A stretch of 64,000 nucleotides of DNA from an uncultured Akkermansia sp. (lineage in GTDB: Bacteria > Verrucomicrobiota > Verrucomicrobiia > Verrucomicrobiales > Akkermansiaceae), in the NCBI GenBank assembly GCA_905200945.1, contig CAJKMG010000003.1, positions 200,317 through 264,316 of the forward strand, given 5' to 3'. Positions 1 through 64,000 of this stretch are shown here, one piece after another; positions within the stretch are counted from its first letter, which is position 1; each line of letters starts with the position of its first letter. Below the pieces are notes generated by a model. The model saw nothing but the letters and a program-made list of their open reading frames with translations. It was not told the origin of the DNA and ran no database searches. Position numbers and translations under genes: made by a program.

Positions 1-81
1 TCCACACCCTGTTGACGGCCGTTCAGCAGGGTGCCTCCGCTCCTCCTCTCCGGTAACAAAAAATCAAGAAAGGAGAAAATA

Positions 82-684
82 ATGACTGAACTGGAAAAAT
101 GCATGGCGGGCGAATGGTATGACTGCCATGACAAGGTGTTTCTGGAATTCAAGAACAAGACGCACCGGCTCCTGATGAAATACAATTCCCTGCCTTACGA
201 CCATAAGGAGGAAAAGCGGCAAGTGCTGCAGGAAATGCTGGGCAGCGTCGGCGCCAAGGTATCCATCGGCCATTCCTTCATCTGCGATTACGGCCGCAAC
301 ATCCATATCGGAAACAACGTCACCGTCAATACGGGCTGCACGTTCGTGGACTGCAACAGGATCACCATCGGCAACAATGTGCTGATCGCCCCTAACGTAC
401 AGATTTACACCGCTACGCACCCCATTGAGCTGGATGAGCGCCTTACTCCCGTGGAAACGGATGAAGGCGTTGAATACATCCGCCATACCTACGCTCTTCC
501 GGTAACGATAGAAGACGGCTGCTGGATTGGCGGCGGCGTCATTATCCTGCCCGGCATTACCATCGGAAAAGGAAGCGTTATCGGTGCCGGCAGCGTGGTC
601 ACCAAAAATATTCCTCCCGACAGTCTGGCGGCGGGGAACCCCTGCAAGGTTATTCGTAAAATCAACGGAAGTCGGGAACAATGA
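82..684 (+). CDS. maa: Maltose/galactoside O-acetyltransferase (hexapeptide-repeat, left-handed beta-helix acyltransferase)
   Basis: Tandem hexapeptide repeats (IGNNVTVNTGC..IGNNVLIAPNVQI..IGKGSVIGAGSVV). ATG at 82 is preceded by AGGAG at 71-75. The 31 start in the ORF track is probably too far upstream. Confidence 0.8.
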   Translation: MTELEKCMAGEWYDCHDKVFLEFKNKTHRLLMKYNSLPYDHKEEKRQVLQEMLGSVGAKVSIGHSFICDYGRNIHIGNNVTVNTGCTFVDCNRITIGNNVLIAPNVQIYTATHPIELDERLTPVETDEGVEYIRHTYALPVTIEDGCWIGGGVIILPGITIGKGSVIGAGSVVTKNIPPDSLAAGNPCKVIRKINGSREQ

Positions 685-1319
685 TCAAGCTGATCGCTTT
701 TGATCTGGACGGAACCATAGGGGACACGGTCCCCATGTGCATCAGGGCATTTGAAAAAGCAGTTTCTCCCTACGCCGGCCACATACTGAGCGAACGGGAG
801 ATCACGCAGACTTTCGGCCTGAATGAAGTAGGAATGATCAAGAAAGTCGCTGGAGAAAAATGGCGGGAAGCTCTCCATGATTTCTACCCGGTTTATGAAG
901 AAATGCATCAATCATGCCCGGCTCCGTATGAAGGCATACGTGAATTGATAGAAACCCTGCACAAGGCTGGCGTGCTTGTCGCCCTGATTACCGGGAAGGG
1001 AGACAAAAGCTGCCGCATTACGCTTGAGCAATTCGGCATGCAAGATTTGTTCTGTTCCGTCAAAACCGGAGCGGAAGACAGGCCCAACAAGGCGGAAGCT
1101 ATTGAAGAGCTTCTGCACGACTTCTGCTTGAACAAAGATGAATTTTACTATATCGGGGATGCGGTTTCGGATGTGGCCGCCTGCAACAAAGCGGGAGTGA
1201 CCTGCCTGTCCGCCGCCTGGGCAACGACCGCAGACGTCAGTGGATTGAAAAAAGCCAACCCCTCAAAAGTTTTTCCCAGCATAAAGGAATTGACATTATT
1301 CCTGTCCATTGAGAAATAA
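681..1319 (+). CDS. HAD-superfamily hydrolase (phosphatase, phosphoglycolate-phosphatase-like)
   Basis: N-terminal FDLDGTIGDT motif (DxDGT, HAD motif I). GDAVSD near the C-terminus (motif IV). ATGA overlap with the upstream maa stop suggests an operon. Confidence 0.75.
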   Translation: MIKLIAFDLDGTIGDTVPMCIRAFEKAVSPYAGHILSEREITQTFGLNEVGMIKKVAGEKWREALHDFYPVYEEMHQSCPAPYEGIRELIETLHKAGVLVALITGKGDKSCRITLEQFGMQDLFCSVKTGAEDRPNKAEAIEELLHDFCLNKDEFYYIGDAVSDVAACNKAGVTCLSAAWATTADVSGLKKANPSKVFPSIKELTLFLSIEK

Positions 1320-1337
1320 TTAGAAGATACTCCTCAC

Positions 1338-2063
1338 TTGGATAAGGAAAACATGATGGAAAAATTTCAAAAACTGGCTCTTCTAATTGATGCTGAAAAC
1401 ATTGCTCTGGATAAGCTTGAAAGCGTCATTCAGAAAATATCTGCATATGGCCGTATTGTGATTCAAAGAGCCTATGGCGACTGGAGCAAGGAAAGTTTAA
1501 AAAACTGGAAAGACTCGCTAAACCGGTTTGGCATAAAAGCGGAGCAGCAATTTAATTATACTCCCAAAAAAAACTCGACGGATATGGCGTTGACTATTGA
1601 CGCCTTGGATTTATTGTATCAGTCATCTTACGATGCCCTCGCCATTGTTTCGAGCGACTGTGATTTCACTCCCGTTTCCCTATATGTCAGGGAACATGGT
1701 ATTTATGTAATCGGTATCGGAGAGAAGAAAACTCCAGAGGCTTTTAAAAAAAGCTGCAATGAATTTATTTTATTAAAAACTGCTGACTCTAAAATAGATA
1801 ATACACTACAAAATAAGCCTTCCCAATCTGGATCAGAAAAACGAAAAAAAATCCCTGAATCTATTCATAAATTACTTAAGGAGGCATTTGAAACGCACAA
1901 AAAAGAAGGATGGGTAGCCTTATTTCGGGCATCATCTTATATTAAAGATAAACAACCTGATTTTTCTTTAAAAGAATACTATTCCAAATTTTATAAACTC
2001 ATTCAGGATTTTCCGGAAAAATACAAACTTGAAAAATCGCATACAAAATATCAATGCAAATAA
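1338..2063 (+). CDS. NYN-domain (LabA-like) protein with C-terminal OST-HTH/LOTUS domain
   Basis: LALLIDAENI...IVSSDCDFTP matches NYN/PIN-like acidic residues. C-terminal LKEAFETHKKEGWVALFRASSYIKDKQPDFS is OST-HTH-like. The gene is markedly AT-rich compared with its neighbours. Confidence 0.7.
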   Translation: MDKENMMEKFQKLALLIDAENIALDKLESVIQKISAYGRIVIQRAYGDWSKESLKNWKDSLNRFGIKAEQQFNYTPKKNSTDMALTIDALDLLYQSSYDALAIVSSDCDFTPVSLYVREHGIYVIGIGEKKTPEAFKKSCNEFILLKTADSKIDNTLQNKPSQSGSEKRKKIPESIHKLLKEAFETHKKEGWVALFRASSYIKDKQPDFSLKEYYSKFYKLIQDFPEKYKLEKSHTKYQCK

Positions 2064-2111
2064 AATTATAGAGTTATCTTCTATAACCATATTCACCTGA
2101 TTCCATCTTGG

Positions 2112-2137
2112 AACAGGAAATAAATTCCTGTTTTTTA
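2112..2137 (+). terminator. Rho-independent terminator after the NYN gene
   Basis: Hairpin AACAGGAA-ATAAA-TTCCTGTT followed by TTTTTTAT. Because it overlaps the 2108 ATG of the next ORF, it argues for the downstream start at 2174. Confidence 0.55.
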
Positions 2138-2173
2138 TACGCTCATTTAACGCAAAAACAATTCTTTCCTTCC

Positions 2174-3160
2174 ATGGATACCGGCGCCGTCATCCTCACC
2201 TCCTTTCTCTCTACCATTCCCGTTTATCTTTTCTTTGCCACGGGTTTCTATCTGCGCCACAAGCAAGTCATCCAGGCAGACCATGACGCGCCCATCATGC
2301 GCATCGCGATGGATGTGGCCTACCCCTGCCTCGTCTTCCACAGCATCATGAAATACATGGTGCTCTCCGGAAATGAGACGCTCAGCAGCGTTTCCTTTTC
2401 CCTCCAGGCCATTGCAGCAGGGGCGCTGGAACTTCTGCTGGGTATCGCGGCCGCATGGCTGGTCGCTAAAATGCTGCGCATGCGCATCGGCACGGGTCTG
2501 CGCACGTTCACCCTGACGGCGGGAGTGCAGAACTACGCTTTTTTCGTCATCCCCATCATCCAGATGCTGTTTACCGCCGGCAACGATCCCACGCTGGGCG
2601 TCCTTTTCGTCCACAATGTAGGATGTGAGCTGGTCGTCTGGAGCATCGGCGTCATCATCATCGCAGGCGGTCCGGGCAACCTGAACATGGGCGTCTTCTT
2701 CCGCGGCCCCCTGCTGGCCGTTATCGTGGGCCTGGCGCTCGCCTGGTCCGGCCTGGGAACCTATGTAGCCCAACCGCCCCTGATGAAGACTTTTGAAATG
2801 ATCGGCAACTGCGCCACACCCCTGTGCCTGATCCTGTTCGGATGTTCCATGCGGGATTTATGGCATAACATGAAGTGGGAACCCAAACCCATCATTTGCG
2901 GCCTGCTGACGCGGCTGGGGCTGGCCCCCGCGCTACTGCTCCTGATGGCTTATTTCCTGCCGGTGGATGATTATATCAAGCGCGTCATCATCATCCAGGC
3001 AGCCATTCCCTCCGCCGTCATTCCGGTCATTCTGGCCAAACGTTTCGGCGGCTATCCGGATTTGGGCACTCAAATCCTTCTGACAACGACGGTGGCTTCT
3101 TTCCTCACACTGCCCTGCTGGCTGGCTCTTGGTTCCACCCTGGTCGTACCATTGTATTAA
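2174..3160 (+). CDS. AEC-family (auxin efflux carrier / malate permease-like) membrane transporter
   Basis: About ten predicted TM helices and two-repeat architecture typical of Mem_trans. Start placed at MDTGAV after the terminator hairpin. Confidence 0.7.
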   Translation: MDTGAVILTSFLSTIPVYLFFATGFYLRHKQVIQADHDAPIMRIAMDVAYPCLVFHSIMKYMVLSGNETLSSVSFSLQAIAAGALELLLGIAAAWLVAKMLRMRIGTGLRTFTLTAGVQNYAFFVIPIIQMLFTAGNDPTLGVLFVHNVGCELVVWSIGVIIIAGGPGNLNMGVFFRGPLLAVIVGLALAWSGLGTYVAQPPLMKTFEMIGNCATPLCLILFGCSMRDLWHNMKWEPKPIICGLLTRLGLAPALLLLMAYFLPVDDYIKRVIIIQAAIPSAVIPVILAKRFGGYPDLGTQILLTTTVASFLTLPCWLALGSTLVVPLY

Positions 3161-3396
3161 CGAGATAATGGCGACATCAATCCCCGGATGACCTGGAACG
3201 GCCCGCTTGCGCAACATCTTCCGCTTTTCCGGAGGATTCCGTTCCCGGTGTCCCGCCCCTTGATGGAAATAAAACCGCAGGATTCGGCGGCGGAATAATT
3301 TCCCTGCCGAAATTTCCGCATCCATACTGCATTCCATGCTGAATGCTTCCCTACCTTTGGGTTGACTCCCTAGGCGGATATGTATTGAATGGATTC

Positions 3397-3876
3397 ATGA
3401 AATTTCCTGCTCCTCTCTGCACCGCCATGCTGCCGGTTCTGTTTTCCTGCGCGGAGCAGGTTTCCCGGATTGAACATGTGCGGGAGGTTCCCTTAAAAAC
3501 CATAGTGGTTCCTGCGGAAGACGTAGGTATGCACCACACCCAGGCCACTTACCTGCTGCACGGTGCCGTCTCCCAGCAACAGCGTCTTCAGCGTCTGGGC
3601 CAATACTACTTCGTCACCTGGAACGATGCCCATCCGGAACAGGCGGCAACTCTGGTCATGATGTACCGCCAGGGAAAAACAGGTTCAACCGTCCTGACGA
3701 AATCCATTTCCTACCCCGCCGGTAGAAAAGGCGGCACGCAAAACTCCATTTTCGAATTCGTCGGGGATGAAGCCAAGGGGAAAGGGGAAATCCTCGCATG
3801 GAAGCTCGTCCTGAAAGACAACCGCGGCAAAACGATTTCCGAACGCCATTCCTATCTGTGGGGGGACGAGTATTGA
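3397..3876 (+). CDS. Hypothetical lipoprotein
   Basis: MKFPAPLCTAMLPVLFSC signal peptide with a lipobox (LFSC). No recognisable catalytic motif. Confidence 0.45.
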   Translation: MKFPAPLCTAMLPVLFSCAEQVSRIEHVREVPLKTIVVPAEDVGMHHTQATYLLHGAVSQQQRLQRLGQYYFVTWNDAHPEQAATLVMMYRQGKTGSTVLTKSISYPAGRKGGTQNSIFEFVGDEAKGKGEILAWKLVLKDNRGKTISERHSYLWGDEY

Positions 3877-4019
3877 CCCTTCGGCGAAAAACACCGAAGA
3901 GCCAATAAAATCAGCCGGATATGAAGAATGAATTCGGCAGTTTCCGACTGCCCTGTCAGCCAGGGCATGGTCGATCCAGCCTCCAACTCCGTTAAGTTCC
4001 CTCCGGAATATGGGAAAGC

Positions 4020-5087
4020 TTACGCTTCCTGCCGTTTGGCACGGCGTTTGCGGACAGCGGCGGCAAGGGTTTCCAGCACTTCCACCGTCGTCTCCCAGCC
4101 AATACACTGATCCGTAATGCTCTTGCCATACACCAGGTCGGAACTCAGCGGCTGGGCTCCTTCCACAATGTTGCTTTCAATCATTACGGCAACAACCTGG
4201 TCGGATCCGTTGGATATCTGTTCCGCGATATTGGCGGCTACGGCCGGCTGTTTGCGATAGTCCTTGCAACTGTTTCCGTGGGAGCAGTCTATCATGATGC
4301 GGTTATTGATGCCGGCCTTCTGCAAGGCTGCTACCGCCTCTTTTACATGTTCTTCATCAAAGTTCGGCCCCAGGGAGGACCCGCGCAGAATCAGGTGGCA
4401 GGACTTATTACCCGTAGTGGAAACAATGGCGGAAACCCCCTGCTTGGTCACGGAAAGGAAGCAGTGCGGGCAGGAGGAGGAAACAATGGCGTCCACAGCG
4501 ATTTGCAGGCTGCCGCTGGTGCCATTCTTGAATCCCACAGGCATGGAAAGCCCGGAAGCCAATTCACGGTGCACCTGGCTTTCCGTAGTGCGCGCTCCGA
4601 TGGCGCCCCACGTGATCAGGTCTGCAATGTACTGCGGCGTGATGGTGTCCAGGAACTCGGTAGCTGCGGGCACTCCCATATCCCCCAGGCGCAGCAGCAG
4701 CCCGCGGGCCATATGGAGGCCGCGGTTGATGTCAAAGGTATGGTTCATGAACGGGTCGTTGATGAGGCCCTTCCAGCCCACGGTAGTGCGGGGCTTTTCA
4801 AAATACACGCGCATGATGATCACCAGGTCCTTTTCAAAGCGCGCCATTTGTTCCTTCAGGCGGGAGGCATAATCCACGGCAGCCTGGGGATCATGGATGG
4901 AGCACGGCCCCACCACCACCAGCAGGCGGTCGTCGTGGCCGGAAATGATGTTCTCCGCATTCTTGCGGGTCGTAGCCACCATTTTGGCGATCTCCGTGGT
5001 CGCCGGATAATCCTTGATTAAGATGGCGGGGGAAATCAGGGGCTCAATGTCTTGAATGCGTATGTCGTCTGTTTTGAACCAGTTCAT
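4020..5087 (-). CDS. aroG: 3-deoxy-7-phosphoheptulonate (DAHP) synthase, class I
   Basis: Full-length similarity pattern to AroG/AroF/AroH: LLVVVGPCSIHD, KPRT, GARTTESQ, IMIDCSHGNS. Confidence 0.9.
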   Translation of the reverse strand: MNWFKTDDIRIQDIEPLISPAILIKDYPATTEIAKMVATTRKNAENIISGHDDRLLVVVGPCSIHDPQAAVDYASRLKEQMARFEKDLVIIMRVYFEKPRTTVGWKGLINDPFMNHTFDINRGLHMARGLLLRLGDMGVPAATEFLDTITPQYIADLITWGAIGARTTESQVHRELASGLSMPVGFKNGTSGSLQIAVDAIVSSSCPHCFLSVTKQGVSAIVSTTGNKSCHLILRGSSLGPNFDEEHVKEAVAALQKAGINNRIMIDCSHGNSCKDYRKQPAVAANIAEQISNGSDQVVAVMIESNIVEGAQPLSSDLVYGKSITDQCIGWETTVEVLETLAAAVRKRRAKRQEA

Positions 5088-5245
5088 GTCTGGGGCTTAT
5101 TGAGAGGTTTTTGAGAGAAGTTGAAAAGAAAAAAATACGGTTTGATGCCTTTATGCCTGAATATACCGCGGGGCCCCGCGGCCATAAGCCGGAAGCCCCG
5201 TAAAATGAAACGGCCACGCCTCCCGACAAGAGGCGCCGCCATGCA

Positions 5246-5887
5246 TTACCAGGAAGTCACATTGTCTTCCGTCAATTCCGGATTGTTGATATGGCCGTCA
5301 GCCGTGCTGCCCTGCTTGTCCTTGCCGGTGCTGTAAACAGCCACGTTCTTGGTCACCATCCGGGAACCTACCTGGACACGGGGGGTGCGGTCATCAGGGT
5401 TGGCATTCAAAATAATGTAATAGGGGGATTCCCAGGGATCCATCAGGCCCACACGGCCGCGGCTTTCAAAAAACAGGCCGGGAGCGCCTTCCACATCCGT
5501 AGTCGTCGTATTGAAATAAGCCGTTTTCTTGGGGTTCAGCTTTCTATCCTCATCCGCCCGGTCCATATAATTGGTCAGGATGCTCATGATGCGGCTATCG
5601 TCGTCCACGGCGGTCGTCACGTAATACTGCCCGTCTTTGTGGGCCTGCTTGGTCATTTCCCGGCTGCTCCAGGCCACGGGAACGCGGCCGTTGTCCAGCA
5701 TGTAATTTTCCACAGCCGTCTGCAGGCCGTTGCAGTCGCTCCGCGCCGTGGTAACCTTGGATTTTTCCATCACGCCGTTCACCACCGTCATGGCGATGCC
5801 GGCCAGCGTCAGGATAATGGCGATCACCACAAGCAATTCAATTAACGTGAATCCCTTGGATTTACGGTTCAAAAAAGGTGTCTTCAT
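5246..5887 (-). CDS. Prepilin-type N-terminal cleavage/methylation domain protein (pseudopilin-like, H-X9-DG/DUF1559 type)
   Basis: Leader MKTPFLNRKSKGFTLIELLVVIAIILTLAGI is the class III signal (G-FTLIELLVV). ATG at 5887. Confidence 0.7.
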   Translation of the reverse strand: MKTPFLNRKSKGFTLIELLVVIAIILTLAGIAMTVVNGVMEKSKVTTARSDCNGLQTAVENYMLDNGRVPVAWSSREMTKQAHKDGQYYVTTAVDDDSRIMSILTNYMDRADEDRKLNPKKTAYFNTTTTDVEGAPGLFFESRGRVGLMDPWESPYYIILNANPDDRTPRVQVGSRMVTKNVAVYSTGKDKQGSTADGHINNPELTEDNVTSW

Positions 5888-6047
5888 ACTTTGCCAAGAG
5901 TAGCGCAATTACGGTTCAGGGCAAGCGGAAAACAACCGGCGCCGCCAATTTCAAAACCTGTTCCCGGAACGGCAGCGGACGGAATACCCCCGGTGCACAA
6001 ACACCCCGGCGCCTTCCGGCAGCCGGGGTGTTTAAAAGAATGCTCCT

Positions 6048-6503
6048 TTAGTTGGAGGGGACAGGGGTTTCTGTGGAAGCAGGAGCCTGAGTCTGAGAAG
6101 AAGCGGCTTCCGCCTCAGCGGCGCGCCTGCGCAGTTCTTCCTGCTGGAGTTCTTCCGGCGTCTTGGCAGGAACGGAGGCTTCCTGCCTGGCGGCAGCCTT
6201 CATCATTTCCGGGCTCAACAGGCTTTCCGAACTCTTAACGTGCTGCCGGTTGATCAGCATGCCCAGCACCAGGCAAAGAACCATGAACGCGGTTCCGAAG
6301 TACACCGTGGCTTTTTTCAGCACATCCGTCGTCCGGGCGCCAAAGGCCTGGTCCGTAATGGCTGCGCCAAAGGCGGCTCCCAGCCCTTCCTGCTTGGGCC
6401 TTTGCATAAGCACCACACCCAGAAGGAGAAGCGATACAACCACCAGGACGGCAAAAAGCAACTGGATGCTGATATTAAGCGAGTCTGCTAAAAAAAGGTT
6501 CAT
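6048..6503 (-). CDS. secG: Preprotein translocase subunit SecG
   Basis: Two TM helices separated by the conserved LLQRPKQEGLGAAFG-type loop. Low-complexity Ala/Glu C-terminal tail. Confidence 0.65.
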   Translation of the reverse strand: MNLFLADSLNISIQLLFAVLVVVSLLLLGVVLMQRPKQEGLGAAFGAAITDQAFGARTTDVLKKATVYFGTAFMVLCLVLGMLINRQHVKSSESLLSPEMMKAAARQEASVPAKTPEELQQEELRRRAAEAEAASSQTQAPASTETPVPSN

Positions 6504-6544
6504 GAGCGCGGGGAGTATGTGTGAATTCGGATGATTTGTAAAGT

Positions 6545-6883
6545 CTAGGAAATGATTTCGTTATGTTCGTTACAGACGATTTTTTTGGGAATGATGGGCT
6601 TGTCCGACAAGGCAAAACTCATAATGACCACCCGTTCGCCCGTCTTGATTAAATGGGCCGCACCGCCGTTCATGATGATGTTCCCCGTGCCGGCAGGCCC
6701 CTGGAGAGCATATGTTTCCAGACGGTTCCCGGACGTAACGGATGCCACGAGAACTTTTTCCCCGGGCCACAAATCCACGGCGGCCATCAGATCGGCAGGA
6801 ATTTCAATACTGCCTTCATATTGAACATCGCCACGGGTAATCATGGCGCGATGAATTTTTGATTTTAACTGCTCAACCAACAT
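6545..6883 (-). CDS. panD: Aspartate 1-decarboxylase
   Basis: MLxxxLKSKIHRAxVTxxDLxYEGSIxID...GNRLETYA pattern, including the Gly-Ser self-cleavage site (EGSIEI). Confidence 0.9.
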   Translation of the reverse strand: MLVEQLKSKIHRAMITRGDVQYEGSIEIPADLMAAVDLWPGEKVLVASVTSGNRLETYALQGPAGTGNIIMNGGAAHLIKTGERVVIMSFALSDKPIIPKKIVCNEHNEIIS

Positions 6884-6956
6884 GACGTTCGAACAACAAA
6901 CCCCCGATCGTCCCTCCGGTCAAGCCGTCATCCTCCATTTTCCGGTTTTCTGTGTC

Positions 6957-7892
6957 TTACTCACCACCCTTCAGCACTTTTTCTGCATGGGCGGCATCAC
7001 GGGCAAGCTGGCTTTTCAATTCTTCCAAAGAGGGGAATTTGATTTCCGGCCTTAGGAAACGGACCGGTTCCACTTCCATCTCCCGCCCGTAAATATCACC
7101 CGGGTGGCCGAATAAATGCGTTTCCAGCAAAAGTTCCCCCGTCTCACCTTCCACGGTGGGGCGCACCCCCAGATTGGCTACGCCTCCGTATTTTTTGCCG
7201 GCCACCCGGGCGCGCACGGCGTAAACGCCATGGGGAGGCTGTAACCCGCAACCGGGTCTTATATTGGCCGTGGGGTAGTCCAGCAGGCGCCCCAGTTGGC
7301 GCCCGTGAATCACCGGTCCCTTCCAGCGGTAGGGGCGGCCAAGCATGCCGGCAGCCTGTAAAAAATCCGCCGCGCGCACGGCTTCGCGAATCCGGGTGCT
7401 GCTTATGCGCTCCCCGTCCTGCAGAATAGAAGGAACGGCCGTCACCCGGAACCCGTAGCGGCAGGACAGCAGGCGCAGGGTTTCTACATTCCCTGCCCTG
7501 CCGCGGCCAAAATGCCAGTCCTCGCCCACGGCAATCTGAGCCACCAGGCAGGAGGAACAAAGTTCCCCGATAAACTCTTCCGGGCTCATGGACGCCAGCC
7601 TGGAAGAAAATTCCAGCGACAGCACCGCCTTCACTCCCAGCTCTTCCATCAAGACAAATTTTTCAGCATCTTCCCCCATGATGGCGGGCGGCACGCTTTC
7701 CGGCCTCACCCGGGCCAGCGGATGAGTGCGGAATGTCAGCACGGCGGGAATTCCTCCGTCAAGAGCAGCCCCTTTCACCGCCGCGGCAATCACTCCGGCA
7801 TGTCCCAGATGCACCCCGTCAAACATCCCCATGGCCCAGTGTACAGGGGCGGAAAGGTTTTTCAATTCCTTGAATTCCCGGTAAATGACCAT
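6957..7892 (-). CDS. ribF: Bifunctional riboflavin kinase / FMN adenylyltransferase
   Basis: FDGVHLGH nucleotidyltransferase motif at the N-terminus. Riboflavin-kinase PTANI..GVY..GxxANLGxRPT at the C-terminus. Confidence 0.9.
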   Translation of the reverse strand: MVIYREFKELKNLSAPVHWAMGMFDGVHLGHAGVIAAAVKGAALDGGIPAVLTFRTHPLARVRPESVPPAIMGEDAEKFVLMEELGVKAVLSLEFSSRLASMSPEEFIGELCSSCLVAQIAVGEDWHFGRGRAGNVETLRLLSCRYGFRVTAVPSILQDGERISSTRIREAVRAADFLQAAGMLGRPYRWKGPVIHGRQLGRLLDYPTANIRPGCGLQPPHGVYAVRARVAGKKYGGVANLGVRPTVEGETGELLLETHLFGHPGDIYGREMEVEPVRFLRPEIKFPSLEELKSQLARDAAHAEKVLKGGE

Positions 7893-7895
7893 ATG

Positions 7896-8630
7896 CTACC
7901 CGGCAATCAGAATATCCGCCAGCTCCTGCAGGGAAAGCATGGCCCGGAACAGTTCCTCCCTGGGAGCGGTTTTCAGGGTGTCCACCGTAATGGCGCGGTC
8001 CAGCGTAAAAGAACCGGACCTGGTGCGCCGGAGGGCGCTCAAATGCGCTCCGCAGCCCAGTGCCTTCCCGATATCATAAGCATAGGAACGCACATAAAAA
8101 CCTTTGGAACACTGAACGGTAAAATCCACTTCCGGAATGGCCACGCGTGAAATTCTGTGACCGAACACTTCCACAGGCCGCGGTTCCCGCACAACTTCCT
8201 GACCTTTCCGGGCCAGCTTGTACAGCGGAACCCCGCCCTTTTTAATAGCGGAAACCATCGGAGGAATTTGTTCAAAAGCTCCGTCAAACCGGTTGAACGC
8301 CTCACGTACAGCCTGTTCCGTCACTCCGTCCACGGAATGCTCCGCTATTACTTCCCCCATGGCATCCTGGGAGGAAGTCTCCACGCCCAGCATAAGGGTT
8401 CCGGCGTATTCCTTGTGTTCGCACATCAACTTGTCCTGAAGCTTGGTCGCCTTCCCTACCACCAGCATCAGCAATCCCGTAGCCATGGGATCCAGCGTGC
8501 CGCAGTGGCCTATTTTCTTAATTCCCAGGGAACGGCGCGCAATTGCCACCACATCGTGGGAAGTCATGTCCCGCGCCTTGTCAATCAACAGGACGCCCGA
8601 AGGAACCTGGATGGAATCTGAAACATTCAT
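7896..8630 (-). CDS. truB: tRNA pseudouridine(55) synthase
   Basis: GVLLIDKARDMTSHDVV...GHCGTLDPMATGLL carries the catalytic Asp motif. Lies 3 nt upstream of ribF. Confidence 0.9.
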   Translation of the reverse strand: MNVSDSIQVPSGVLLIDKARDMTSHDVVAIARRSLGIKKIGHCGTLDPMATGLLMLVVGKATKLQDKLMCEHKEYAGTLMLGVETSSQDAMGEVIAEHSVDGVTEQAVREAFNRFDGAFEQIPPMVSAIKKGGVPLYKLARKGQEVVREPRPVEVFGHRISRVAIPEVDFTVQCSKGFYVRSYAYDIGKALGCGAHLSALRRTRSGSFTLDRAITVDTLKTAPREELFRAMLSLQELADILIAG

Positions 8631-9640
8631 GAAATCTTCTGTCGGAGCACTCGTTCCACTTCTTCCCGCATGGCCTTCAGGATAGTAAGGCGCACTTCGT
8701 CAATAGGCCCCCGGATACGTACTCCGGCGGCCATGGAATGACCGCCTCCGCCGAAACGGGAGGCCAGCTCCGCGACGGATATTTCAGGCGTCTTGGATCT
8801 CAGGGAAATACGGATGCGGGGATCGTCCTCCGTTTCTTCCAGATAAGCGGCCAGCCAGACTCCCTGCACGGAACGCAGAAGGTCAATCAGTCCTTCCGTA
8901 TCTTCCGGACGGCTTCCAATCCGGGCTTTTGCCTCATTCGTCAGGCAAAACGTGCAAATCCTGCCGTCCGGCGTCAGCTTCATTCCGTTCAGCGCCTCGC
9001 GCATCAACTGCATTTTCACCCACGGCTTTTCCTGGTAAAGCTGGCGGTTGATGTCCTGGACGTCAACGCCCATCCGGATCAAATCCGCAGCCAGTTCCAT
9101 GACGGCCGCCGTCGTCATCTGGTACTGGAAAGACCCCGTATCCGTGCTGACGGCCACGTAAAGGGCGTCTCGCATCACCGGAGTGACGGGAATGCCCAGA
9201 TACTTGAAAAAGTAATATAAAACCGCCCCCGTGGCGCATTCGTCCGGCAAAACGCACTGAACGTCTCCAAACAGTTCGTTCGTCCGATGGTGGTCGATGT
9301 TCGCCCACACCTTCACTCCCGCCAAAGCCTCCAAACTGCGTTCTCCCAGCCTCTTGAGCGCGCCGTTATCCACGGAAATGGCTACTTCCACATCCACCGG
9401 CTCATCAGGCGTGGGAATAATGTTTTCCACACCCGGCATAAAGGCCAGATTGGAAGGCACCCCGTCCTCGTTCATCATCACCACCTTTTTTCCCATTTGC
9501 TTCAGGGCTTCTCCCAAAGCCAGCGTGGAGCCGATAGCGTCGCCGTCCGGATGAATATGCGCAATTACCGCAAAACTGCCATGGCCGCGGATCAGATCCG
9601 CCAAAGGCGCGAATTGGGGACAATGTTTCCAATCTTCCAT
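8627..9640 (-). CDS. nrnA: DHH/DHHA1-family phosphoesterase (NrnA-like oligoribonuclease / pAp phosphatase)
   Basis: HIHPDGDAIGS (DHH motif I/II), DHH...N, GGGH of the DHHA1 domain (RFGGGGHSMAAG). Start placed at MEDWKH (ATG at 9640). Confidence 0.8.
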   Translation of the reverse strand: MEDWKHCPQFAPLADLIRGHGSFAVIAHIHPDGDAIGSTLALGEALKQMGKKVVMMNEDGVPSNLAFMPGVENIIPTPDEPVDVEVAISVDNGALKRLGERSLEALAGVKVWANIDHHRTNELFGDVQCVLPDECATGAVLYYFFKYLGIPVTPVMRDALYVAVSTDTGSFQYQMTTAAVMELAADLIRMGVDVQDINRQLYQEKPWVKMQLMREALNGMKLTPDGRICTFCLTNEAKARIGSRPEDTEGLIDLLRSVQGVWLAAYLEETEDDPRIRISLRSKTPEISVAELASRFGGGGHSMAAGVRIRGPIDEVRLTILKAMREEVERVLRQKIS

Positions 9641-9727
9641 ATGTACTGCCGTGTTTTTATAGAAAAAGCCGCACCTGGACAATCACCAAGTGCGGCTTGA
9701 AAAGTCGTACTTAATCCCGGAAGAGGA

Positions 9728-9895
9728 TTACTTCTTGGACTTCATGACCACCGGAGCCACATCCACGGCGGGCTGGTTCAGGTCATTGAACTTGGGCAGA
9801 GGGGTCAGGGGCGGAGCACCCTGATCCTGGCAGCAGCAGGAAGCCATGATGCTCGCCGCAAAAGCGGCAAGAGCCATAACGGTAATCTTCTTCAT
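9728..9895 (-). CDS. Small predicted lipoprotein (56 aa)
   Basis: MKKITVMALAAFAASIMASCCC has a lipobox-like Ala-Ser-Cys. Short, with no known domain. Confidence 0.35.
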   Translation of the reverse strand: MKKITVMALAAFAASIMASCCCQDQGAPPLTPLPKFNDLNQPAVDVAPVVMKSKK

Positions 9896-10086
9896 ATGCG
9901 TGGTTAAATGATGGGTGATAAAGGATATGGAAATATCTTGGAGCATAAAAGCATACCATGCGGGCGCCCGTCAATCAAATTTGCGAAAATCGCCCAAGGA
10001 GACGCCTTTCCCAAAATGGCAAGACGCATAAATCGCTCGCCCGGGGTTATCTGTAATTATAATCTCTGCCAAGCTGTATCCTTTTC

Positions 10087-10938
10087 ATGCCCTTTTCCGT
10101 CAAAATACTCCGGTTTTTCGGCATTCTCCTGCTGAGCCTCTGCGCGTTCGGCGTGGTCGGCATGACCTGGGCGTACCTGGTAGAACCCAATCTTCTGTTT
10201 GTCAGGAAAGTGGACTACCGTGTCCCCCAGTGGGAAGGGAAGGGAACACCCGTTAAAGTCGTTATTGCCGGCGATTTGCACCTGATGCCCACCGCGTTTG
10301 ATGAAGTGAGGGCCCTGCGCTATGTTCAGAGGATCATGCGGCTCCGGCCGGACCTGATTCTGCTGGTTGGGGACTATGCCCGGGGAAGCAGCGAAAACGC
10401 CAGCATGGATCCCGCCACGGCCGCCCGGCTGCTGAAAGGCCTGACGGCTCCCTGCGGGGTCTTCGCTATTCAGGGAAACCATGATTTCACCTTCGGCTGG
10501 AACAACTGGAGCAGGGAACTGAAACAGGCGGGAATCACCGTGCTGGAAGACCAGAGCGCTCTTGTCACGTTCAAGGACGGAAGGCAGCTCCAGCTTTCCG
10601 GAATATTGGATACGACGCGCAACGTCAGAAACCGGCTGCCCAATCGCCAGTCGCCGGACATCCCCCATTTCCTGCTTTCCCACCGTCCGGAAACGGACCG
10701 CATACTTTCCCATGGAGACGTGGACATTGTCATCAGCGGGCACACCCACGGGGGCCAGGTTTGCCTTCCTTTCGGCCTCCTGCGGTTTGAAGCCAGCCCG
10801 GATCATGCCTTACCCTACACTTATCCCTGGCATATCTCCGGCGGCAATACCTACCTGATCACCAAAGGACTGGGGACAAGCACACTCCCCCTCCGCTTCA
10901 ACTGCCCGCCGGAAATCTATCTGCTGGAACTGCATTGA
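10087..10938 (+). CDS. Metallophosphoesterase (calcineurin-like) with N-terminal membrane anchor
   Basis: GDLH, GDY...GNHD and GHTHGGQ match the MPP metal-binding motifs. Confidence 0.75.
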   Translation: MPFSVKILRFFGILLLSLCAFGVVGMTWAYLVEPNLLFVRKVDYRVPQWEGKGTPVKVVIAGDLHLMPTAFDEVRALRYVQRIMRLRPDLILLVGDYARGSSENASMDPATAARLLKGLTAPCGVFAIQGNHDFTFGWNNWSRELKQAGITVLEDQSALVTFKDGRQLQLSGILDTTRNVRNRLPNRQSPDIPHFLLSHRPETDRILSHGDVDIVISGHTHGGQVCLPFGLLRFEASPDHALPYTYPWHISGGNTYLITKGLGTSTLPLRFNCPPEIYLLELH

Positions 10939-11051
10939 CCCATTCCTCCCGTTAAAAATACAGTCCCTTCCTTCTCGGTTTCCTCCCCCTCCGCTCCACG
11001 CCGGCGGCAATCCATAAGGAAAACGGAAAAGAACGGCCGGGTTCCATATTT

Positions 11052-12038
11052 TCAAAGGAGCCGGTTATCAAACCCTTCCTTCAGCCTTAAAATCTTTCTG
11101 GCCGTCATCCGGTAAACAGGCCGGTAAAGGTGCTTTTTCAAGATGGCCGGGAGCGTTCTTCCGGGCAGCGGACCGCGCAGCAGCCCGGCTTCACGCATAA
11201 CTCGTTCGTAACGTTCCCCTTCATAACGCCAATTATACCGCCAGGGCTTGTGCACCCCCTGGTAATGAAGAATGCCCGGTTCCAAAGCCGCTTCCACCGC
11301 CTGGCGTGGCGTGACGCCGCGCCAGAAACGTTCCCGGGGATCATTTTTCAAAATGCGGCGCGTCAGGCCGTCATGCCAGTTCCAGCGCGGGTGCAGCGGC
11401 ACGGTCAGCTCGCACAGGGCTCCGTTCAAGGCATCCTGGTCCGGGCAAGTCAGCCTGTCCCGGTGAGTGACGGCATAATCCAGCACAGCACTGACCAGAT
11501 TCCTCTCCCGGAAAACATCCACATTCATCAGCAGCACGCCGGAATTGAAATATCCCGTGCAGGTCAGCGGCATCTCAAGACGCTCGTTAAAATGGGAACC
11601 GGGTCTGGAAAAATTCTCAAACACCACCCCTACTGCTTTTCCGTCCATATTCGTCCGGAACAGCTCCGTCAAATCCCGGCAAACCAGAACGTCAATGTCC
11701 AGATACAGAATATTGCCCCGCTCTTCCTTCAATAATTCCGGGATAAACACGCGTCCCCAGGCAGGAACCGGCCACTGTTCCGTATGGGGAAAGTCGTGCT
11801 CTTCCAAAATGCCGGAAACGTCTATGAACTCCAGACGGCAATCGAACGGAGCGGCCAGACGCTCCACGCTTGCCCGGCTCTCTCCGTCAATGCCGTCGGA
11901 AAGCACGTAAACTTTGTAAAAAGTCTCCGGCCCGGCAGTACTCAGGAGAGAAAAAACAGTAACGCTCAAAGGCAGGATGCCCCGGTTGTCACTGGCCAGG
12001 ACGACGGCAAATTCATTCTTTTTCATCGGATCGTTCAT
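11052..12038 (-). CDS. Glycosyltransferase family 8 (LPS alpha-1,3-galactosyl/glucosyltransferase RfaJ/WaaJ-like)
   Basis: YLDIDVLV (DxD) and FNSGVLLMN...HYQGVHKPW are typical of GT8. Start placed at ATG 12038; the ORF-track 5' extension is rich in unlikely residues. Confidence 0.8.
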   Translation of the reverse strand: MNDPMKKNEFAVVLASDNRGILPLSVTVFSLLSTAGPETFYKVYVLSDGIDGESRASVERLAAPFDCRLEFIDVSGILEEHDFPHTEQWPVPAWGRVFIPELLKEERGNILYLDIDVLVCRDLTELFRTNMDGKAVGVVFENFSRPGSHFNERLEMPLTCTGYFNSGVLLMNVDVFRERNLVSAVLDYAVTHRDRLTCPDQDALNGALCELTVPLHPRWNWHDGLTRRILKNDPRERFWRGVTPRQAVEAALEPGILHYQGVHKPWRYNWRYEGERYERVMREAGLLRGPLPGRTLPAILKKHLYRPVYRMTARKILRLKEGFDNRLL

Positions 12039-12048
12039 TCGGGTGGTA

Positions 12049-13074
12049 TCAGCGGCGCAGCAACCGGGCTCCCGCCTTGCGCATCTTCTTCCAGTAATAG
12101 GAAAAGTCCAGGCCGGATTTTCCGCCCATCCAGGTTTGCAGCAGTTTTCCTTCCCGGCGGGACAGGCTGGAATCATCCTCTCCGGGACGGTACAGATTCT
12201 CTTGACGGAGCATATCGGCCACCTTACGGGTAACCTCCTTTTGAACGGCATGAGGAGCATATTTGCGGATGTTTCTCACGCCCATTACCAGCATTTTCAA
12301 AAATGCCGTCCTGTATTGCGCAAGAATTCCGGCTTCTTTCCATTCCTTCAGCACCAGCTCCGCCACCGTCAGGTAATCCAGCGACTGGAGGGAACTGCCG
12401 GACGCGAAACCGCCGGTAATGGACCCGGCCCGCTTGCGGTAAACGTAAGCCGCCCTGCTGACGACGCAAACCCTCCTGCACCACGGAAAAACGGCGTAAT
12501 GGAAATACAGGTCTTCACAGGCAACGCCCTCAGGGAACCGGATGCCATGTTTCTCTACAATGGAACGCCTGATCATCATGCCTCCCGCTCCATGATGTAT
12601 TTTCCCAATAGTCTCCGGAGTGCATGGAATCCACCCCTTTTCCGGAGGGGCCATGTCCTCCGGCAGGAACCGGTCTTCCCGGTCGGGGTCGGCCTCGTAA
12701 TAATACCGGAACCCGCATACCAGTTTATCGGCATCCAGCGCCTTCGCACGGGAATACATCTCCTCCAGCAAATCCGTCTCCAGCCAATCGTCGGAATCCA
12801 CCAGAAACAGATATTCTCCCACAGCATGGTTCATCGCCAGATTTCTGGAGCGGGATAAGCCGCCGTTTTCCGGGGCCTGCACCACTTTCACTCGCGGGTC
12901 CCGTTCCGCGAATTCCCTCAAAATGGACAGGGAACCATCCGTGGAAGCATCATCCACGCAAACTACTTCCAACTCACGGAACGTCTGAGAGCAAATGCTT
13001 TCCAGGCATTGGGCCAGGTACGGCTCCACATTGTAAACCGGAACCAGCACGGAAATGTTCACGGGAGCCGTCAT
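12049..13074 (-). CDS. Glycosyltransferase family 2
   Basis: ISVLVPVYNVEPYL...VVCVDDASTDGS...DSDD fits the GT-A fold DxD signature. Confidence 0.8.
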   Translation of the reverse strand: MTAPVNISVLVPVYNVEPYLAQCLESICSQTFRELEVVCVDDASTDGSLSILREFAERDPRVKVVQAPENGGLSRSRNLAMNHAVGEYLFLVDSDDWLETDLLEEMYSRAKALDADKLVCGFRYYYEADPDREDRFLPEDMAPPEKGWIPCTPETIGKIHHGAGGMMIRRSIVEKHGIRFPEGVACEDLYFHYAVFPWCRRVCVVSRAAYVYRKRAGSITGGFASGSSLQSLDYLTVAELVLKEWKEAGILAQYRTAFLKMLVMGVRNIRKYAPHAVQKEVTRKVADMLRQENLYRPGEDDSSLSRREGKLLQTWMGGKSGLDFSYYWKKMRKAGARLLRR

Positions 13075-14045
13075 GACGCCAGCGGAGAGCCTGCCGCCCT
13101 TATTTGTTCAAGTCCTTCCTGCGGCGGCAGAAAGGGTTCCAGAGCGGACCATACCTGGTCCACTGTAATTTCCTCAATGGCGCCGGGAGAAATCAGGTTG
13201 GAAATGCACCGGGCTGTAATGGCGGAATTGCGCGTCCGGTGGCAGAAAATGGCGGTCACGGGAACCCCGGCATAGGCGCACATATGCGTAGGCCCCGTAT
13301 CATTGCCCACACAAGCCAGGGAACGCAAAGCCATCTGGGGAATATCCATCAGGGAAGACTTGCCCAGAAAACTGACAGCCAGGGGAGAGCTGGCGGCAAT
13401 GGCCTCCACTTCCGCAGCCTCCGCCCGGGTGCCGATCACGACGGAGGACACGCCCCGTGCCGCCAGGCGTTTCGCCAGGGCGCAAAAATTCTCCACAGGC
13501 CAGCGCTTGTAGGGATGGTTGGGGGAACAGCCCGGAATCATCATCACATAACGTTCCGGAAGCTCGTCAAAGTGCAGCCCCTCCCCGTGCATGAAAGAAA
13601 GATCCGTCAGGACGCGTTCCAAACGGAACGGGAGCCGTTCCACCTTTCCCCACCGGAAGGGTTTCTTTTTTATAAATTTGCGCCGTTCTCCGGAATTGCA
13701 GGCCACCCAGTCCATGTCATGGCCCAGCAGGAAGCGCACGGCGGGATAATAGCGTTTTCTGGTGCGGGAAGATTCCTGAAGATCGTACACTACGTCAAAA
13801 TTCCCTTTCACAATGGAACGAACGGCTCTCCAGGTGGCGCCCAGCTTCCAGTAGGGCAGGCGGTTATCCACGATGAAATCGTCAAACACCCCGAGCTGCT
13901 CCGCCATGGGAACAAACATTCCCATGGTCATCAGGGTGATATGCGCCTCCGGATGAAGTTCGCGGAGCTGCTTCATCGTCCCCATGGCGAGCACCACATC
14001 GCCAAGGGCGCCATGCTTGATGATCAGAATGCGCTGTACGGGCAT
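13071..14045 (-). CDS. Glycosyltransferase family 9 (LPS heptosyltransferase, WaaF/WaaC-like)
   Basis: ILIIKHGALGDVVLAMGTMKQLRELHPEAHITLMT and the C-terminal GNDTGPTHMCAYAGVP are the heptosyltransferase signature. Overlaps the upstream GT2 by 4 nt. Confidence 0.8.
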   Translation of the reverse strand: MPVQRILIIKHGALGDVVLAMGTMKQLRELHPEAHITLMTMGMFVPMAEQLGVFDDFIVDNRLPYWKLGATWRAVRSIVKGNFDVVYDLQESSRTRKRYYPAVRFLLGHDMDWVACNSGERRKFIKKKPFRWGKVERLPFRLERVLTDLSFMHGEGLHFDELPERYVMMIPGCSPNHPYKRWPVENFCALAKRLAARGVSSVVIGTRAEAAEVEAIAASSPLAVSFLGKSSLMDIPQMALRSLACVGNDTGPTHMCAYAGVPVTAIFCHRTRNSAITARCISNLISPGAIEEITVDQVWSALEPFLPPQEGLEQIRAAGSPLAS

Positions 14046-14066
14046 GGGAGGAAAAAGGAATGCGGG

Positions 14067-15053
14067 TTAAACGTAACTGTCTTCCCTGTCCAGATACTCC
14101 TGTACGTACCGGCGCACGCCATCCTCCAGGGAAGTCATGGGCGCTGCATAGCCGGCAGCGCGCAGCCTGGAAAGATCCGCCTGCGTATAATACTGATATT
14201 TTCCCCTGAGTTCTTCAGGCATTTCCCGGTAGGCAATCTTTTCCTGAAGGCCCAGAGCATTGAATGCCGCCTTCGCCAGATCGTGGAAAGAGCGTGCCTT
14301 TCCGGAACCTACGTTGAACAGGCCGCTCACCTCCGGATGCTCCAGCAGCCAAAGCACCACGTCCACGCAGTCGCCCACCCACACGAAATCCCGGAGCTGC
14401 CATCCGTCACGGTAATCGGGATGATAAGACTTAAACAGCTTCACCGTTTCATTTGCCTTCACCTGGGGGAATATATGGGCCACTACGCTTTTCTGCCCGC
14501 CCTTATGGTATTCATTGGGGCCGTACACGTTGAAAAATTTAAGCCCTGCGTATTGGGGGGGGGCCGGACGCCCTTCTTTCACTTCCCGGGCCACTTTGCG
14601 GTCAAACAGGGCTTTGCTCCAGCCATATGCGTTCAGGGGGCGCAGCGCGTTGACGTGCTCCAGGGAGGCGTCATCGTCAAACCCCATGGAACCGTCCCCG
14701 TACGTGGCCGCGGAGGAAGCGTAAATAAACCGTTTGCCGTACAGGGAGCAAAACTCCCACAAATGCCAGCTCAACGTGAAATTCGTCCGGATAATCAAAT
14801 CGGCATCCGTCTCCGTGGTAGCGGAAATGGCTCCCATGTGAATAACTGCCTCCACCTCCTCCACATGCGCCTTCATATAATCGAGCATGCTTTCCGGAGA
14901 AACCACGGCGCACAGCTCTCTCTTGGCAATGTTCCTCCACTTGGCGGAAGAGCCCAGCTCGTCCGCCACCACAAGATCCTTTTTACCGGCTTTTTCCAGA
15001 GCGGCGACAATGTTTGAGCCGATAAACCCGGCCCCACCCGTGATAATAATCAT
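14067..15053 (-). CDS. hldD: ADP-L-glycero-D-manno-heptose 6-epimerase
   Basis: MIIITGGAGFIGSN Rossmann motif, YASSAATYG, extended-SDR pattern. Full-length HldD/RfaD-like. Confidence 0.85.
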   Translation of the reverse strand: MIIITGGAGFIGSNIVAALEKAGKKDLVVADELGSSAKWRNIAKRELCAVVSPESMLDYMKAHVEEVEAVIHMGAISATTETDADLIIRTNFTLSWHLWEFCSLYGKRFIYASSAATYGDGSMGFDDDASLEHVNALRPLNAYGWSKALFDRKVAREVKEGRPAPPQYAGLKFFNVYGPNEYHKGGQKSVVAHIFPQVKANETVKLFKSYHPDYRDGWQLRDFVWVGDCVDVVLWLLEHPEVSGLFNVGSGKARSFHDLAKAAFNALGLQEKIAYREMPEELRGKYQYYTQADLSRLRAAGYAAPMTSLEDGVRRYVQEYLDREDSYV

Positions 15054-15354
15054 AAGAGAAGAATCAATAAAAAATTGTACGGCTCTTTGTACCACATACC
15101 CCCGTCCCTAGGCAACTGCCATTTGAGACGTTTCCCGGTTCCCAATTTTCAACGAATTTACAATCCGGGCACTCCAAACCCTGATCATTCCATGCGGAAA
15201 GACATTGGAACGCAATCCCTGCGCCGTCTGCGGAGAATGCGTCTCCCATCCCCCCTTTTCATGCTGGCAACGTTAAAAAAAATCGGCAAGACCTGTCTTG
15301 CAAAAATTATCATTGACCACGGATTGTAAATCCGTTACACACATTCCCACCCCT

Positions 15355-16509
15355 ATGATCCCCGATGTTTCCATCATTGTTCCCTGCTACAATGTAGCCG
15401 CTTACGTGGACAACTGTCTGGATAGCCTGGTACGCCAGACTCTCCGAAACATTGAAATTATCTGCATCAATGACGGCTCCACGGATGCGACCTGGACACA
15501 CCTGTTGCGCTGGAAAGAAAAAGACGGCAGAATCATCCTCCTGAACCAGCGGAATGCGGGCGTCTCCGCAGCCAGGAATGCAGGGCTGGATGCCGCCCGC
15601 GGCCTTTATGTCGGCTTTGCGGATCCGGACGACTTCATGGATCCGGAAATGTATTCCCGCCTTTTTTCGGCGGCTCTGGAATATGACGCAGACATCGTGG
15701 AATGCGGCAACCATGTTTTTGAAGACTCATCAGACCGGCTTATTGAGGCCAAAAGAAGATCACCCTCCCGGCATTTTGAAGAAAACGCCTCCCCAGCCAG
15801 CTTTTTCCGGGACTCCATCTGGGGGAAAATGGACATCTGCGTATGGAGCAAGCTGTTCCGGAAAAGCATGCTGGACGCCCACCGCCTCCGTTTCAACGTA
15901 CATCTGAAATCCGGCGCGGAGGATGAAACCTTCCGGCTGATGACCGTTCCCCATGCCTCCCGTCTCCTGTTCATTCCCGACTGCCTGTATTATTACCGCC
16001 TTATGCGCAACGGTTCCCTCTCCCACCGCTGCAACACTCCCACTTACACCAAATGCGTACAGGAATTCCAGCGGCTGCTGTACATTGTGGACTACTGGCA
16101 GAAACAAGGGTGGCAAAATGAAGGCCTGTTCGCTTACGGCGTTCGGAAAATCAGGCCCTTTTTTGTTTCCAAGCATCCCCTTTTTCATCAAATGACCGCT
16201 GTCCAGCAACGTTCCGCGCTGGACTGGTGGAACCTGTTCTATCAGAAAGCGGAAGGAAAACGCTTCCTCTCCGCCCTATCGGGACGGGACAGGCAACTGG
16301 CGGATCTGTTGAACTCGGCGGAACCGGTTCCCAACGGCTGGGGGCGCATTCTGCTGGCCGCCTGCTCCCTGCTTCCCGGACAAAAAGGACGTTATTACTC
16401 CTGCAAAAAAATGCTTGCGGAACATTTTTCCCAGGTCTGCTCTGATAGGTTCCAAAAAGAAAACGCCTCGCAGAAAGAGCCGTTTGACACATTGCCGCCT
16501 TCCCTGTAA
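15355..16509 (+). CDS. Glycosyltransferase family 2
   Basis: VSIIVPCYNVAAYV...IICINDGSTD...DPDD fits GT-A. Start at ATG 15355 (MIPDVSIIV). Confidence 0.8.
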   Translation: MIPDVSIIVPCYNVAAYVDNCLDSLVRQTLRNIEIICINDGSTDATWTHLLRWKEKDGRIILLNQRNAGVSAARNAGLDAARGLYVGFADPDDFMDPEMYSRLFSAALEYDADIVECGNHVFEDSSDRLIEAKRRSPSRHFEENASPASFFRDSIWGKMDICVWSKLFRKSMLDAHRLRFNVHLKSGAEDETFRLMTVPHASRLLFIPDCLYYYRLMRNGSLSHRCNTPTYTKCVQEFQRLLYIVDYWQKQGWQNEGLFAYGVRKIRPFFVSKHPLFHQMTAVQQRSALDWWNLFYQKAEGKRFLSALSGRDRQLADLLNSAEPVPNGWGRILLAACSLLPGQKGRYYSCKKMLAEHFSQVCSDRFQKENASQKEPFDTLPPSL

Positions 16510-16536
16510 ATTGGCTTTCCCTCCCATTCCGGATCA

Positions 16537-17343
16537 ATGAACCGTTTTCTCTCATTTGCAGACTCCCGTATGTCGGCCGCTCTGGAACGGCTGGGCAGGC
16601 AAGCGGAAGCGCTGGATTTTTTTGATGAGATCACGCTCTTCACGGAACATGACTTTTCCGCAGAATTCACCAGCCGCATGGGCCGGTATCTGACGCCGTC
16701 CTGCCGGGGATTCGGATACTGGTCCTGGAAACCCTGGGCCATTCACCATGTCCTCCAAGAAATGGAGGAAGGTGACCGCCTCCTTTATCTGGATGCAGGC
16801 TGCCATATCAACACCAACGGAACGGAGCGCTTCCGGGAATACGTAAACATGCTGGACCGCGACAGCCGCGGCATGCTGGTCTTCACCAACGGGCAGCCGG
16901 AATACAAATGGACCAAAGGAGACATCTTCCGCCACTTCGGCGTTTCCGGGGAAGACGGTCATATCACGCATACCCAGCAAATTGCGGGCGGCCATGTTTT
17001 CCTGAAAAAGAACCCGCTCACGGAAAGCCTGATCCGGGATTGGCTCCATGTCTTTTACGACCATCTGCATCTTGCGGACAACACTCCTTCCGCCTCCCCC
17101 AACCTGCCGGGTTTTGTGGAAAACCGGTATGACCAGAGCATCTTCTCCATCCTATGCAAACTGAGGGGCATTACTACCCTCGATGGATCGGAAACCTATG
17201 CGGAAAACTGGGAACAGCTCTCCTTGTTTCCATTCCAGGACAGACGGGACATGGGAATCCCACGGGCCGGGAAAAAGGGATGGCTGGAAAAATGCAGGCA
17301 GCTCCTTCTTTCTTCCAAAAGAAACGGATTAGGAATCCGGTAA
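16537..17343 (+). CDS. Hypothetical protein in the glycan cluster (possible sugar-modifying enzyme)
   Basis: 268-aa ORF with good coding composition and no motif I recognise. Its position between the GT2 and GT4 genes suggests a role in glycan biosynthesis. Confidence 0.5.
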   Translation: MNRFLSFADSRMSAALERLGRQAEALDFFDEITLFTEHDFSAEFTSRMGRYLTPSCRGFGYWSWKPWAIHHVLQEMEEGDRLLYLDAGCHINTNGTERFREYVNMLDRDSRGMLVFTNGQPEYKWTKGDIFRHFGVSGEDGHITHTQQIAGGHVFLKKNPLTESLIRDWLHVFYDHLHLADNTPSASPNLPGFVENRYDQSIFSILCKLRGITTLDGSETYAENWEQLSLFPFQDRRDMGIPRAGKKGWLEKCRQLLLSSKRNGLGIR

Positions 17344-17794
17344 AGCTTCCCCATCCGGAACAACCGGACTGAACGATGCTTCCGGGCAGGGCAATCTGGC
17401 GCTTCATGAACTATTTCCCCGTTCTTTTACACGGCTTCATTCCGAAAATTCTTTTACCCTTCATCTGCCGTTTCCGGAATGTAATGACAGTTATCTGGAC
17501 AAGGCCTTTTCATTTGGGCAAGAATGTTTTGCGTCCATAAAAGAAAATACCTCTCCACTCTAAAACTCCGCCCAGCACTATCCTCCGCCGGCATTCTCCC
17601 GCCTCTCTTCACGGTTATGCTTCCACCGGAACCCGGCTTCTCCCCTATTCGTACCGGAATGAAAATGAAAAAAACATCACGTTGAGGTCAGCCTTTTACA
17701 GTTCACGAAAAACTGACAGCCTGGATTTCCCAAAACGTTTTTCTTTCAGATTTGTAGGCTTGACGGCGGATTCCTAATCCTCATACTTTTCTAT

Positions 17795-19069
17795 GTGGCT
17801 TCTCCTCAATGCCGAACCATATTTCAAGTCTCCCATAGCGTATCGGCCAGCTCCGCTCCTTACCGGTTGAGCGATGCCCTGAACCGGCATATACCCGGTC
17901 TGAAATCCACCCTGCTGCTCCGGAGGCTCAAGGGAATTGACGGACTGGAAATCCACAGGACCCCCGCCAGAAGGGTTACGGACGCCTTGCGCCGCCATCT
18001 GGCCCATGGGTTTGACATTCTACTGCCGGAAAGAAGAAAAGACCTGCCTTTCTCCCTGAATGTGCTGGGCATGGGATTTGACACGGCCCAAATGGAAAAA
18101 GCCGATGTGGTGCATCTGCACTGGATAGGCGGCAGAACTGTGGATTTCTCGCGGCTGCGCCATATCCGCCGCCCATTGGTCTATACCCTGCACGACATAT
18201 TTGCCTGCACCGCGGGATGCCACTGCGCCATGGACTGCGGCCTGTTCCAGGACGAATGCCGCGGCAACTGCCCCCAGCTCGGTGCTCCCCGCCTCTTCCA
18301 CAACCTTCCGGCGTGGCTGTTTTCCCGCAAACGCCGTGCCTTCGGCGGCATCCCTTCCCTTACCCTCGTAACTCCCTCCCTCTGGTTAAAAAGGGAAGTG
18401 GAAAGAAGCTGCATGTTCCCTGGAAGAAAAATCGTACAGATTTACAATCCTGTGGACACGGATCTTTTCCGTCCGGCGGAAGACCGGAATGCCGTCCGGG
18501 AAGCCCTGGGAATCCGGCCCGGAGCGTTCGTCATCGCCTGCGGCGCAACCGGCCTGTTCAATCCGGTCAAAGGCGGCCATTTCATTCCCCTGGTGCTGGA
18601 GGAACTATACCGGCGCGGTCATCGGAACCTTCATCTCCTGCTCTTCGGCAACCAGGAAAAAAGCGTGGACTACCCCTTCCCCAGCACAAGCGCCGGATTC
18701 ATTACGGACATGAACAAGCTGGCCGGGCTTTACAGCGCGGCGGACATTTTCCTGAACCCCACGCTTCAGGATGTCCTTTCCAACGTAGCGCTGGAATCCA
18801 TGGCCTGCAAAACCCCTTCTGTCACCTTCCGGACGGGAGGAGTCCCGGAAGCGGTTTTGGACGGAAAAACGGGGCTGGTCGCTTCGCAGGGAGACCTGAA
18901 CCAAATGGCCGCCCACTGCGAACGGCTTATCCTGGACGGAAAACTCCTGCGGACCCTGGCGGAGGAAGGCCGCCAACACGCGGAACAAACATTCTCCTAC
19001 CCCGTCATTGCCGCACAACATGCCGCCCTGTATGAGGAAACGCTCCGGGAGTACCGTTATGGAGAGTGA
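17795..19069 (+). CDS. Glycosyltransferase family 4 (GT-B, RfaG/WbuB-like)
   Basis: N-terminal IFQVSHSVSASSAPYRLSDAL is the GT4 N-domain. C-terminal LNPTLQDVLSNVALESMACKTPSVTFRTGGVPEAV is the EX7E region. GTG start at 17795, uncertain. Confidence 0.75.
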   Translation: MASPQCRTIFQVSHSVSASSAPYRLSDALNRHIPGLKSTLLLRRLKGIDGLEIHRTPARRVTDALRRHLAHGFDILLPERRKDLPFSLNVLGMGFDTAQMEKADVVHLHWIGGRTVDFSRLRHIRRPLVYTLHDIFACTAGCHCAMDCGLFQDECRGNCPQLGAPRLFHNLPAWLFSRKRRAFGGIPSLTLVTPSLWLKREVERSCMFPGRKIVQIYNPVDTDLFRPAEDRNAVREALGIRPGAFVIACGATGLFNPVKGGHFIPLVLEELYRRGHRNLHLLLFGNQEKSVDYPFPSTSAGFITDMNKLAGLYSAADIFLNPTLQDVLSNVALESMACKTPSVTFRTGGVPEAVLDGKTGLVASQGDLNQMAAHCERLILDGKLLRTLAEEGRQHAEQTFSYPVIAAQHAALYEETLREYRYGE

Positions 19070-19188
19070 AAACGGCCGGCATTTAACCCCGGGCAGCCTG
19101 TCCCCGTACATCCGGGCACGCCTTCCTTTGTCATTGACAAGAAAAAGACGCCCCATACACTCTGCACCGTTTCAACCCTTCTCTCCCC

Positions 19189-20187
19189 ATGAAAACGCTT
19201 AAAATCTCCTTTTTACAGTCCACTCCGGATTTCGGCAGGGAAGGAATGCTCCAGCTTCTGAAAAGCCGGTACCATGTGGTGGAAAACGACTCCGATTTCG
19301 ATTACCTGGTCGCCACCCCCTGGTTTTACGTCAACCGGGAGGCTTTTTACGATTTTCTGGAACGGGCTCCCGGCCATATCACCGTCATGTACGGCTGTCA
19401 TGAAGCCATTGCGCCGGATTTCATGCTGTTTGACTATTACATCGGGCTTGATACGGTGCCCGGAAGCGACCGTACTGTCAAACTTCCTTTCCTTCGCCAC
19501 CATTTGCAGGAAGTGCACGGCGGTAAGGAAGGTCTGGATGTCCATGCCCTCCTGGCCTCCAAAACGGGTTTCTGCAACTTCATTTACGCCAACCGCAAAT
19601 CCCATCCCAACCGGGATGCCATGTTCCACAAGCTTTCCGCCTTCCGGTTTGTCAATTCCCTGGGGCCCCACCTTAACAACACGCCGGGCGACGGCCACCG
19701 GGCGGAAGACTGGTACGCCTCATCCATCAGCATGAAAAAGCCGTACAAATTCTCCATTGCCTTTGAAAATGCATGGTACCCCGGCTACACCAGCGAGAAA
19801 ATCGTTACCAGCATGCTTGCAGGCACCATTCCCATCTACTGGGGGAATCCGGACATCAGCCGGGAATTTAATGCCTCCTCATTCATCAACTGCCACGACT
19901 TCCCAACCCTGGACGACGCCGCAGCCTATGTGAAAAAAGTGGACGAAGACGACAGCCTGTGGTGTGAAATCATGTCGCGCCCCTGGAAAACACCGGAACA
20001 GGAAGCCCGCTTTCTGGAAGAAACGGAAAGGGAAACGGCCAAACTTTACAAAATATTCGACCAATCTCCGGAGGAAGCTTGCCGCAAAGGTGACGGAACA
20101 TGGGTATCCTACTACCAGCGCTTTTTAAAACGCGGCCACAGAATGCAGATGGCATGGCGGCGGCTGAAAAACCGCCTGCGCCGCTAA
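19189..20187 (+). CDS. GT10-family alpha-1,3-fucosyltransferase-like glycosyltransferase
   Basis: YKFSIAFENAWYPGYTSEKIVTSMLAGTIPIYWG matches the alpha1,3-FucT motif (FxxAFENSxxxxYxTEK...P(V/I)xxG) known from the Helicobacter pylori alpha1,3-fucosyltransferase. Confidence 0.65.
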   Translation: MKTLKISFLQSTPDFGREGMLQLLKSRYHVVENDSDFDYLVATPWFYVNREAFYDFLERAPGHITVMYGCHEAIAPDFMLFDYYIGLDTVPGSDRTVKLPFLRHHLQEVHGGKEGLDVHALLASKTGFCNFIYANRKSHPNRDAMFHKLSAFRFVNSLGPHLNNTPGDGHRAEDWYASSISMKKPYKFSIAFENAWYPGYTSEKIVTSMLAGTIPIYWGNPDISREFNASSFINCHDFPTLDDAAAYVKKVDEDDSLWCEIMSRPWKTPEQEARFLEETERETAKLYKIFDQSPEEACRKGDGTWVSYYQRFLKRGHRMQMAWRRLKNRLRR

Positions 20188-20269
20188 CCAAAGTTTCCGG
20201 GCAATTCAACCCCATGCCTGGAGTTCCCTGCCCGCCTTCCCCCATTTCCATCTACCTTCTCTCCGCTCC

Positions 20270-22342
20270 ATGAGCAAATGCTTTTCTGAAACCTTTTGTT
20301 CACCTTCCCTGCATCAAGCCGGAGGCGCCGTCCATGGAACCTATTTCCCGCACATTGACGGCCTGCGTACCTTTGCCGTGTTGGCCGTCGTCCTGTACCA
20401 TTTGCAGGAAGGAATCTGCCCGGGCGGCTATACAGGCGTGGACATCTTCTTTGTCATCTCCGGATATCTGATTGGCGGAGGCTTTATCCGCAGCCTGAAG
20501 GAGGGAACCTTCTCCCTGACCTCTTTTTATCTCCGGAGAATCAGGCGCATCATGCCCGCCTACTTCTGCCTGATTGCAGCCGTGCTGGCTTTCGGCTGCA
20601 TAGTGCTGGACTGCGATGACCTGCGGATTCTGGGCAGGACGGTGAGATCTAGCGCCCTTTTCATCACCAACATTTATTTCAGCAGAACCACAGGGGATTA
20701 CTTCAGCCCGGCGGCGGAAGAAAACCCTTTGCTGAACCTGTGGTCCCTGAGCGTGGAAGAACAATTTTACCTGATGATCCCACTTACCCTGTGGCTGCTC
20801 TGGAAATTCAGGGAAAAAGTTGTCAAGCCCGTTCTATGGGGGGTGCTGGGCCTCTCCTTCTTCGCCGCCGTCTGCCACATGGGTCATCTGGAACATAACA
20901 AGGCCTTCTACCTGCTTTACTGCCGCGCCTGGGAACTCCTGGCCGGCTGCCTTCTGGCTCTTGCACCCGCTGCGGGACAAAACCGGGGAACCGGATGGCT
21001 GCGGACGGCGGGATGGGCCGGCATCCTGCTCCCATTTGCCTGCTATACGCCTTCCACTCCTTTTCCCGGATACACGGCCATCCCTTCCATCGCGGGGGCG
21101 GCTTTGCTTATCCGCTACGGAAACCATGGCTGGTCCGGTCGTATCCTCAGACATCCGCTCAGCACAGGCATCGGCAAAATCTCCTACTCCCTGTACTTGT
21201 GGCATTGGCCGGTTATCGTGTACTGGACGTACGTCTGCTTCGATGAATGCACTCCCTGGGATTATGCAGGAATGTTCCTTCTCTCCCTCCTTCTGGGTTT
21301 CCTCTCCTGGAAATTCGTGGAAACTCCCTTCAGAACGACCGTCTCATGGCACCTCCCCAAAAAAACATTTCTGGCCACGGCAACAGGGTGCCTCATGCTG
21401 GGATTTGCCGGCGAATGGCTCAAATGGACGGACGGCGCGCGGGATTACTGGCATGTAGCGGCCAACAACATGGAATTCCCTGAATACTGGAAAGGGCCGG
21501 CCTTCCCTCCCTCCTTCGGCATCACGCCTCCCGACCGGGCGGTGGTGGAAAAGGGGAACGCCATTCAGCACCATCATCCGGAACTGGGAGATGTGACGGA
21601 TTACCCTTTTGTCCTGCTGGGAAAAACCGGGCAGGCCCCTTCCTTCCTGCTTATGGGGGACAGCCATGCCATGGCCAGTTCCCCCGGGTTTGACGAGGCC
21701 GCCCGGCTTCTTCAGCGTTCCGGCCTGTTCTACCGCGCTCGCCTGTGTCCTCTGAGCGGCATCTCCGGCTCCGGAGACCCCTCTTCCCTGACGCTCCTGC
21801 GCCTGATGTACCCTCATTGGGAGCACAATATGAAACTAATCCTGGACTGGCTGGAAAATACCCCCCAGATCAAGACCGTATTCATTCACAACCGCTGGAT
21901 TGAACTGGTCAACAACCAACGGGATACGCGCCTGAAACAACTGGTTGCAGACGGCCTGCTCCACACCTGTGCGCGCCTCCGGAAGGCCGGTAAGCAAACT
22001 GTACTGCTGGGTCCCGTTCCTGAATGGACTTTCGGCCCTCGCAAGCTTATGCGGCGCAATGCTCTGCTGAACTCCAACCGGACAGACCGCCTGCTGGGCG
22101 GAGACTTCAACACGCGGCAGCGTCCGGTATTCGCCCTGTTGGAATACATGGAATCCACAGGCATGTGCCGCTTCATCCCCCTCCACGGCACCTTCCATAA
22201 ACACGGGCGGTGGCTGGCGGAAGACGGCGGCCAACTGATGTACTGCGACGACAACCACCTTTCCCCCTATGGGGCCAGAAAAGCGGTCGGCGACATCATC
22301 GGCCAGCTTTTCCCGGGAATGGAAAGAACAGCTGCCAACTAA
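20270..22342 (+). CDS. Acyltransferase family 3 membrane protein with C-terminal SGNH hydrolase domain (OafA/YrhL-like O-acetyltransferase)
   Basis: HIDGLRTFAVLAVVLYH...DIFFVISGYLI is the AT3 signature. About ten TM helices. A periplasmic C-terminal domain with GDSHA (SGNH block I). Confidence 0.8.
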   Translation: MSKCFSETFCSPSLHQAGGAVHGTYFPHIDGLRTFAVLAVVLYHLQEGICPGGYTGVDIFFVISGYLIGGGFIRSLKEGTFSLTSFYLRRIRRIMPAYFCLIAAVLAFGCIVLDCDDLRILGRTVRSSALFITNIYFSRTTGDYFSPAAEENPLLNLWSLSVEEQFYLMIPLTLWLLWKFREKVVKPVLWGVLGLSFFAAVCHMGHLEHNKAFYLLYCRAWELLAGCLLALAPAAGQNRGTGWLRTAGWAGILLPFACYTPSTPFPGYTAIPSIAGAALLIRYGNHGWSGRILRHPLSTGIGKISYSLYLWHWPVIVYWTYVCFDECTPWDYAGMFLLSLLLGFLSWKFVETPFRTTVSWHLPKKTFLATATGCLMLGFAGEWLKWTDGARDYWHVAANNMEFPEYWKGPAFPPSFGITPPDRAVVEKGNAIQHHHPELGDVTDYPFVLLGKTGQAPSFLLMGDSHAMASSPGFDEAARLLQRSGLFYRARLCPLSGISGSGDPSSLTLLRLMYPHWEHNMKLILDWLENTPQIKTVFIHNRWIELVNNQRDTRLKQLVADGLLHTCARLRKAGKQTVLLGPVPEWTFGPRKLMRRNALLNSNRTDRLLGGDFNTRQRPVFALLEYMESTGMCRFIPLHGTFHKHGRWLAEDGGQLMYCDDNHLSPYGARKAVGDIIGQLFPGMERTAAN

Positions 22343-22502
22343 CGTAAGCTTCGTACGGCAAACATCCAATCCTTTGACATTGACAAGGCATACAGGCCTC
22401 CTACACTGGCGCCAGACGGCAAAGCCTTCGCGATGGTCCCGGATAAATAACCCGGAATATGGAGGCCATGCCGCGTCCCCTTTCTCCAATGCCTGCACTC
22501 CC

Positions 22503-23534
22503 ATGACGGATTCCCCCCGCCCCACACGCATCAAGGTCATCAGAAAATCCATGAAGGCCTCTCCGGATCAAACGGAATCCCTGTTGTGGGGCGACTGCCT
22601 GTTCTGCACGGACGCCGCCATGACGGATTACGACTGGATTCTGGTATATGACGAATTTCCCAGAACTCCCGTGGGCACCATCAGGAATGAAACGGAACCC
22701 CTTCTCTGCCCTCCGGACCAGACTATCCTGATTACGGTGGAACCCCCCTCCATCAAAATCTACAGCAGGGCATACACCAGCCAGTTCGGCACCGTTCTCA
22801 CCACCCACTCTGCCCGGGACCTTCCGCACCCCGGGCACACCCTGGGCCGCGGATGCCTTGAATGGCTGTACATCAAACCCATGCAGGACATTCTGGATCA
22901 GAAGGAATTCCCGAAGACAAAAATGCTTTCCACTATCTGCTCCGCCAAGCAGCATACGCATACCATGCATAAAAAGCGCTATGACCTTACGCGCTACCTG
23001 GCGGACCGTCTTCCGGAACTGGACTGGTTCGGACACGGCATCCGGGAAATAGAAAATAAAACCGTCGCCATGGATGACTACAAATATCATTTATGCGTGG
23101 AAAACCACCTGGAACCCCACCACTGGACGGAAAAACTGTCTGATGCTTTTGTCGCCATGACCCTTCCCTTTTACGCCGGGGATCCGCTGGCAACGGAATG
23201 CTTCCCGCAGGAAAGCTTCATCCCCATCCCGCTGGACAACCCGCAAAAAGCCCTGGAAATCATCCGCAAGGCCATGGAAGACGGAGAATATGAAAAAAGA
23301 CTCCCCGCCATCCGTGAGGCAAGGCGCCTGGTGCTGGAAAAATACAACATGTTCGCTCAAACAGCGGCAGTCATTCACAACCACAGGGAAACGGGAACCA
23401 TACGGCCCGGAGCCATGCTGAAAGGACGTCACGTCCTGCGGAAAAATCCGCTCAATGCCCTTCGGGAATTGGCAGACACCCTGGCCTATAAAATCAGATC
23501 GTTCGGCAGACGCGGAACCGGCTCCGGAGCGTAA
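22503..23534 (+). CDS. Second GT10-like (fucosyltransferase-type) glycosyltransferase
   Basis: YKYHLCVENHLEPHHWTEKLSDAFVAMTLPFYAG follows the same YK-x-x-(F/V)EN...(Y/W)T(S/E)EK...(I/P)xY(W/A)G pattern as the 19189 gene. Start placed at ATG 22503; the ORF-track start overlaps the upstream gene. Confidence 0.5.
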   Translation: MTDSPRPTRIKVIRKSMKASPDQTESLLWGDCLFCTDAAMTDYDWILVYDEFPRTPVGTIRNETEPLLCPPDQTILITVEPPSIKIYSRAYTSQFGTVLTTHSARDLPHPGHTLGRGCLEWLYIKPMQDILDQKEFPKTKMLSTICSAKQHTHTMHKKRYDLTRYLADRLPELDWFGHGIREIENKTVAMDDYKYHLCVENHLEPHHWTEKLSDAFVAMTLPFYAGDPLATECFPQESFIPIPLDNPQKALEIIRKAMEDGEYEKRLPAIREARRLVLEKYNMFAQTAAVIHNHRETGTIRPGAMLKGRHVLRKNPLNALRELADTLAYKIRSFGRRGTGSGA

Positions 23535-23937
23535 CCTGGATTCCTGGCGCGCGGCAACAGGGGAACAGGCTTCCCCGCCAGTAAAGAGAATGGGCGGCCG
23601 ATAGCCGATGGCCCTGCGGCAGGTGGAATAAAAAGCCTCCTGCGGCGGGAAAATTCAGAAGAAATGCCTTCCCCTTGGTGCTCAGCCAGTTTCCTGGCCG
23701 TTAAAGCATAATCTTGCGGTCCGAGGCCCGGCGTCCGGCGGCGGCATGCTGGTTTTATTCCAGATCCCGGTTCCACTTCCCCATTCTTCCGCCGTACACG
23801 CAGACAGAACGGAACATACCGCTTCAACAGCCCATCCGGCACCAATTCCGCATCCCATCGCTTTAACTGACACGGCCCCGCCCGGTCTGAAACCGGTTCA
23901 AACCGGACGGAAAACAGGCCATTAAAACGGAAAAAAC

Positions 23938-24171
23938 TTAATCCGCTTTGCGGGAAGCGTGCCTCTTGGCCCGTTCCTCCTCCCGCTGCTTCTTCAGGTC
24001 TTCCTTCATCTTGGCCTTCTCTTCGGAATCCAGCTTTCCATCCTTGTTAATATCATATTTTTCAAGGAGAGCGGCTTTCTTCTCCGCAGAAGTCATTCTC
24101 TTGGGAGCGTCTTCCTCCGCCATGGAAGGCATGGCGAACGCAACGGCCAGAACAATAAGCAAATACTTCAT
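23938..24171 (-). CDS. Small secreted EF-hand calcium-binding protein (77 aa)
   Basis: Signal peptide MKYLLIVLAVAFAMPSMA. Canonical EF-hand loop DINKDGKLDSEE. Lys/Glu-rich tail. Confidence 0.55.
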   Translation of the reverse strand: MKYLLIVLAVAFAMPSMAEEDAPKRMTSAEKKAALLEKYDINKDGKLDSEEKAKMKEDLKKQREEERAKRHASRKAD

Positions 24172-24294
24172 GATTAAATGGGGTTTTTGAATAATCCTTT
24201 TCTACTCCCGCACGTGCCGGTTGTCTCTCTTTTTTTAGCAATACATGCAAATTACCCGGCCATGCCCCTTTTCCGCCGCATGAACTCCCCCCGG

Positions 24295-26160
24295 TCAAGC
24301 CTTCCCGAACGGGAAAAATAGCGGAATCACCACGACCATGACCAGCCCCATAATCACCTGCAGGGGAACGCCCACTTTCACGTAATCCATGAACGTATAT
24401 TTCCCCGCCGGCATGACCAGGGCATTGGGCGGCGTGGAAAAGGGAGAGGCAAAACACATGCTGGTACCTACGGAAACCGCCAGCAGCAGCGGATAGGGGC
24501 TGATGCCCATACTCGCCGAGGATTGCAGCGCGATAGGCGCCAGAAGCACCGCCGTAGCTGTATTGCTGATAAACATGGTCAGCAGGGACGCCGTGAAATA
24601 GACGCCCGCCATCAGGGCAAACGGCCCGAATCCCCCCAGTCCGGCCACCAGCCCGTGGGAAATGGCCTCTGAGGCTCCCGTCTTCTCCAGCGCTACGGAC
24701 ATCGGCAGCATGGCGGCAATCAACACGATGCTCTCCCAGTTGATCGTCCGGTACGCCTCCTCCACATTGCGCAGACAGCCGCACAACACCATCAGGACGG
24801 CGGCAATCAATACCGCCGCCACAGCAGGCACCCAGTTGAACACCATGGCCGCAATCATCAGCAGCATAATGCCTGCGGCCAGGGGGGCCTTATGCGTCAG
24901 GGTCACCTTGGAGGCCTCCGCCAGAGGCTGGCCCACTACAACCCATTCAAAGGTTTTCTCACTCAGGCGCGCAATATCCGTCCAGGTTCCCTGAACCAGC
25001 AGCGTATCTCCGTACTGGAGCTTCACATCCTTCAAATTATGGAAAATGTAATGGTTGTCTCGCTGGATGGCCAGAATATTGACCCCGTACTTGGCGCGCA
25101 GCCCCGAAGACTTCACGGGCATGTTGATAAGGTCCGAGTTCCGCATGAGCAGCATTTCCGCAATGCCTATCTCGTCAAACTTCAATTTGCTTTTCAACAG
25201 GGAATCCGTATCTTCCGACGTCTTCCGGTTAATCATCTCCGCCCCATATTCCCGGGCAAAACGGGCCACGTCCTCAAACTCCCCCATGACATAAATGACG
25301 TCGCCCCGGGCCACCCTCGTATCTGAACCCGCCATGGTCTGGCTGACCGTCTGCAGGAAGGAATGCCGGCCGGAATGCCTGCGGCGCACCTCCACAATAT
25401 TCACGCGGTAAAGGTCCGGTATCTGAAGATCATGCAGAGGATGTTCCGTCAGAGGGGAATCCTCCAGCACCCGGAGGCGGTAAAGATTATTAATAATCTG
25501 GTACTCGTCTATCAACTGGCTGAGGGATTTCCCCTTGGCCTCGTGTTCCGCCCTGTCGTCATGGCGTCCCAGAAACCTCCTGCTGAGGGGGATCAGCACC
25601 AGGATGCCCGTCACGATGCAGACAAGGCCGATGGGGGTGAACGCAAAAAAGCCCAGCCCCTCCATTCCGGCCTCCTGAAGCTGGTTGTTGACGACAAGGT
25701 TGGGGGGCGTGCCGATCAGCGTCAGCATGCCGCCCATACTGCTGGCAAATGCCATGGGCATGAGCAGACGGCTCGTCTGGATGCCTCCGTCCGCAGCCAG
25801 GCTCACCAGAATAGGCAGCATCAGCGCTACCGTCCCCGTATTGCTGACAAAGGCGCCTATGCCGGCTGTAACAAGCATGGTCAGCACCAGCAGGCGCAAC
25901 TCGCTCCTGCCGGCCAGTTTCATGATTCTGCCGCCCATCATCTTGGCCAGGCCCGTCCGGAAAATGGCGCCTCCCACCACGAAAAGCCCCACCATCATCA
26001 CCACAATGGAATTGGAAAAGCCGGAAAGCGCCTGTTCCGGGCTCAAAATCCCGAACATAATCAGGCAGAGCAGGGAACACAGCGCGACAAGATCAGAACG
26101 AATCCTCCCCTGGACAAATAAAACGGCGGATACTCCCAGAATGAGAAGCGTGGTCAACAT
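24295..26160 (-). CDS. SLC13/DASS-family anion permease with two central TrkA-C (RCK_C) domains
   Basis: Duplicated CitMHS-type membrane halves around a cytoplasmic region containing two TrkA_C-like segments (DLYRVNIVEVRR..., GVNILAIQRDNHYIF...). Confidence 0.85.
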   Translation of the reverse strand: MLTTLLILGVSAVLFVQGRIRSDLVALCSLLCLIMFGILSPEQALSGFSNSIVVMMVGLFVVGGAIFRTGLAKMMGGRIMKLAGRSELRLLVLTMLVTAGIGAFVSNTGTVALMLPILVSLAADGGIQTSRLLMPMAFASSMGGMLTLIGTPPNLVVNNQLQEAGMEGLGFFAFTPIGLVCIVTGILVLIPLSRRFLGRHDDRAEHEAKGKSLSQLIDEYQIINNLYRLRVLEDSPLTEHPLHDLQIPDLYRVNIVEVRRRHSGRHSFLQTVSQTMAGSDTRVARGDVIYVMGEFEDVARFAREYGAEMINRKTSEDTDSLLKSKLKFDEIGIAEMLLMRNSDLINMPVKSSGLRAKYGVNILAIQRDNHYIFHNLKDVKLQYGDTLLVQGTWTDIARLSEKTFEWVVVGQPLAEASKVTLTHKAPLAAGIMLLMIAAMVFNWVPAVAAVLIAAVLMVLCGCLRNVEEAYRTINWESIVLIAAMLPMSVALEKTGASEAISHGLVAGLGGFGPFALMAGVYFTASLLTMFISNTATAVLLAPIALQSSASMGISPYPLLLAVSVGTSMCFASPFSTPPNALVMPAGKYTFMDYVKVGVPLQVIMGLVMVVVIPLFFPFGKA

Positions 26161-26354
26161 AGCAATAAACGGCAGGAGTGAAAAAACGGCAAGGGAGGAT
26201 ATCTAACATGACCTGCACGTCTTGTCGATAGGCTGAACAAGTCATTCACAAAACCGTCTCTCCGCCGGCATCCGGCAGAAAAAACACTTTATGCATCCTG
26301 CTCGGAGAACCCCGCTTCCTCTTTCCTTCTCCGGTATCATGGGGATGAGGAAAC

Positions 26355-26386
26355 AATAAAAAACGCGCTCTCTGAAAGAACGCGCC
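26355..26386 (-). terminator. Rho-independent terminator downstream of tRNA-Tyr
   Basis: On the minus strand, hairpin CGCGTTCT-TTCAG-AGAGCGCG followed by TTTTTTAT. Confidence 0.5.
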
Positions 26387-26399
26387 ATAAAATGAAAAG

Positions 26400-26485
26400 T
26401 GGTGGGTAGAGAAGGATTCGAACCTTCGAAAGCAAATGCTAACAGATTTACAGTCTGCCCCCTTTGACCGCTCGGGAATCTACCC
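26400..26485 (-). tRNA. tRNA-Tyr (GTA anticodon, long variable arm, CCA encoded)
   Basis: Reverse complement GGGTAGATTCCCGAGCGGTCAAAGGGGGCAGACTGTAAATCTGTTAGCATTTGCTTTCGAAGGTTCGAATCCTTCTCTACCCACCA. 7-bp acceptor stem GGGTAGA/TCTACCC. Anticodon loop CTGTAAA. Near-identical D and T arms to E. coli tRNA-Tyr. Confidence 0.85.
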
Positions 26486-26643
26486 ACTTGAAGTGATGTG
26501 CGGCGAATGTATAGGGATTCCCGTGCCTTAGCAAGTTTTTTTTATAAAAAGTAGGTCCTCCCAGAAGCAGAAACCCCATATGCAACAGCCATGCCGCCGG
26601 AAGGAAAGCGGATGCAGGAACACAAGGCCGGAAAAGGCAATTT

Positions 26644-27129
26644 TCACGAATCTCCCACATATACCGGAGCGCGGCTGTCCGGGGAATCCGCATCCAGTTG
26701 CTCCAGCTGGGGCAGAATGTTCTCCATGCTCTCCCATACGGAGGGAACAATCTTGATTGCGGTTCCAAACCGGACTGCCATCATCAAGGCGTCTGAAGGG
26801 CGGGCGTCCAGCTCCACCAGCTTGTCCATCACCTCATTGGCGGCCTCTATGGTCACGCGGGCATAAAAGACTTCATCCTTGCGGCCGTTGATAAGCACCA
26901 GCCTCACCCGGCATTCCATGGCGGATAAAAAGTGAGCCAGCAGGGAAGACGTGTCCGGCCGTACCGGGCGTTCCCCGTTCAGGCAGCGTTCCAGGGCCAT
27001 GCCGTCTGTCAGCTCCATGAAAATGACGCCCACCTTGCCGGTCAGAGGATCACGCAGGCACACACCCGCCCCGGCCCGGGTGTAAAGCAGGGCATAAGGT
27101 TCCAGAGCAATCAAATTTTCATCCGGCAT
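26644..27129 (-). CDS. Bifunctional nuclease family protein (BFN/DUF151)
   Basis: Length and layout match DUF151: VFYARVTIE...ELDARPSDALMMAVRFGTAIKI. Confidence 0.7.
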   Translation of the reverse strand: MPDENLIALEPYALLYTRAGAGVCLRDPLTGKVGVIFMELTDGMALERCLNGERPVRPDTSSLLAHFLSAMECRVRLVLINGRKDEVFYARVTIEAANEVMDKLVELDARPSDALMMAVRFGTAIKIVPSVWESMENILPQLEQLDADSPDSRAPVYVGDS

Positions 27130-27148
27130 GGCGGGCGGAAATCACATG

Positions 27149-27685
27149 TTAAAAACCGGGATTAATAACCCGTTCCGTATAGCGGGCAGCCACCTTGACG
27201 TATTTTTCCGCCCATTTGTGGTTATTATCCGCGGATTCCGGCCCCAGGTCCTTCACCACCTTGGCAGGAGAACCCAGCACCAGGGAATTGGGGGGAATGA
27301 CGGTACCTTTGGTAATGAGCGCGCCCGCTCCCACCACAGACCCCTGGCCGATGACCGCTCCATCCAGAATAATGGACCCCATGCCTATCAGGCAATTATC
27401 CTCCACCGTGCAGGCGTGCAGAATCACGCCGTGCCCCACGGTTACGTACTTGCCTACATAGCAGCCGAAATCGTCTGCCAGGTGGATGCAGCTGTTGTCC
27501 TGGATATTGGAGTAATCACCAATGACGATCTTATTGATATCTGCGCGCAGCGTGGTATGGTACCAGACGCTGGCATGTTCCCCAATGGTAACATCTCCAA
27601 TCAAATCAGCGCTTTCCGCCACAAAAGCGGTATCCGCCACTTTGGGCCAGAAGTTCGCGTAAGGTTCTCTTGCCATATAAGTCAT
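27149..27685 (-). CDS. Gamma-class carbonic anhydrase family protein (LbH; YrdA/PaaY-like)
   Basis: Hexapeptide repeats with the His residues of the gamma-CA metal site (VWYHTTLRAD...CIHLAD...GHGVILHAC). Confidence 0.8.
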   Translation of the reverse strand: MTYMAREPYANFWPKVADTAFVAESADLIGDVTIGEHASVWYHTTLRADINKIVIGDYSNIQDNSCIHLADDFGCYVGKYVTVGHGVILHACTVEDNCLIGMGSIILDGAVIGQGSVVGAGALITKGTVIPPNSLVLGSPAKVVKDLGPESADNNHKWAEKYVKVAARYTERVINPGF

Positions 27686-27805
27686 GTATTAATTGAAGAT
27701 AAGACAGCATTCCAGTCTAAAAACGTTCATTCCGCGGGTATGCCGCAGCCGGAAACGAACACGGCCGAACCCACCCGAAAATGAAAGGCCGCAGGCACCT
27801 CCGCA

Positions 27806-30034
27806 CTAATTTTCTTCCCGGATGCCCTTCTTGCTGTTCTTCTCCCGCTTCTCCGCATCCTTGCGCAGGGAGTCGGCTTTTTTCCCATTACCTCCCTTTT
27901 CATAATACCCGGCTATCCTCCGCTGGATGGCGGCTTCCTTCTTTACCTTGAAATAATCGCCCGATTTAGTCCGGATATACCGGTTGTAGGAAGATTCCGC
28001 CTCCTTGGCCAGCTGAAGCACGGCCTCCTGATCCTGGGAAACGTACTCGTAATATTGCCCCATCAGCGCTTCAAATACTTCCGCGCGGCGCGCATAATCC
28101 TTCATGGACTTCCGGTACAGGGCAGCCACCCCGGCCTTGTCCCCGTTTTCCATCAGGAGATCCGCCTGCCGCTTGATGGCGGCGGAAGTCAGGTCGCTGC
28201 GCCCCTCGTCCGTCTCCTTTTCCAGCTTCTTCAAATCGCGGGCAACATGGCGCTTATTGGTGGAAGCGTCCCTCATGGGGAAAATATACTCATCTTCCAC
28301 GCGGGCGGCCATGGCCAGGTAATCCGGACGGGAACGGAACTTGCGCTTAATCATGGCCACCAGTTCATCCCATTCTTCCAGCTTCGTGCCGCTCTCCGGG
28401 CGGCCCATCAGAGCAATCAGGCGTTCCCTGCCCAGGGGGCTGCCGGGAGTGGCCTGAGTGGCGGCTTCCAGCATTACCCGGGCGCAATCCGGCTTCTGCA
28501 TCTCCTCAAACAGGTCCGCCAGGGAAAGATAATCCAGGGAAGTATCCAGCCGGGCGCCATTCACCTTCTTGTCCATACCCTGGAGAAGGGTGGATTCATG
28601 CTTTGACTTGCAGTTGTGTGGATGGGAAAAATGCCCCGTATTATATCCGTACCCGCCGTAGGACTGCCAGGTTTCATCCGTCGTCAGCAGATTGACCCAG
28701 GCATGCGGCCCGCGGTTGCCGTCCCCGGTAACATAGGCGGAGGGAATGCCGTTGCATTTGGCGGTATTCACCGCAAAATAGGCCTGGTCCATGCAAATGC
28801 CGCCTTCATCCAGAATCTCCTGGAAGGTATAATTAGTGTAAGGGTCCTTGCCCAGTGCGGCGCGGTCCATCCGGTAACGGATCATGGAATAGGCTCCGCC
28901 CCATCCTTTCCGGGTAAGGCGCACCTTTTTGCGCGCCCAATCCATCTCCGACCTCGGCAGACGCACATCCACCACAAACAACAGCTCGGAAGGGCTTAAT
29001 TTGGAAATGTCCGTGAGAAGCTCACGGGCTTCATCCATCTCCATGAAGTACTCGAATACCTGTTCCAGCGTCAAAGGCGTGGTGGAAATATTGGTGGAAG
29101 AAGACGCCCTCAGCTTGGACGGGCTGGAAGCGATGCGGGGATTCAGCATGGCGCAGGCCAGCGCCAGGGAGGAATACCTGCTCCGGGGCATGGCGGAGGT
29201 TTTCATCCAGAATTCCGCCCACTTCCTCAAAATCCCTCCCCACTCCTCCCCGGGTGTCTGCTCCCGCGCCATCGTGCGCAGGAAAAGTCTGAGGGGATCG
29301 GAAGGATCTGAAAAAAGCCATGGATAGAAATACCTGGGGGAACTCTCCTTGATTTGTTCCTGGATGGTTTCCGCTCCCACTTTGCTGATGAGCTGGTACA
29401 GCTCATTGGCGCGCATGAGGTACGGGCTCTGATCGTACATGGACGCGTCAAATTTGCCGAATTTGATGACCTTCACGGCATCCCGTTCCAAATTGGAGCG
29501 CAGGAAATCGGCATACAAGTCATAGCGGCCCGTTTCCAGGGCCAGATTGAAAGCATCCGTAAACAACTTTCTGTTGGCGGCGTTATTGGCCTTCAGGCTG
29601 ACCAGAAGAACAGGCTTCTTGAAAATCTCCAGCCGCGGATCTTCCTCCTGGACCACGGGTTCTTCCTTCGGTTCCTCAGGGGAAGGCTCCGCCACTTCCG
29701 GTTCCTTGTTCTGCCGTTTTCCGGTGGCTTCCTCAGCAGCCAGGCGTTCCGCCTCAAGACGGGCTTTTTCCTCCGCCTCCGCGCGCGCCCGTTCCTCCGC
29801 CTTCCTGCGCGCCGCCTCCAGTTCCGCGGCTTTCCGCGCACGCGCCGCTTTCGCTTCCGCCTCCTTTCTGGCCGCCAGCTCAGCGGCGGCAGCCTTACGT
29901 TGAACGGAAACCCGGTGGTAAGCCACCCCTCCGGCGGCAAGAGCCAGCACCAGGACAATAGTAATAATAATTCCGCCGGAAGAGGATTTTTTATGCTTGG
30001 GAAAACCGGGACGCAGAGGATTGACAGGATTCAT
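27806..30034 (-). CDS. Transglutaminase-like (papain-fold) protein with N-terminal TM anchor and Ala/Glu/Arg/Lys coiled-coil
   Basis: TM helix GGIIITIVLVLALAAGGVAY. About 80 aa of AEAKAARARKAAELEAARRKAEERARAEAEEKARLEAERLAAEEA. Transglutaminase core GGICMDQAYFAV...GPHAWV with Cys/His. Start placed at ATG 30034. Confidence 0.65.
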   Translation of the reverse strand: MNPVNPLRPGFPKHKKSSSGGIIITIVLVLALAAGGVAYHRVSVQRKAAAAELAARKEAEAKAARARKAAELEAARRKAEERARAEAEEKARLEAERLAAEEATGKRQNKEPEVAEPSPEEPKEEPVVQEEDPRLEIFKKPVLLVSLKANNAANRKLFTDAFNLALETGRYDLYADFLRSNLERDAVKVIKFGKFDASMYDQSPYLMRANELYQLISKVGAETIQEQIKESSPRYFYPWLFSDPSDPLRLFLRTMAREQTPGEEWGGILRKWAEFWMKTSAMPRSRYSSLALACAMLNPRIASSPSKLRASSSTNISTTPLTLEQVFEYFMEMDEARELLTDISKLSPSELLFVVDVRLPRSEMDWARKKVRLTRKGWGGAYSMIRYRMDRAALGKDPYTNYTFQEILDEGGICMDQAYFAVNTAKCNGIPSAYVTGDGNRGPHAWVNLLTTDETWQSYGGYGYNTGHFSHPHNCKSKHESTLLQGMDKKVNGARLDTSLDYLSLADLFEEMQKPDCARVMLEAATQATPGSPLGRERLIALMGRPESGTKLEEWDELVAMIKRKFRSRPDYLAMAARVEDEYIFPMRDASTNKRHVARDLKKLEKETDEGRSDLTSAAIKRQADLLMENGDKAGVAALYRKSMKDYARRAEVFEALMGQYYEYVSQDQEAVLQLAKEAESSYNRYIRTKSGDYFKVKKEAAIQRRIAGYYEKGGNGKKADSLRKDAEKREKNSKKGIREEN

Positions 30035-30305
30035 GGGGATGCAGCTTGAACGCGTTGAAGCAAATTGGGGAGGGGATGAGACGGTTTTATCCCTGTTCCG
30101 TGTGACATAAAAGCGCAATACCTTTCCAAGGTCAACTTGAAACAATGGTCTTTTGCTGAAGGTTCGTTTTCCCGGAACCCGTTAAGAATCAAACCAGATT
30201 ATTTTTCCTTGTATTTTCATAGCCATTTTATAGTATCAGGCCTCTTCATGTTTCCAAAAACATGAGAAAAACACAAGTATCCTGCTGATTATTCCTGGCT
30301 GACAT

Positions 30306-30977
30306 ATGTTTTTCCCGTTGCCTATGAACACTTTCTCTCATCTCAGTCCGTTTCTGGCCGTCATTTCGGGAAGCCTCTTCTCCGGAACGGCCCTCTGTAA
30401 CGACATCGTGCTGCCTCCGCCAGATAAAAAGGGAGGAAAGCCCCTCATGCAGGTTCTTCATGAACGGCATTCCACCAGGTCCTTTGCAGACAAACCTATC
30501 CCTGTGGAAGTCCTGTCCTCCCTGCTCTGGGCGGCGCAAGGCGTCAATCGGGACGATCCCGACTATCGCACGGCGCCGTCTTCCCGGAATTCCAATGAAA
30601 TAGAAATCTATGTCGTCCTGCCGCAGGGCACCTATCTTTACAGGCCGGAAACCCACCGGCTGGAGAAAGTGGTTCAGGGCGACATGCGGGCCGCTACGGG
30701 AACACAGGAATTCGCGGCTACCGCGCCGTTAAACCTGATCTATGTAGTAGACCAGTCCAAACAGCCGGGAGACTTTGATGCCAGGAGAAAGCTGGTCACG
30801 GCCTGCACGGATGCGGGGTTTATTGGAGAAAACGTTTACCTTTTCTGTGCTTCCGAAGGGCTAGGCACCGTGTTCCGCGCCATGATTAACGCCAATTATA
30901 TCCAGCAGTGTCTGAAGCTCCCCGTCTTCAAAAAAGTCCTGTACGCCCAGAGTGTCGGCTATCCGTCAAAATCCTGA
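30306..30977 (+). CDS. Nitroreductase-fold protein, SagB/ThcOx-type dehydrogenase family, predicted secreted/lipoprotein
   Basis: Signal peptide. HERHSTRSF (nitroreductase N-terminal motif). LxxLLWAAQGVN. C-terminal GENVYLFCASEGLGTVF. Confidence 0.65.
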   Translation: MFFPLPMNTFSHLSPFLAVISGSLFSGTALCNDIVLPPPDKKGGKPLMQVLHERHSTRSFADKPIPVEVLSSLLWAAQGVNRDDPDYRTAPSSRNSNEIEIYVVLPQGTYLYRPETHRLEKVVQGDMRAATGTQEFAATAPLNLIYVVDQSKQPGDFDARRKLVTACTDAGFIGENVYLFCASEGLGTVFRAMINANYIQQCLKLPVFKKVLYAQSVGYPSKS

Positions 30978-31348
30978 AAAAACCATAAGCCGGAACGCTG
31001 TGAGGCTCGCCGTTCCATCGGCGGATCTTCCTCATGCCCTGCGAAAAACCGTCATGGGAACCGCCGTTCCCATGGAAATAAAAACGCCAGGAACCATTGC
31101 CGGGCCAGTCAGGAGCGCACTCTTCCGGACAGCCCGGCAACAATAGAAAAAGCGTTTGGCGAACTGTTGGATGAACGTTTCGGGCAAGCCCGGTTCCGCC
31201 ACTCCGCCCTGCGGCATTGGCTGGAGAAATGTTCAAACCGGAATTCCTGGGAAACTGCGGCGCCAGGAAATCTACTCCCCGCTTGCGGTCTTTCCCATAG
31301 TTCAAATTCATGGAAAATCCGGAACCGCAAGCGGAAAACGCACCAGCA

Positions 31349-33280
31349 TTACCACTGGTTGTCCAGGTTTTTGGTATTTATCTTTCCGGGTTCCTTGTTG
31401 CGTTCCTTCATGCCGCGGACAGGCTTGGGCTCCTTTTCGTGCAGGTCCAGAATATCAATCACATTCTCCCCTTTTTTCAGGAATGGGGCCGGGACATACA
31501 GCCTTAACTGAGGTCCCACATTCCAATAGCGCCCCACGTTGATTCCGTTCACCCATACATACCCCTTGACATAGCGGGACATATCCAGAAACGTATCCTG
31601 AGGCTCTTCAATATTTACAACGGCCCGGAAATGCGCCCCTTCCCGTTTCTGGGAAGGCCCCTTTCCTTTGGGAGCCCGCACAATAGAATCAGCTTTCAGG
31701 GGAAGCGCCCTCACCGTCCAGTTCTTTAACTCCCGCGTTCCCAGCTTCACAGGACCGTAAACCCCCTTGCGGTCACTCTCCATGCTGATATGAAAATTAA
31801 TATGTCCCATGGCCTCTACCAGAACTTCCAGCGTCCCCGGCTTCCTGCGCTCCGGCAGTTTCACACTTTTCTGCCCCAGCCGCCGATCCAGCGTGCCGAC
31901 CAGCTCTCCATCCAGATACACCTGGGCATAGTCATTGACATTGGTAAATTCCAGCGTTTCAGGCGGTCCTGACGGAACGGCCGTGCTGTAAACGGCAATA
32001 CCCTGGTTCTGGTTCCATTGTTCAAAATAGGGAGGCTGCAGGAACTTGGACCGGAAAGGCTTGGGCAGGTTCTCCCAAAGTCCGGCATGCACTGCGGGCG
32101 TGAACTCCGGAATTTCCATGGCCGGAATGTCTGCGGGAGGTTCCGGCACAGCGGCTTCGGGAGGCAACTTTTTTAAAATGATTTCCCTCATCTGGGCATA
32201 ATATTCATTCATCCGCCCCTGCTCATCCACGGGAGAACCGTAATCATAACTCGTCAGGTCCGGCTGGTATTTTCCCGGCCCTCCGTTGTTGGCTCCGGCC
32301 GAGAATCCGAAATTGGTGCCTCCGTGGAAAACGAACAAGCTGAAGGAACGCCCCTTGTCCATAAACCAGCGGACGTGGTTGACAACTCCAGGAGTGGGAG
32401 CCCAATTCCCCTCCCCCCAGTGCCGCAGCCAGCCCGGATACGTTTCCGAGGAAAAAACGGGAACTCCCGGATTGCATTTATTAGCCACTGCCCAATGGCC
32501 GTCATTCAGCCCCGGATCCAGCCCTACAGCCACGCCTGGAAGCACCACGCCTTTCAGAAAATGTTCTCCCGCGCCGTCGGAGGTGTAAAAGGGGCCAAAA
32601 CCCTTCCTGCTCCAGAACGCCTTCAGCCATTCCATATACTTGCGGTCTTTACGCTGGTAGCTCCCGTATTCGTTTTCAAGCTGGGTCATCAGAATGGGCC
32701 CCCCGTTTTTGGCTAAAAAAGGCTCCGCCACACGGGCCACGGCCTCCAGATAACGCGTCTGCGCCTTCATGAATTTGGCGTCTTCCGTAGTTCTCAACTT
32801 GGCCTTGGGATCCTTCAGCAAATAATGAGGCAGCCCTCCCAGGTCCCATTCCCCGCATGCATAGGGGCCGGGGCGGAATAAAACCCACATGCCTTCCTCC
32901 TGGCATAACTTGAGGAACCCTTCCAGATCCCGATTGCCCGTCTTAAAGTCAAAGCTGCCGTCCGGCTGCTCATGGTCATTCCAGAACACATAAAATGCAA
33001 TAGTATTCAGCCCCATAGCCTTGGCGGTCCTGATGCGGTGCCTCCAGTATTCCCGGGGAATGCGCTGGGGATGCATCTCCGCGCCGCGGATCTGGAAGGG
33101 TTTCCCGTTCAGCATGAACTCCTGGTTCCCTTCCCCGCCGAACCCGAACACAACGGGGGTTCCTCCGGAAAGAGCGGGTTTCTGTACATTCTGGACAGCC
33201 TCAGGGCCAGCCCATGCCAATGCTCCCACTCCGACGGCCATCAGTGCGGCAGACCAACTGAAACCATATTGCTTCATCAT
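31349..33280 (-). CDS. Beta-galactosidase, glycoside hydrolase family 35, secreted
   Basis: Signal peptide. GAEMHPQRIPREYWRHRIRTAKAMGLNTIAFYVFWNDHE...IPGPYACGEWDLGGLP. Catalytic QLENEYG acid/base. GH35 layout throughout. Confidence 0.85.
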   Translation of the reverse strand: MMKQYGFSWSAALMAVGVGALAWAGPEAVQNVQKPALSGGTPVVFGFGGEGNQEFMLNGKPFQIRGAEMHPQRIPREYWRHRIRTAKAMGLNTIAFYVFWNDHEQPDGSFDFKTGNRDLEGFLKLCQEEGMWVLFRPGPYACGEWDLGGLPHYLLKDPKAKLRTTEDAKFMKAQTRYLEAVARVAEPFLAKNGGPILMTQLENEYGSYQRKDRKYMEWLKAFWSRKGFGPFYTSDGAGEHFLKGVVLPGVAVGLDPGLNDGHWAVANKCNPGVPVFSSETYPGWLRHWGEGNWAPTPGVVNHVRWFMDKGRSFSLFVFHGGTNFGFSAGANNGGPGKYQPDLTSYDYGSPVDEQGRMNEYYAQMREIILKKLPPEAAVPEPPADIPAMEIPEFTPAVHAGLWENLPKPFRSKFLQPPYFEQWNQNQGIAVYSTAVPSGPPETLEFTNVNDYAQVYLDGELVGTLDRRLGQKSVKLPERRKPGTLEVLVEAMGHINFHISMESDRKGVYGPVKLGTRELKNWTVRALPLKADSIVRAPKGKGPSQKREGAHFRAVVNIEEPQDTFLDMSRYVKGYVWVNGINVGRYWNVGPQLRLYVPAPFLKKGENVIDILDLHEKEPKPVRGMKERNKEPGKINTKNLDNQW

Positions 33281-33484
33281 GTTGAACAGTTAATTCATTT
33301 GAAGACGGTTGCCAATAACAATTTTTTTCTCTCTTCTCCGAATCTTCGGAATACCCTTCCCCTCCGCCAGAAATCTGACGGGGCCGGACGGAACGGAGGC
33401 CTTCCGTTCCGTGGAATGTAATCATGTCATATATCTTCATCCCTTTGTATGAAAACCGGAGGACGCCTGTCTAAATTGATCAAT

Positions 33485-34249
33485 ATGAAAACAATTGTTC
33501 TTCTTCGCCATGGAGAAAGCACGTGGAACCGTGAAAACAGATTCACCGGATGGACGGACGTGGATCTGACGGAATTGGGAATACAGGAAGCCAACCACGC
33601 GGGCGACCTTCTGAAAGACAGGGGAATGGCCTTTGACCATGCCTACACCTCTTATCTCAAGAGGGCCGTGAAAACGCTCAACTGCGTGCTGGACCGTTTG
33701 GACCAGGACTGGCTGCCCGTCTCCAAAAGCTGGAGGTTGAATGAAAAGCACTACGGCATGCTCCAGGGCCTGAATAAAAGTGAAACGGCTCAAAAATACG
33801 GAGACGAACAGGTACTGATCTGGAGGCGCAGTTATGACGTGGCGCCTCCTCCCCTGGCGGAGGACGATCCCGCCAACCCCAAATGGGATCCCCGCTACAA
33901 GGGAGTGCCGGACAGCGAACTTCCGCGAACGGAATCACTGAAAGAAACTATTGCCCGCATGATGCCCTACTGGGAAGGAACAGTTCTCCCTTCTCTACGG
34001 ACGCTGGACAATATCCTGATCGTAGCCCACGGCAACACATTGCGGGGCATGATCAAGTATTTGAAAAACATTCCTGACGAACAGCTGCTTTCCCTTAATC
34101 TTCCTACCGCCACCCCCTATGTATTTGAATTTGACGACTCCCTGAACCTGGAAAAAGACTACTTTCTTGGGGATCCGGAAGAAATCCGCAAACGCATGGC
34201 GGCCGTCGCCGGCCAGGGAAGCGCAAAGAAAAAAACGCCTGCGGAATAA
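33485..34249 (+). CDS. gpmA: 2,3-bisphosphoglycerate-dependent phosphoglycerate mutase
   Basis: [27 protein letters not shown] (catalytic His in RHGES). [35 protein letters not shown]...AHGNTLR. Confidence 0.9.
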
Positions 34250-34266
34250 CCTCATTATCCTTTCCT

Positions 34267-35289
34267 ATGACCGCCCATTCCTGCCGCATTGCGTTCTTTG
34301 ACGCCAAGCCCTACGACCGGGATTCCTTCAATTCTGTCAATGAACGCGAATTCCATTACGACATCCGTTACTTCAAAGGGCACCTCACTCCGGACAGCGT
34401 GCCCCTGACCCGCGGTACGGACGTAGCGTGCATTTTCGTCAATGACACGGCAAACCGGGAAGTAATACGGAACCTGAAGGAAAATAGCGTCAAATTGCTG
34501 GCTCTGCGTTGCGCCGGATTCAATAATGTGGATCTGAAAGCTGCGGAAGAAGCGGAACTGCCCGTCGTGCGGGTGCCCCAATATTCTCCCTATGCGGTGG
34601 CGGAACATGCCGTAGCCCTGATGCTTTCCCTGAACCGCAAAATACACCGCGCCTACTGGCGCACCAGGGACGGCAATTTTTCTCTTCACGGCCTGATGGG
34701 CTTTGACATGAATGGAAAAACGGCCGGCATCATCGGAACGGGGAAAATCGCCAGAATCCTCATCCGCATTCTCAAAGGCTTCGGGATGAACATCCTGGCC
34801 TATGACCTGCACCCTGACCAGTGCTTTGCGGAAGAAGCCGGCATTACGTACACCACCCTGGACGATCTGTACGCCCGGTCCGATATCATCTCCCTGCACT
34901 GTCCCCTTACTCCGGAAACGGAACACCTGATTAATACGGATTCCATTGGAAAAATGAAGGATGGAGTGATGATCATCAACACGGGACGCGGCAAGCTGAT
35001 TAACACGGAAATGCTGATTGACGGCCTGAAATCAAAAAAAGTGGGAGCTGCCGGACTGGACGTGTACGAAGAAGAGGGAGAATATTTCTACGAAGACAAA
35101 TCCGACAGGATTATTGATGACGATACTCTGGCCCGTCTCCTTTCCTTCAACAACGTCATCCTGACTTCCCACCAGGGCTTTTTCACGAAAGAAGCCCTGC
35201 ACAATATTGCGGAAGTCACCCTGCACAACATCCGGGACTTTCTGGAAAGCAAACCTCTGATCAACCGAGTCTCGCTTCAGTCACGCTGA
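34267..35289 (+). CDS. ldhA: D-lactate dehydrogenase / D-isomer-specific 2-hydroxyacid dehydrogenase
   Basis: GIIGTGKIARILIRIL NAD fold, catalytic triad region INTGRGKLI...SHQGFFT, full-length LdhA-like pattern. Confidence 0.85.
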   Translation: MTAHSCRIAFFDAKPYDRDSFNSVNEREFHYDIRYFKGHLTPDSVPLTRGTDVACIFVNDTANREVIRNLKENSVKLLALRCAGFNNVDLKAAEEAELPVVRVPQYSPYAVAEHAVALMLSLNRKIHRAYWRTRDGNFSLHGLMGFDMNGKTAGIIGTGKIARILIRILKGFGMNILAYDLHPDQCFAEEAGITYTTLDDLYARSDIISLHCPLTPETEHLINTDSIGKMKDGVMIINTGRGKLINTEMLIDGLKSKKVGAAGLDVYEEEGEYFYEDKSDRIIDDDTLARLLSFNNVILTSHQGFFTKEALHNIAEVTLHNIRDFLESKPLINRVSLQSR

Positions 35290-35420
35290 ACGTGCCCGGC
35301 GGGCGCTCTACGGAAATCCGGGACTTTCTCATCCGCCTTCTGCCGGACAGAAGGCGGAATTCGGGGAAAGGCGGCAGCTTTTTTATGCAAGAGCCGCCAC
35401 TTCCCGCCGTATTATATACT

Positions 35421-36569
35421 ATGAGCACTCCAGCCCCTGCCTCCGTCCTGGCTCCCAAACCGCACTACGCCGCTCTGGACGGCCTCCGCGGAGTGGCCGC
35501 CGTCATGGTGGTCCTGTTCCACATGTTTGAAGGCAGCGCCAGAGACTTCCAGTTCCATACGGACCAGATCATCAACCACGGCTACCTGTCCGTGGACTTC
35601 TTCTTCATGCTGTCCGGCTTCGTCATCGGATACGCCTATGACGACCGCTGGGAAAAAATGAACCTGTGGAACTTCTGCAAGCGGCGGCTGGTGCGCCTTC
35701 AACCCATGGTGGTCATGGGGATGCTGCTGGGGGGAATCCTCTTTTACTTCCAGGGGTCTGAAATCTTCCCGAACCTTGCGCAAACCCCCGTATGGAAAAT
35801 GCTGCTGGTCATGACCGTGGGATTCACGCTGCTGCCCGTTCCCGTTTCCCTGGATGTGCGCGGATGGTCGGAAATGCACCCGCTGAACGGTCCGGCCTGG
35901 TCCCTCTTCTTCGAATACGTCGCCAATATCCTTTATGCCATGCTCATCAGAAAATTTACCAGCAGATGGCTGGCGGTCCTGGTCTTTCTGGCGGGCTGCG
36001 CCCTCATTCACCAGTGCTACACGCAGGGCAACAACATCGGCGGCTGGACTCTGGATGCGGAACAGTGCCGTGTGGGGCTTATACGGCTCATGTTCCCTTT
36101 CTTCGGCGGTCTGCTCCTGTTCCGCCTGTGCAAACCTGGACGGATCAGGCATGGTTTCTGGTGGTGCAGCCTGCTTCTGGCGGGAACCCTGGCGGCGCCC
36201 CATGTAGGAGGCGCGGAACATTTCCGCCTGAACGGCCTGTATGACGCCTTCTGCATCATTGTCATCTTTCCCGCGGTAGTCTTCCTCGGAGCCAGCGACA
36301 TCCCTGGAGACATCTCTTCCAGAGCCAGCCGGTTTTTGGGAAACATCTCCTACCCCCTTTATATCACCCACTATCCCATCGTGTATCTCTACCTGGCCTG
36401 GGTTCACGATGCGGAAGTCCCTCTTTCCCGTGCGCTCCCCGTGGCGGCAGGCGTCTTATTCCTCTGCATTGCCGTAGCCTACGGGTGCCTGAAGCTTTAT
36501 GACGAGCCCGTGCGCGCATGGCTTTCCAAACGCGTGCTGAAGCGGCGTCCTCCGGAACCCGGGGCGTAA
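35421..36569 (+). CDS. Acyltransferase family 3 membrane protein (no SGNH domain)
   Basis: LDGLRGVAAVMVVLFHMF...VDFFFMLSGFVI AT3 signature. Ten TM helices. Start at ATG 35421. Confidence 0.75.
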   Translation: MSTPAPASVLAPKPHYAALDGLRGVAAVMVVLFHMFEGSARDFQFHTDQIINHGYLSVDFFFMLSGFVIGYAYDDRWEKMNLWNFCKRRLVRLQPMVVMGMLLGGILFYFQGSEIFPNLAQTPVWKMLLVMTVGFTLLPVPVSLDVRGWSEMHPLNGPAWSLFFEYVANILYAMLIRKFTSRWLAVLVFLAGCALIHQCYTQGNNIGGWTLDAEQCRVGLIRLMFPFFGGLLLFRLCKPGRIRHGFWWCSLLLAGTLAAPHVGGAEHFRLNGLYDAFCIIVIFPAVVFLGASDIPGDISSRASRFLGNISYPLYITHYPIVYLYLAWVHDAEVPLSRALPVAAGVLFLCIAVAYGCLKLYDEPVRAWLSKRVLKRRPPEPGA

Positions 36570-36631
36570 AGCGGAACAAACATCTGCCTTGCCCCGGGCG
36601 GGGCCAGGCCGGATACTGTCGGCGGTCTTTC

Positions 36632-38041
36632 ATGGAAAAACTGCCGACATCCTCCAAAGCTCTGCGCTACCTGCCCTTTCTTGTGGCATCGGCATTCTTT
36701 ATGCAGATGCTGGATGCCACCATCCTGAACACGGCCATTCCCACCATTGCCCGCAGCTTCAACAGCCATCCGCTGCAGCTCCACTCCCTGGTAACGGCCT
36801 ACATGCTCACCGTCTGCGTCCTGATACCGGCCTCCGGATGGATATCCGACAAACTGGGTTCCCGCCGTACTTTCCTGCTGGCCATCTCCGTTTTTTCCGT
36901 GGGCTCCCTGCTGTGCGCCCTTTCCGCCTCCGTTACCATGATGACGGTATGCCGCGTCATCCAGGGAATAGGCGGCGCCTTCCTGATGCCCGTCGGGCGC
37001 CTTGTCATCCTGCGCTCCTATCCCCGCTCCATGTTCGTCAATGTCCTGAACATTGTAACGATTCCGGCGCTGCTGGGCCCCCTTCTGGGGCCGGTGCTGG
37101 GCGGTATCATCGTACAGTACGCTTCCTGGCACTGGATATTCCTGATCAACATCCCGGTAGGCATGGCGGGCCTGTGGGCCACCTGGAAGCTGATGCCGGA
37201 CCTGAAAGCGGTCCGGGAACAAAAATTCGACTGGCGGGGGTTCTTCCTCTTCTCCTCCTCCGCCGTGCTGGCTACAATGGGCCTCTCCTCCGCGGGAGGC
37301 GTAACCGATAAGACGCGCATGGCCATCCTCACGTCAGCCGGAGGCATTCTCCAGCTTCTGTACTGGTTGCTGGCGTTCCGTTCAAAAGCCCCCATCTTCA
37401 GCCCGGCCCTGTTCCGCATCAGAAACTTTGCCATCGGAATCGCCGGCAACATCGTCTGCCGCCTGGGCGGAAGCTGCCTGCCGTACCTGATGCCGCTTTT
37501 CTTCCAGGTAGTGCTTGGTTATTCCGCTCTTCAGTCCGGCATGTCCCTGATTCCGCTGGCCCTGAGCAATCTGCTGGCAAAAACGGTTGCGCCGCGTCTG
37601 CTCGGGAAATTTGGTTACCGGAACATCATGGTCGTCAATACCTTCACCATAGGAGCGCTGCTGGCCTCCTTCCGCTTTGTAGGCCCTGGAACCCATGAAC
37701 TTATTCTCCTGGGCATGCTCGCGCTGCTGGGCGGGGCCAACTCCATTCAGTTCACCTGCATGAACACCCTGACGCTGATTGACCTCCCCAATGCAGACGC
37801 CAGCAGCGGGAACTCCCTGCTTTCCACGATCATGCAGCTCTCCATTGCTGTCAGTATTGCCGCGGCCTCCCTGCTGCTGGATAGCTTCGGCGGCCATTCG
37901 GCTACCTCCGGAAAGGCTGTGGAAACCGCCTTTCATGCCACTTTCGCCACCATCGGCGCCATTGCCGCGGCCAGTTCCTTCATCTTCGCCCTGGTGGACA
38001 AAGACAAGGGAATCACCCGCAAACGGAGAAAAGCAGCTTGA
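36632..38041 (+). CDS. MFS transporter, DHA2 (EmrB/QacA) subfamily, 14 TMS
   Basis: FMQMLDATILNTAIPTIARSF... and GxLaDrxGrR-like motif DKLGSRRTF. Fourteen hydrophobic segments. Start at ATG 36632. Confidence 0.8.
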   Translation: MEKLPTSSKALRYLPFLVASAFFMQMLDATILNTAIPTIARSFNSHPLQLHSLVTAYMLTVCVLIPASGWISDKLGSRRTFLLAISVFSVGSLLCALSASVTMMTVCRVIQGIGGAFLMPVGRLVILRSYPRSMFVNVLNIVTIPALLGPLLGPVLGGIIVQYASWHWIFLINIPVGMAGLWATWKLMPDLKAVREQKFDWRGFFLFSSSAVLATMGLSSAGGVTDKTRMAILTSAGGILQLLYWLLAFRSKAPIFSPALFRIRNFAIGIAGNIVCRLGGSCLPYLMPLFFQVVLGYSALQSGMSLIPLALSNLLAKTVAPRLLGKFGYRNIMVVNTFTIGALLASFRFVGPGTHELILLGMLALLGGANSIQFTCMNTLTLIDLPNADASSGNSLLSTIMQLSIAVSIAAASLLLDSFGGHSATSGKAVETAFHATFATIGAIAAASSFIFALVDKDKGITRKRRKAA

Positions 38042-38063
38042 AGAAGAAAATTCCCGCCCCTGT

Positions 38064-38531
38064 TCAGGAACAGGAAGAGGAATCTCCCGTCTCAAGAGAA
38101 CAGCACTGCGCAAACCGGGCGCGGGACTCTTCCAGGGTAATCGGTTTCTTATCCTCCCCCAGGGCTACATAAACCAGCTCCGCCTCTGTAATTTTGGCAA
38201 TGTTATTGCAAAGCTTCGTCAGACGTTCCGCATACACCTCCACCTTCACGGTGACGGAGGTGCGGCCCACCTTGATAATATCCGTATAAAAGGACACTAC
38301 ATCGCCCACCAGCACAGGAGCTTCAAACGTCAGGCTGCTCACCGCACGCGTCACAATATAGCGGCTCAATGCATAGCGCATGGCGGTATTGGCTCCCGCA
38401 AGGTCCACCTGGCTCATCACCCAGCCGCCGAATACTTCCCCGCTCTGATTGGTATCCGCAGGCATTGGTTCCACGCGCAGGGCGGGAACGCGCCCTTCCG
38501 GAAGCTGGGCATGACGATATGTATTTTCCAT
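38064..38531 (-). CDS. Acyl-CoA thioesterase, hotdog fold (YciA-like)
   Basis: NQSGEVFGGWVMSQVDLAG...LVGDVVSFYTDIIKVGRTSVTVKVEV matches the YciA/4HBT pattern. Confidence 0.75.
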   Translation of the reverse strand: MENTYRHAQLPEGRVPALRVEPMPADTNQSGEVFGGWVMSQVDLAGANTAMRYALSRYIVTRAVSSLTFEAPVLVGDVVSFYTDIIKVGRTSVTVKVEVYAERLTKLCNNIAKITEAELVYVALGEDKKPITLEESRARFAQCCSLETGDSSSCS

Positions 38532-38729
38532 AAATAAGAATTATTATAAATTGATAAGGACATGCTTATCTATCACAGCCCTCTTGTAAAGGGTAAAACG
38601 CGGAAGCGGAAAACGGGCGGTGCCGGCACGCTCTGCGGAAAAAAGAAAACAGCCCGGAATAAACTGCTTTCCCATATTGATTAAGTTGGGCAGGCGGATT
38701 TCCGTGTCTTATCCCGGAGCTTTTCCACC

Positions 38730-39020
38730 ATGGCCGGTAAAGGCGGTTGTCCATTACTCATGGACCGCAACCATGAATCCAAAACAAAAAAAGTGGACGG
38801 GGAGGCACATCCCGCTTCCGACTTTGCCTACGTACCCGATCCGGAAAAGCCTTCCACCTGGAAACTGCCGATTTTCAACATGCGCCACGTAGGAGGGGCC
38901 CTGGCCGCCATGACCAGCGACTATCGCGGCAACCCCGTGGAAATACCGGAAGGAGATCGCCGTGCCGTCATGAAAAAAATCCTGGCCAGGAAAGCGAAAC
39001 TGGAACAGGAAGAAAGCTGA
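38730..39020 (+). CDS. Hypothetical small protein (96 aa)
   Basis: Only uninterrupted ORF in a 0.9-kb gap and plausible codon composition. No recognisable domain. Confidence 0.3.
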   Translation: MAGKGGCPLLMDRNHESKTKKVDGEAHPASDFAYVPDPEKPSTWKLPIFNMRHVGGALAAMTSDYRGNPVEIPEGDRRAVMKKILARKAKLEQEES

Positions 39021-39568
39021 TTCCGTTTTCTTTCATTTCTTTTTTTCCGCCTGTAAACAGGAAGGAAAGAAATATCTTTTCCCTTCGTTCCCCGGTCTTA
39101 GCCGTTTGGGGACGGGCTGACACCATCCAGATACCGGCTTTCTGCGGCGCCTTCGGCTGGCACCCCCGTAGAAATGAAAGACATTCCCACCCTTCCGACG
39201 CTCCTGGCGGATACAGCCGGATATTTCACTTACGGACGGCATCAAAAACGGTGGTAAAACAGAAGAAGAAATTAAATTATTCTAAAATCATCAATCATCC
39301 CAAGGATGTTTTTCCCCTAAAGTGGATTGGGGAAATTCAGGAAATCTGAAAATCAAATAACTTTCTCCGGCCAATAAAAACAACATTTAGAAAATTCCTA
39401 TATAAATAAATATCAATGGCATATTGAAATAAAAACATGTCTTTCCCTGAACAGGCTGTCCGAAGCCTGGTCATCACGACAGGAATGAAGAATGCCGGAA
39501 AAGGGAATGCTGCCGGCTATTTCCCGCATGGCAGCGCTTTTCCCCTTCCGTCAACTCCGCATCAAAAT

Positions 39569-40483
39569 ATGACTGACGAAAAAATGAGCACAGAAGGCAC
39601 TAACGAAATACAGGACCCGCGCGGCGAATTCCGCCAGGAAGGATATGAACAACAGCAGCAGAAAGCCCCCGGCCTGCAATCCGAAATGAAACCCGTGCCG
39701 GATTCCGGGGAACAAAGCTACCATGGCTGCAACAGGCTCCGTGGACGAAAAGCCCTGGTCACAGGGGGAGACTCGGGAATAGGCCGGGCGGCGGCTATTG
39801 CCTACGCACGCGAAGGAGCCGACGTAGCCTTGAACTACCTTCCTGAAGAACAAAGCGATGCCGAAGAAGTGGCGGAACTCATCAGAAAAGAGGGCCGGAA
39901 GGCCGTCCTACTGCCGGGGGACCTCAGCGATGAAGTCTTTTGTAAAAAACTCATCAGGGATGCCTTGGAAAAACTTGGCGGACTGGACATCATGGCCCTG
40001 GTAGCCGGTAAACAAGTGGCGGTGGAAGATATCCGGGACATTACCACGGAACAATTAACCAAGACATTTGAAGTAAACGTGTTCTCCCTGTTCTGGATTG
40101 CCAAGGAAGCCCTTCCGCATCTCAAGCCGGGGACGAGCATCATTACCTGCTCCTCCATTCAGGCCTACCAGCCCGGCAAGAACCTGGTGGACTATGCTTC
40201 CACAAAAGCGGCCATCATCGCGTTCAGCCGCTCCCTGGCCAAGCAGGTTGCCCCCAAAGGCATCCGGGTCAACGTGGTGGCTCCCGGCCCCATCTGGACA
40301 GCCCTGCAAGTAACCGGAGGCCAGCTGCAGAAGGACCTGCCGGAATTCGGACGGAAAACGCTTCTCAAAAGGGCAGGGCAACCTGTGGAACTCTCCGGAC
40401 TATACGTCTTTCTCGCCTCCCAGGAATCCAGCTTCATTACTGCGGAGGTCTTTGGCGTTACCGGCGGCATGCATCTGGCCTGA
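39569..40483 (+). CDS. SDR-family NAD(P)-dependent oxidoreductase (general stress protein 39 / YdaD-YghA-like)
   Basis: [28 protein letters not shown]-like region, YASTKAAI (catalytic YxxxK). Acidic N-terminal extension typical of GSP39-type SDRs. A roughly 200-bp AT-rich leader lies upstream. Confidence 0.85.
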
Positions 40484-40655
40484 TGCGGAAACTCGCAATC
40501 CTGGAAAAGGGCCGGACTGACTTTCCGGAATCCCTTTCCGCAGCGCCACACCCCCGGATGACCGGGAAAGCGGCCGGAAACGGCTCTGCAAGGAAATCAG
40601 GGCATTGCTCCATTTCCCGGTTGTCCCGGCAAAAGGTTTCTGCTTGAATAGGGTA

Positions 40656-41678
40656 ATGGCATTTTGGAGGTTTTGGTTCATCTTTTTCCCTTTCACAGCG
40701 CTTCTCTTTTCCATGGTGCATGGCAGTCCTCTGAACGCACCCGTCATCACCCTTGGAGAGAAAAAAAGCCTGTTCGGAGAAAAAGCGCAGGCCAATGAAT
40801 ATGTCAGCTATGCCCTTTATTACTGGCCGGACCCCGCCAATCCGGACGGTCCTTACAAACCCATTGACGGCAAAAAGAACAAACGGCTCCGCAGCATGGA
40901 CGACAGCGGCAGGATGGCCGCTTTCATCGGCACGGTCTGCAACCTGGGACGGCAGTATAAACTCGACAGGGATCCGCAGGCCGCCTCCCGGGCCGGGCAA
41001 TGGCTGAAAGCCTGGTTCATTGCTCCGGCAACCCGCATGCAGCCCCATCTGAAATATGCCCAAATTCGCCCCGGACACCGGACGGAAGGAGACGGAGGAG
41101 GCATCATCGACCTTTACCGCATGCCCGAATTCCTGGAAGCTTTGACGGCGTTGAAATGCTCCAATGCCCTAACGGCAGAAGAATGGAAGCAGGTGGGCGC
41201 GTGGCTGAACCAGTATTACACATGGCTGACTACCAGCAGGCAGGGCAGGCATGCACACACGCGCAGCAACAACCATTATCTGTTTTATGTGGCGCAATGT
41301 GCCTATTTGGCATCCTTCCTGGGCCGCAGCCATGAAGCGGCCCAATGGCTGGCGGAAGCCTTCGCCAACATGGACCGACACATCGCTCCCGACGGATCCC
41401 AGCCCGAAGAACTCAAACGGGCGGAACCTTGGCAATACAGCGTTTACACTCTTCAGGCATGGGGATACCTGGTGCATCTTGCAGAACGCATGGGCGACAA
41501 GAACTACCGTTACCGGAAAACACCCGCCGGGGCTTCCATTCAAAAAGCTGTGGATTATCTCCTGCCTTACCGCTCCGCTCCTGAAACATGGCCCTGGCAA
41601 GGCTCCAGGGCAAACACTCCGCTGCCCGCCATCTTTGAACCGGAGCAGGCGGGCAGGCCACAACGGAAATGCTCCTGA
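40656..41678 (+). CDS. Alginate-lyase-fold (PF05426-like) secreted protein, candidate polysaccharide lyase
   Basis: Signal peptide. YYWPDPANPDGPY. NNHYLFY resembles the NNHSYW motif of PL5-type alginate lyases. (alpha/alpha)-toroid-sized protein. Confidence 0.55.
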   Translation: MAFWRFWFIFFPFTALLFSMVHGSPLNAPVITLGEKKSLFGEKAQANEYVSYALYYWPDPANPDGPYKPIDGKKNKRLRSMDDSGRMAAFIGTVCNLGRQYKLDRDPQAASRAGQWLKAWFIAPATRMQPHLKYAQIRPGHRTEGDGGGIIDLYRMPEFLEALTALKCSNALTAEEWKQVGAWLNQYYTWLTTSRQGRHAHTRSNNHYLFYVAQCAYLASFLGRSHEAAQWLAEAFANMDRHIAPDGSQPEELKRAEPWQYSVYTLQAWGYLVHLAERMGDKNYRYRKTPAGASIQKAVDYLLPYRSAPETWPWQGSRANTPLPAIFEPEQAGRPQRKCS

Positions 41679-41772
41679 ACCGCGCCCGCCGTTAAAAGCA
41701 TCCGTTTTTCCTGCTTATTGAAAATCCCCTGTCCAGCAGCATCACGAACGGGGCATTTTCCCGGAAAACGAT

Positions 41773-42282
41773 TTAATAAGGGATCTCCCCAGTATTTTTC
41801 CCCTTAGATTTTTCCTTTCTTTTTGCTGCTCTCCATTCCCACGGAGATATGGGATTCGGGTCAGACCAGATGCCTTTTTGGGCCTTTCTGGCATCCCTTT
41901 CAAGAGAAACGAGCTTTCGGCTGGCGGAAAAATTTTTATAAATCCACGCCCATCCTTCCTTCACCATCTCTTCGTTGACGAACATTTTTCCATGCCATAT
42001 TTCCCCTAAAATACGGCCGTACCTGTCATTCTCGGTATACCGGACTGTAATCGCCTCTCCCCAAATCAGCTTTTCCAGGTATTCCTTGGCGCCTTCATAC
42101 CCGTCCTGCCCCCTTTCCGGCGCATCAATTCCCTCAAGCTGTATCCGATGCGTACGCATTCGTTCAGGCGTCCTTTCCAGAAGGATGACCGTGTCGCCGT
42201 CAATCACGTTAATCACGACTCCCCTGATACTTTCAGCAAAAGCCATGCAGGGACTTATCAGGAAAATCAAAAGCCATTTCAT
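41773..42282 (-). CDS. Thermonuclease (SNase/micrococcal-nuclease-like), secreted
   Basis: Signal peptide. VIDGDTV...RIQLEGIDAPE (Ca2+/catalytic residues). RYGRILGEIW...NEEMVKEGWAW is the SNase layout. Confidence 0.75.
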   Translation of the reverse strand: MKWLLIFLISPCMAFAESIRGVVINVIDGDTVILLERTPERMRTHRIQLEGIDAPERGQDGYEGAKEYLEKLIWGEAITVRYTENDRYGRILGEIWHGKMFVNEEMVKEGWAWIYKNFSASRKLVSLERDARKAQKGIWSDPNPISPWEWRAAKRKEKSKGKNTGEIPY

Positions 42283-42550
42283 GAAAAATGATATAATCCA
42301 AAAAATATCAGGATGCAACTACTCTTTAAGAAACCGTTCCCGCACTGTTCACACGGCCGGAAACAGATGGATGCGGCCATCTGTGGGCAGCCTGATCCGG
42401 AACATCTTCATTCGCTGCCGGACCGGGAGCGGAGGAAAACCCCGCGACGCCCCAGGCAATCAACCATGCAGCCATTGGAAATGGGCGGCAAGTTCAACAA
42501 GGAAAACAGGGCCCCTGCAACATCCAACGGCATGGAATAAATTATCTTAC

Positions 42551-42745
42551 TCATTTCTTCAATTCTTCGGCTATTCTGCCGAGGTTCTTTTCCGTTGCTT
42601 TTCTCAGTTTCTCCTGCTGTTTCCAATACCACGCCGTTCTTTCCGACACCCCGGCCTGATTCGCCAGCCAGCGCACGGCGCCGCTCGTGTCACAGCCCGT
42701 TTTCTTCTGAATGGCTTCCAGAAGCTGCGCGACATATTTATTCAT
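42551..42745 (-). CDS. Small helix-turn-helix protein (64 aa), putative regulator
   Basis: MNKYVAQLLEAIQKKTGCDTSGAVRWLANQAGVSERTAWYW has an HTH-like helix pair. Lies 17 nt downstream of the ibrB-like gene, same strand. Confidence 0.4.
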   Translation of the reverse strand: MNKYVAQLLEAIQKKTGCDTSGAVRWLANQAGVSERTAWYWKQQEKLRKATEKNLGRIAEELKK

Positions 42746-42761
42746 GGATTCCGGGTCGATA

Positions 42762-43277
42762 TTATTTCGATTCCCATGCCCGGCTGAATTCCCCGTCCCG
42801 GAACAGGGAGGCAATTCCGCTAAGCTGCTTGAGGCGCAGCAATTCCTCCGCATCCATTCCAAGATTTTTAAGTATCCACGCGTCCGACATGCCCGCTTCC
42901 GTCAACTCCTGGATAATATTGGTCATGAGGGCGATATTATGAGATCCCCGGGCACGGTTGTGCCTGATGGTGGAAGCCATGCGGTTTCCAAGAGGCTTGT
43001 CGATTACGGCCACCGGCATCATGCCACCCTCCCGTTCGTAAATATCGCGGTAAGTCTTCATGATCTGGCAGCGGTGGAACCCGTCCACGATTTCATAGGT
43101 CCCGTCCTCCAGCTTATAACAAACAATGGGCATCGTATAACCGTCCTCCTTGATGCTCTGGTAGAGCAGCTTCATTTCGGGGGGAGCTACGCTGTTCGGG
43201 TTATAGGCATTGGAACGTATCTGGTCCAGGGGAACGCGCCGGATTTTGTAAACGGGGGATTGATAGGAGGTTTTCAT
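42762..43277 (-). CDS. ParB-like nuclease-domain protein (IbrB-like)
   Basis: ParB/Srx fold motifs: VPLDQIRSNAYNPN...EDGYTMPIVCYKLEDGTYEIVDGFHRCQ. 4-nt overlap with the upstream PAPS-reductase-like gene. Confidence 0.7.
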   Translation of the reverse strand: MKTSYQSPVYKIRRVPLDQIRSNAYNPNSVAPPEMKLLYQSIKEDGYTMPIVCYKLEDGTYEIVDGFHRCQIMKTYRDIYEREGGMMPVAVIDKPLGNRMASTIRHNRARGSHNIALMTNIIQELTEAGMSDAWILKNLGMDAEELLRLKQLSGIASLFRDGEFSRAWESK

Positions 43278-44677
43278 AAAATATTGCGGTATTTATTGAC
43301 GGCGGCCCGGCGCCGGGCAATCGCTCCCTTGGTTGGACCGAACCCGGCGTACTTGCAAAAGTAGTCATTCTTCATGATGCAGATGCACATGCGCTTGTAG
43401 GAAGGCACCTGCCGGAAATTGCTGACCGGCATGTCGTCGGGATAGCCCATAAACTGAATGACGTCGCGGTCGACGTAACGGCCCGACTTTCCCGTTACGG
43501 TCGCCAGAGGATAGGCGGCCAGCACTTCATCGGCAGTTCCGGGATCGACGGTGCCCCCTTTCATCCAGTACTTTTTAGACCTCTCCAAAATGTTGTTGTA
43601 GTGTTCCGCCGTTTTCTCGTTCATTGTGGAAAGCAGGAATTCATAATAGGACTTCCAGGTATGGCCGGGCGGCAGTTTGATGGTTTTCCAGCCCATGGCC
43701 GTCGTACCTCCGTACAAACCTGTGAAGTTGACGCCGTTGACGCGCCCGACCATGCGCGCCCAGTTGGCAGGATCAATAACTTTGTAAAGCTTCAGGCTTT
43801 CCTGGGCGCAGTCATTAAACGGGCTTGCCACCCGCATTTGCCCGATCGTAAGGCCTGCCTGGTACAGGAGATCGTAAAGGCGGTTATAGTCAAAACCAAA
43901 ACGGGCGTTGGCCGTCCAGACGTCACTGACGCGCCAGTCATAAAGAGGGTAGGCGCTGACGGTCACGGCATCAGCCCGTGTAATCCACTTCCTTCCCTCA
44001 TAAGACGTCCTTTTATTGCCGCGGGCAACGGCGGCGTATCTGTTGAGGCTTTCATCCGCCCGCAGCCCTACCATGACGGCAGTACTTCCGTGTTTTTTGG
44101 CAAAATGGCGTGAAAGCTTATCCTGGAATTCATAGTCCACCATACCGTGCCGGAACGGGACGTCCAGATTCTTTTCGTTGATTACATAGGGATTTTCCGG
44201 CATGGGTCGCACCCACAGTTTTTTCTGGGCGGCGCTCCACGGCGTCCAGTAAGGTTCCCCCAGGGAGCATGCGGACTGGGCCCTGATCGGTACACAGTAC
44301 CACATCTTACGAATGCCGGGGAATTGCTCCAGAAATGTTCTGGTGACATACTCGGTCGTCATTTGATATTGGGCCTCATAATCAAGGTGGTACATGGACA
44401 GCTTGTCCAGAAGGCCCTGTTCGGCGGCGTAACGATAGCAGAGATTAAGCATGACGCCGCTGTCCTTGCCGCCCGAAAAAGACACCAGGACATTGTCAAA
44501 CTCTTGGAAACAATAGGCTATGCGTTCTAAAGCCGCCTCATAAACATTTTTATCCAGATATGTTTTCACAACTTTTCCAAAGCCTGTCTTTCGCCATCCG
44601 CCGCCAGCCCCCTGCCGGACGGGAACACGTCGGCCCGGATATGATCGCCGGAAGCCATGCATTTTCCCTGAAACCAC
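43274..44677 (-). CDS. Phosphoadenosine-phosphosulfate-reductase-family protein with long C-terminal extension (IbrA-like, PP-loop ATPase + DUF3440-type domain)
   Basis: PP-loop VLVSFSGGKDSGVML and the PAPS-reductase core. About 200 aa of C-terminal extension as in IbrA/DUF3440 proteins. True start may be a GTG downstream of 44677. Confidence 0.75.
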   Translation of the reverse strand: MVSGKMHGFRRSYPGRRVPVRQGAGGGWRKTGFGKVVKTYLDKNVYEAALERIAYCFQEFDNVLVSFSGGKDSGVMLNLCYRYAAEQGLLDKLSMYHLDYEAQYQMTTEYVTRTFLEQFPGIRKMWYCVPIRAQSACSLGEPYWTPWSAAQKKLWVRPMPENPYVINEKNLDVPFRHGMVDYEFQDKLSRHFAKKHGSTAVMVGLRADESLNRYAAVARGNKRTSYEGRKWITRADAVTVSAYPLYDWRVSDVWTANARFGFDYNRLYDLLYQAGLTIGQMRVASPFNDCAQESLKLYKVIDPANWARMVGRVNGVNFTGLYGGTTAMGWKTIKLPPGHTWKSYYEFLLSTMNEKTAEHYNNILERSKKYWMKGGTVDPGTADEVLAAYPLATVTGKSGRYVDRDVIQFMGYPDDMPVSNFRQVPSYKRMCICIMKNDYFCKYAGFGPTKGAIARRRAAVNKYRNIL

Positions 44678-45414
44678 TCTTGCAGCCTGCAGTTCATAGG
44701 GATATCCCCTGTTCTTTCAAACAGGGTTGCAACGCCTTCATTTCTGCATAAATAAGCAACATCATGTTTTTTCATGTTTTCAAATGCGCAGCAGCTTATC
44801 GTCCGTTATTTTCCGTCAACAATACCAACCTACTGAATTATTGCGGCGGGTCAATGTTTTTACTGCAATTATTTCAGTAATTTTATTGTCATCACCCTCC
44901 TTCTCAAAATACCTGCGCTTTTTAGCGAGCAACACCATTCCAGAAATGCCTTATGCATTGCGCCATGACCTCCTTTCCTTCTCCGCAACATCCGCGCTAT
45001 GTGCAGCATTCAAGACGCTGCGTTGGAATGCACGGTTTCAAAATCGGAGACATAAAAATCATAACTTGCTTAAAATTAGCGTGAACGAAAAAATGTACGA
45101 CTCAGAGCCATTTTCCGGTTCCAACATCTTTCCCCCAATACTCTTTCCGGAACCGCATCTTCCAGGCAGACGATACATCCATCATTTCCCTCCTGAAGGA
45201 AAAACAACCGTGTTTCCCTTTTTGCAATCCGGGATGCTGTCCAAACATGAATATGCCGGTACACGCCTTAAGCATGCCGCCAGATTAGACTTTAGGCGTT
45301 TTATGATTTTCCTCGAAACGCTAATTTTACGCCAGAACGGAATCAAAAAATGACATTTAGTCAGCACTTATGGTTGTTTTTCCGCGGTTTTTCACCTTTC
45401 CAGCCTCCAAACAG

Positions 45415-45455
45415 ACAAAAAAGAAGCCCTATAATCCATTCAAATTACAGGGCTT
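45415..45455 (-). terminator. Rho-independent terminator downstream of tRNA-Asn
   Basis: On the minus strand, AAGCCCT-(loop)-AGGGCTT followed by CTTTTTTGT. Confidence 0.5.
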
Positions 45456-45465
45456 AGAAAATTAG

Positions 45466-45540
45466 TGGCTCCCCCGGTTGGGCTCGAACCAACGACCTAG
45501 TGATTAACAGTCACCCGCTCTACCGCTGAGCTACAGGGGA
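45466..45540 (-). tRNA. tRNA-Asn (GTT anticodon, CCA encoded)
   Basis: Reverse complement TCCCCTGTAGCTCAGCGGTAGAGCGGGTGACTGTTAATCACTAGGTCGTTGGTTCGAGCCCAACCGGGGGAGCCA. Cloverleaf with anticodon loop CTGTTAA. Confidence 0.85.
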
Positions 45541-45679
45541 GTTTGCATTCCATGGAACGCGGAGGGATTTTTACTGGAGGTACGGGCGTTTGGCAAGTAC
45601 TTTTTTACTCTTGCAGGCTTTTTGACGCAAAAAGGCTTCCGCGGCGCGGTCATGGCAACGGTGTTTTCTTGACCTTTGA

Positions 45680-46816
<1,137 letters not shown>

Positions 46817-46948
46817 GCGGGGCCGTTCTTCCGGCGCCGCAGGGGAAGGGACACCTGCGGCACGCCTTTCCTCCGGGGGGAGCGGTACCGCCTCCCCTCC
46901 GCTTTCCTCTTTCATTTCCGGGATTTTCCGGTTCTTTATCCATCTATC

Positions 46949-47989
46949 ATGAACATCCTTATCATCGGCCAGGGAATTGCCGGAAGTTGTCTGGCGTGGG
47001 AATTGAAACGCCGCGGCGCGGAGTTTACGGTTGCAGACCGCCCCGTAGCGGAAACGGCCTCCCGGGTGGCGGCCGGATTGGTAAACCCCCTGACGGGCCG
47101 CGCCTTCCGCCCCGGATGGAGGCAGGAAGAATGCCTGGCGGCGGCAGAGGCCTTTTACCCGGAGACGGAACGGGAATTAGGCGGGTCCTGGTGGCAGAAA
47201 ACTCCGATTTTCCGGGAAGTGGAGACGGAGGACCAGTTTGAAATCTGGCAGGAACGCCAGACGGCTCCGGAATCCTGCGCCTATGCCGGACCCCTTTTTC
47301 CATGGCCGGAACACTGGGAAGGCCGCGGGAAAGCCGCCTATACGCGAGGTTCCGCCGTGCTGCACGTGGAAAACATGGTCACTGCCATGCGGCGTTTTTT
47401 TATGGAACAGGGCCGTTTTGTGGAAGCGGATGTATCCCCCACAGATATCCGGCCGGATGCAGACGGTCTTTTCCATTGGAACGGTCGCACGTTTTCCCAC
47501 ATAGTCTGGTGTACCGGCTGGGAAGCCGGGCTTCATCCGGACATGTCTCCGCTGAAGGGGCGCCCCTCCAAAGGAACCATTCTGGATTTGGACTTGAAAG
47601 AGCTGGACTGGCACGCCGGCATCCTGCATTTCGGACACTGGCTGGTTCATAACGGTTCTTTCTGGCGCTTCGGGGCCACCTACGCGTGGGCGTGGGATGC
47701 TCCCGGCATTCCGGAAGCCCCCGCCGTCCAGGAATTGATGCTGGACCTTGTTAAACGTTATTCCGGGAACATGGACGTCATCCGCGCCCGTGCCGCCGTC
47801 CGCCCCATCATCCGCCGCAGCCAGCCGGTCGCCGGCCCCATTCCCGGGCTGGACGGCCAGTTCGTCTTCTCCGGGCTGGGCAGCAAGGGGGTGACCACTT
47901 CCCCCTGGTCCGCCGCCCAGCTTGCCGGACATCTCGTGTGCGGAACGGATATGCCGCCGGATCTGCTGCCTGCCGCGCTCTGGAAATGA
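46949..47989 (+). CDS. FAD-dependent oxidoreductase, DAO family (glycine-oxidase / MnmC C-terminal-domain-like)
   Basis: ILIIGQGIAGSCLAWEL dinucleotide-binding motif. DAO-type C-terminal G(L/S)G...G motif (FSGLGSKGVTTSP). Confidence 0.7.
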   Translation: MNILIIGQGIAGSCLAWELKRRGAEFTVADRPVAETASRVAAGLVNPLTGRAFRPGWRQEECLAAAEAFYPETERELGGSWWQKTPIFREVETEDQFEIWQERQTAPESCAYAGPLFPWPEHWEGRGKAAYTRGSAVLHVENMVTAMRRFFMEQGRFVEADVSPTDIRPDADGLFHWNGRTFSHIVWCTGWEAGLHPDMSPLKGRPSKGTILDLDLKELDWHAGILHFGHWLVHNGSFWRFGATYAWAWDAPGIPEAPAVQELMLDLVKRYSGNMDVIRARAAVRPIIRRSQPVAGPIPGLDGQFVFSGLGSKGVTTSPWSAAQLAGHLVCGTDMPPDLLPAALWK

Positions 47990-48034
47990 TGCGGAACATC
48001 AGCCGTCCTTCCTTGAACGGAACAGCTATTTTCC

Positions 48035-48949
48035 TTGTCAAAAGATTCTGAACGCGATTACATGCGGCCTAATATGCGAGCGGAGAACGAGAACTGGGGA
48101 GATACGGTACGGAATCATCTGTTTGACCAGCGCAACGCCGTCATGGTGCACTGGCTGATTCTGCTCAATGTAGTCATCTTTATCCTGGGATTCTTCTTCC
48201 AGGTAAACATCCCAAGGAACATTTACCCGCCTGTCCATTTGGACTTGATCCAGCTTTACGGAGCTTACAGCGAATATACGTGCTTTCACGAGGGGGAATT
48301 ATGGCGGTTGCTTACCTATCAGTTTCTTCACGCCAATCTGGGGCACATTATGTTCAACATGATTGCCCTGTGGTTTTTCGGCCCGGTTGTAGAAGAACGT
48401 TTCGGCCATTGGCGCTTCCTGCTGTATTACCTGTTTTGCGGCGTGGCTGCAGCCCTGTTTTCCTCCCTGCTGGGGTACATGGGATTTTTTGATCCGGAAT
48501 GGCGCTTCATTCCCATGGTGGGGGCCTCAGGTTCCATTTACGGCATCATGGCCGCATGCGCGGTGCTCTTTCCCCATGCCCGGGTACAGCTTCTGTTTCC
48601 TCCGGTTAATTTGAGCGTGCGCCAGTTTGCCCTGGCCGTTCTCGGAGTCGCCGCAGCCGTCATTATCTTCCAATGGAACAATGCGGGCGGGGAAGCCGGC
48701 CATCTGGGCGGCATGTTTGCCGGATTTATTCTGACATTGCTGATTTTATGGAAGGAAAAGCTGTCTTCCCCAAAACGGAAAGCTGCCTCTTCTTCCCACT
48801 ATTCCCCTGAGCCTTCCAGCCGCCACCCGGCACAGGCTTACCCCTCTGAAAAGGAGGTGGATGAAATCATGGAAAAAATATCCAGGTCCGGCCTGTCCAG
48901 CCTGACGGAGGAGGAACGGGAAATTCTCCGGCGCGCTTCCCGGCGCTGA
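48035..48949 (+). CDS. Rhomboid-family intramembrane serine protease
   Basis: GELWRLLTYQFLHANLGHIMFNMIALWFFG; catalytic GASGSIYG Ser and the downstream His (AGHLGG). Six TM helices plus a hydrophilic C-terminal tail. Confidence 0.8.
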   Translation: MSKDSERDYMRPNMRAENENWGDTVRNHLFDQRNAVMVHWLILLNVVIFILGFFFQVNIPRNIYPPVHLDLIQLYGAYSEYTCFHEGELWRLLTYQFLHANLGHIMFNMIALWFFGPVVEERFGHWRFLLYYLFCGVAAALFSSLLGYMGFFDPEWRFIPMVGASGSIYGIMAACAVLFPHARVQLLFPPVNLSVRQFALAVLGVAAAVIIFQWNNAGGEAGHLGGMFAGFILTLLILWKEKLSSPKRKAASSSHYSPEPSSRHPAQAYPSEKEVDEIMEKISRSGLSSLTEEEREILRRASRR

Positions 48950-49022
48950 ACTATTTGTTAGATATTTTTATATTTTTCGTTATTTTCCTTCCTTTTTGCC
49001 ATCCATTTCCTAGCATGGATGA

Positions 49023-50558
49023 ATGATGACGCGACTGTATTCCTCCACCGTCCTGGGCGTAGATGGCGTAGAAGTGGAGGTGGAAGTGGATTTCCGCCCC
49101 ATGGCGGAAAAACGCACCTTTATTGTCGGCCTTCCGGATGCGGCCGTGAAAGAAAGCGGGCAGCGCGTGGACACGGCCATACAAAACAGCGGCCTTCCCT
49201 TTCAGCAGGGTATCTTCGTCGTTAATCTGGCTCCGGCGGATTTAAGGAAGCAGGGCCCCGGATTCGACCTTCCCATCGCCCTGGGAATGGTTGCGGGAGC
49301 GGCTGAAAAGGAGATGGACGCTTCTGCCTGGTGCATCGTGGGAGAACTGGCCCTGGACGGAACCGTACGCCCCGTGCAAGGCATTCTGCCGCAAATCATG
49401 GAAGCGCGGCGCATGGGCAGGAAGCGCATCATGCTGCCGCAAGCCAATGCCTATGAAGGGACGCCCGTACAGGGTGTGGAAATTTATCCCGTTTCTTCCC
49501 TGAGAGAAGCCTGGCATTTGCTTACTTCCGACGCCCTGCCGCCTCCATTTACAGGTTCAGGGCGAGAGGCCCATGCTCCACGGGACAAAGACGCCGCTGT
49601 GGATTTTGACGAAATCAAGGGGCAGCCTTATGCACGCCGCGCCATGGAGATTGCAGCGGCAGGAGGCCATAATATCCTGCTTTGCGGCTCTCCGGGGTCC
49701 GGCAAATCCATGCTGGCGCAAAGGCTCCCGACCATTCTTCCGCCTCTGAGTCCGGAGGAAGCACTGGAGACCAGTAAAATCCACTCCGTATGCGGTCTGC
49801 TGAAACGGGGGAACGGCCTGGTGGACCAGCGTCCGTTCCGGGCTCCCCACCACACCATTTCCGATGCCGGGCTGATGGGGGGAGGTGCGAATATCACGCC
49901 GGGAGAAGTATCCCTTGCTCACAACGGCGTCCTCTTTCTGGATGAATTGCCGGAATTCCGCCGTGCCGCTCTGGAAACCCTGCGGCAGCCGCTGGAAACC
50001 GGCCAGGTAGTTATTTCCCGCGCTTCCGGCACCATGACATTTCCGTGCCGTTTCATGTTGGCAGCCGCCATGAATCCGTGTCCCTGCGGTTATCTGGGAG
50101 ACAGAAGAAGAGCCTGCACCTGCCCCCCGGCGCAGATCGCACGCTACCGCCGCAAAATTTCAGGCCCGCTGTTGGACCGGTTTGACCTGCTGATGGAAGT
50201 TCCCGCCGTGGATCCCTCCATTCTGGCTTCCGCGCCTGCCGGAGAATGTTCCGCCAGTATCCGGGAACGCGTGGCGGCCGCACGGCGGCTCCAGTCCAGC
50301 AGATACGCAGGAACGCCTTTCCGCAATAATGCGGCCCTTTCCGGAAAAGCACTCCAGAAGTATTGCCGTCTGCTGCCGGAAGGGAGGGCTATCCTGCTCC
50401 GCGCCGTGGAAGAACTGGCCCTTTCCGCCAGAGCCTATGACCGCATTTTAAAGGTGGCCCGAACCATAGCGGATTTGGAAGGAACTTCTGATATTCAGGA
50501 TGTCCATTTGTATGAAGCCGTGCAGTACCGCGCTTTCGAGCAATCACTGAGGGATTAG
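49023..50558 (+). CDS. comM: YifB/ComM-family Mg-chelatase-like AAA+ ATPase
   Basis: N-terminal Lon-protease-like domain (LGVDGVEVEVEVD...). Walker A LLCGSPGSGKSM. Walker B VLFLDELPEF. Cys-rich insert CPCGYLG...CTC. Confidence 0.9.
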   Translation: MMTRLYSSTVLGVDGVEVEVEVDFRPMAEKRTFIVGLPDAAVKESGQRVDTAIQNSGLPFQQGIFVVNLAPADLRKQGPGFDLPIALGMVAGAAEKEMDASAWCIVGELALDGTVRPVQGILPQIMEARRMGRKRIMLPQANAYEGTPVQGVEIYPVSSLREAWHLLTSDALPPPFTGSGREAHAPRDKDAAVDFDEIKGQPYARRAMEIAAAGGHNILLCGSPGSGKSMLAQRLPTILPPLSPEEALETSKIHSVCGLLKRGNGLVDQRPFRAPHHTISDAGLMGGGANITPGEVSLAHNGVLFLDELPEFRRAALETLRQPLETGQVVISRASGTMTFPCRFMLAAAMNPCPCGYLGDRRRACTCPPAQIARYRRKISGPLLDRFDLLMEVPAVDPSILASAPAGECSASIRERVAAARRLQSSRYAGTPFRNNAALSGKALQKYCRLLPEGRAILLRAVEELALSARAYDRILKVARTIADLEGTSDIQDVHLYEAVQYRAFEQSLRD

Positions 50559-50622
50559 CACTATGAATCTCTCTCCTTTCGCAACTATCCCAAAAACAAA
50601 GACATATTCCCGTTCCGAAAAT

Positions 50623-50650
50623 AAAAAAGAGGCAGCTTTTCAGCTGCCTC
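50623..50650 (-). terminator. Rho-independent terminator after the PEP-CTERM gene (hairpin shared with the comM 3' end)
   Basis: GAGGCAGCT-TTTC-AGCTGCCTC, with the minus-strand T-run encoded by AAAAAA at 50623-50628. Confidence 0.5.
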
Positions 50651-50670
50651 CCGAATAACGAGGATATTTA

Positions 50671-51366
50671 CTATGAACGTCTGCGGCGCAGCAACATGGC
50701 TCCCAGGCCCAGCAGGCCCAAAGACGCTGCGGCAGGCTCGGGAACCGTTTCATAGGAAACCTGTATACCTGTAATTGTATAAGCGGAAGTAGCGGTTCCG
50801 GCACCACCGCGCACTCCGGCAACTACCTTATACCCTTCCTCCCAGGTAAGGGGAGCCGCCGACATATCCAGGGAAATTGTCGTTGTTTCCGATGTAGAGG
50901 TAAATGAAAAGTCCTGTATCCTGGAAAGTTCCTCAACCAGAGTGCCGGTTGAATCATATACGGCAAGCACCATGGAATAACTGTTGATTACAGAAGAAGG
51001 AGTATTGCAGGAAAACGTAATGGAAGAAACGGAATCCCCCTCCTGCGGCCCTCCAAGAACCATGGCAAAAGAATCCCCGCTAACTCCGGCGCGTCCGCAT
51101 AATGTAATGGTTCCTACATTGTTCTCATTCACCCAAGTGCCTTCACCATTTATTCCCCAATTTGAAATGGAATTGTTATTGCCGCCGGCATATATTCCAT
51201 TTTGCAGGCCCTTTACTTTGTCCAGAAGCTCTTGCCCCGATGTTCTCGCCATAGTGGCGGTCTGTGATACGCTTTGCGATTCAGGAAGCTCAGCAACAAT
51301 CGTAGCCGCCTGGGCGGACATCATACATACGCAACTGGCTAACAAAACATAATGATAAACTCTCAT
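50671..51366 (-). CDS. PEP-CTERM (exosortase-sorted) secreted protein
   Basis: N-terminal signal peptide. C-terminal VPEPAAASLGLLGLGAMLLRRRRS is the PEP motif plus TM helix plus Arg cluster. Ser/Thr/Gly-rich body. Confidence 0.7.
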   Translation of the reverse strand: MRVYHYVLLASCVCMMSAQAATIVAELPESQSVSQTATMARTSGQELLDKVKGLQNGIYAGGNNNSISNWGINGEGTWVNENNVGTITLCGRAGVSGDSFAMVLGGPQEGDSVSSITFSCNTPSSVINSYSMVLAVYDSTGTLVEELSRIQDFSFTSTSETTTISLDMSAAPLTWEEGYKVVAGVRGGAGTATSAYTITGIQVSYETVPEPAAASLGLLGLGAMLLRRRRS

Positions 51367-51662
51367 AACGCTTTGCATTGATTAGAGGATTGTTAATCCG
51401 TTGTCAACATAAAAAGTTGAAAGAGCGGTATTCCGGCAGTGGACTTCTTTTTTGATGCAAGGGCTTTATAGAGACTAATTCTTGCGCCTCTTCCATTCTA
51501 ACAGCTGCATGTTATTTCATAAATCATTCATTATTATGAATCGAACGTTATCGTAAACCATTCATGAAAAAAATAGGTCCAGCGTTTTCCCCATGATGTT
51601 ACGGAAAGAAAAAGAGCGGATTAACAATCCGCTGTCCCCTTTATCCAATCCTTAATGATAAA

Positions 51663-51697
51663 GAAAAAGCCGCCTCAGCAAAGTGAGGCGGCTTTTT
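51663..51697. terminator. Bidirectional rho-independent terminator downstream of metY
   Basis: AAAAA-AGCCGCCTCA-(GCAAAG)-TGAGGCGGCT-TTTTT. Perfect 10-bp stem flanked by an A-run and a T-run. Confidence 0.6.
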
Positions 51698-51710
51698 CCA
51701 AGAAGACTTT

Positions 51711-53012
51711 TTAACGAATAGCTTCCAAAGCCTGTTTGAGGTCCGCAATAATGTCTTCCGCAGCTTCCGTCCCTACGGAAAACCGGATGAGGTCAGGCCG
51801 TACGCCCGCCTCCATGAGCTGCTCATCCGTCAACTGGCGGTGCGTATGGCTGGCGGGATGGAGAACGCAGGTACGGGAGTCCGCCACATGGGTCACGATG
51901 GCGGCCAGCTTCAGACTGTCCATGAACTTGATGGAACGTTCACGGCCTCCCTTGATGCCGAAGGTTACCACACCACAAGATTGGCCACCGCGGAATTGCT
52001 TCTGCGCCAATTCATAATACTCATTGGAAGAAAGACCCGGATAATTAATCCAGGCAACATCTTCCTGCCCTTGCAGGAATTCCGCCACTTTCTGCGCATT
52101 TTCACAATGCCGCGGCACACGCAGGTGGAGGGTTTCCAAACCCAAATTGAGCAAAAAGGCATTCTGCGGAGATTGGATGGAACCCAGATCGCGCATGAGC
52201 TGGACGGTCGCCTTGGTAATATAGGCTCCCTTGCCGAAGCTTTTGCTGTAGGAGAGCCCGTGATAGGAGGGGTCCGGTTCCGTCAAACCCGGGAATTTAT
52301 CCTTGTGCGCTTCCCAGTCAAAGTTGCCGCTGTCCACAATCACGCCGCCCACGGCGGCGGCATGGCCGTCCATGTACTTGGTGGTGGAGTGGGTGACGAT
52401 ATCCGCACCCCATTCAAAAGGACGGCAATTAATGGGTGTGGCAAAGGTATTGTCCACAATGAGGGGAACGCCGTGCGCATGGGCAATATCCGCCATTTTA
52501 CGGATATCCAGCACGCAAAGCGTGGGATTGGAAATAGTCTCCGCAAAGAAAGCTTTCGTATTGGGGCGGAACGCTTTGGCGATTTCCTCCGCCGGAGCGT
52601 CCTGGTCCACGAAAGTAACTTCAATGCCCATTTTCCGGAATGTGACGGCAAAGAGGTTGTATGTGCCCCCGTAAATCGCCGAAGCACTGACGATATGATC
52701 CCCAGCCTCGCAAATATTGAAAATGGCAAAGAAGGAAGCCGCCTGGCCGGAAGACGTCAGAATGGCGGCCACACCGCCCTCCAGTTCGGCAATTTTTCTG
52801 GCAACCGCCTCATTGGTGGGGTTCTGGAGGCGTGTATAAAAGAATCCGGCTTCTTCCAGATCAAACAATTTTGCCATTTGTTCGCTGGTCTCGTACTTGA
52901 ACGTCGTGCTCTGGTAAATGGGCAATACGCGGGGTTCGCCCTTTTTAGGCGCCCAGCCCGCCTGCACGCACAGGGTCTCCGGTCTCAATTCCTGATTCAT
53001 CATGCGGGGCAT
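51711..53012 (-). CDS. metY: O-acetylhomoserine aminocarboxypropyltransferase / O-acetylhomoserine sulfhydrylase (PLP-dependent, Cys/Met-metabolism family)
   Basis: Cys/Met gamma-family pattern. PLP-Lys region HSTTKYMDGHAAAVGG. YTRLQNPT. Length about 430 aa. Start at ATG 53012 (MPRMMNQ); ATGs at 53003 and 53000 are alternatives. Confidence 0.85.
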   Translation of the reverse strand: MPRMMNQELRPETLCVQAGWAPKKGEPRVLPIYQSTTFKYETSEQMAKLFDLEEAGFFYTRLQNPTNEAVARKIAELEGGVAAILTSSGQAASFFAIFNICEAGDHIVSASAIYGGTYNLFAVTFRKMGIEVTFVDQDAPAEEIAKAFRPNTKAFFAETISNPTLCVLDIRKMADIAHAHGVPLIVDNTFATPINCRPFEWGADIVTHSTTKYMDGHAAAVGGVIVDSGNFDWEAHKDKFPGLTEPDPSYHGLSYSKSFGKGAYITKATVQLMRDLGSIQSPQNAFLLNLGLETLHLRVPRHCENAQKVAEFLQGQEDVAWINYPGLSSNEYYELAQKQFRGGQSCGVVTFGIKGGRERSIKFMDSLKLAAIVTHVADSRTCVLHPASHTHRQLTDEQLMEAGVRPDLIRFSVGTEAAEDIIADLKQALEAIR

Positions 53013-53260
53013 GCTATGCGATGCCTCCTGCCTTGTAAAGCAGGGAAAACCAGACGTATGGACAAATTCGCCCCTGCCCCCGCCGAAGCACACTCCCGGT
53101 TTTTTCCCAGTATAAAACCCCTGTTCCCGGCAAATCAACCGCAAGGACAGGGGCGTTTTACCTGCGCGCGGGATACCCTACGATCGAATGAAACGGCAAT
53201 TCCTCCGATACCTCTTTCCCGGAACCAACCGTTCCCCGGTGAATAAAGCCGGGCATCTCA

Positions 53261-54508
53261 CTACTTGATTTCCGGCAAAGGGGTGGAAATTTCCTCTTCC
53301 GTCAGATAGCAGCCGGGATCGGACCCGTACCAGTGTCCGTTGGCAAACGCGGCACGGGTGCGGAAGCCTCCGCCGCACAGGGCGAAGTGAACGCAGCGGC
53401 CGCAACGGCCTTCAATCTTCTTCTGCCGTTCCAGAGGATCGTCGGAACCGCGCAGCTCAGGCAACATTTCCGCTGCAGCTCCGGCCCTGGCATCCCATAA
53501 ATCGGAAAACCGGTCACTTTTCACATTGCCCAGAGTAACGGATTGCCAGAACTGGTCCGGATGCACGGCACCCTGTGTGTCAATATTGGCGATGCCCCGG
53601 CCGGAACTGTTCGCGCCGCCGCCATTCCATTGAAGCAGGCCGAGGGTTTCCTTCGCCAGAGGGGAGCCTTCCCGGAGCTGGCGCAGAAGCAGGTAAATTC
53701 CGTCCGCAGGCTGGGTTACAGTCAGCACTTCACGGTTTTTTCCCTCCGCTTTCCATTCCTCTACACGGGCAATCAGCGTATCCATGGCATTCCTTGCTTC
53801 CTCCTGAGTCAGGGTCTGCACTTCCACGCCGCGGCCAGTGGGGACCAGATGGTAAAAACAGACGCGCTGGATGTCGTTGGCGTCAATAAAATCCAAAATC
53901 TGGCCCATGCACTGCACATTGTTGCGGGTCAGAGTCAGGCGCAGGCCTGTCTTTTGCCCCACTTCACTGCAAAGCCTGAATCCGCGCACCGCCTGCTCAA
54001 AAGAACCTTCCACACCGCGGAATTTGTCATGAACGGCGCCAATGCCGTCCAGGGAAATGCCTACGTACGCCACGCCCAATTCCTTGAACCGCGCTGCAGC
54101 TTCCGGCGTAATACGGGTGCCGTTTGTGGAAATGGTCACCTTCAGCCCTTTTCCGGTGGCACGTTCCAGCAGTTCCATAAAGCGCGGATGCACCAGCGGC
54201 TCCCCTCCGGAAAAAAGGAGGGCGTTCACCTTGTAGTCCGCCAGATCATCAATGACCGCGCAACACTGGTCCCAATCCAGCTCTCCCTTAAATTTCCGGG
54301 CAGAGGCGTCTGCATAACAATGCACGCATTTGAGATTGCAGGTACGCGTAATATTCCACACCACAATGGGCTTGCGCGCACGGGACGAAGCCGGTGCACA
54401 GGATTCCACGGCGCCCCCTGCAAAACGGCCGTGCCCGTGGCCCTGTCCGTATCTCAAATGGTCCGCGGGCTGTTCCGCCCCTGTCCAAAGTCTGGTAATA
54501 TTAATCAT
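53261..54508 (-). CDS. Radical SAM/SPASM-domain protein, NirJ/AhbC/AhbD-like
   Basis: IVVWNITRTCNLKCVHCYA (CX3CX2C in NirJ-type context). C-terminal Cys cluster GRCGRCVHFALCGG...GCY is SPASM/twitch. Confidence 0.75.
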   Translation of the reverse strand: MINITRLWTGAEQPADHLRYGQGHGHGRFAGGAVESCAPASSRARKPIVVWNITRTCNLKCVHCYADASARKFKGELDWDQCCAVIDDLADYKVNALLFSGGEPLVHPRFMELLERATGKGLKVTISTNGTRITPEAAARFKELGVAYVGISLDGIGAVHDKFRGVEGSFEQAVRGFRLCSEVGQKTGLRLTLTRNNVQCMGQILDFIDANDIQRVCFYHLVPTGRGVEVQTLTQEEARNAMDTLIARVEEWKAEGKNREVLTVTQPADGIYLLLRQLREGSPLAKETLGLLQWNGGGANSSGRGIANIDTQGAVHPDQFWQSVTLGNVKSDRFSDLWDARAGAAAEMLPELRGSDDPLERQKKIEGRCGRCVHFALCGGGFRTRAAFANGHWYGSDPGCYLTEEEISTPLPEIK

Positions 54509-55562
54509 GGTGTTGTGAAAGCCTGGGCTGATAAGGGCAAAGGTTGTCTTCCGCCATCATGTCTCCGTAAACGGCATAAGCACGGGACCGGGACCCTCCG
54601 CAGATGGTACGGTACTCACACCGTCCGCATTTGCCCTGCAACGCATTGTCATCCCGGAGTTTGAGGAAAAGGGGGTGCGTGCGGTAGATTTCTCCAGGGT
54701 CATCCGTCCGGACGTTTCCTGCCGTTATGGGGAGAAAACCGGAGGGCTGTATTTCCCCGGTATGGGAAATAAACATAATGCCCTTGCCGTCCCGGGTGGG
54801 AATGGCGCGGCGGGCGGGCTTGCTTCCCTGAGCACGGGCTTCCTGAAGCGCCACGCGGCGATAATGGTGCCCTTCCGTCGTTTTGACGCCGAAAGAAACC
54901 TCATGGCTTATCCTGCTCAGTTTTTTCCAGACGGCTTCCACTTCTTCCGCCGCAGGCATCTCATCCATGGCGGCGCGGCCTGTGGGCACCAGAAGAAACA
55001 CGCTCCACATGCCCGGTTTCATTTTTTTCACCAGCTCCACAAAGTCGTCAAATTCTCCCAGCGTGCTCCTGGTAATGGTGGTGTTGATTTGCAAGTGCAT
55101 GCCGGCTTCCTTCGCCATTTCCGCAGCCCGGAGAGTCCGTTCATATGTGTGGGGGACGCCGCGGAAGGCGTCATGGGTGCTCTCATGCGCGCCGTCCAGG
55201 CTCAATGACATGCTCTGGACTCCAGCTTCTTTCAATGCACGGAAATCCGTGTGCAGCAGCCGGGCGGTAGCAGCCGGGCTCAATGCTACATGCAGCCCTT
55301 TGCCGGAAGCCGCACGGACCAATTCCAGAATATCCGGCCTCATGACCGGGTCGCCGCCCGTCAGCACCAGCATGGGAGGCCGCAGTTCCGCCAACTGGTC
55401 AATCAGGCGCAATGCCTCCTCATGAGTCAATTCATCCGGGTGCGGACGCGGCTGGGCGACAGCGCGGCAATGCCTGCACGCAAGCGCGCAAGCGCGCGTC
55501 ACTTCCCAGAAGACCAGGAAGGGGCGTTCATTGAGATCTGTTTCACTAAAAACCGGGCGCAT
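54501..55562 (-). CDS. Radical SAM/SPASM-domain protein, NirJ/AhbC/AhbD-like (paralogue of the downstream gene)
   Basis: LVFWEVTRACALACRHCRA and C-terminal CGRCEYRTICGGSRSRAY...LCPY (SPASM). 8-nt overlap with the 53261 gene. Confidence 0.75.
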   Translation of the reverse strand: MRPVFSETDLNERPFLVFWEVTRACALACRHCRAVAQPRPHPDELTHEEALRLIDQLAELRPPMLVLTGGDPVMRPDILELVRAASGKGLHVALSPAATARLLHTDFRALKEAGVQSMSLSLDGAHESTHDAFRGVPHTYERTLRAAEMAKEAGMHLQINTTITRSTLGEFDDFVELVKKMKPGMWSVFLLVPTGRAAMDEMPAAEEVEAVWKKLSRISHEVSFGVKTTEGHHYRRVALQEARAQGSKPARRAIPTRDGKGIMFISHTGEIQPSGFLPITAGNVRTDDPGEIYRTHPLFLKLRDDNALQGKCGRCEYRTICGGSRSRAYAVYGDMMAEDNLCPYQPRLSQHHD

Positions 55563-55633
55563 TTTTCAGGACAGCCAATTTAGAACAATTATAATTTTTT
55601 GACCAGCCCAAAAGGACGCATCCTTTAAAAAGT

Positions 55634-56452
55634 TCACTTAGCCACCTCTTCACGGATTTTTTGAACTTCCTTAGGCAATTCGGAAAGGGAATTCACTGCT
55701 TCCTTCAGGTTCTTGGAAGCATCCGGAGAAAGCATGATGGCCGTCACATGCTTGACAATGGGTTGCATCATTTCCACAAGCTGCTGTTGTACTCCCATCA
55801 GCTTGGCCTGCTGGTTGCGGGTGAGGGGCGGCAGGGCGGCCTGTTTCCTGGCAACGTCCAGCATAGCCGCCCGGTAACGGCCTATCTGTTCCACAGCAGC
55901 CTTGCTGGTTTCCTCATCCCTTACCTTGGCCAGGGAATCATCAAGCTTTTTGACTTCATCCACAGTTTTGACCAGCAGGGTTTCATGAGTATTGCCCTCT
56001 GCATCCTCCGGGAACGGCTCCGCCTGCTCAGCCTTGTCCCGGGAAACCTGCGCCAGTTCCGTCTGAACAGACCGCAAATCCGCCAGGGCTTTTTGCAAAT
56101 CGGGCGTAAGCAGTCCTTCCTTTTTTAAACGGGCCAGGGATTTTACCAATTCGTCAGAAATTTTCTGCACTTCCGTCATCTGGGCAGAAACCTGAGCCTG
56201 CTCCTGGAGTGTGGCACCGGGAAGTTCCAGCTGCCTTTTTCCAAGATCCAGCAGTTTTTTGCGCACTTTTTTAACTGTTTCCACAGCAGCGGCAGCTCCG
56301 GGTTCATCCGTCACCTTATCCAAGGCTGCCGTAATTTCATGCATGCTGGCAACGCTCTGTCTGGTCAGGGAAAGATGGGAGTCCTGGGCAAATGAGGGAG
56401 CTGTTATGCAAACGGCAGCGCCCAAGCCAATGAAAGCAGCGGTTTTATTCAT
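55634..56452 (-). CDS. Secreted coiled-coil protein of unknown function
   Basis: Signal peptide MNKTAAFIGLGAAVCITAPSFA. Remainder is Ala/Glu/Lys/Leu/Gln-rich heptad-like sequence. Confidence 0.5.
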   Translation of the reverse strand: MNKTAAFIGLGAAVCITAPSFAQDSHLSLTRQSVASMHEITAALDKVTDEPGAAAAVETVKKVRKKLLDLGKRQLELPGATLQEQAQVSAQMTEVQKISDELVKSLARLKKEGLLTPDLQKALADLRSVQTELAQVSRDKAEQAEPFPEDAEGNTHETLLVKTVDEVKKLDDSLAKVRDEETSKAAVEQIGRYRAAMLDVARKQAALPPLTRNQQAKLMGVQQQLVEMMQPIVKHVTAIMLSPDASKNLKEAVNSLSELPKEVQKIREEVAK

Positions 56453-56593
56453 GATATGGAAGCCTTTCCGGCATGGAAGAATACGTTTTCCTCCCTTCCC
56501 CGTCAATGGCGGCTATTGTCAGGGCCACGGTATGAAAAAAGGACTGCCCGCAAGCAAGCGGACAGTCCTTTTGAAATTTTTAACAGGCCGGCC

Positions 56594-57028
56594 TTAGTCA
56601 CGCTGCTGGCGTGAATACTTGTAGTAGCTCTGGAAGCCGAGTTCCGCAGGGAATTCGCTCAGACCGCCATTGGGATTGTATTCCTTAAGGCCGCTCATGC
56701 CGCAACGTCCCTGATAAGGAGGCTTGTACGTGCATTTGTAAGTGGGAGCCCAGAAGGTGACAAGTTCATAGATTCCGTAGCCCATGCGCTCAAACATGGT
56801 CGCGGTGCCATCAACAATGCCTACGGAAAAACCGGCATAATCCCCCTCGCGGCTCGTCCAGTTGATGATTCCCAGCGGGATTTCTTCAACGGAATAAATA
56901 AGGTTGGCGATGGCGCGGCCCAGCTTGCGGGTGGGGGTGTATTCGGAAGCGGGGGGAGCCTGAATGTCCGCACTGGCGACGCCAAGGACGCCGGCGGCAA
57001 AAAGAGCTGAGATGATGGCACGTTTCAT
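56594..57028 (-). CDS. Secreted hypothetical protein (144 aa), Gly/Tyr-rich
   Basis: Signal peptide MKRAIISALFAAGVLGVASA. Good coding composition. No known motif. Confidence 0.5.
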   Translation of the reverse strand: MKRAIISALFAAGVLGVASADIQAPPASEYTPTRKLGRAIANLIYSVEEIPLGIINWTSREGDYAGFSVGIVDGTATMFERMGYGIYELVTFWAPTYKCTYKPPYQGRCGMSGLKEYNPNGGLSEFPAELGFQSYYKYSRQQRD

Positions 57029-57085
57029 ACTGATTGTTTATATAGTATAATTTGTCGAGGAAAAGCAACTCAAAAAAACAGAAAA

Positions 57086-58096
57086 TCAATCTGACTCCGG
57101 CCGGGGGTCACGCGTCATGAGTTCCGCAAGTGCTTCCATAGGAGGTTTGGACTCATAAAGAACGGAATAAACGGCGTCAATCAGGGGCGTCCTCACATCC
57201 AGCTCCCGTGCAATTTCATAGACGGAAAGCGTGTTGGGCACCCCTTCCGCCACCATTCCCAGAGTATCCAGGATTTCCTGGAGGCTTTTCCCTTCCGCCA
57301 GCCTCCGCCCCACCGTCTGGTTGCGGGAGTGGCGGGAATAACAGGTAACAATCAGATCACCTACTCCGGAAAGGCCCATGAAAGTTTCCCTGCGGCCCCC
57401 GCTGGCTACGCCGATGCGCGTCATTTCCGCCAAGCCGCGGGTAAGCAGAGCGGCCTGGGCGTTATCCCCCAGATTCAGCCCTTCGCATAAGCCGGCCCCA
57501 ATAGCAAAGACGTTCTTGATGGTTCCGCCCAGTTGCATGCCGATGATATCCGTAGCGGAATAAACACGGAAGGTTTTGGATGCAAATATCTGCTGCACCC
57601 AGTCCGCATACTTCGGATCTTCAAATCCAATCAGGGAAGCGGATGGAAGCCCCAGGCAGATATCTTCCGCATGATTGGGACCGGAAAGCACGCCTATGGG
57701 ATTGGAGGGCAGATACTCCTGGAGGATTTCCGTCATTCTTTTATGGGTTCCCTGTTCAATGCCCTTGGTGCAGGAGACGATGACGGCATCCGGCTGTACC
57801 GGCAGGCTGCGCAGCCGCTGGGCCACGGAACGCATGGCTACGGAAGGAACCACTACTACAATGAGTTCCGCATCCTTTACCTGATCCAGGTCGCAAGTAG
57901 GATGAATATTGGAGGCCAGGGGAAGGGCGGTTTTCGAAAGGACCGGGCTGCGCCTTGTTTCAGCAAGCTGTCTGGCCTGAGCCTCTTCCGGCGTCCACAG
58001 GACGACTTCACATTCCCGGGTCGCCAGGACCATGGAGAGGGCCGTGCCCCAGGAACCGGCACCAATGACTGCTATTTTATGTAACCGATTCATCAT
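57086..58096 (-). CDS. gpsA: NAD(P)H-dependent glycerol-3-phosphate dehydrogenase
   Basis: KIAVIGAGSWGTALS Rossmann motif. Catalytic Lys region GTIKNVFAIGAG. Full-length GpsA pattern. Start abuts the plsY stop. Confidence 0.9.
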   Translation of the reverse strand: MMNRLHKIAVIGAGSWGTALSMVLATRECEVVLWTPEEAQARQLAETRRSPVLSKTALPLASNIHPTCDLDQVKDAELIVVVVPSVAMRSVAQRLRSLPVQPDAVIVSCTKGIEQGTHKRMTEILQEYLPSNPIGVLSGPNHAEDICLGLPSASLIGFEDPKYADWVQQIFASKTFRVYSATDIIGMQLGGTIKNVFAIGAGLCEGLNLGDNAQAALLTRGLAEMTRIGVASGGRRETFMGLSGVGDLIVTCYSRHSRNQTVGRRLAEGKSLQEILDTLGMVAEGVPNTLSVYEIARELDVRTPLIDAVYSVLYESKPPMEALAELMTRDPRPESD

Positions 58097-58097
58097 T

Positions 58098-58751
58098 TTA
58101 CTTGGACTTTTTGGAATAGAAAGAGAGTTCCGTTCCATTGAGAAGCCTTATGATATTGGAACGGTGCTTGAGAATGACCAACGCGCCCACCACCGTGAAA
58201 AAGGCGACGTAAAGTATCCGGGGGGAAACAGCCCCGGCCTGGAAAAGCGGATAAATCCACCATCCGGCAGCGACCATCACCACAGCGGCCACCAGACTGG
58301 CCAGGGATACGATGCCGGAGATTCCCATGACCACCAGCCAGGAAGCCAGAGCCACGCAAGCCACTACCGGATTGAGGGCAAACAAAACCCCCGCGGTTGT
58401 CGCTACGCCTTTTCCTCCCCTGAATCCCAGGAAGCAGGTGTAAGTATGGCCGAGCACGACAGCGAAACAGGAAAGAACGACCAAGACGTTGAAATCCCAG
58501 CCTCCCGCATCCCCCGTCAGGAACGGCAGCCAGTTCAAAGCGCCGAATACAGGAATGAATCCCTTTAAAAAGTCCAGAATGAAAACGGAAAGTCCCCATT
58601 TCCAGCCCAGAACGCGCCATGCATTGGTAGCTCCTATGTTGCAGGAACCCTGCTGCCTCAGGTCAAGCCCCCTGACTCTGCCGGCAAGGTAGCCGAACGG
58701 AACCGCTCCAATCAGATAGGAAGCTGCAATATAGAGAACTATCCAGGCAAT
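58098..58751 (-). CDS. plsY: Glycerol-3-phosphate acyltransferase PlsY
   Basis: YLIGAVPFGYLAGRVRGLDLRQQGSCNIGATNAWRVLG...GGKGVAT are the PlsY motifs. Five TM helices. Start at MIAWIV. Confidence 0.85.
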   Translation of the reverse strand: MAWIVLYIAASYLIGAVPFGYLAGRVRGLDLRQQGSCNIGATNAWRVLGWKWGLSVFILDFLKGFIPVFGALNWLPFLTGDAGGWDFNVLVVLSCFAVVLGHTYTCFLGFRGGKGVATTAGVLFALNPVVACVALASWLVVMGISGIVSLASLVAAVVMVAAGWWIYPLFQAGAVSPRILYVAFFTVVGALVILKHRSNIIRLLNGTELSFYSKKSK

Positions 58752-59006
58752 CATGTTGTGTGGAGTGCATTCTACCCCTCCGCCGGGCAAATGACAATGG
58801 GGAAATCACCTCCGGCCCAGTTCTTTCCGGAGGAGTTGCTCCCGTAAAAAAGCACCATGCCTGACGGCTTCCTCCAACTCCGCATCTTCAGAATTCTCCA
58901 TCCCCCGGCCTGCGGAAACAGCCTTGTTTAAGGCGCAATAAAAACAGCGTGAATATTCTCCGCCCGTACAAAACCATGCCCCCGCATTTTCTTTGCCGGA
59001 ATCAGC

Positions 59007-59792
59007 CTATTTACCGCCCGCACAGGGCTTCCGCATGACGGCGGCCCAGACGGAGGCATTATCCTGCTGGGGCTCCAGCATATCTTTCACCTGTTCCATG
59101 ATAATTCCCACCAGCTCCCGGCTGGAGCAATCCCTGGCCTTTTGAAGAGCCAGGAAAGAAGGTTCTCTCAACAACTCGCTCCAAACCTGCAGGCCATCCG
59201 AACAGGCCAGCACCGCATCTCCCGGATGCAGAAGCAGGGGCATGGCGCTGATATCCACCAGTTCCATGGGGCCGCCCATGACGGCGGAACGGAGAACGGA
59301 ACGCTGCCGAAGCGCGCCTTGAAGAGACATTTTCCCTTTCCGGTAAAGGCAATCCGCAATCGGTCTCATGGAATGGTCTTCATTCAGGCGGTCCATGCGG
59401 AAACTGTCTGCACCGCTCCATAAATAAAGGGGGGAGTCTCCCACACTGATCCACCACAGGAAATGGTCGCGGATGAAAACGGCCAGCAACGTGGTCCCGG
59501 ATTCCTCCGGTTCCTTCTGAATGGCGGCTAACGCCCTGTTGGCCGCATGCAGAGCAGCCGTTAAACGTTCCGGGATATCTTCTATACCGCTTTCCGCAAA
59601 GACTGCGGCAAATTCCTGCGCTACCACACAGGAGGCGCGATCCCCGCGAAGATGCCCTCCCATGCCGTCGCACACAATGCCCAGCGTCCCGCCGGCGGCG
59701 GGAAGACTTTTAACCACGTCTTCCTGTTCGCGGCGTTTGCCGATCCATTGGGCGGAAGCGCAATCCAGAATATCCAGGGTGCTGGAAGCCAT
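59007..59792 (-). CDS. PP2C-family Ser/Thr protein phosphatase
   Basis: GIVCDGMGGH (metal-binding Asp-Gly-x-Gly-Gly), GTTLLA, SVGDSPLYL, LACSDGL are PP2C motifs 1, 2, 8 and 11. Confidence 0.8.
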   Translation of the reverse strand: MASSTLDILDCASAQWIGKRREQEDVVKSLPAAGGTLGIVCDGMGGHLRGDRASCVVAQEFAAVFAESGIEDIPERLTAALHAANRALAAIQKEPEESGTTLLAVFIRDHFLWWISVGDSPLYLWSGADSFRMDRLNEDHSMRPIADCLYRKGKMSLQGALRQRSVLRSAVMGGPMELVDISAMPLLLHPGDAVLACSDGLQVWSELLREPSFLALQKARDCSSRELVGIIMEQVKDMLEPQQDNASVWAAVMRKPCAGGK

Positions 59793-59808
59793 GCAACGGT
59801 GGTTTGGA

Positions 59809-61290
59809 TTAACTTTCCTTACGTTTCAGCTGCGGGAAGAGCAACACGTCACGGATGGAGGAAGCCCCCGTCAGCATCATGACGACGCGGTCGATACCGA
59901 TGCCGATGCCGCCTGCGGAGGGCATTCCGTATTCCAGCGTTTCAATGAAATCATAGTCCACACGCTGGGTCTCTCCGGCAGCCTGGTGTTCCAGACGTTC
60001 CTTTTGCACGTCAGGATCGTTCAATTCCGAATAGCCGGGGGAAATTTCCTGCCCGTTAATCACCAGTTCATAGACGTCCACTACGTCCGGATTTTCCCGG
60101 TTCAGCTTGGCCAGGGGAACCAGGTCCTTGGCCACGTGGGTAACGAAGCAGGGATTCATGGTCTTTTCCTCCACCAGTTTTTCATAAACCTGCTGGGAAA
60201 CGTCCACATCTTTCATATCCGGGCTAATTTCCACTCCCAGCTCTTCACAGCGGATACGGCGCGCTTCGGGGGAAATGTCAAACCAGTCTTCTCCCGCCAC
60301 ACCCCGGATCAGGTCCTGATAATCGGCGCGTTTCCAGGGACGGCTGAGGTCGATTGTATAAAGCACGTTGCCCTCCGCATCCTTGTGGTCAATCTGAAGG
60401 CCTCCGCAGAATTTTTCCGCTAGATGGCAGATGAGTTCCTCCACCATATTCGCCATTGTTTCAAAATCTCCGCAGGCGCAATAGGCTTCCAGCATGGTGA
60501 ATTCCGGGTTGTGGCGGCGGTCAATGCCTTCATTGCGGAAGCTGCGGTTAAGCTCGAAAATTTTGGTAAAGCCGCCCACCATCAGACGCTTGAGGAAAAG
60601 TTCCGGGGCAATGCGCAGCGTCAGCGGCATATCCAGCGCGTTATGGTACGTTTCGAACGGTTTGGCGGCGGCCCCACCGGCCACATCCTGAAGCATGGGG
60701 GTTTCCACTTCCAGATAGCCGCGTTCCTGGAGAAAGCGGCGGATTTCCGCAATCATGAGGGAGCGCGTAACGAACAGGGAGGCGCTTTCCTCATTGGAAA
60801 TGAGGTCCAGGTGACGCTTGCGGTAGGTGACCTCCTTGTCCGCCAACCCGTGCCATTTGTCCGGAAGGGGACGCAGGCTTTTGGAGAGAATGGTTAAACC
60901 GGATACCTTCACGGTAGGTTCTCCGGTACGGGTCAGGAACGTGGTTCCCTTAATGCCGACCCAGTCCCCGCGATCCAGGAGTTTCCAAAGCTTCCAAGTG
61001 GTTTCATCCACCTCATTCTTATGCAGAAACCCCTGAATTTTACCCCGTACGTCGCCAATGACGAAAAACTGGGACTTGCCCATGTCGCGAATAGCCAGAA
61101 GGCGGCCGGCGACGGCTACCTGTTTGTCTTCCTGGAAATCGGCTCTCAACCCGGCGGGAGTGGTGGTCACGTCAAATCTTGCGCCATAGGGATCAATTCC
61201 CAGCTCGCGGATTTTGGCGAGCTTGTCGCGGCGCACGGCAATAAGTTCGGATTCCGTCGTGGTCGGATGTGCCTGCTGTTGTTCGGACAT
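59809..61290 (-). CDS. lysS: Lysine--tRNA ligase (class II)
   Basis: OB-fold anticodon-binding N-domain. Class II motifs FRNEGIDRRHNPEFTMLE and GGIGIGIDRVVMMLTG. Confidence 0.95.
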   Translation of the reverse strand: MSEQQQAHPTTTESELIAVRRDKLAKIRELGIDPYGARFDVTTTPAGLRADFQEDKQVAVAGRLLAIRDMGKSQFFVIGDVRGKIQGFLHKNEVDETTWKLWKLLDRGDWVGIKGTTFLTRTGEPTVKVSGLTILSKSLRPLPDKWHGLADKEVTYRKRHLDLISNEESASLFVTRSLMIAEIRRFLQERGYLEVETPMLQDVAGGAAAKPFETYHNALDMPLTLRIAPELFLKRLMVGGFTKIFELNRSFRNEGIDRRHNPEFTMLEAYCACGDFETMANMVEELICHLAEKFCGGLQIDHKDAEGNVLYTIDLSRPWKRADYQDLIRGVAGEDWFDISPEARRIRCEELGVEISPDMKDVDVSQQVYEKLVEEKTMNPCFVTHVAKDLVPLAKLNRENPDVVDVYELVINGQEISPGYSELNDPDVQKERLEHQAAGETQRVDYDFIETLEYGMPSAGGIGIGIDRVVMMLTGASSIRDVLLFPQLKRKES

Positions 61291-61598
61291 AGTGCGGGGA
61301 TTTTAAAGGCTTGCTTCCGTTTTGGCTAGCGCATTGTCAGGCAGAGGAGCATTTTTGGCAGCCGGGGTTGAACCGGAACATGCCCCGGCCTTCCGGCCGC
61401 TCCTGCAAAAAGCCTGGACAGAACCACATAAAGCACGATATTCAAAGGAATTGAAAAGAAACTGGTCTTATTATTAAAAAATGACCGGCAAAACCCCACA
61501 TACGCATAATTGCTTTTACCTTTGGCACCAGACATGTTATAAATACTCTCGTTAAGACGCACCTTATTTATCAATTATATAACTATCCGTGCAGACTT

Positions 61599-64000
61599 AT
61601 GAGTGATCATACAACCGTAACTTACAGCACGATTGACGCTAACGAAGCCGTAGCCTCCGTAGCCTATCGTTTTTCTGAAGTCATTGCCATTTACCCCATT
61701 ACACCATCTTCTCCGATGGGTGAATCAGCTGAAAGCTGGGCCGCTGTCAACAGGAAGAACCTTTGGGGCACCGTTCCCTCCGTGGTGGAAATGCAGAGTG
61801 AAGGCGGCGCGGCAGGCACCGTTCACGGCGCCCTCCAGACCGGAGCGCTGGCAACCACGTTCACCGCATCTCAGGGACTCCTGCTGATGATCCCGAACAT
61901 GTTCAAAATCGCAGGGGAACTGACTCCCGCCGTGTTCCACGTGGCCGCCCGTTCCCTGGCCTACCAGGCTCTTTCCATCTTCGGTGACCACAGCGACGTG
62001 ATGAGCGCCCGCTCCTGCGGATGGGCCATGCTGTGCGGCTCCTCCACCCAGGAAGCGGCAGACTTCGCCGCCATTTCCCACGCCGCCACACTGGAATCCC
62101 GCATTCCTTTCATCAACTTCTTTGACGGTTTCCGCACGTCCCACGAAATCGGCAAGATTGCAGACATCACGGACGACACCCTGAACGGCATGATCAAGCA
62201 GGAATGGCTGGATTCTTTCCGGGAACGAGCCCTGACTCCCGATGCTCCCGTCCTGCGTGGTACAGCCCAAAACCCGGACGTTTACTTCCAGGGGCGTGAA
62301 ACGGTCAACCGTTTCTATGAAGCCACTCCGGCCATTGTCCAGAACGCCATGGACAAGTTCGCGGAACTTACCGGCCGCTCCTACCATCTGGTGGATTACA
62401 CCGGCGCTCCGGACGCCGAACGCGTCATTATCCTGATGGGATCCGGCGCTGAAGCTGTGGAAGAAACGGTAGAAGCCATGATGACCCGGGAAAACGCCAA
62501 GGTAGGCGTGCTGAAGGTGCGCCTGTTCCGCCCCTTCCCCGCCGCCGAACTCGTCAAGGCCCTTCCCGCTACGGTCAGGAAAATCGCCGTGCTGGACCGC
62601 ACCAAGGAACCCGGCTCCCAGGGAGAACCGCTCCACCAGGACATCATCCAGGCCCTCTTCGACGCCCAGGCCAACGGCACGCTGCCCTTCACCAACGGCA
62701 TGCCCAAGGTGGTGGGAGGACGCTACGGCCTCTCCTCCAAGGAATTCACTCCCGCCATGGTCAAGGGTGTCTATGACAACCTGGCACTGGACGCTCCCAA
62801 GAATCATTTCACCATCGGCATCAACGATGACGTATTGGGCACCAGCCTTCCGTATGATGAAGATTATTCCACGGAAGCGGACGACGTGACGCGGGCCATG
62901 TTCTTCGGCCTCGGTTCTGACGGCACCGTGGGCGCCAACAAGGACGCTATCAAGATCATCGGCCAGCATACGGATCTGTATGTGCAGGGCTACTTCGTGT
63001 ATGACTCCAAAAAATCAGGTTCCTCCACTATTTCCCACCTGCGCTTCGGTCCCCGTCCGATCAAATCCACGTACCTGATTACCAAGGCAAACTTCCTGGC
63101 TCTGCACCAGCCTTCCCTGCTGGACCTGTTCGATTTCCTGAAGAATGCCGCCAACGGCGCCACTTTCCTGATGAACAGCCCGCACCCGGCGGACAAGCTT
63201 TGGGACACGCTGCCCGCCCGCATGCAGCAGCAGATTCTGGACAAGAACATCAAGCTCTACACGATTGACGCCTTTGCCGTAGCACGTAAGACAGGCATGG
63301 GCGGCCGCATCAACATGATCATGCAGACCTGCTTCTTCAAGCTGGCCAGCGTGATTCCGGCGGATGAAGCTATCGGCTACATTAAAAAGGCCATTGCCAA
63401 AACCTACGCCAAGAAGGGGCAGGATGTTGTTGACAAAAACATTGCCGCCGTGGACGCCACGCTGGAAAATCTGCATCAGGTGGACACAACCGGCAAAACT
63501 GTCAACGGGCATGCCATTCCGTCCGCCATGTCCCCGGACGCTCCGGACTACGTCCAAAACGTTCTCGGCAAAATGATGTGCGGTGAAGGTGACAGCATCC
63601 CGGTCAGCCAAATGCCCGTGGACGGCACATTCCCGAACGGCACGTCCCAGTACGAAAAGCGCAATCTGGCCCTGGACCTGCCGGAATGGGATCCAACCCT
63701 CTGCATCCAGTGCGGCAAATGTACCGCCGTTTGTCCGCACGCAGTCATCCGCAGCAAATTCTTCTCTCCTGACGCCCTTGCAAACGCCCCGGAAGGATTT
63801 GAATGCCTGGATGCCAAGCATCCGGACTGGAAGGGAGAAAAATTCGTCATTCAGATCTCCCCGAACGACTGTACGGGCTGTACGCTCTGCGCAGACGTCT
63901 GCCCGGCCAAGAGCAAGACGGATCCGACGCACAAGGCCCTGACCATGGTTCCGGCCGGGAAGATTCATGACAAGGAGGAAGCCAACTGGAACTTCTTCCT
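61599..64000 (+). CDS. nifJ: Pyruvate:ferredoxin (flavodoxin) oxidoreductase (PFOR/NifJ), 5' 800 codons; continues beyond the window
   Basis: Open frame from ATG 61599 to the window end (absent from the ORF track because there is no stop). Domain I through 4Fe-4S ferredoxin motifs CIQCGKCTAVCPHAVIR and CTGCTLCADVCP. Antisense ORFs on the minus strand are shadows. Confidence 0.9.
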   Translation, partial: MSDHTTVTYSTIDANEAVASVAYRFSEVIAIYPITPSSPMGESAESWAAVNRKNLWGTVPSVVEMQSEGGAAGTVHGALQTGALATTFTASQGLLLMIPNMFKIAGELTPAVFHVAARSLAYQALSIFGDHSDVMSARSCGWAMLCGSSTQEAADFAAISHAATLESRIPFINFFDGFRTSHEIGKIADITDDTLNGMIKQEWLDSFRERALTPDAPVLRGTAQNPDVYFQGRETVNRFYEATPAIVQNAMDKFAELTGRSYHLVDYTGAPDAERVIILMGSGAEAVEETVEAMMTRENAKVGVLKVRLFRPFPAAELVKALPATVRKIAVLDRTKEPGSQGEPLHQDIIQALFDAQANGTLPFTNGMPKVVGGRYGLSSKEFTPAMVKGVYDNLALDAPKNHFTIGINDDVLGTSLPYDEDYSTEADDVTRAMFFGLGSDGTVGANKDAIKIIGQHTDLYVQGYFVYDSKKSGSSTISHLRFGPRPIKSTYLITKANFLALHQPSLLDLFDFLKNAANGATFLMNSPHPADKLWDTLPARMQQQILDKNIKLYTIDAFAVARKTGMGGRINMIMQTCFFKLASVIPADEAIGYIKKAIAKTYAKKGQDVVDKNIAAVDATLENLHQVDTTGKTVNGHAIPSAMSPDAPDYVQNVLGKMMCGEGDSIPVSQMPVDGTFPNGTSQYEKRNLALDLPEWDPTLCIQCGKCTAVCPHAVIRSKFFSPDALANAPEGFECLDAKHPDWKGEKFVIQISPNDCTGCTLCADVCPAKSKTDPTHKALTMVPAGKIHDKEEANWNFF

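Follow-up and report, generated by a model that had tools for sequence, protein, structure and literature searches.

A conserved, translationally coupled pair of radical-SAM genes in Akkermansia as a candidate for two steps of siroheme-dependent haem synthesis

The minus strand of the analysed window, a 64-kb stretch of Akkermansia muciniphila DNA deposited under an uncultured Akkermansia sp., carries two adjacent radical-SAM genes, here called P1 and P2. As an earlier note on this DNA had described, the two reading frames overlap, the shared stretch being ATGATTAA. The locus comprises the following features.

54501–55562, minus strand: P1, radical-SAM gene, 353 aa, ATG start; member of TIGR04053 and AhbD-like (haem b synthase-like) partner
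53261–54508, minus strand: P2, radical-SAM gene, 415 aa, ATG start; candidate of the AhbC/NirJ1 type
54501–54508, minus strand: overlap of the P1 stop with the P2 start, 8 nt; translational coupling
55563–55633, minus strand: intergenic region 5′ of P1, 71 nt, with a TATAAT-like box; putative promoter of the pair

The overlap of 8 nt arises because the ATG of P2 sits within the final codons of P1 (minus-strand junction read from the sequence: ...CAC CAT GAT TAA / ATG ATT AAT ATT...). The encoded proteins are paralogues, with 29% identity over approximately 366 residues (E = 1e-41). Both are real genes and not chance open reading frames, given their strong profile E-values (1e-124 to 1e-135) and the existence of identical public proteins: Akkermansia records contain exact P1 and exact P2, the latter as ACD04625.1 of A. 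muciniphila. The protein clusters of P1 and P2 hold more than 1200 sequences each. The 71-nt region upstream of P1, with its TATAAT-like box, probably contains the pair's own promoter; a promoter scan flagged no minus-strand promoter in this region at its threshold. Promoter-like sites were seen at 53138–53109 and 53039–53011, ahead of metY, the next gene.

The order of P1 and P2 and their tight coupling are kept in 28 related loci spanning identities of 94% to 57%, with a spacing between the P1 stop and the P2 start of −8 to +64 nt (most commonly −4), while the neighbours all change. This indicates that the two genes form a functional unit under selection. Apart from NnrS in six environmental loci, the pair has no constant neighbour among the related loci, and small ORFs, peptidases, transporters and sulfatases are not conserved beside it in approximately 40 loci. 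The absence of pathway partners, noticed earlier for the immediate vicinity, extends over all 64 kb. The gene content of the window (43–64 kb read from L001, 21–43 kb from L087 and 0–21 kb separately) includes no tetrapyrrole genes apart from the candidate pair, and a tblastn search of the window with a fused AhbAB-like protein, described below, gave no match. Genes resembling nirS, nirF, nirN and nirE are absent both from the 64 kb and from the approximately 40 related loci inspected.

The radical-SAM motifs that had drawn attention to the pair are present in both translations (LVFWEVTRACALACRHC in P1 and VVWNITRTCNLKCVHC in P2), and the cluster-binding and N-terminal elements are located as follows.

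55467–55490, minus strand: P1 radical-SAM cluster motif C25-X3-C29-X2-C32, from the translation; invariant in the P1 alignment
54537–54629, minus strand: P1 C-terminal auxiliary-cluster motif C312-X2-C315-X5-C321-X20-C342, from the translation and the alignment
54317–54340, minus strand: P2 radical-SAM cluster motif C57-X3-C61-X2-C64, from the translation; invariant in two P2 alignments
53309–53404, minus strand: P2 C-terminal auxiliary-cluster motif C369-X2-C372-X5-C378-X21-C400, from the translation and the alignments
54374–54508, minus strand: P2 N-terminal extension (MINITRLWTG..D.LRYG...), included in the AhbC and NirJ1 models and outside the NirJ model

In a profile search P1 proved to be a full member of the NCBIfam family TIGR04053 (449.6 bits, curated cut-off 395). 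All of its tested orthologues from other loci pass the same cut-off (435.8, 435.5 and 440.7 bits). The family has no assigned function; in the present pair its member is coupled to an AhbC-type gene. The runner-up for P1 is the AhbD model TIGR04545, to whose positions 1–339 residues 16–346 align end to end, with a score of 318.5 bits that lies below the cut-off of 500. The NirJ2 and AhbC models give 207 and 156 bits. The cysteines of P1 agree with those of AhbD, combining an N-terminal CX3CX2C with the C-terminal CX2CX5CX20–38C motif conserved across all AhbDs (PMC10452713). In the segment ISHTGEIQPSGF, Ser stands in place of the first SPASM (AuxI) cysteines; in the alignment Akkermansia P1 has Ser and Ala at the AuxI positions, and environmental orthologues keep one Cys. 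A full SPASM domain with AuxI occurs only in a subset of AhbDs, those of methanogens and sulfate reducers, while AhbDs from non-methanogenic archaea are without the first auxiliary cluster (PMC10452713). The Ser-for-Cys pattern of P1 resembles that of the latter.

P2 scores best on the NirJ1 model TIGR04054 (414.3 bits) and reaches 398.1 bits on the AhbC model TIGR04546, both values under a cut-off of 650; its score on the AhbD model is 178 bits. Residues 2–407 align end to end with positions 1–387 of the NirJ1 model and 1–390 of the AhbC model, so that P2 has the full-length architecture of AhbC, with the extension preceding the radical-SAM core. Within this extension M1, N3, L7, G10, D16, L18, R19, Y20 and G21 are invariant, even at 44–47% identity. 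The closest non-Verrucomicrobial relatives, which lie in that identity range, likewise stay below the AhbC cut-off of 650, with 330–532 bits, and are sub-threshold for every named model.

The two proteins thus show contrasting preferences, P2 for NirJ1 and AhbC (414 and 398) far above AhbD, and P1 for TIGR04053 and AhbD (450 and 318) far above AhbC, and they fit the two complementary clades of known pairs, AhbC with AhbD and NirJ1 with NirJ2. The NirJ/AhbC/AhbD-like assignment made previously from the letters alone is borne out at this level, with TIGR04053 and AhbD best for P1 and NirJ1 and AhbC best for P2. By NCBI standards neither protein is an equivalog (318 vs 500 for P1; 398 and 414 vs 650 for P2). 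NirJ1 and NirJ2 of Firmicutes (TIGR04054 and TIGR04055) are likewise paired as C-type and D-type enzymes, and NirJ1 matches P2 over its full length; however, P2 stays below the 650 cut-off and P1 obtains just 207 bits on NirJ2. The names NirJ1 and NirJ2 are older than the AHB pathway, and the functions of these two proteins are themselves inferred.

A role in haem d1 synthesis is implied by the automatic UniProt name of P2 (B2UQ90_AKKM8), 'Pre-heme d1 synthase'. One or both enzymes would then act as NirJ, stripping propionate side chains from didecarboxysiroheme toward haem d1, which cytochrome cd1 nitrite reductase uses as its cofactor. NirJ (TIGR04051) belongs to the same superfamily branch as P2, which scores 347.7 bits on this model, and the protein adjoining the pair in the six environmental loci, NnrS, is linked to the NO response. 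However, the score falls short of the 515 cut-off and of the AhbC and NirJ1 scores, the alignment starts only at residue 46 and leaves the N-terminal extension uncovered, and the nir genes listed above are missing from the window and the related loci. Moreover, one NirJ suffices for haem d1, whereas a C-type plus D-type pair is conserved here. We regard this assignment as very unlikely and rejected it on the sub-cut-off score, the uncovered extension and the lack of nir genes.

The C-terminal SPASM cysteines attributed to both proteins in the earlier note hold in part. Four cysteines are indeed present in each (CX2CX5CX20C in P1 and CX2CX5CX21C in P2), but the 7–8 cysteines of a full SPASM domain, with its two auxiliary clusters, are absent from both. 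At E ≤ 0.01 Pfam reports only Radical_SAM and Fer4_12 and no match to the SPASM family PF13186; some homologues do carry a precomputed PF13186 match.

The general SPASM/Twitch radical-SAM fold would also suit a RiPP (peptide) maturase or an anaerobic sulfatase-maturating enzyme (anSME), and sulfatases are abundant in Akkermansia. The AlphaFold model of P2 (pLDDT 76.6) matched only generic folds of this kind in the PDB, the best being anSME, PqqE, SkfB and SuiB (TM 0.55–0.64, 15–21% identity). Since the structures of AhbC, AhbD and NirJ are all unsolved, these are simply the nearest solved structures, and the sequence match to a solved anSME has an E-value of just 6e-6. Models of RiPP maturases and related enzymes (mycofactocin, GeoRSP, PqqE, sactipeptide) give at most 131 bits for P1 and P2, compared with 400–450 for the tetrapyrrole families, which lead by far; the anSME model is outside the 25 best listed models for either protein. 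With the incomplete SPASM cysteine set and no conserved small ORF or sulfatase as neighbour in approximately 40 loci, a maturase of either type is hardly credible and was rejected; the earlier note had named a best match to such a family as refuting its reading.

At other sites, Akkermansia genomes encode a fused homologue of the AhbA–AhbB (NirDL-type) siroheme decarboxylases. The gene also occurs across Verrucomicrobiota, where at least 584 loci were found; it was seen in Verrucomicrobiae and Chthoniobacterales. In human-gut Akkermansia its close homologues fall into three clusters, of 781, 261 and 99 sequences, whose sum is about that of the P1 or the P2 cluster, and the complete 3.12-Mb Akkermansia genome CP072038.1 carries one allele. 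The cluster sizes and names suggest that A. muciniphila sensu stricto also has the gene. In one relative at 73% identity (L006), the contig with the pair also holds a 370-aa fused gene at a distance of 8 kb. This is the only locus with both inside 10 kb; in 80 genome loci centred on the AhbAB-like gene and 43 metagenome loci centred on the pair, the two were not found within 10 kb of each other, so that they have no operon-level link. The conserved neighbours of the AhbAB-like gene are housekeeping genes only, among them those for a GHMP kinase, a CCA-adding enzyme and a response regulator as well as rng/mreB, with no tetrapyrrole genes.

NCBI annotates the AhbAB-like gene as an Lrp/AsnC transcriptional regulator, and the protein does share the two-domain Lrp/AsnC-like architecture of NirDL from Hydrogenobacter thermophilus and of AhbA/AhbB from D. 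desulfuricans. Against solved structures its profile matches NirDL (4ch7/4czc, E = 2e-18) over positions 27–319, and also AhbA/AhbB (4czd/4un1). The active site of siroheme decarboxylases is lined by a conserved HXYXR motif (PMC4145669). This motif is found intact and invariant in the C-terminal, AhbB-like half (H289-C-Y291-W-R293), while the N-terminal, AhbA-like half has H100-V-V-L-R104, an HxVxR version in which His and Arg are kept and Tyr is substituted with Val. The protein differs from NirDL and AhbA/AhbB in this half as well as in its low identity to them, and its scores on NF040707 and NF040708 (cut-offs 125 and 140) are sub-threshold, at 74.2 and 52.9 bits for the L006 protein and 68.1 and 43.1 bits for the human-gut allele P0673.

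We consider it fairly likely (probability of about 0.65) that P1 and P2 form a bicistronic, translationally coupled operon for both radical-SAM steps in the siroheme-dependent (AHB) route to haem b. A dispersed pathway of this kind was among the possibilities raised in the earlier note, and it is the reading favoured by the profile matches and by the AhbAB-like gene elsewhere in the genus, with P1 and P2 remaining under the AhbD and AhbC cut-offs. Precursors would be supplied by genes of the hemA/L/B/C/D type, which are known from every Akkermansia genome, and the fused AhbAB-like protein would convert siroheme to didecarboxysiroheme. P2 may then act as AhbC (12,18-didecarboxysiroheme deacetylase, alternatively named Fe-coproporphyrin III synthase), removing two acetate side chains from 12,18-didecarboxysiroheme and so forming Fe-coproporphyrin III (coproheme). 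P1, as AhbD, would oxidatively decarboxylate two coproheme propionates to vinyl groups, yielding haem b. The CX3CX2C [4Fe-4S]/SAM site of each enzyme is predicted to generate the 5′-deoxyadenosyl radical, and a single C-terminal auxiliary [4Fe-4S] cluster (CX2CX5CX20–21C) presumably takes away the electron of the oxidation. The pathway could supply haem for, e.g., cytochrome bd, which is reportedly a haem user in Akkermansia. We infer these substrates and activities, and the haem-supplying role, beside the families, motifs, operon conservation and partner gene observed above. As an earlier enzyme of the pathway is encoded elsewhere, the genes would represent a known pathway scattered in an unexpected phylum and not a new kind of system.

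In line with this reading, tetrapyrrole-precursor genes are present in all 75 Akkermansia genomes of Kirmiz et al., although most strains are without corrin ring synthesis; the genes common to them are Amuc_0090, 0091, 0417, 0896 and 1730 (PMC6974653). In a survey that took, for each genus, one finished IMG genome with an annotated ferrochelatase, Opitutae were the only Verrucomicrobia retained (PMC8529089), which indirectly suggests that a classical ferrochelatase is absent from Akkermansia. A. muciniphila has also been grown in a defined medium whose listed components include no haem source (PMC5902328). Our literature search on haem synthesis in Akkermansia and Verrucomicrobia found no description of a siroheme-dependent pathway, and recent haem papers assign this pathway to archaea and to bacteria that reduce sulfate (PMC10452713, PMC11306076, PMC8529089).

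According to a 2026 review, AhbD homologues occur in bacteria of the coproporphyrin-dependent (CPD) pathway that have no other AHB enzymes (PMC13564367), and TIGR04053 is presumably the family meant by its AhbD homologues of CPD-pathway Gram-positives. P1, a member of TIGR04053 and not an AhbD equivalog, could be a coproheme decarboxylase that works without oxygen, a role proposed for AhbD homologues of Gram-positives with no other AHB enzymes, within a hybrid pathway, with P2 catalyzing a reaction other than that of AhbC. However, P1 is nearly always coupled to an AhbC-type gene, the AhbAB-like decarboxylase of the genus keeps its HXYXR intact, and no ferrochelatase of Verrucomicrobiae was retained in the IMG survey (PMC8529089), making such a hybrid rather improbable.

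Also unlikely is an undescribed tetrapyrrole or cofactor modification, with the Verrucomicrobial lineage of P1, P2 and the AhbAB-like protein working on substrates derived from siroheme, or on others, and making a product that is not haem b. It would account for all three proteins lying under the equivalog cut-offs, for the loss of the first auxiliary cluster and for the sub-threshold scores of the nearest non-Verrucomicrobial P2 relatives; TIGR04053, moreover, has no assigned function. However, the three proteins match the three AHB enzyme types one for one and keep their catalytic and cluster motifs, and the cut-offs are very strict (650 bits for models of approximately 390 positions). We are similarly doubtful that P1, P2 and the AhbAB-like protein are a Verrucomicrobia-specific set and not simply AhbC/AhbD orthologues, in which single-auxiliary-cluster enzymes would perform other chemistry on a siroheme-derived intermediate or lead to an end product other than haem b; TIGR04053 would in that case gain a new function.

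If the siroheme-dependent haem pathway is correct, the human gut symbiont A. muciniphila would make its own haem anaerobically from siroheme, with consequences for how cytochrome bd is supplied at the oxic mucus interface and for the cross-feeding of haem and iron in the gut. Verrucomicrobiota more widely would have the pathway too; many Verrucomicrobiae and Chthoniobacterales are aerobes. The uncharacterised TIGR04053 would receive a testable function, and two misleading database names would be corrected, P2 being entered as 'Pre-heme d1 synthase' and the AhbAB-like protein as 'Lrp/AsnC transcriptional regulator'. The novelty would be known chemistry in a new lineage, with no new mechanism.

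Compared with the AhbC/AhbD systems of Desulfovibrio vulgaris and Methanosarcina barkeri, the pair has the same set of one C-type and one D-type radical-SAM protein, each with CX3CX2C. The N-terminal extension of P2 is AhbC-like, the C-terminal CX2CX5CX20–38C of P1 is AhbD-like, and an AhbA/B-type decarboxylase is likewise present in the Akkermansia lineage. Unlike the AhbDs of sulfate reducers and methanogens, P1 is without the AuxI cysteines. The AhbA-like and AhbB-like parts in Akkermansia are fused into a protein of 360–375 aa, the genes are scattered and not clustered, and the host is a verrucomicrobium, unlike the archaea and sulfate reducers that host the AhbC/AhbD systems.

Two radical-SAM genes, P1 and P2, lie in tandem in the window:

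54501-55562 (-), P1, 353-aa ORF
53261-54508 (-), P2, 415-aa ORF

Both are positioned exactly as the earlier note claimed, and the 8-nt overlap (ATGATTAA) can be read at the minus-strand junction ...CAC CAT GAT TAA, which encloses the ATG start of P2. The radical-SAM motifs quoted there are found in both proteins (LVFWEVTRACALACRHC in P1, VVWNITRTCNLKCVHC in P2), and the two are indeed tandem paralogues (29% identity, E=1e-41). Exact matches are WP_298084124.1 for P1 and ACD04625.1 (Akkermansia muciniphila) for P2. Their 90%-identity clusters comprise 1217-1264 sequences, each more than 1200, and complete genomes of 2.7-2.9 Mb carry P2 in the same gene context as the window, which is thus a piece of the A. 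muciniphila chromosome. Akkermansia relatives with P2 72-73% identical retain the intact pair with all neighbours changed (CRISPR-Cas9 and dnaE in locus L004, rpsU and ung in locus L006). A metagenome scan yielded 43 further non-identical loci; of the 31 metagenome loci with P2 at 57-65% identity, about 24 have P1 directly upstream, and the P1-stop to P2-start spacing ranges from -8 to +64 nt, most commonly -4 (28 measurable loci). Because order and spacing are kept while neighbours change, the unit under selection is a two-gene operon, P1 then P2.

P1 scores 449.6 bits against NCBIfam TIGR04053 (curated cut-off 395), 318.5 bits end to end against the AhbD (haem b synthase) model, below its cut-off of 500, and 207 bits against NirJ2. 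The best NCBIfam models for P2 are NirJ1 (414.3 bits) and AhbC (398.1 bits), both below the cut-off of 650; they cover the whole protein, including its N-terminal extension (MINITRLWTG..D.LRYG). A NirJ-type function of the pair in haem d1 synthesis is very improbable, as P2 scores lower on the NirJ model (347.7 bits, cut-off 515), which leaves this extension uncovered, and nir genes were found neither in the window nor in the roughly 40 related loci inspected. When representatives of 50%-identity clusters are compared, the nearest non-Verrucomicrobial relatives of P2 share 44-47% identity with it; they are AhbC/NirJ1-like and also sub-threshold, at 330-532 bits. The AhbC and NirJ1 equivalog models are narrow, and a sub-threshold score is therefore weak evidence against an AhbC-like function. 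P1, P2 and the fused AhbAB-like protein described below all fall under their equivalog cut-offs, which would also fit a novel tetrapyrrole modification by this set, a reading we consider unlikely.

The earlier note held that an anaerobic sulfatase-maturating enzyme (anSME) or RiPP maturase family as best match would speak against its proposal. Neither was the best match, since the scores of RiPP-maturase, PqqE and mycofactocin models peak at 131 bits, far below those of the tetrapyrrole families, and anSME is not among the 25 best-scoring NCBIfam models; with no conserved small ORF or sulfatase gene beside the pair in about 40 loci, such a function is extremely improbable. The solved structures searched with P1 and P2 included no AhbC, AhbD or NirJ. 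The AlphaFold model of P2 (pLDDT 76.6) matches solved anSME, PqqE, SkfB and SuiB at TM 0.55-0.64 and 15-21% identity, a predicted resemblance at the level of general fold only.

The SPASM cysteines noted earlier hold up in part: each protein has four C-terminal cysteines (CX2CX5CX20C in P1, CX2CX5CX21C in P2), but the full set of seven to eight is absent, and a Pfam search of both gave no SPASM match. AhbDs conserve a C-terminal CX2CX5CX20-38C, the auxiliary cluster AuxII (Fix et al. 2023, PMC10452713); the extra SPASM cysteines (AuxI) are restricted to the enzymes of methanogens and sulfate reducers, and in AhbDs of non-methanogenic archaea two Ser and one Glu take their place (PMC10452713). 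P1 has Ser at the place of the first SPASM Cys (ISHTGEIQPSGF) and, with CX2CX5CX20C kept, resembles the latter AhbDs, in contrast to those of methanogens and sulfate reducers.

The absence of pathway partners nearby is borne out, as the 64-kb window holds no tetrapyrrole gene apart from this candidate pair and lacks an AhbAB-like gene. Sought elsewhere, a fused AhbAB-like gene was found in Akkermansia and other Verrucomicrobiota genera. In L006 it encodes 370 aa, 8 kb from the pair, the N-terminal half matching AhbA (52.9 bits) and the C-terminal half AhbB (74.2 bits). The protein profile matches the solved siroheme decarboxylase NirDL (4ch7/4czc; E=2e-18, positions 27-319), as well as AhbA/AhbB structures (4czd/4un1). 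Siroheme decarboxylases share a conserved HXYXR motif, in which AhbB His98, Tyr100 and Arg102 are catalytic, while AhbA His115 and Arg119 bind substrate (Palmer et al. 2014, PMC4145669). Verrucomicrobial AhbAB-like proteins keep this motif as an invariant H-C-Y-W-R in their AhbB-like part; their AhbA-like part has H-V-V-L-R.

At least 584 AhbAB-like loci occur in a species-representative genome collection, the best 80 of them in Akkermansia, Luteolibacter, Haloferula, Prosthecobacter, Brevifollis, Chthoniobacter and Udaeobacter. The many homologues in Akkermansia MAGs are named 'Lrp/AsnC family transcriptional regulator' by NCBI, probably a misannotation; some Luteolibacter and Haloferula members already bear the UniRef name 'siroheme decarboxylase'. 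A closer Akkermansia allele as query retrieved three large human-gut clusters (781, 261 and 99 sequences), one member of which, named 'MULTISPECIES ... [Akkermansia]', is encoded downstream of mreB and rng in the complete 3.12-Mb genome CP072038.1. Since the three cluster sizes total about 1140, close to the 1217-1264 for P2 and P1, A. muciniphila itself likely carries the gene, on strong but indirect evidence. Apart from L006, none of 123 surveyed loci has it within 10 kb of the pair, and its neighbours are unrelated housekeeping genes; the pathway, if one, is truly dispersed.

Within Akkermansia the AhbAB-like gene has two settings (loci L088:7113-11122, L172:115-4122 and L044:8320-11113): it is always preceded by mreB and rng (RNase G) in the human-gut and rabbit members, and by a GHMP kinase gene in the other species.

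Homology, motifs, operon conservation and a partner in the genus thus support the dispersed siroheme-dependent (AHB) haem pathway suggested in the earlier note. Uroporphyrinogen III would give siroheme, which the AhbAB-like protein would convert to 12,18-didecarboxysiroheme; P2, acting as AhbC, would yield Fe-coproporphyrin III, and P1, acting as AhbD, haem b. These substrates and products are predicted from homology. In P1 and P2 alike, a CX3CX2C cluster would cleave SAM and a single C-terminal auxiliary cluster would remove an electron. The haem would presumably serve cytochrome bd oxidase, which we take A. muciniphila to have. The chemistry proposed is already known, and automatic database names give hints of AHB-type enzymes here; the host being A. 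muciniphila, the pair has some practical interest.

All 75 of 75 Akkermansia genomes carry tetrapyrrole-precursor genes (Amuc_0090, 0091, 0417, 0896, 1730), although corrin-ring synthesis is confined to a single phylogroup (Kirmiz et al. 2020, PMC6974653), so the genes must be retained for some other tetrapyrrole. A survey that drew on all finished IMG genomes annotated EC 4.99.1.1 (ferrochelatase) and kept a single genome for each genus has Opitutae as its sole Verrucomicrobia (PMC8529089), which indirectly indicates that Akkermansia lacks an annotated ferrochelatase. The defined minimal medium of A. muciniphila lists no haem source (PMC5902328). AhbD homologues occur in bacteria of the coproporphyrin-dependent route without other AHB enzymes (2026 review, PMC13564367); TIGR04053-like proteins may correspond to these, which would give them a plausible activity. 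A hybrid route of this kind, with P1 alone acting on coproheme, appears quite unlikely. The searchable literature returned no report of the AHB pathway in Akkermansia or Verrucomicrobia, and the AHB reading would place AhbC/AhbD-type enzymes in a phylum where haem-synthesis papers locate no such pathway.

The sole recurrent neighbour of the pair is NnrS (six loci), a haem- and copper-containing membrane protein family linked to NO response. Its gene (PF05940) lies 0-2 kb away in environmental loci L140, L148 (6449-7750), L151, L153, L155 and L156 (8712-9911), in the last directly upstream of the AhbC-like gene, at the usual place of P1. In L165-L169, AhbC-like genes 54-56% identical to P2 (about 10001-11160 in L165, L167, L168 and L169) have no adjacent P1 and unrelated neighbours (ammonium transporter, beta-CASP RNase, glycosyltransferase); they probably form a separate lineage with another gene arrangement. 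The one tested, from L165, reaches 505 bits on both AhbC and NirJ1 models, above P2. In L004:247-4265 and L005:95-4418, from a relative with P2 72% identical, type II CRISPR-Cas genes (1026-aa HNH protein, Cas1, Cas2) adjoin the pair.

The window holds aroG, pseudopilin, ribF, truB and glycosyltransferases at 0-21 kb, and glycosidases, transporters and the like at 21-43 kb. The 43-64 kb part encodes PFOR, lysS, a PP2C phosphatase, plsY, gpsA, an exosortase-associated protein, a secreted protein of unknown function, the pair, O-acetylhomoserine sulfhydrylase, a PEP-CTERM protein, a Mg-chelatase-like ATPase (ComM type), a rhomboid protease, a DAO-family oxidoreductase and isopropylmalate dehydrogenase. 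Features around the pair are:

about 43276-44571 (-), PAPS-reductase/DUF3440 protein, with a ParB_N-domain protein downstream
50671-51378 (-), PEP-CTERM-like secreted protein, 235 aa, C-terminal sorting signal VPEPAAASLGLLGLGAMLLRRRRS
51711-53003 (-), O-acetylhomoserine/O-acetylserine sulfhydrylase, downstream of the pair (TIGR01326, 599 bits)
55634-56506 (-), upstream neighbour, 290 aa, signal-peptide-like N-terminus
56594-57028 (-), exosortase-system-associated protein (TIGR04073, 91.6 bits)

A functional link with the sulfhydrylase (methionine/SAM supply) is unlikely, because the adjacency is kept only within the A. muciniphila group; the 257-nt gap between them holds promoter-like sites. 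The 290-aa neighbour, without Pfam or NCBIfam match, apparently comprises two copies of a ~75-aa helical unit and accompanies the pair only in that group. The PEP-CTERM-like and TIGR04073 proteins flank this neighbourhood. Coordinates near 43276-44571 are shifted by ~1.1 kb between two strains (loci L001 and L087), which suggests an indel there.
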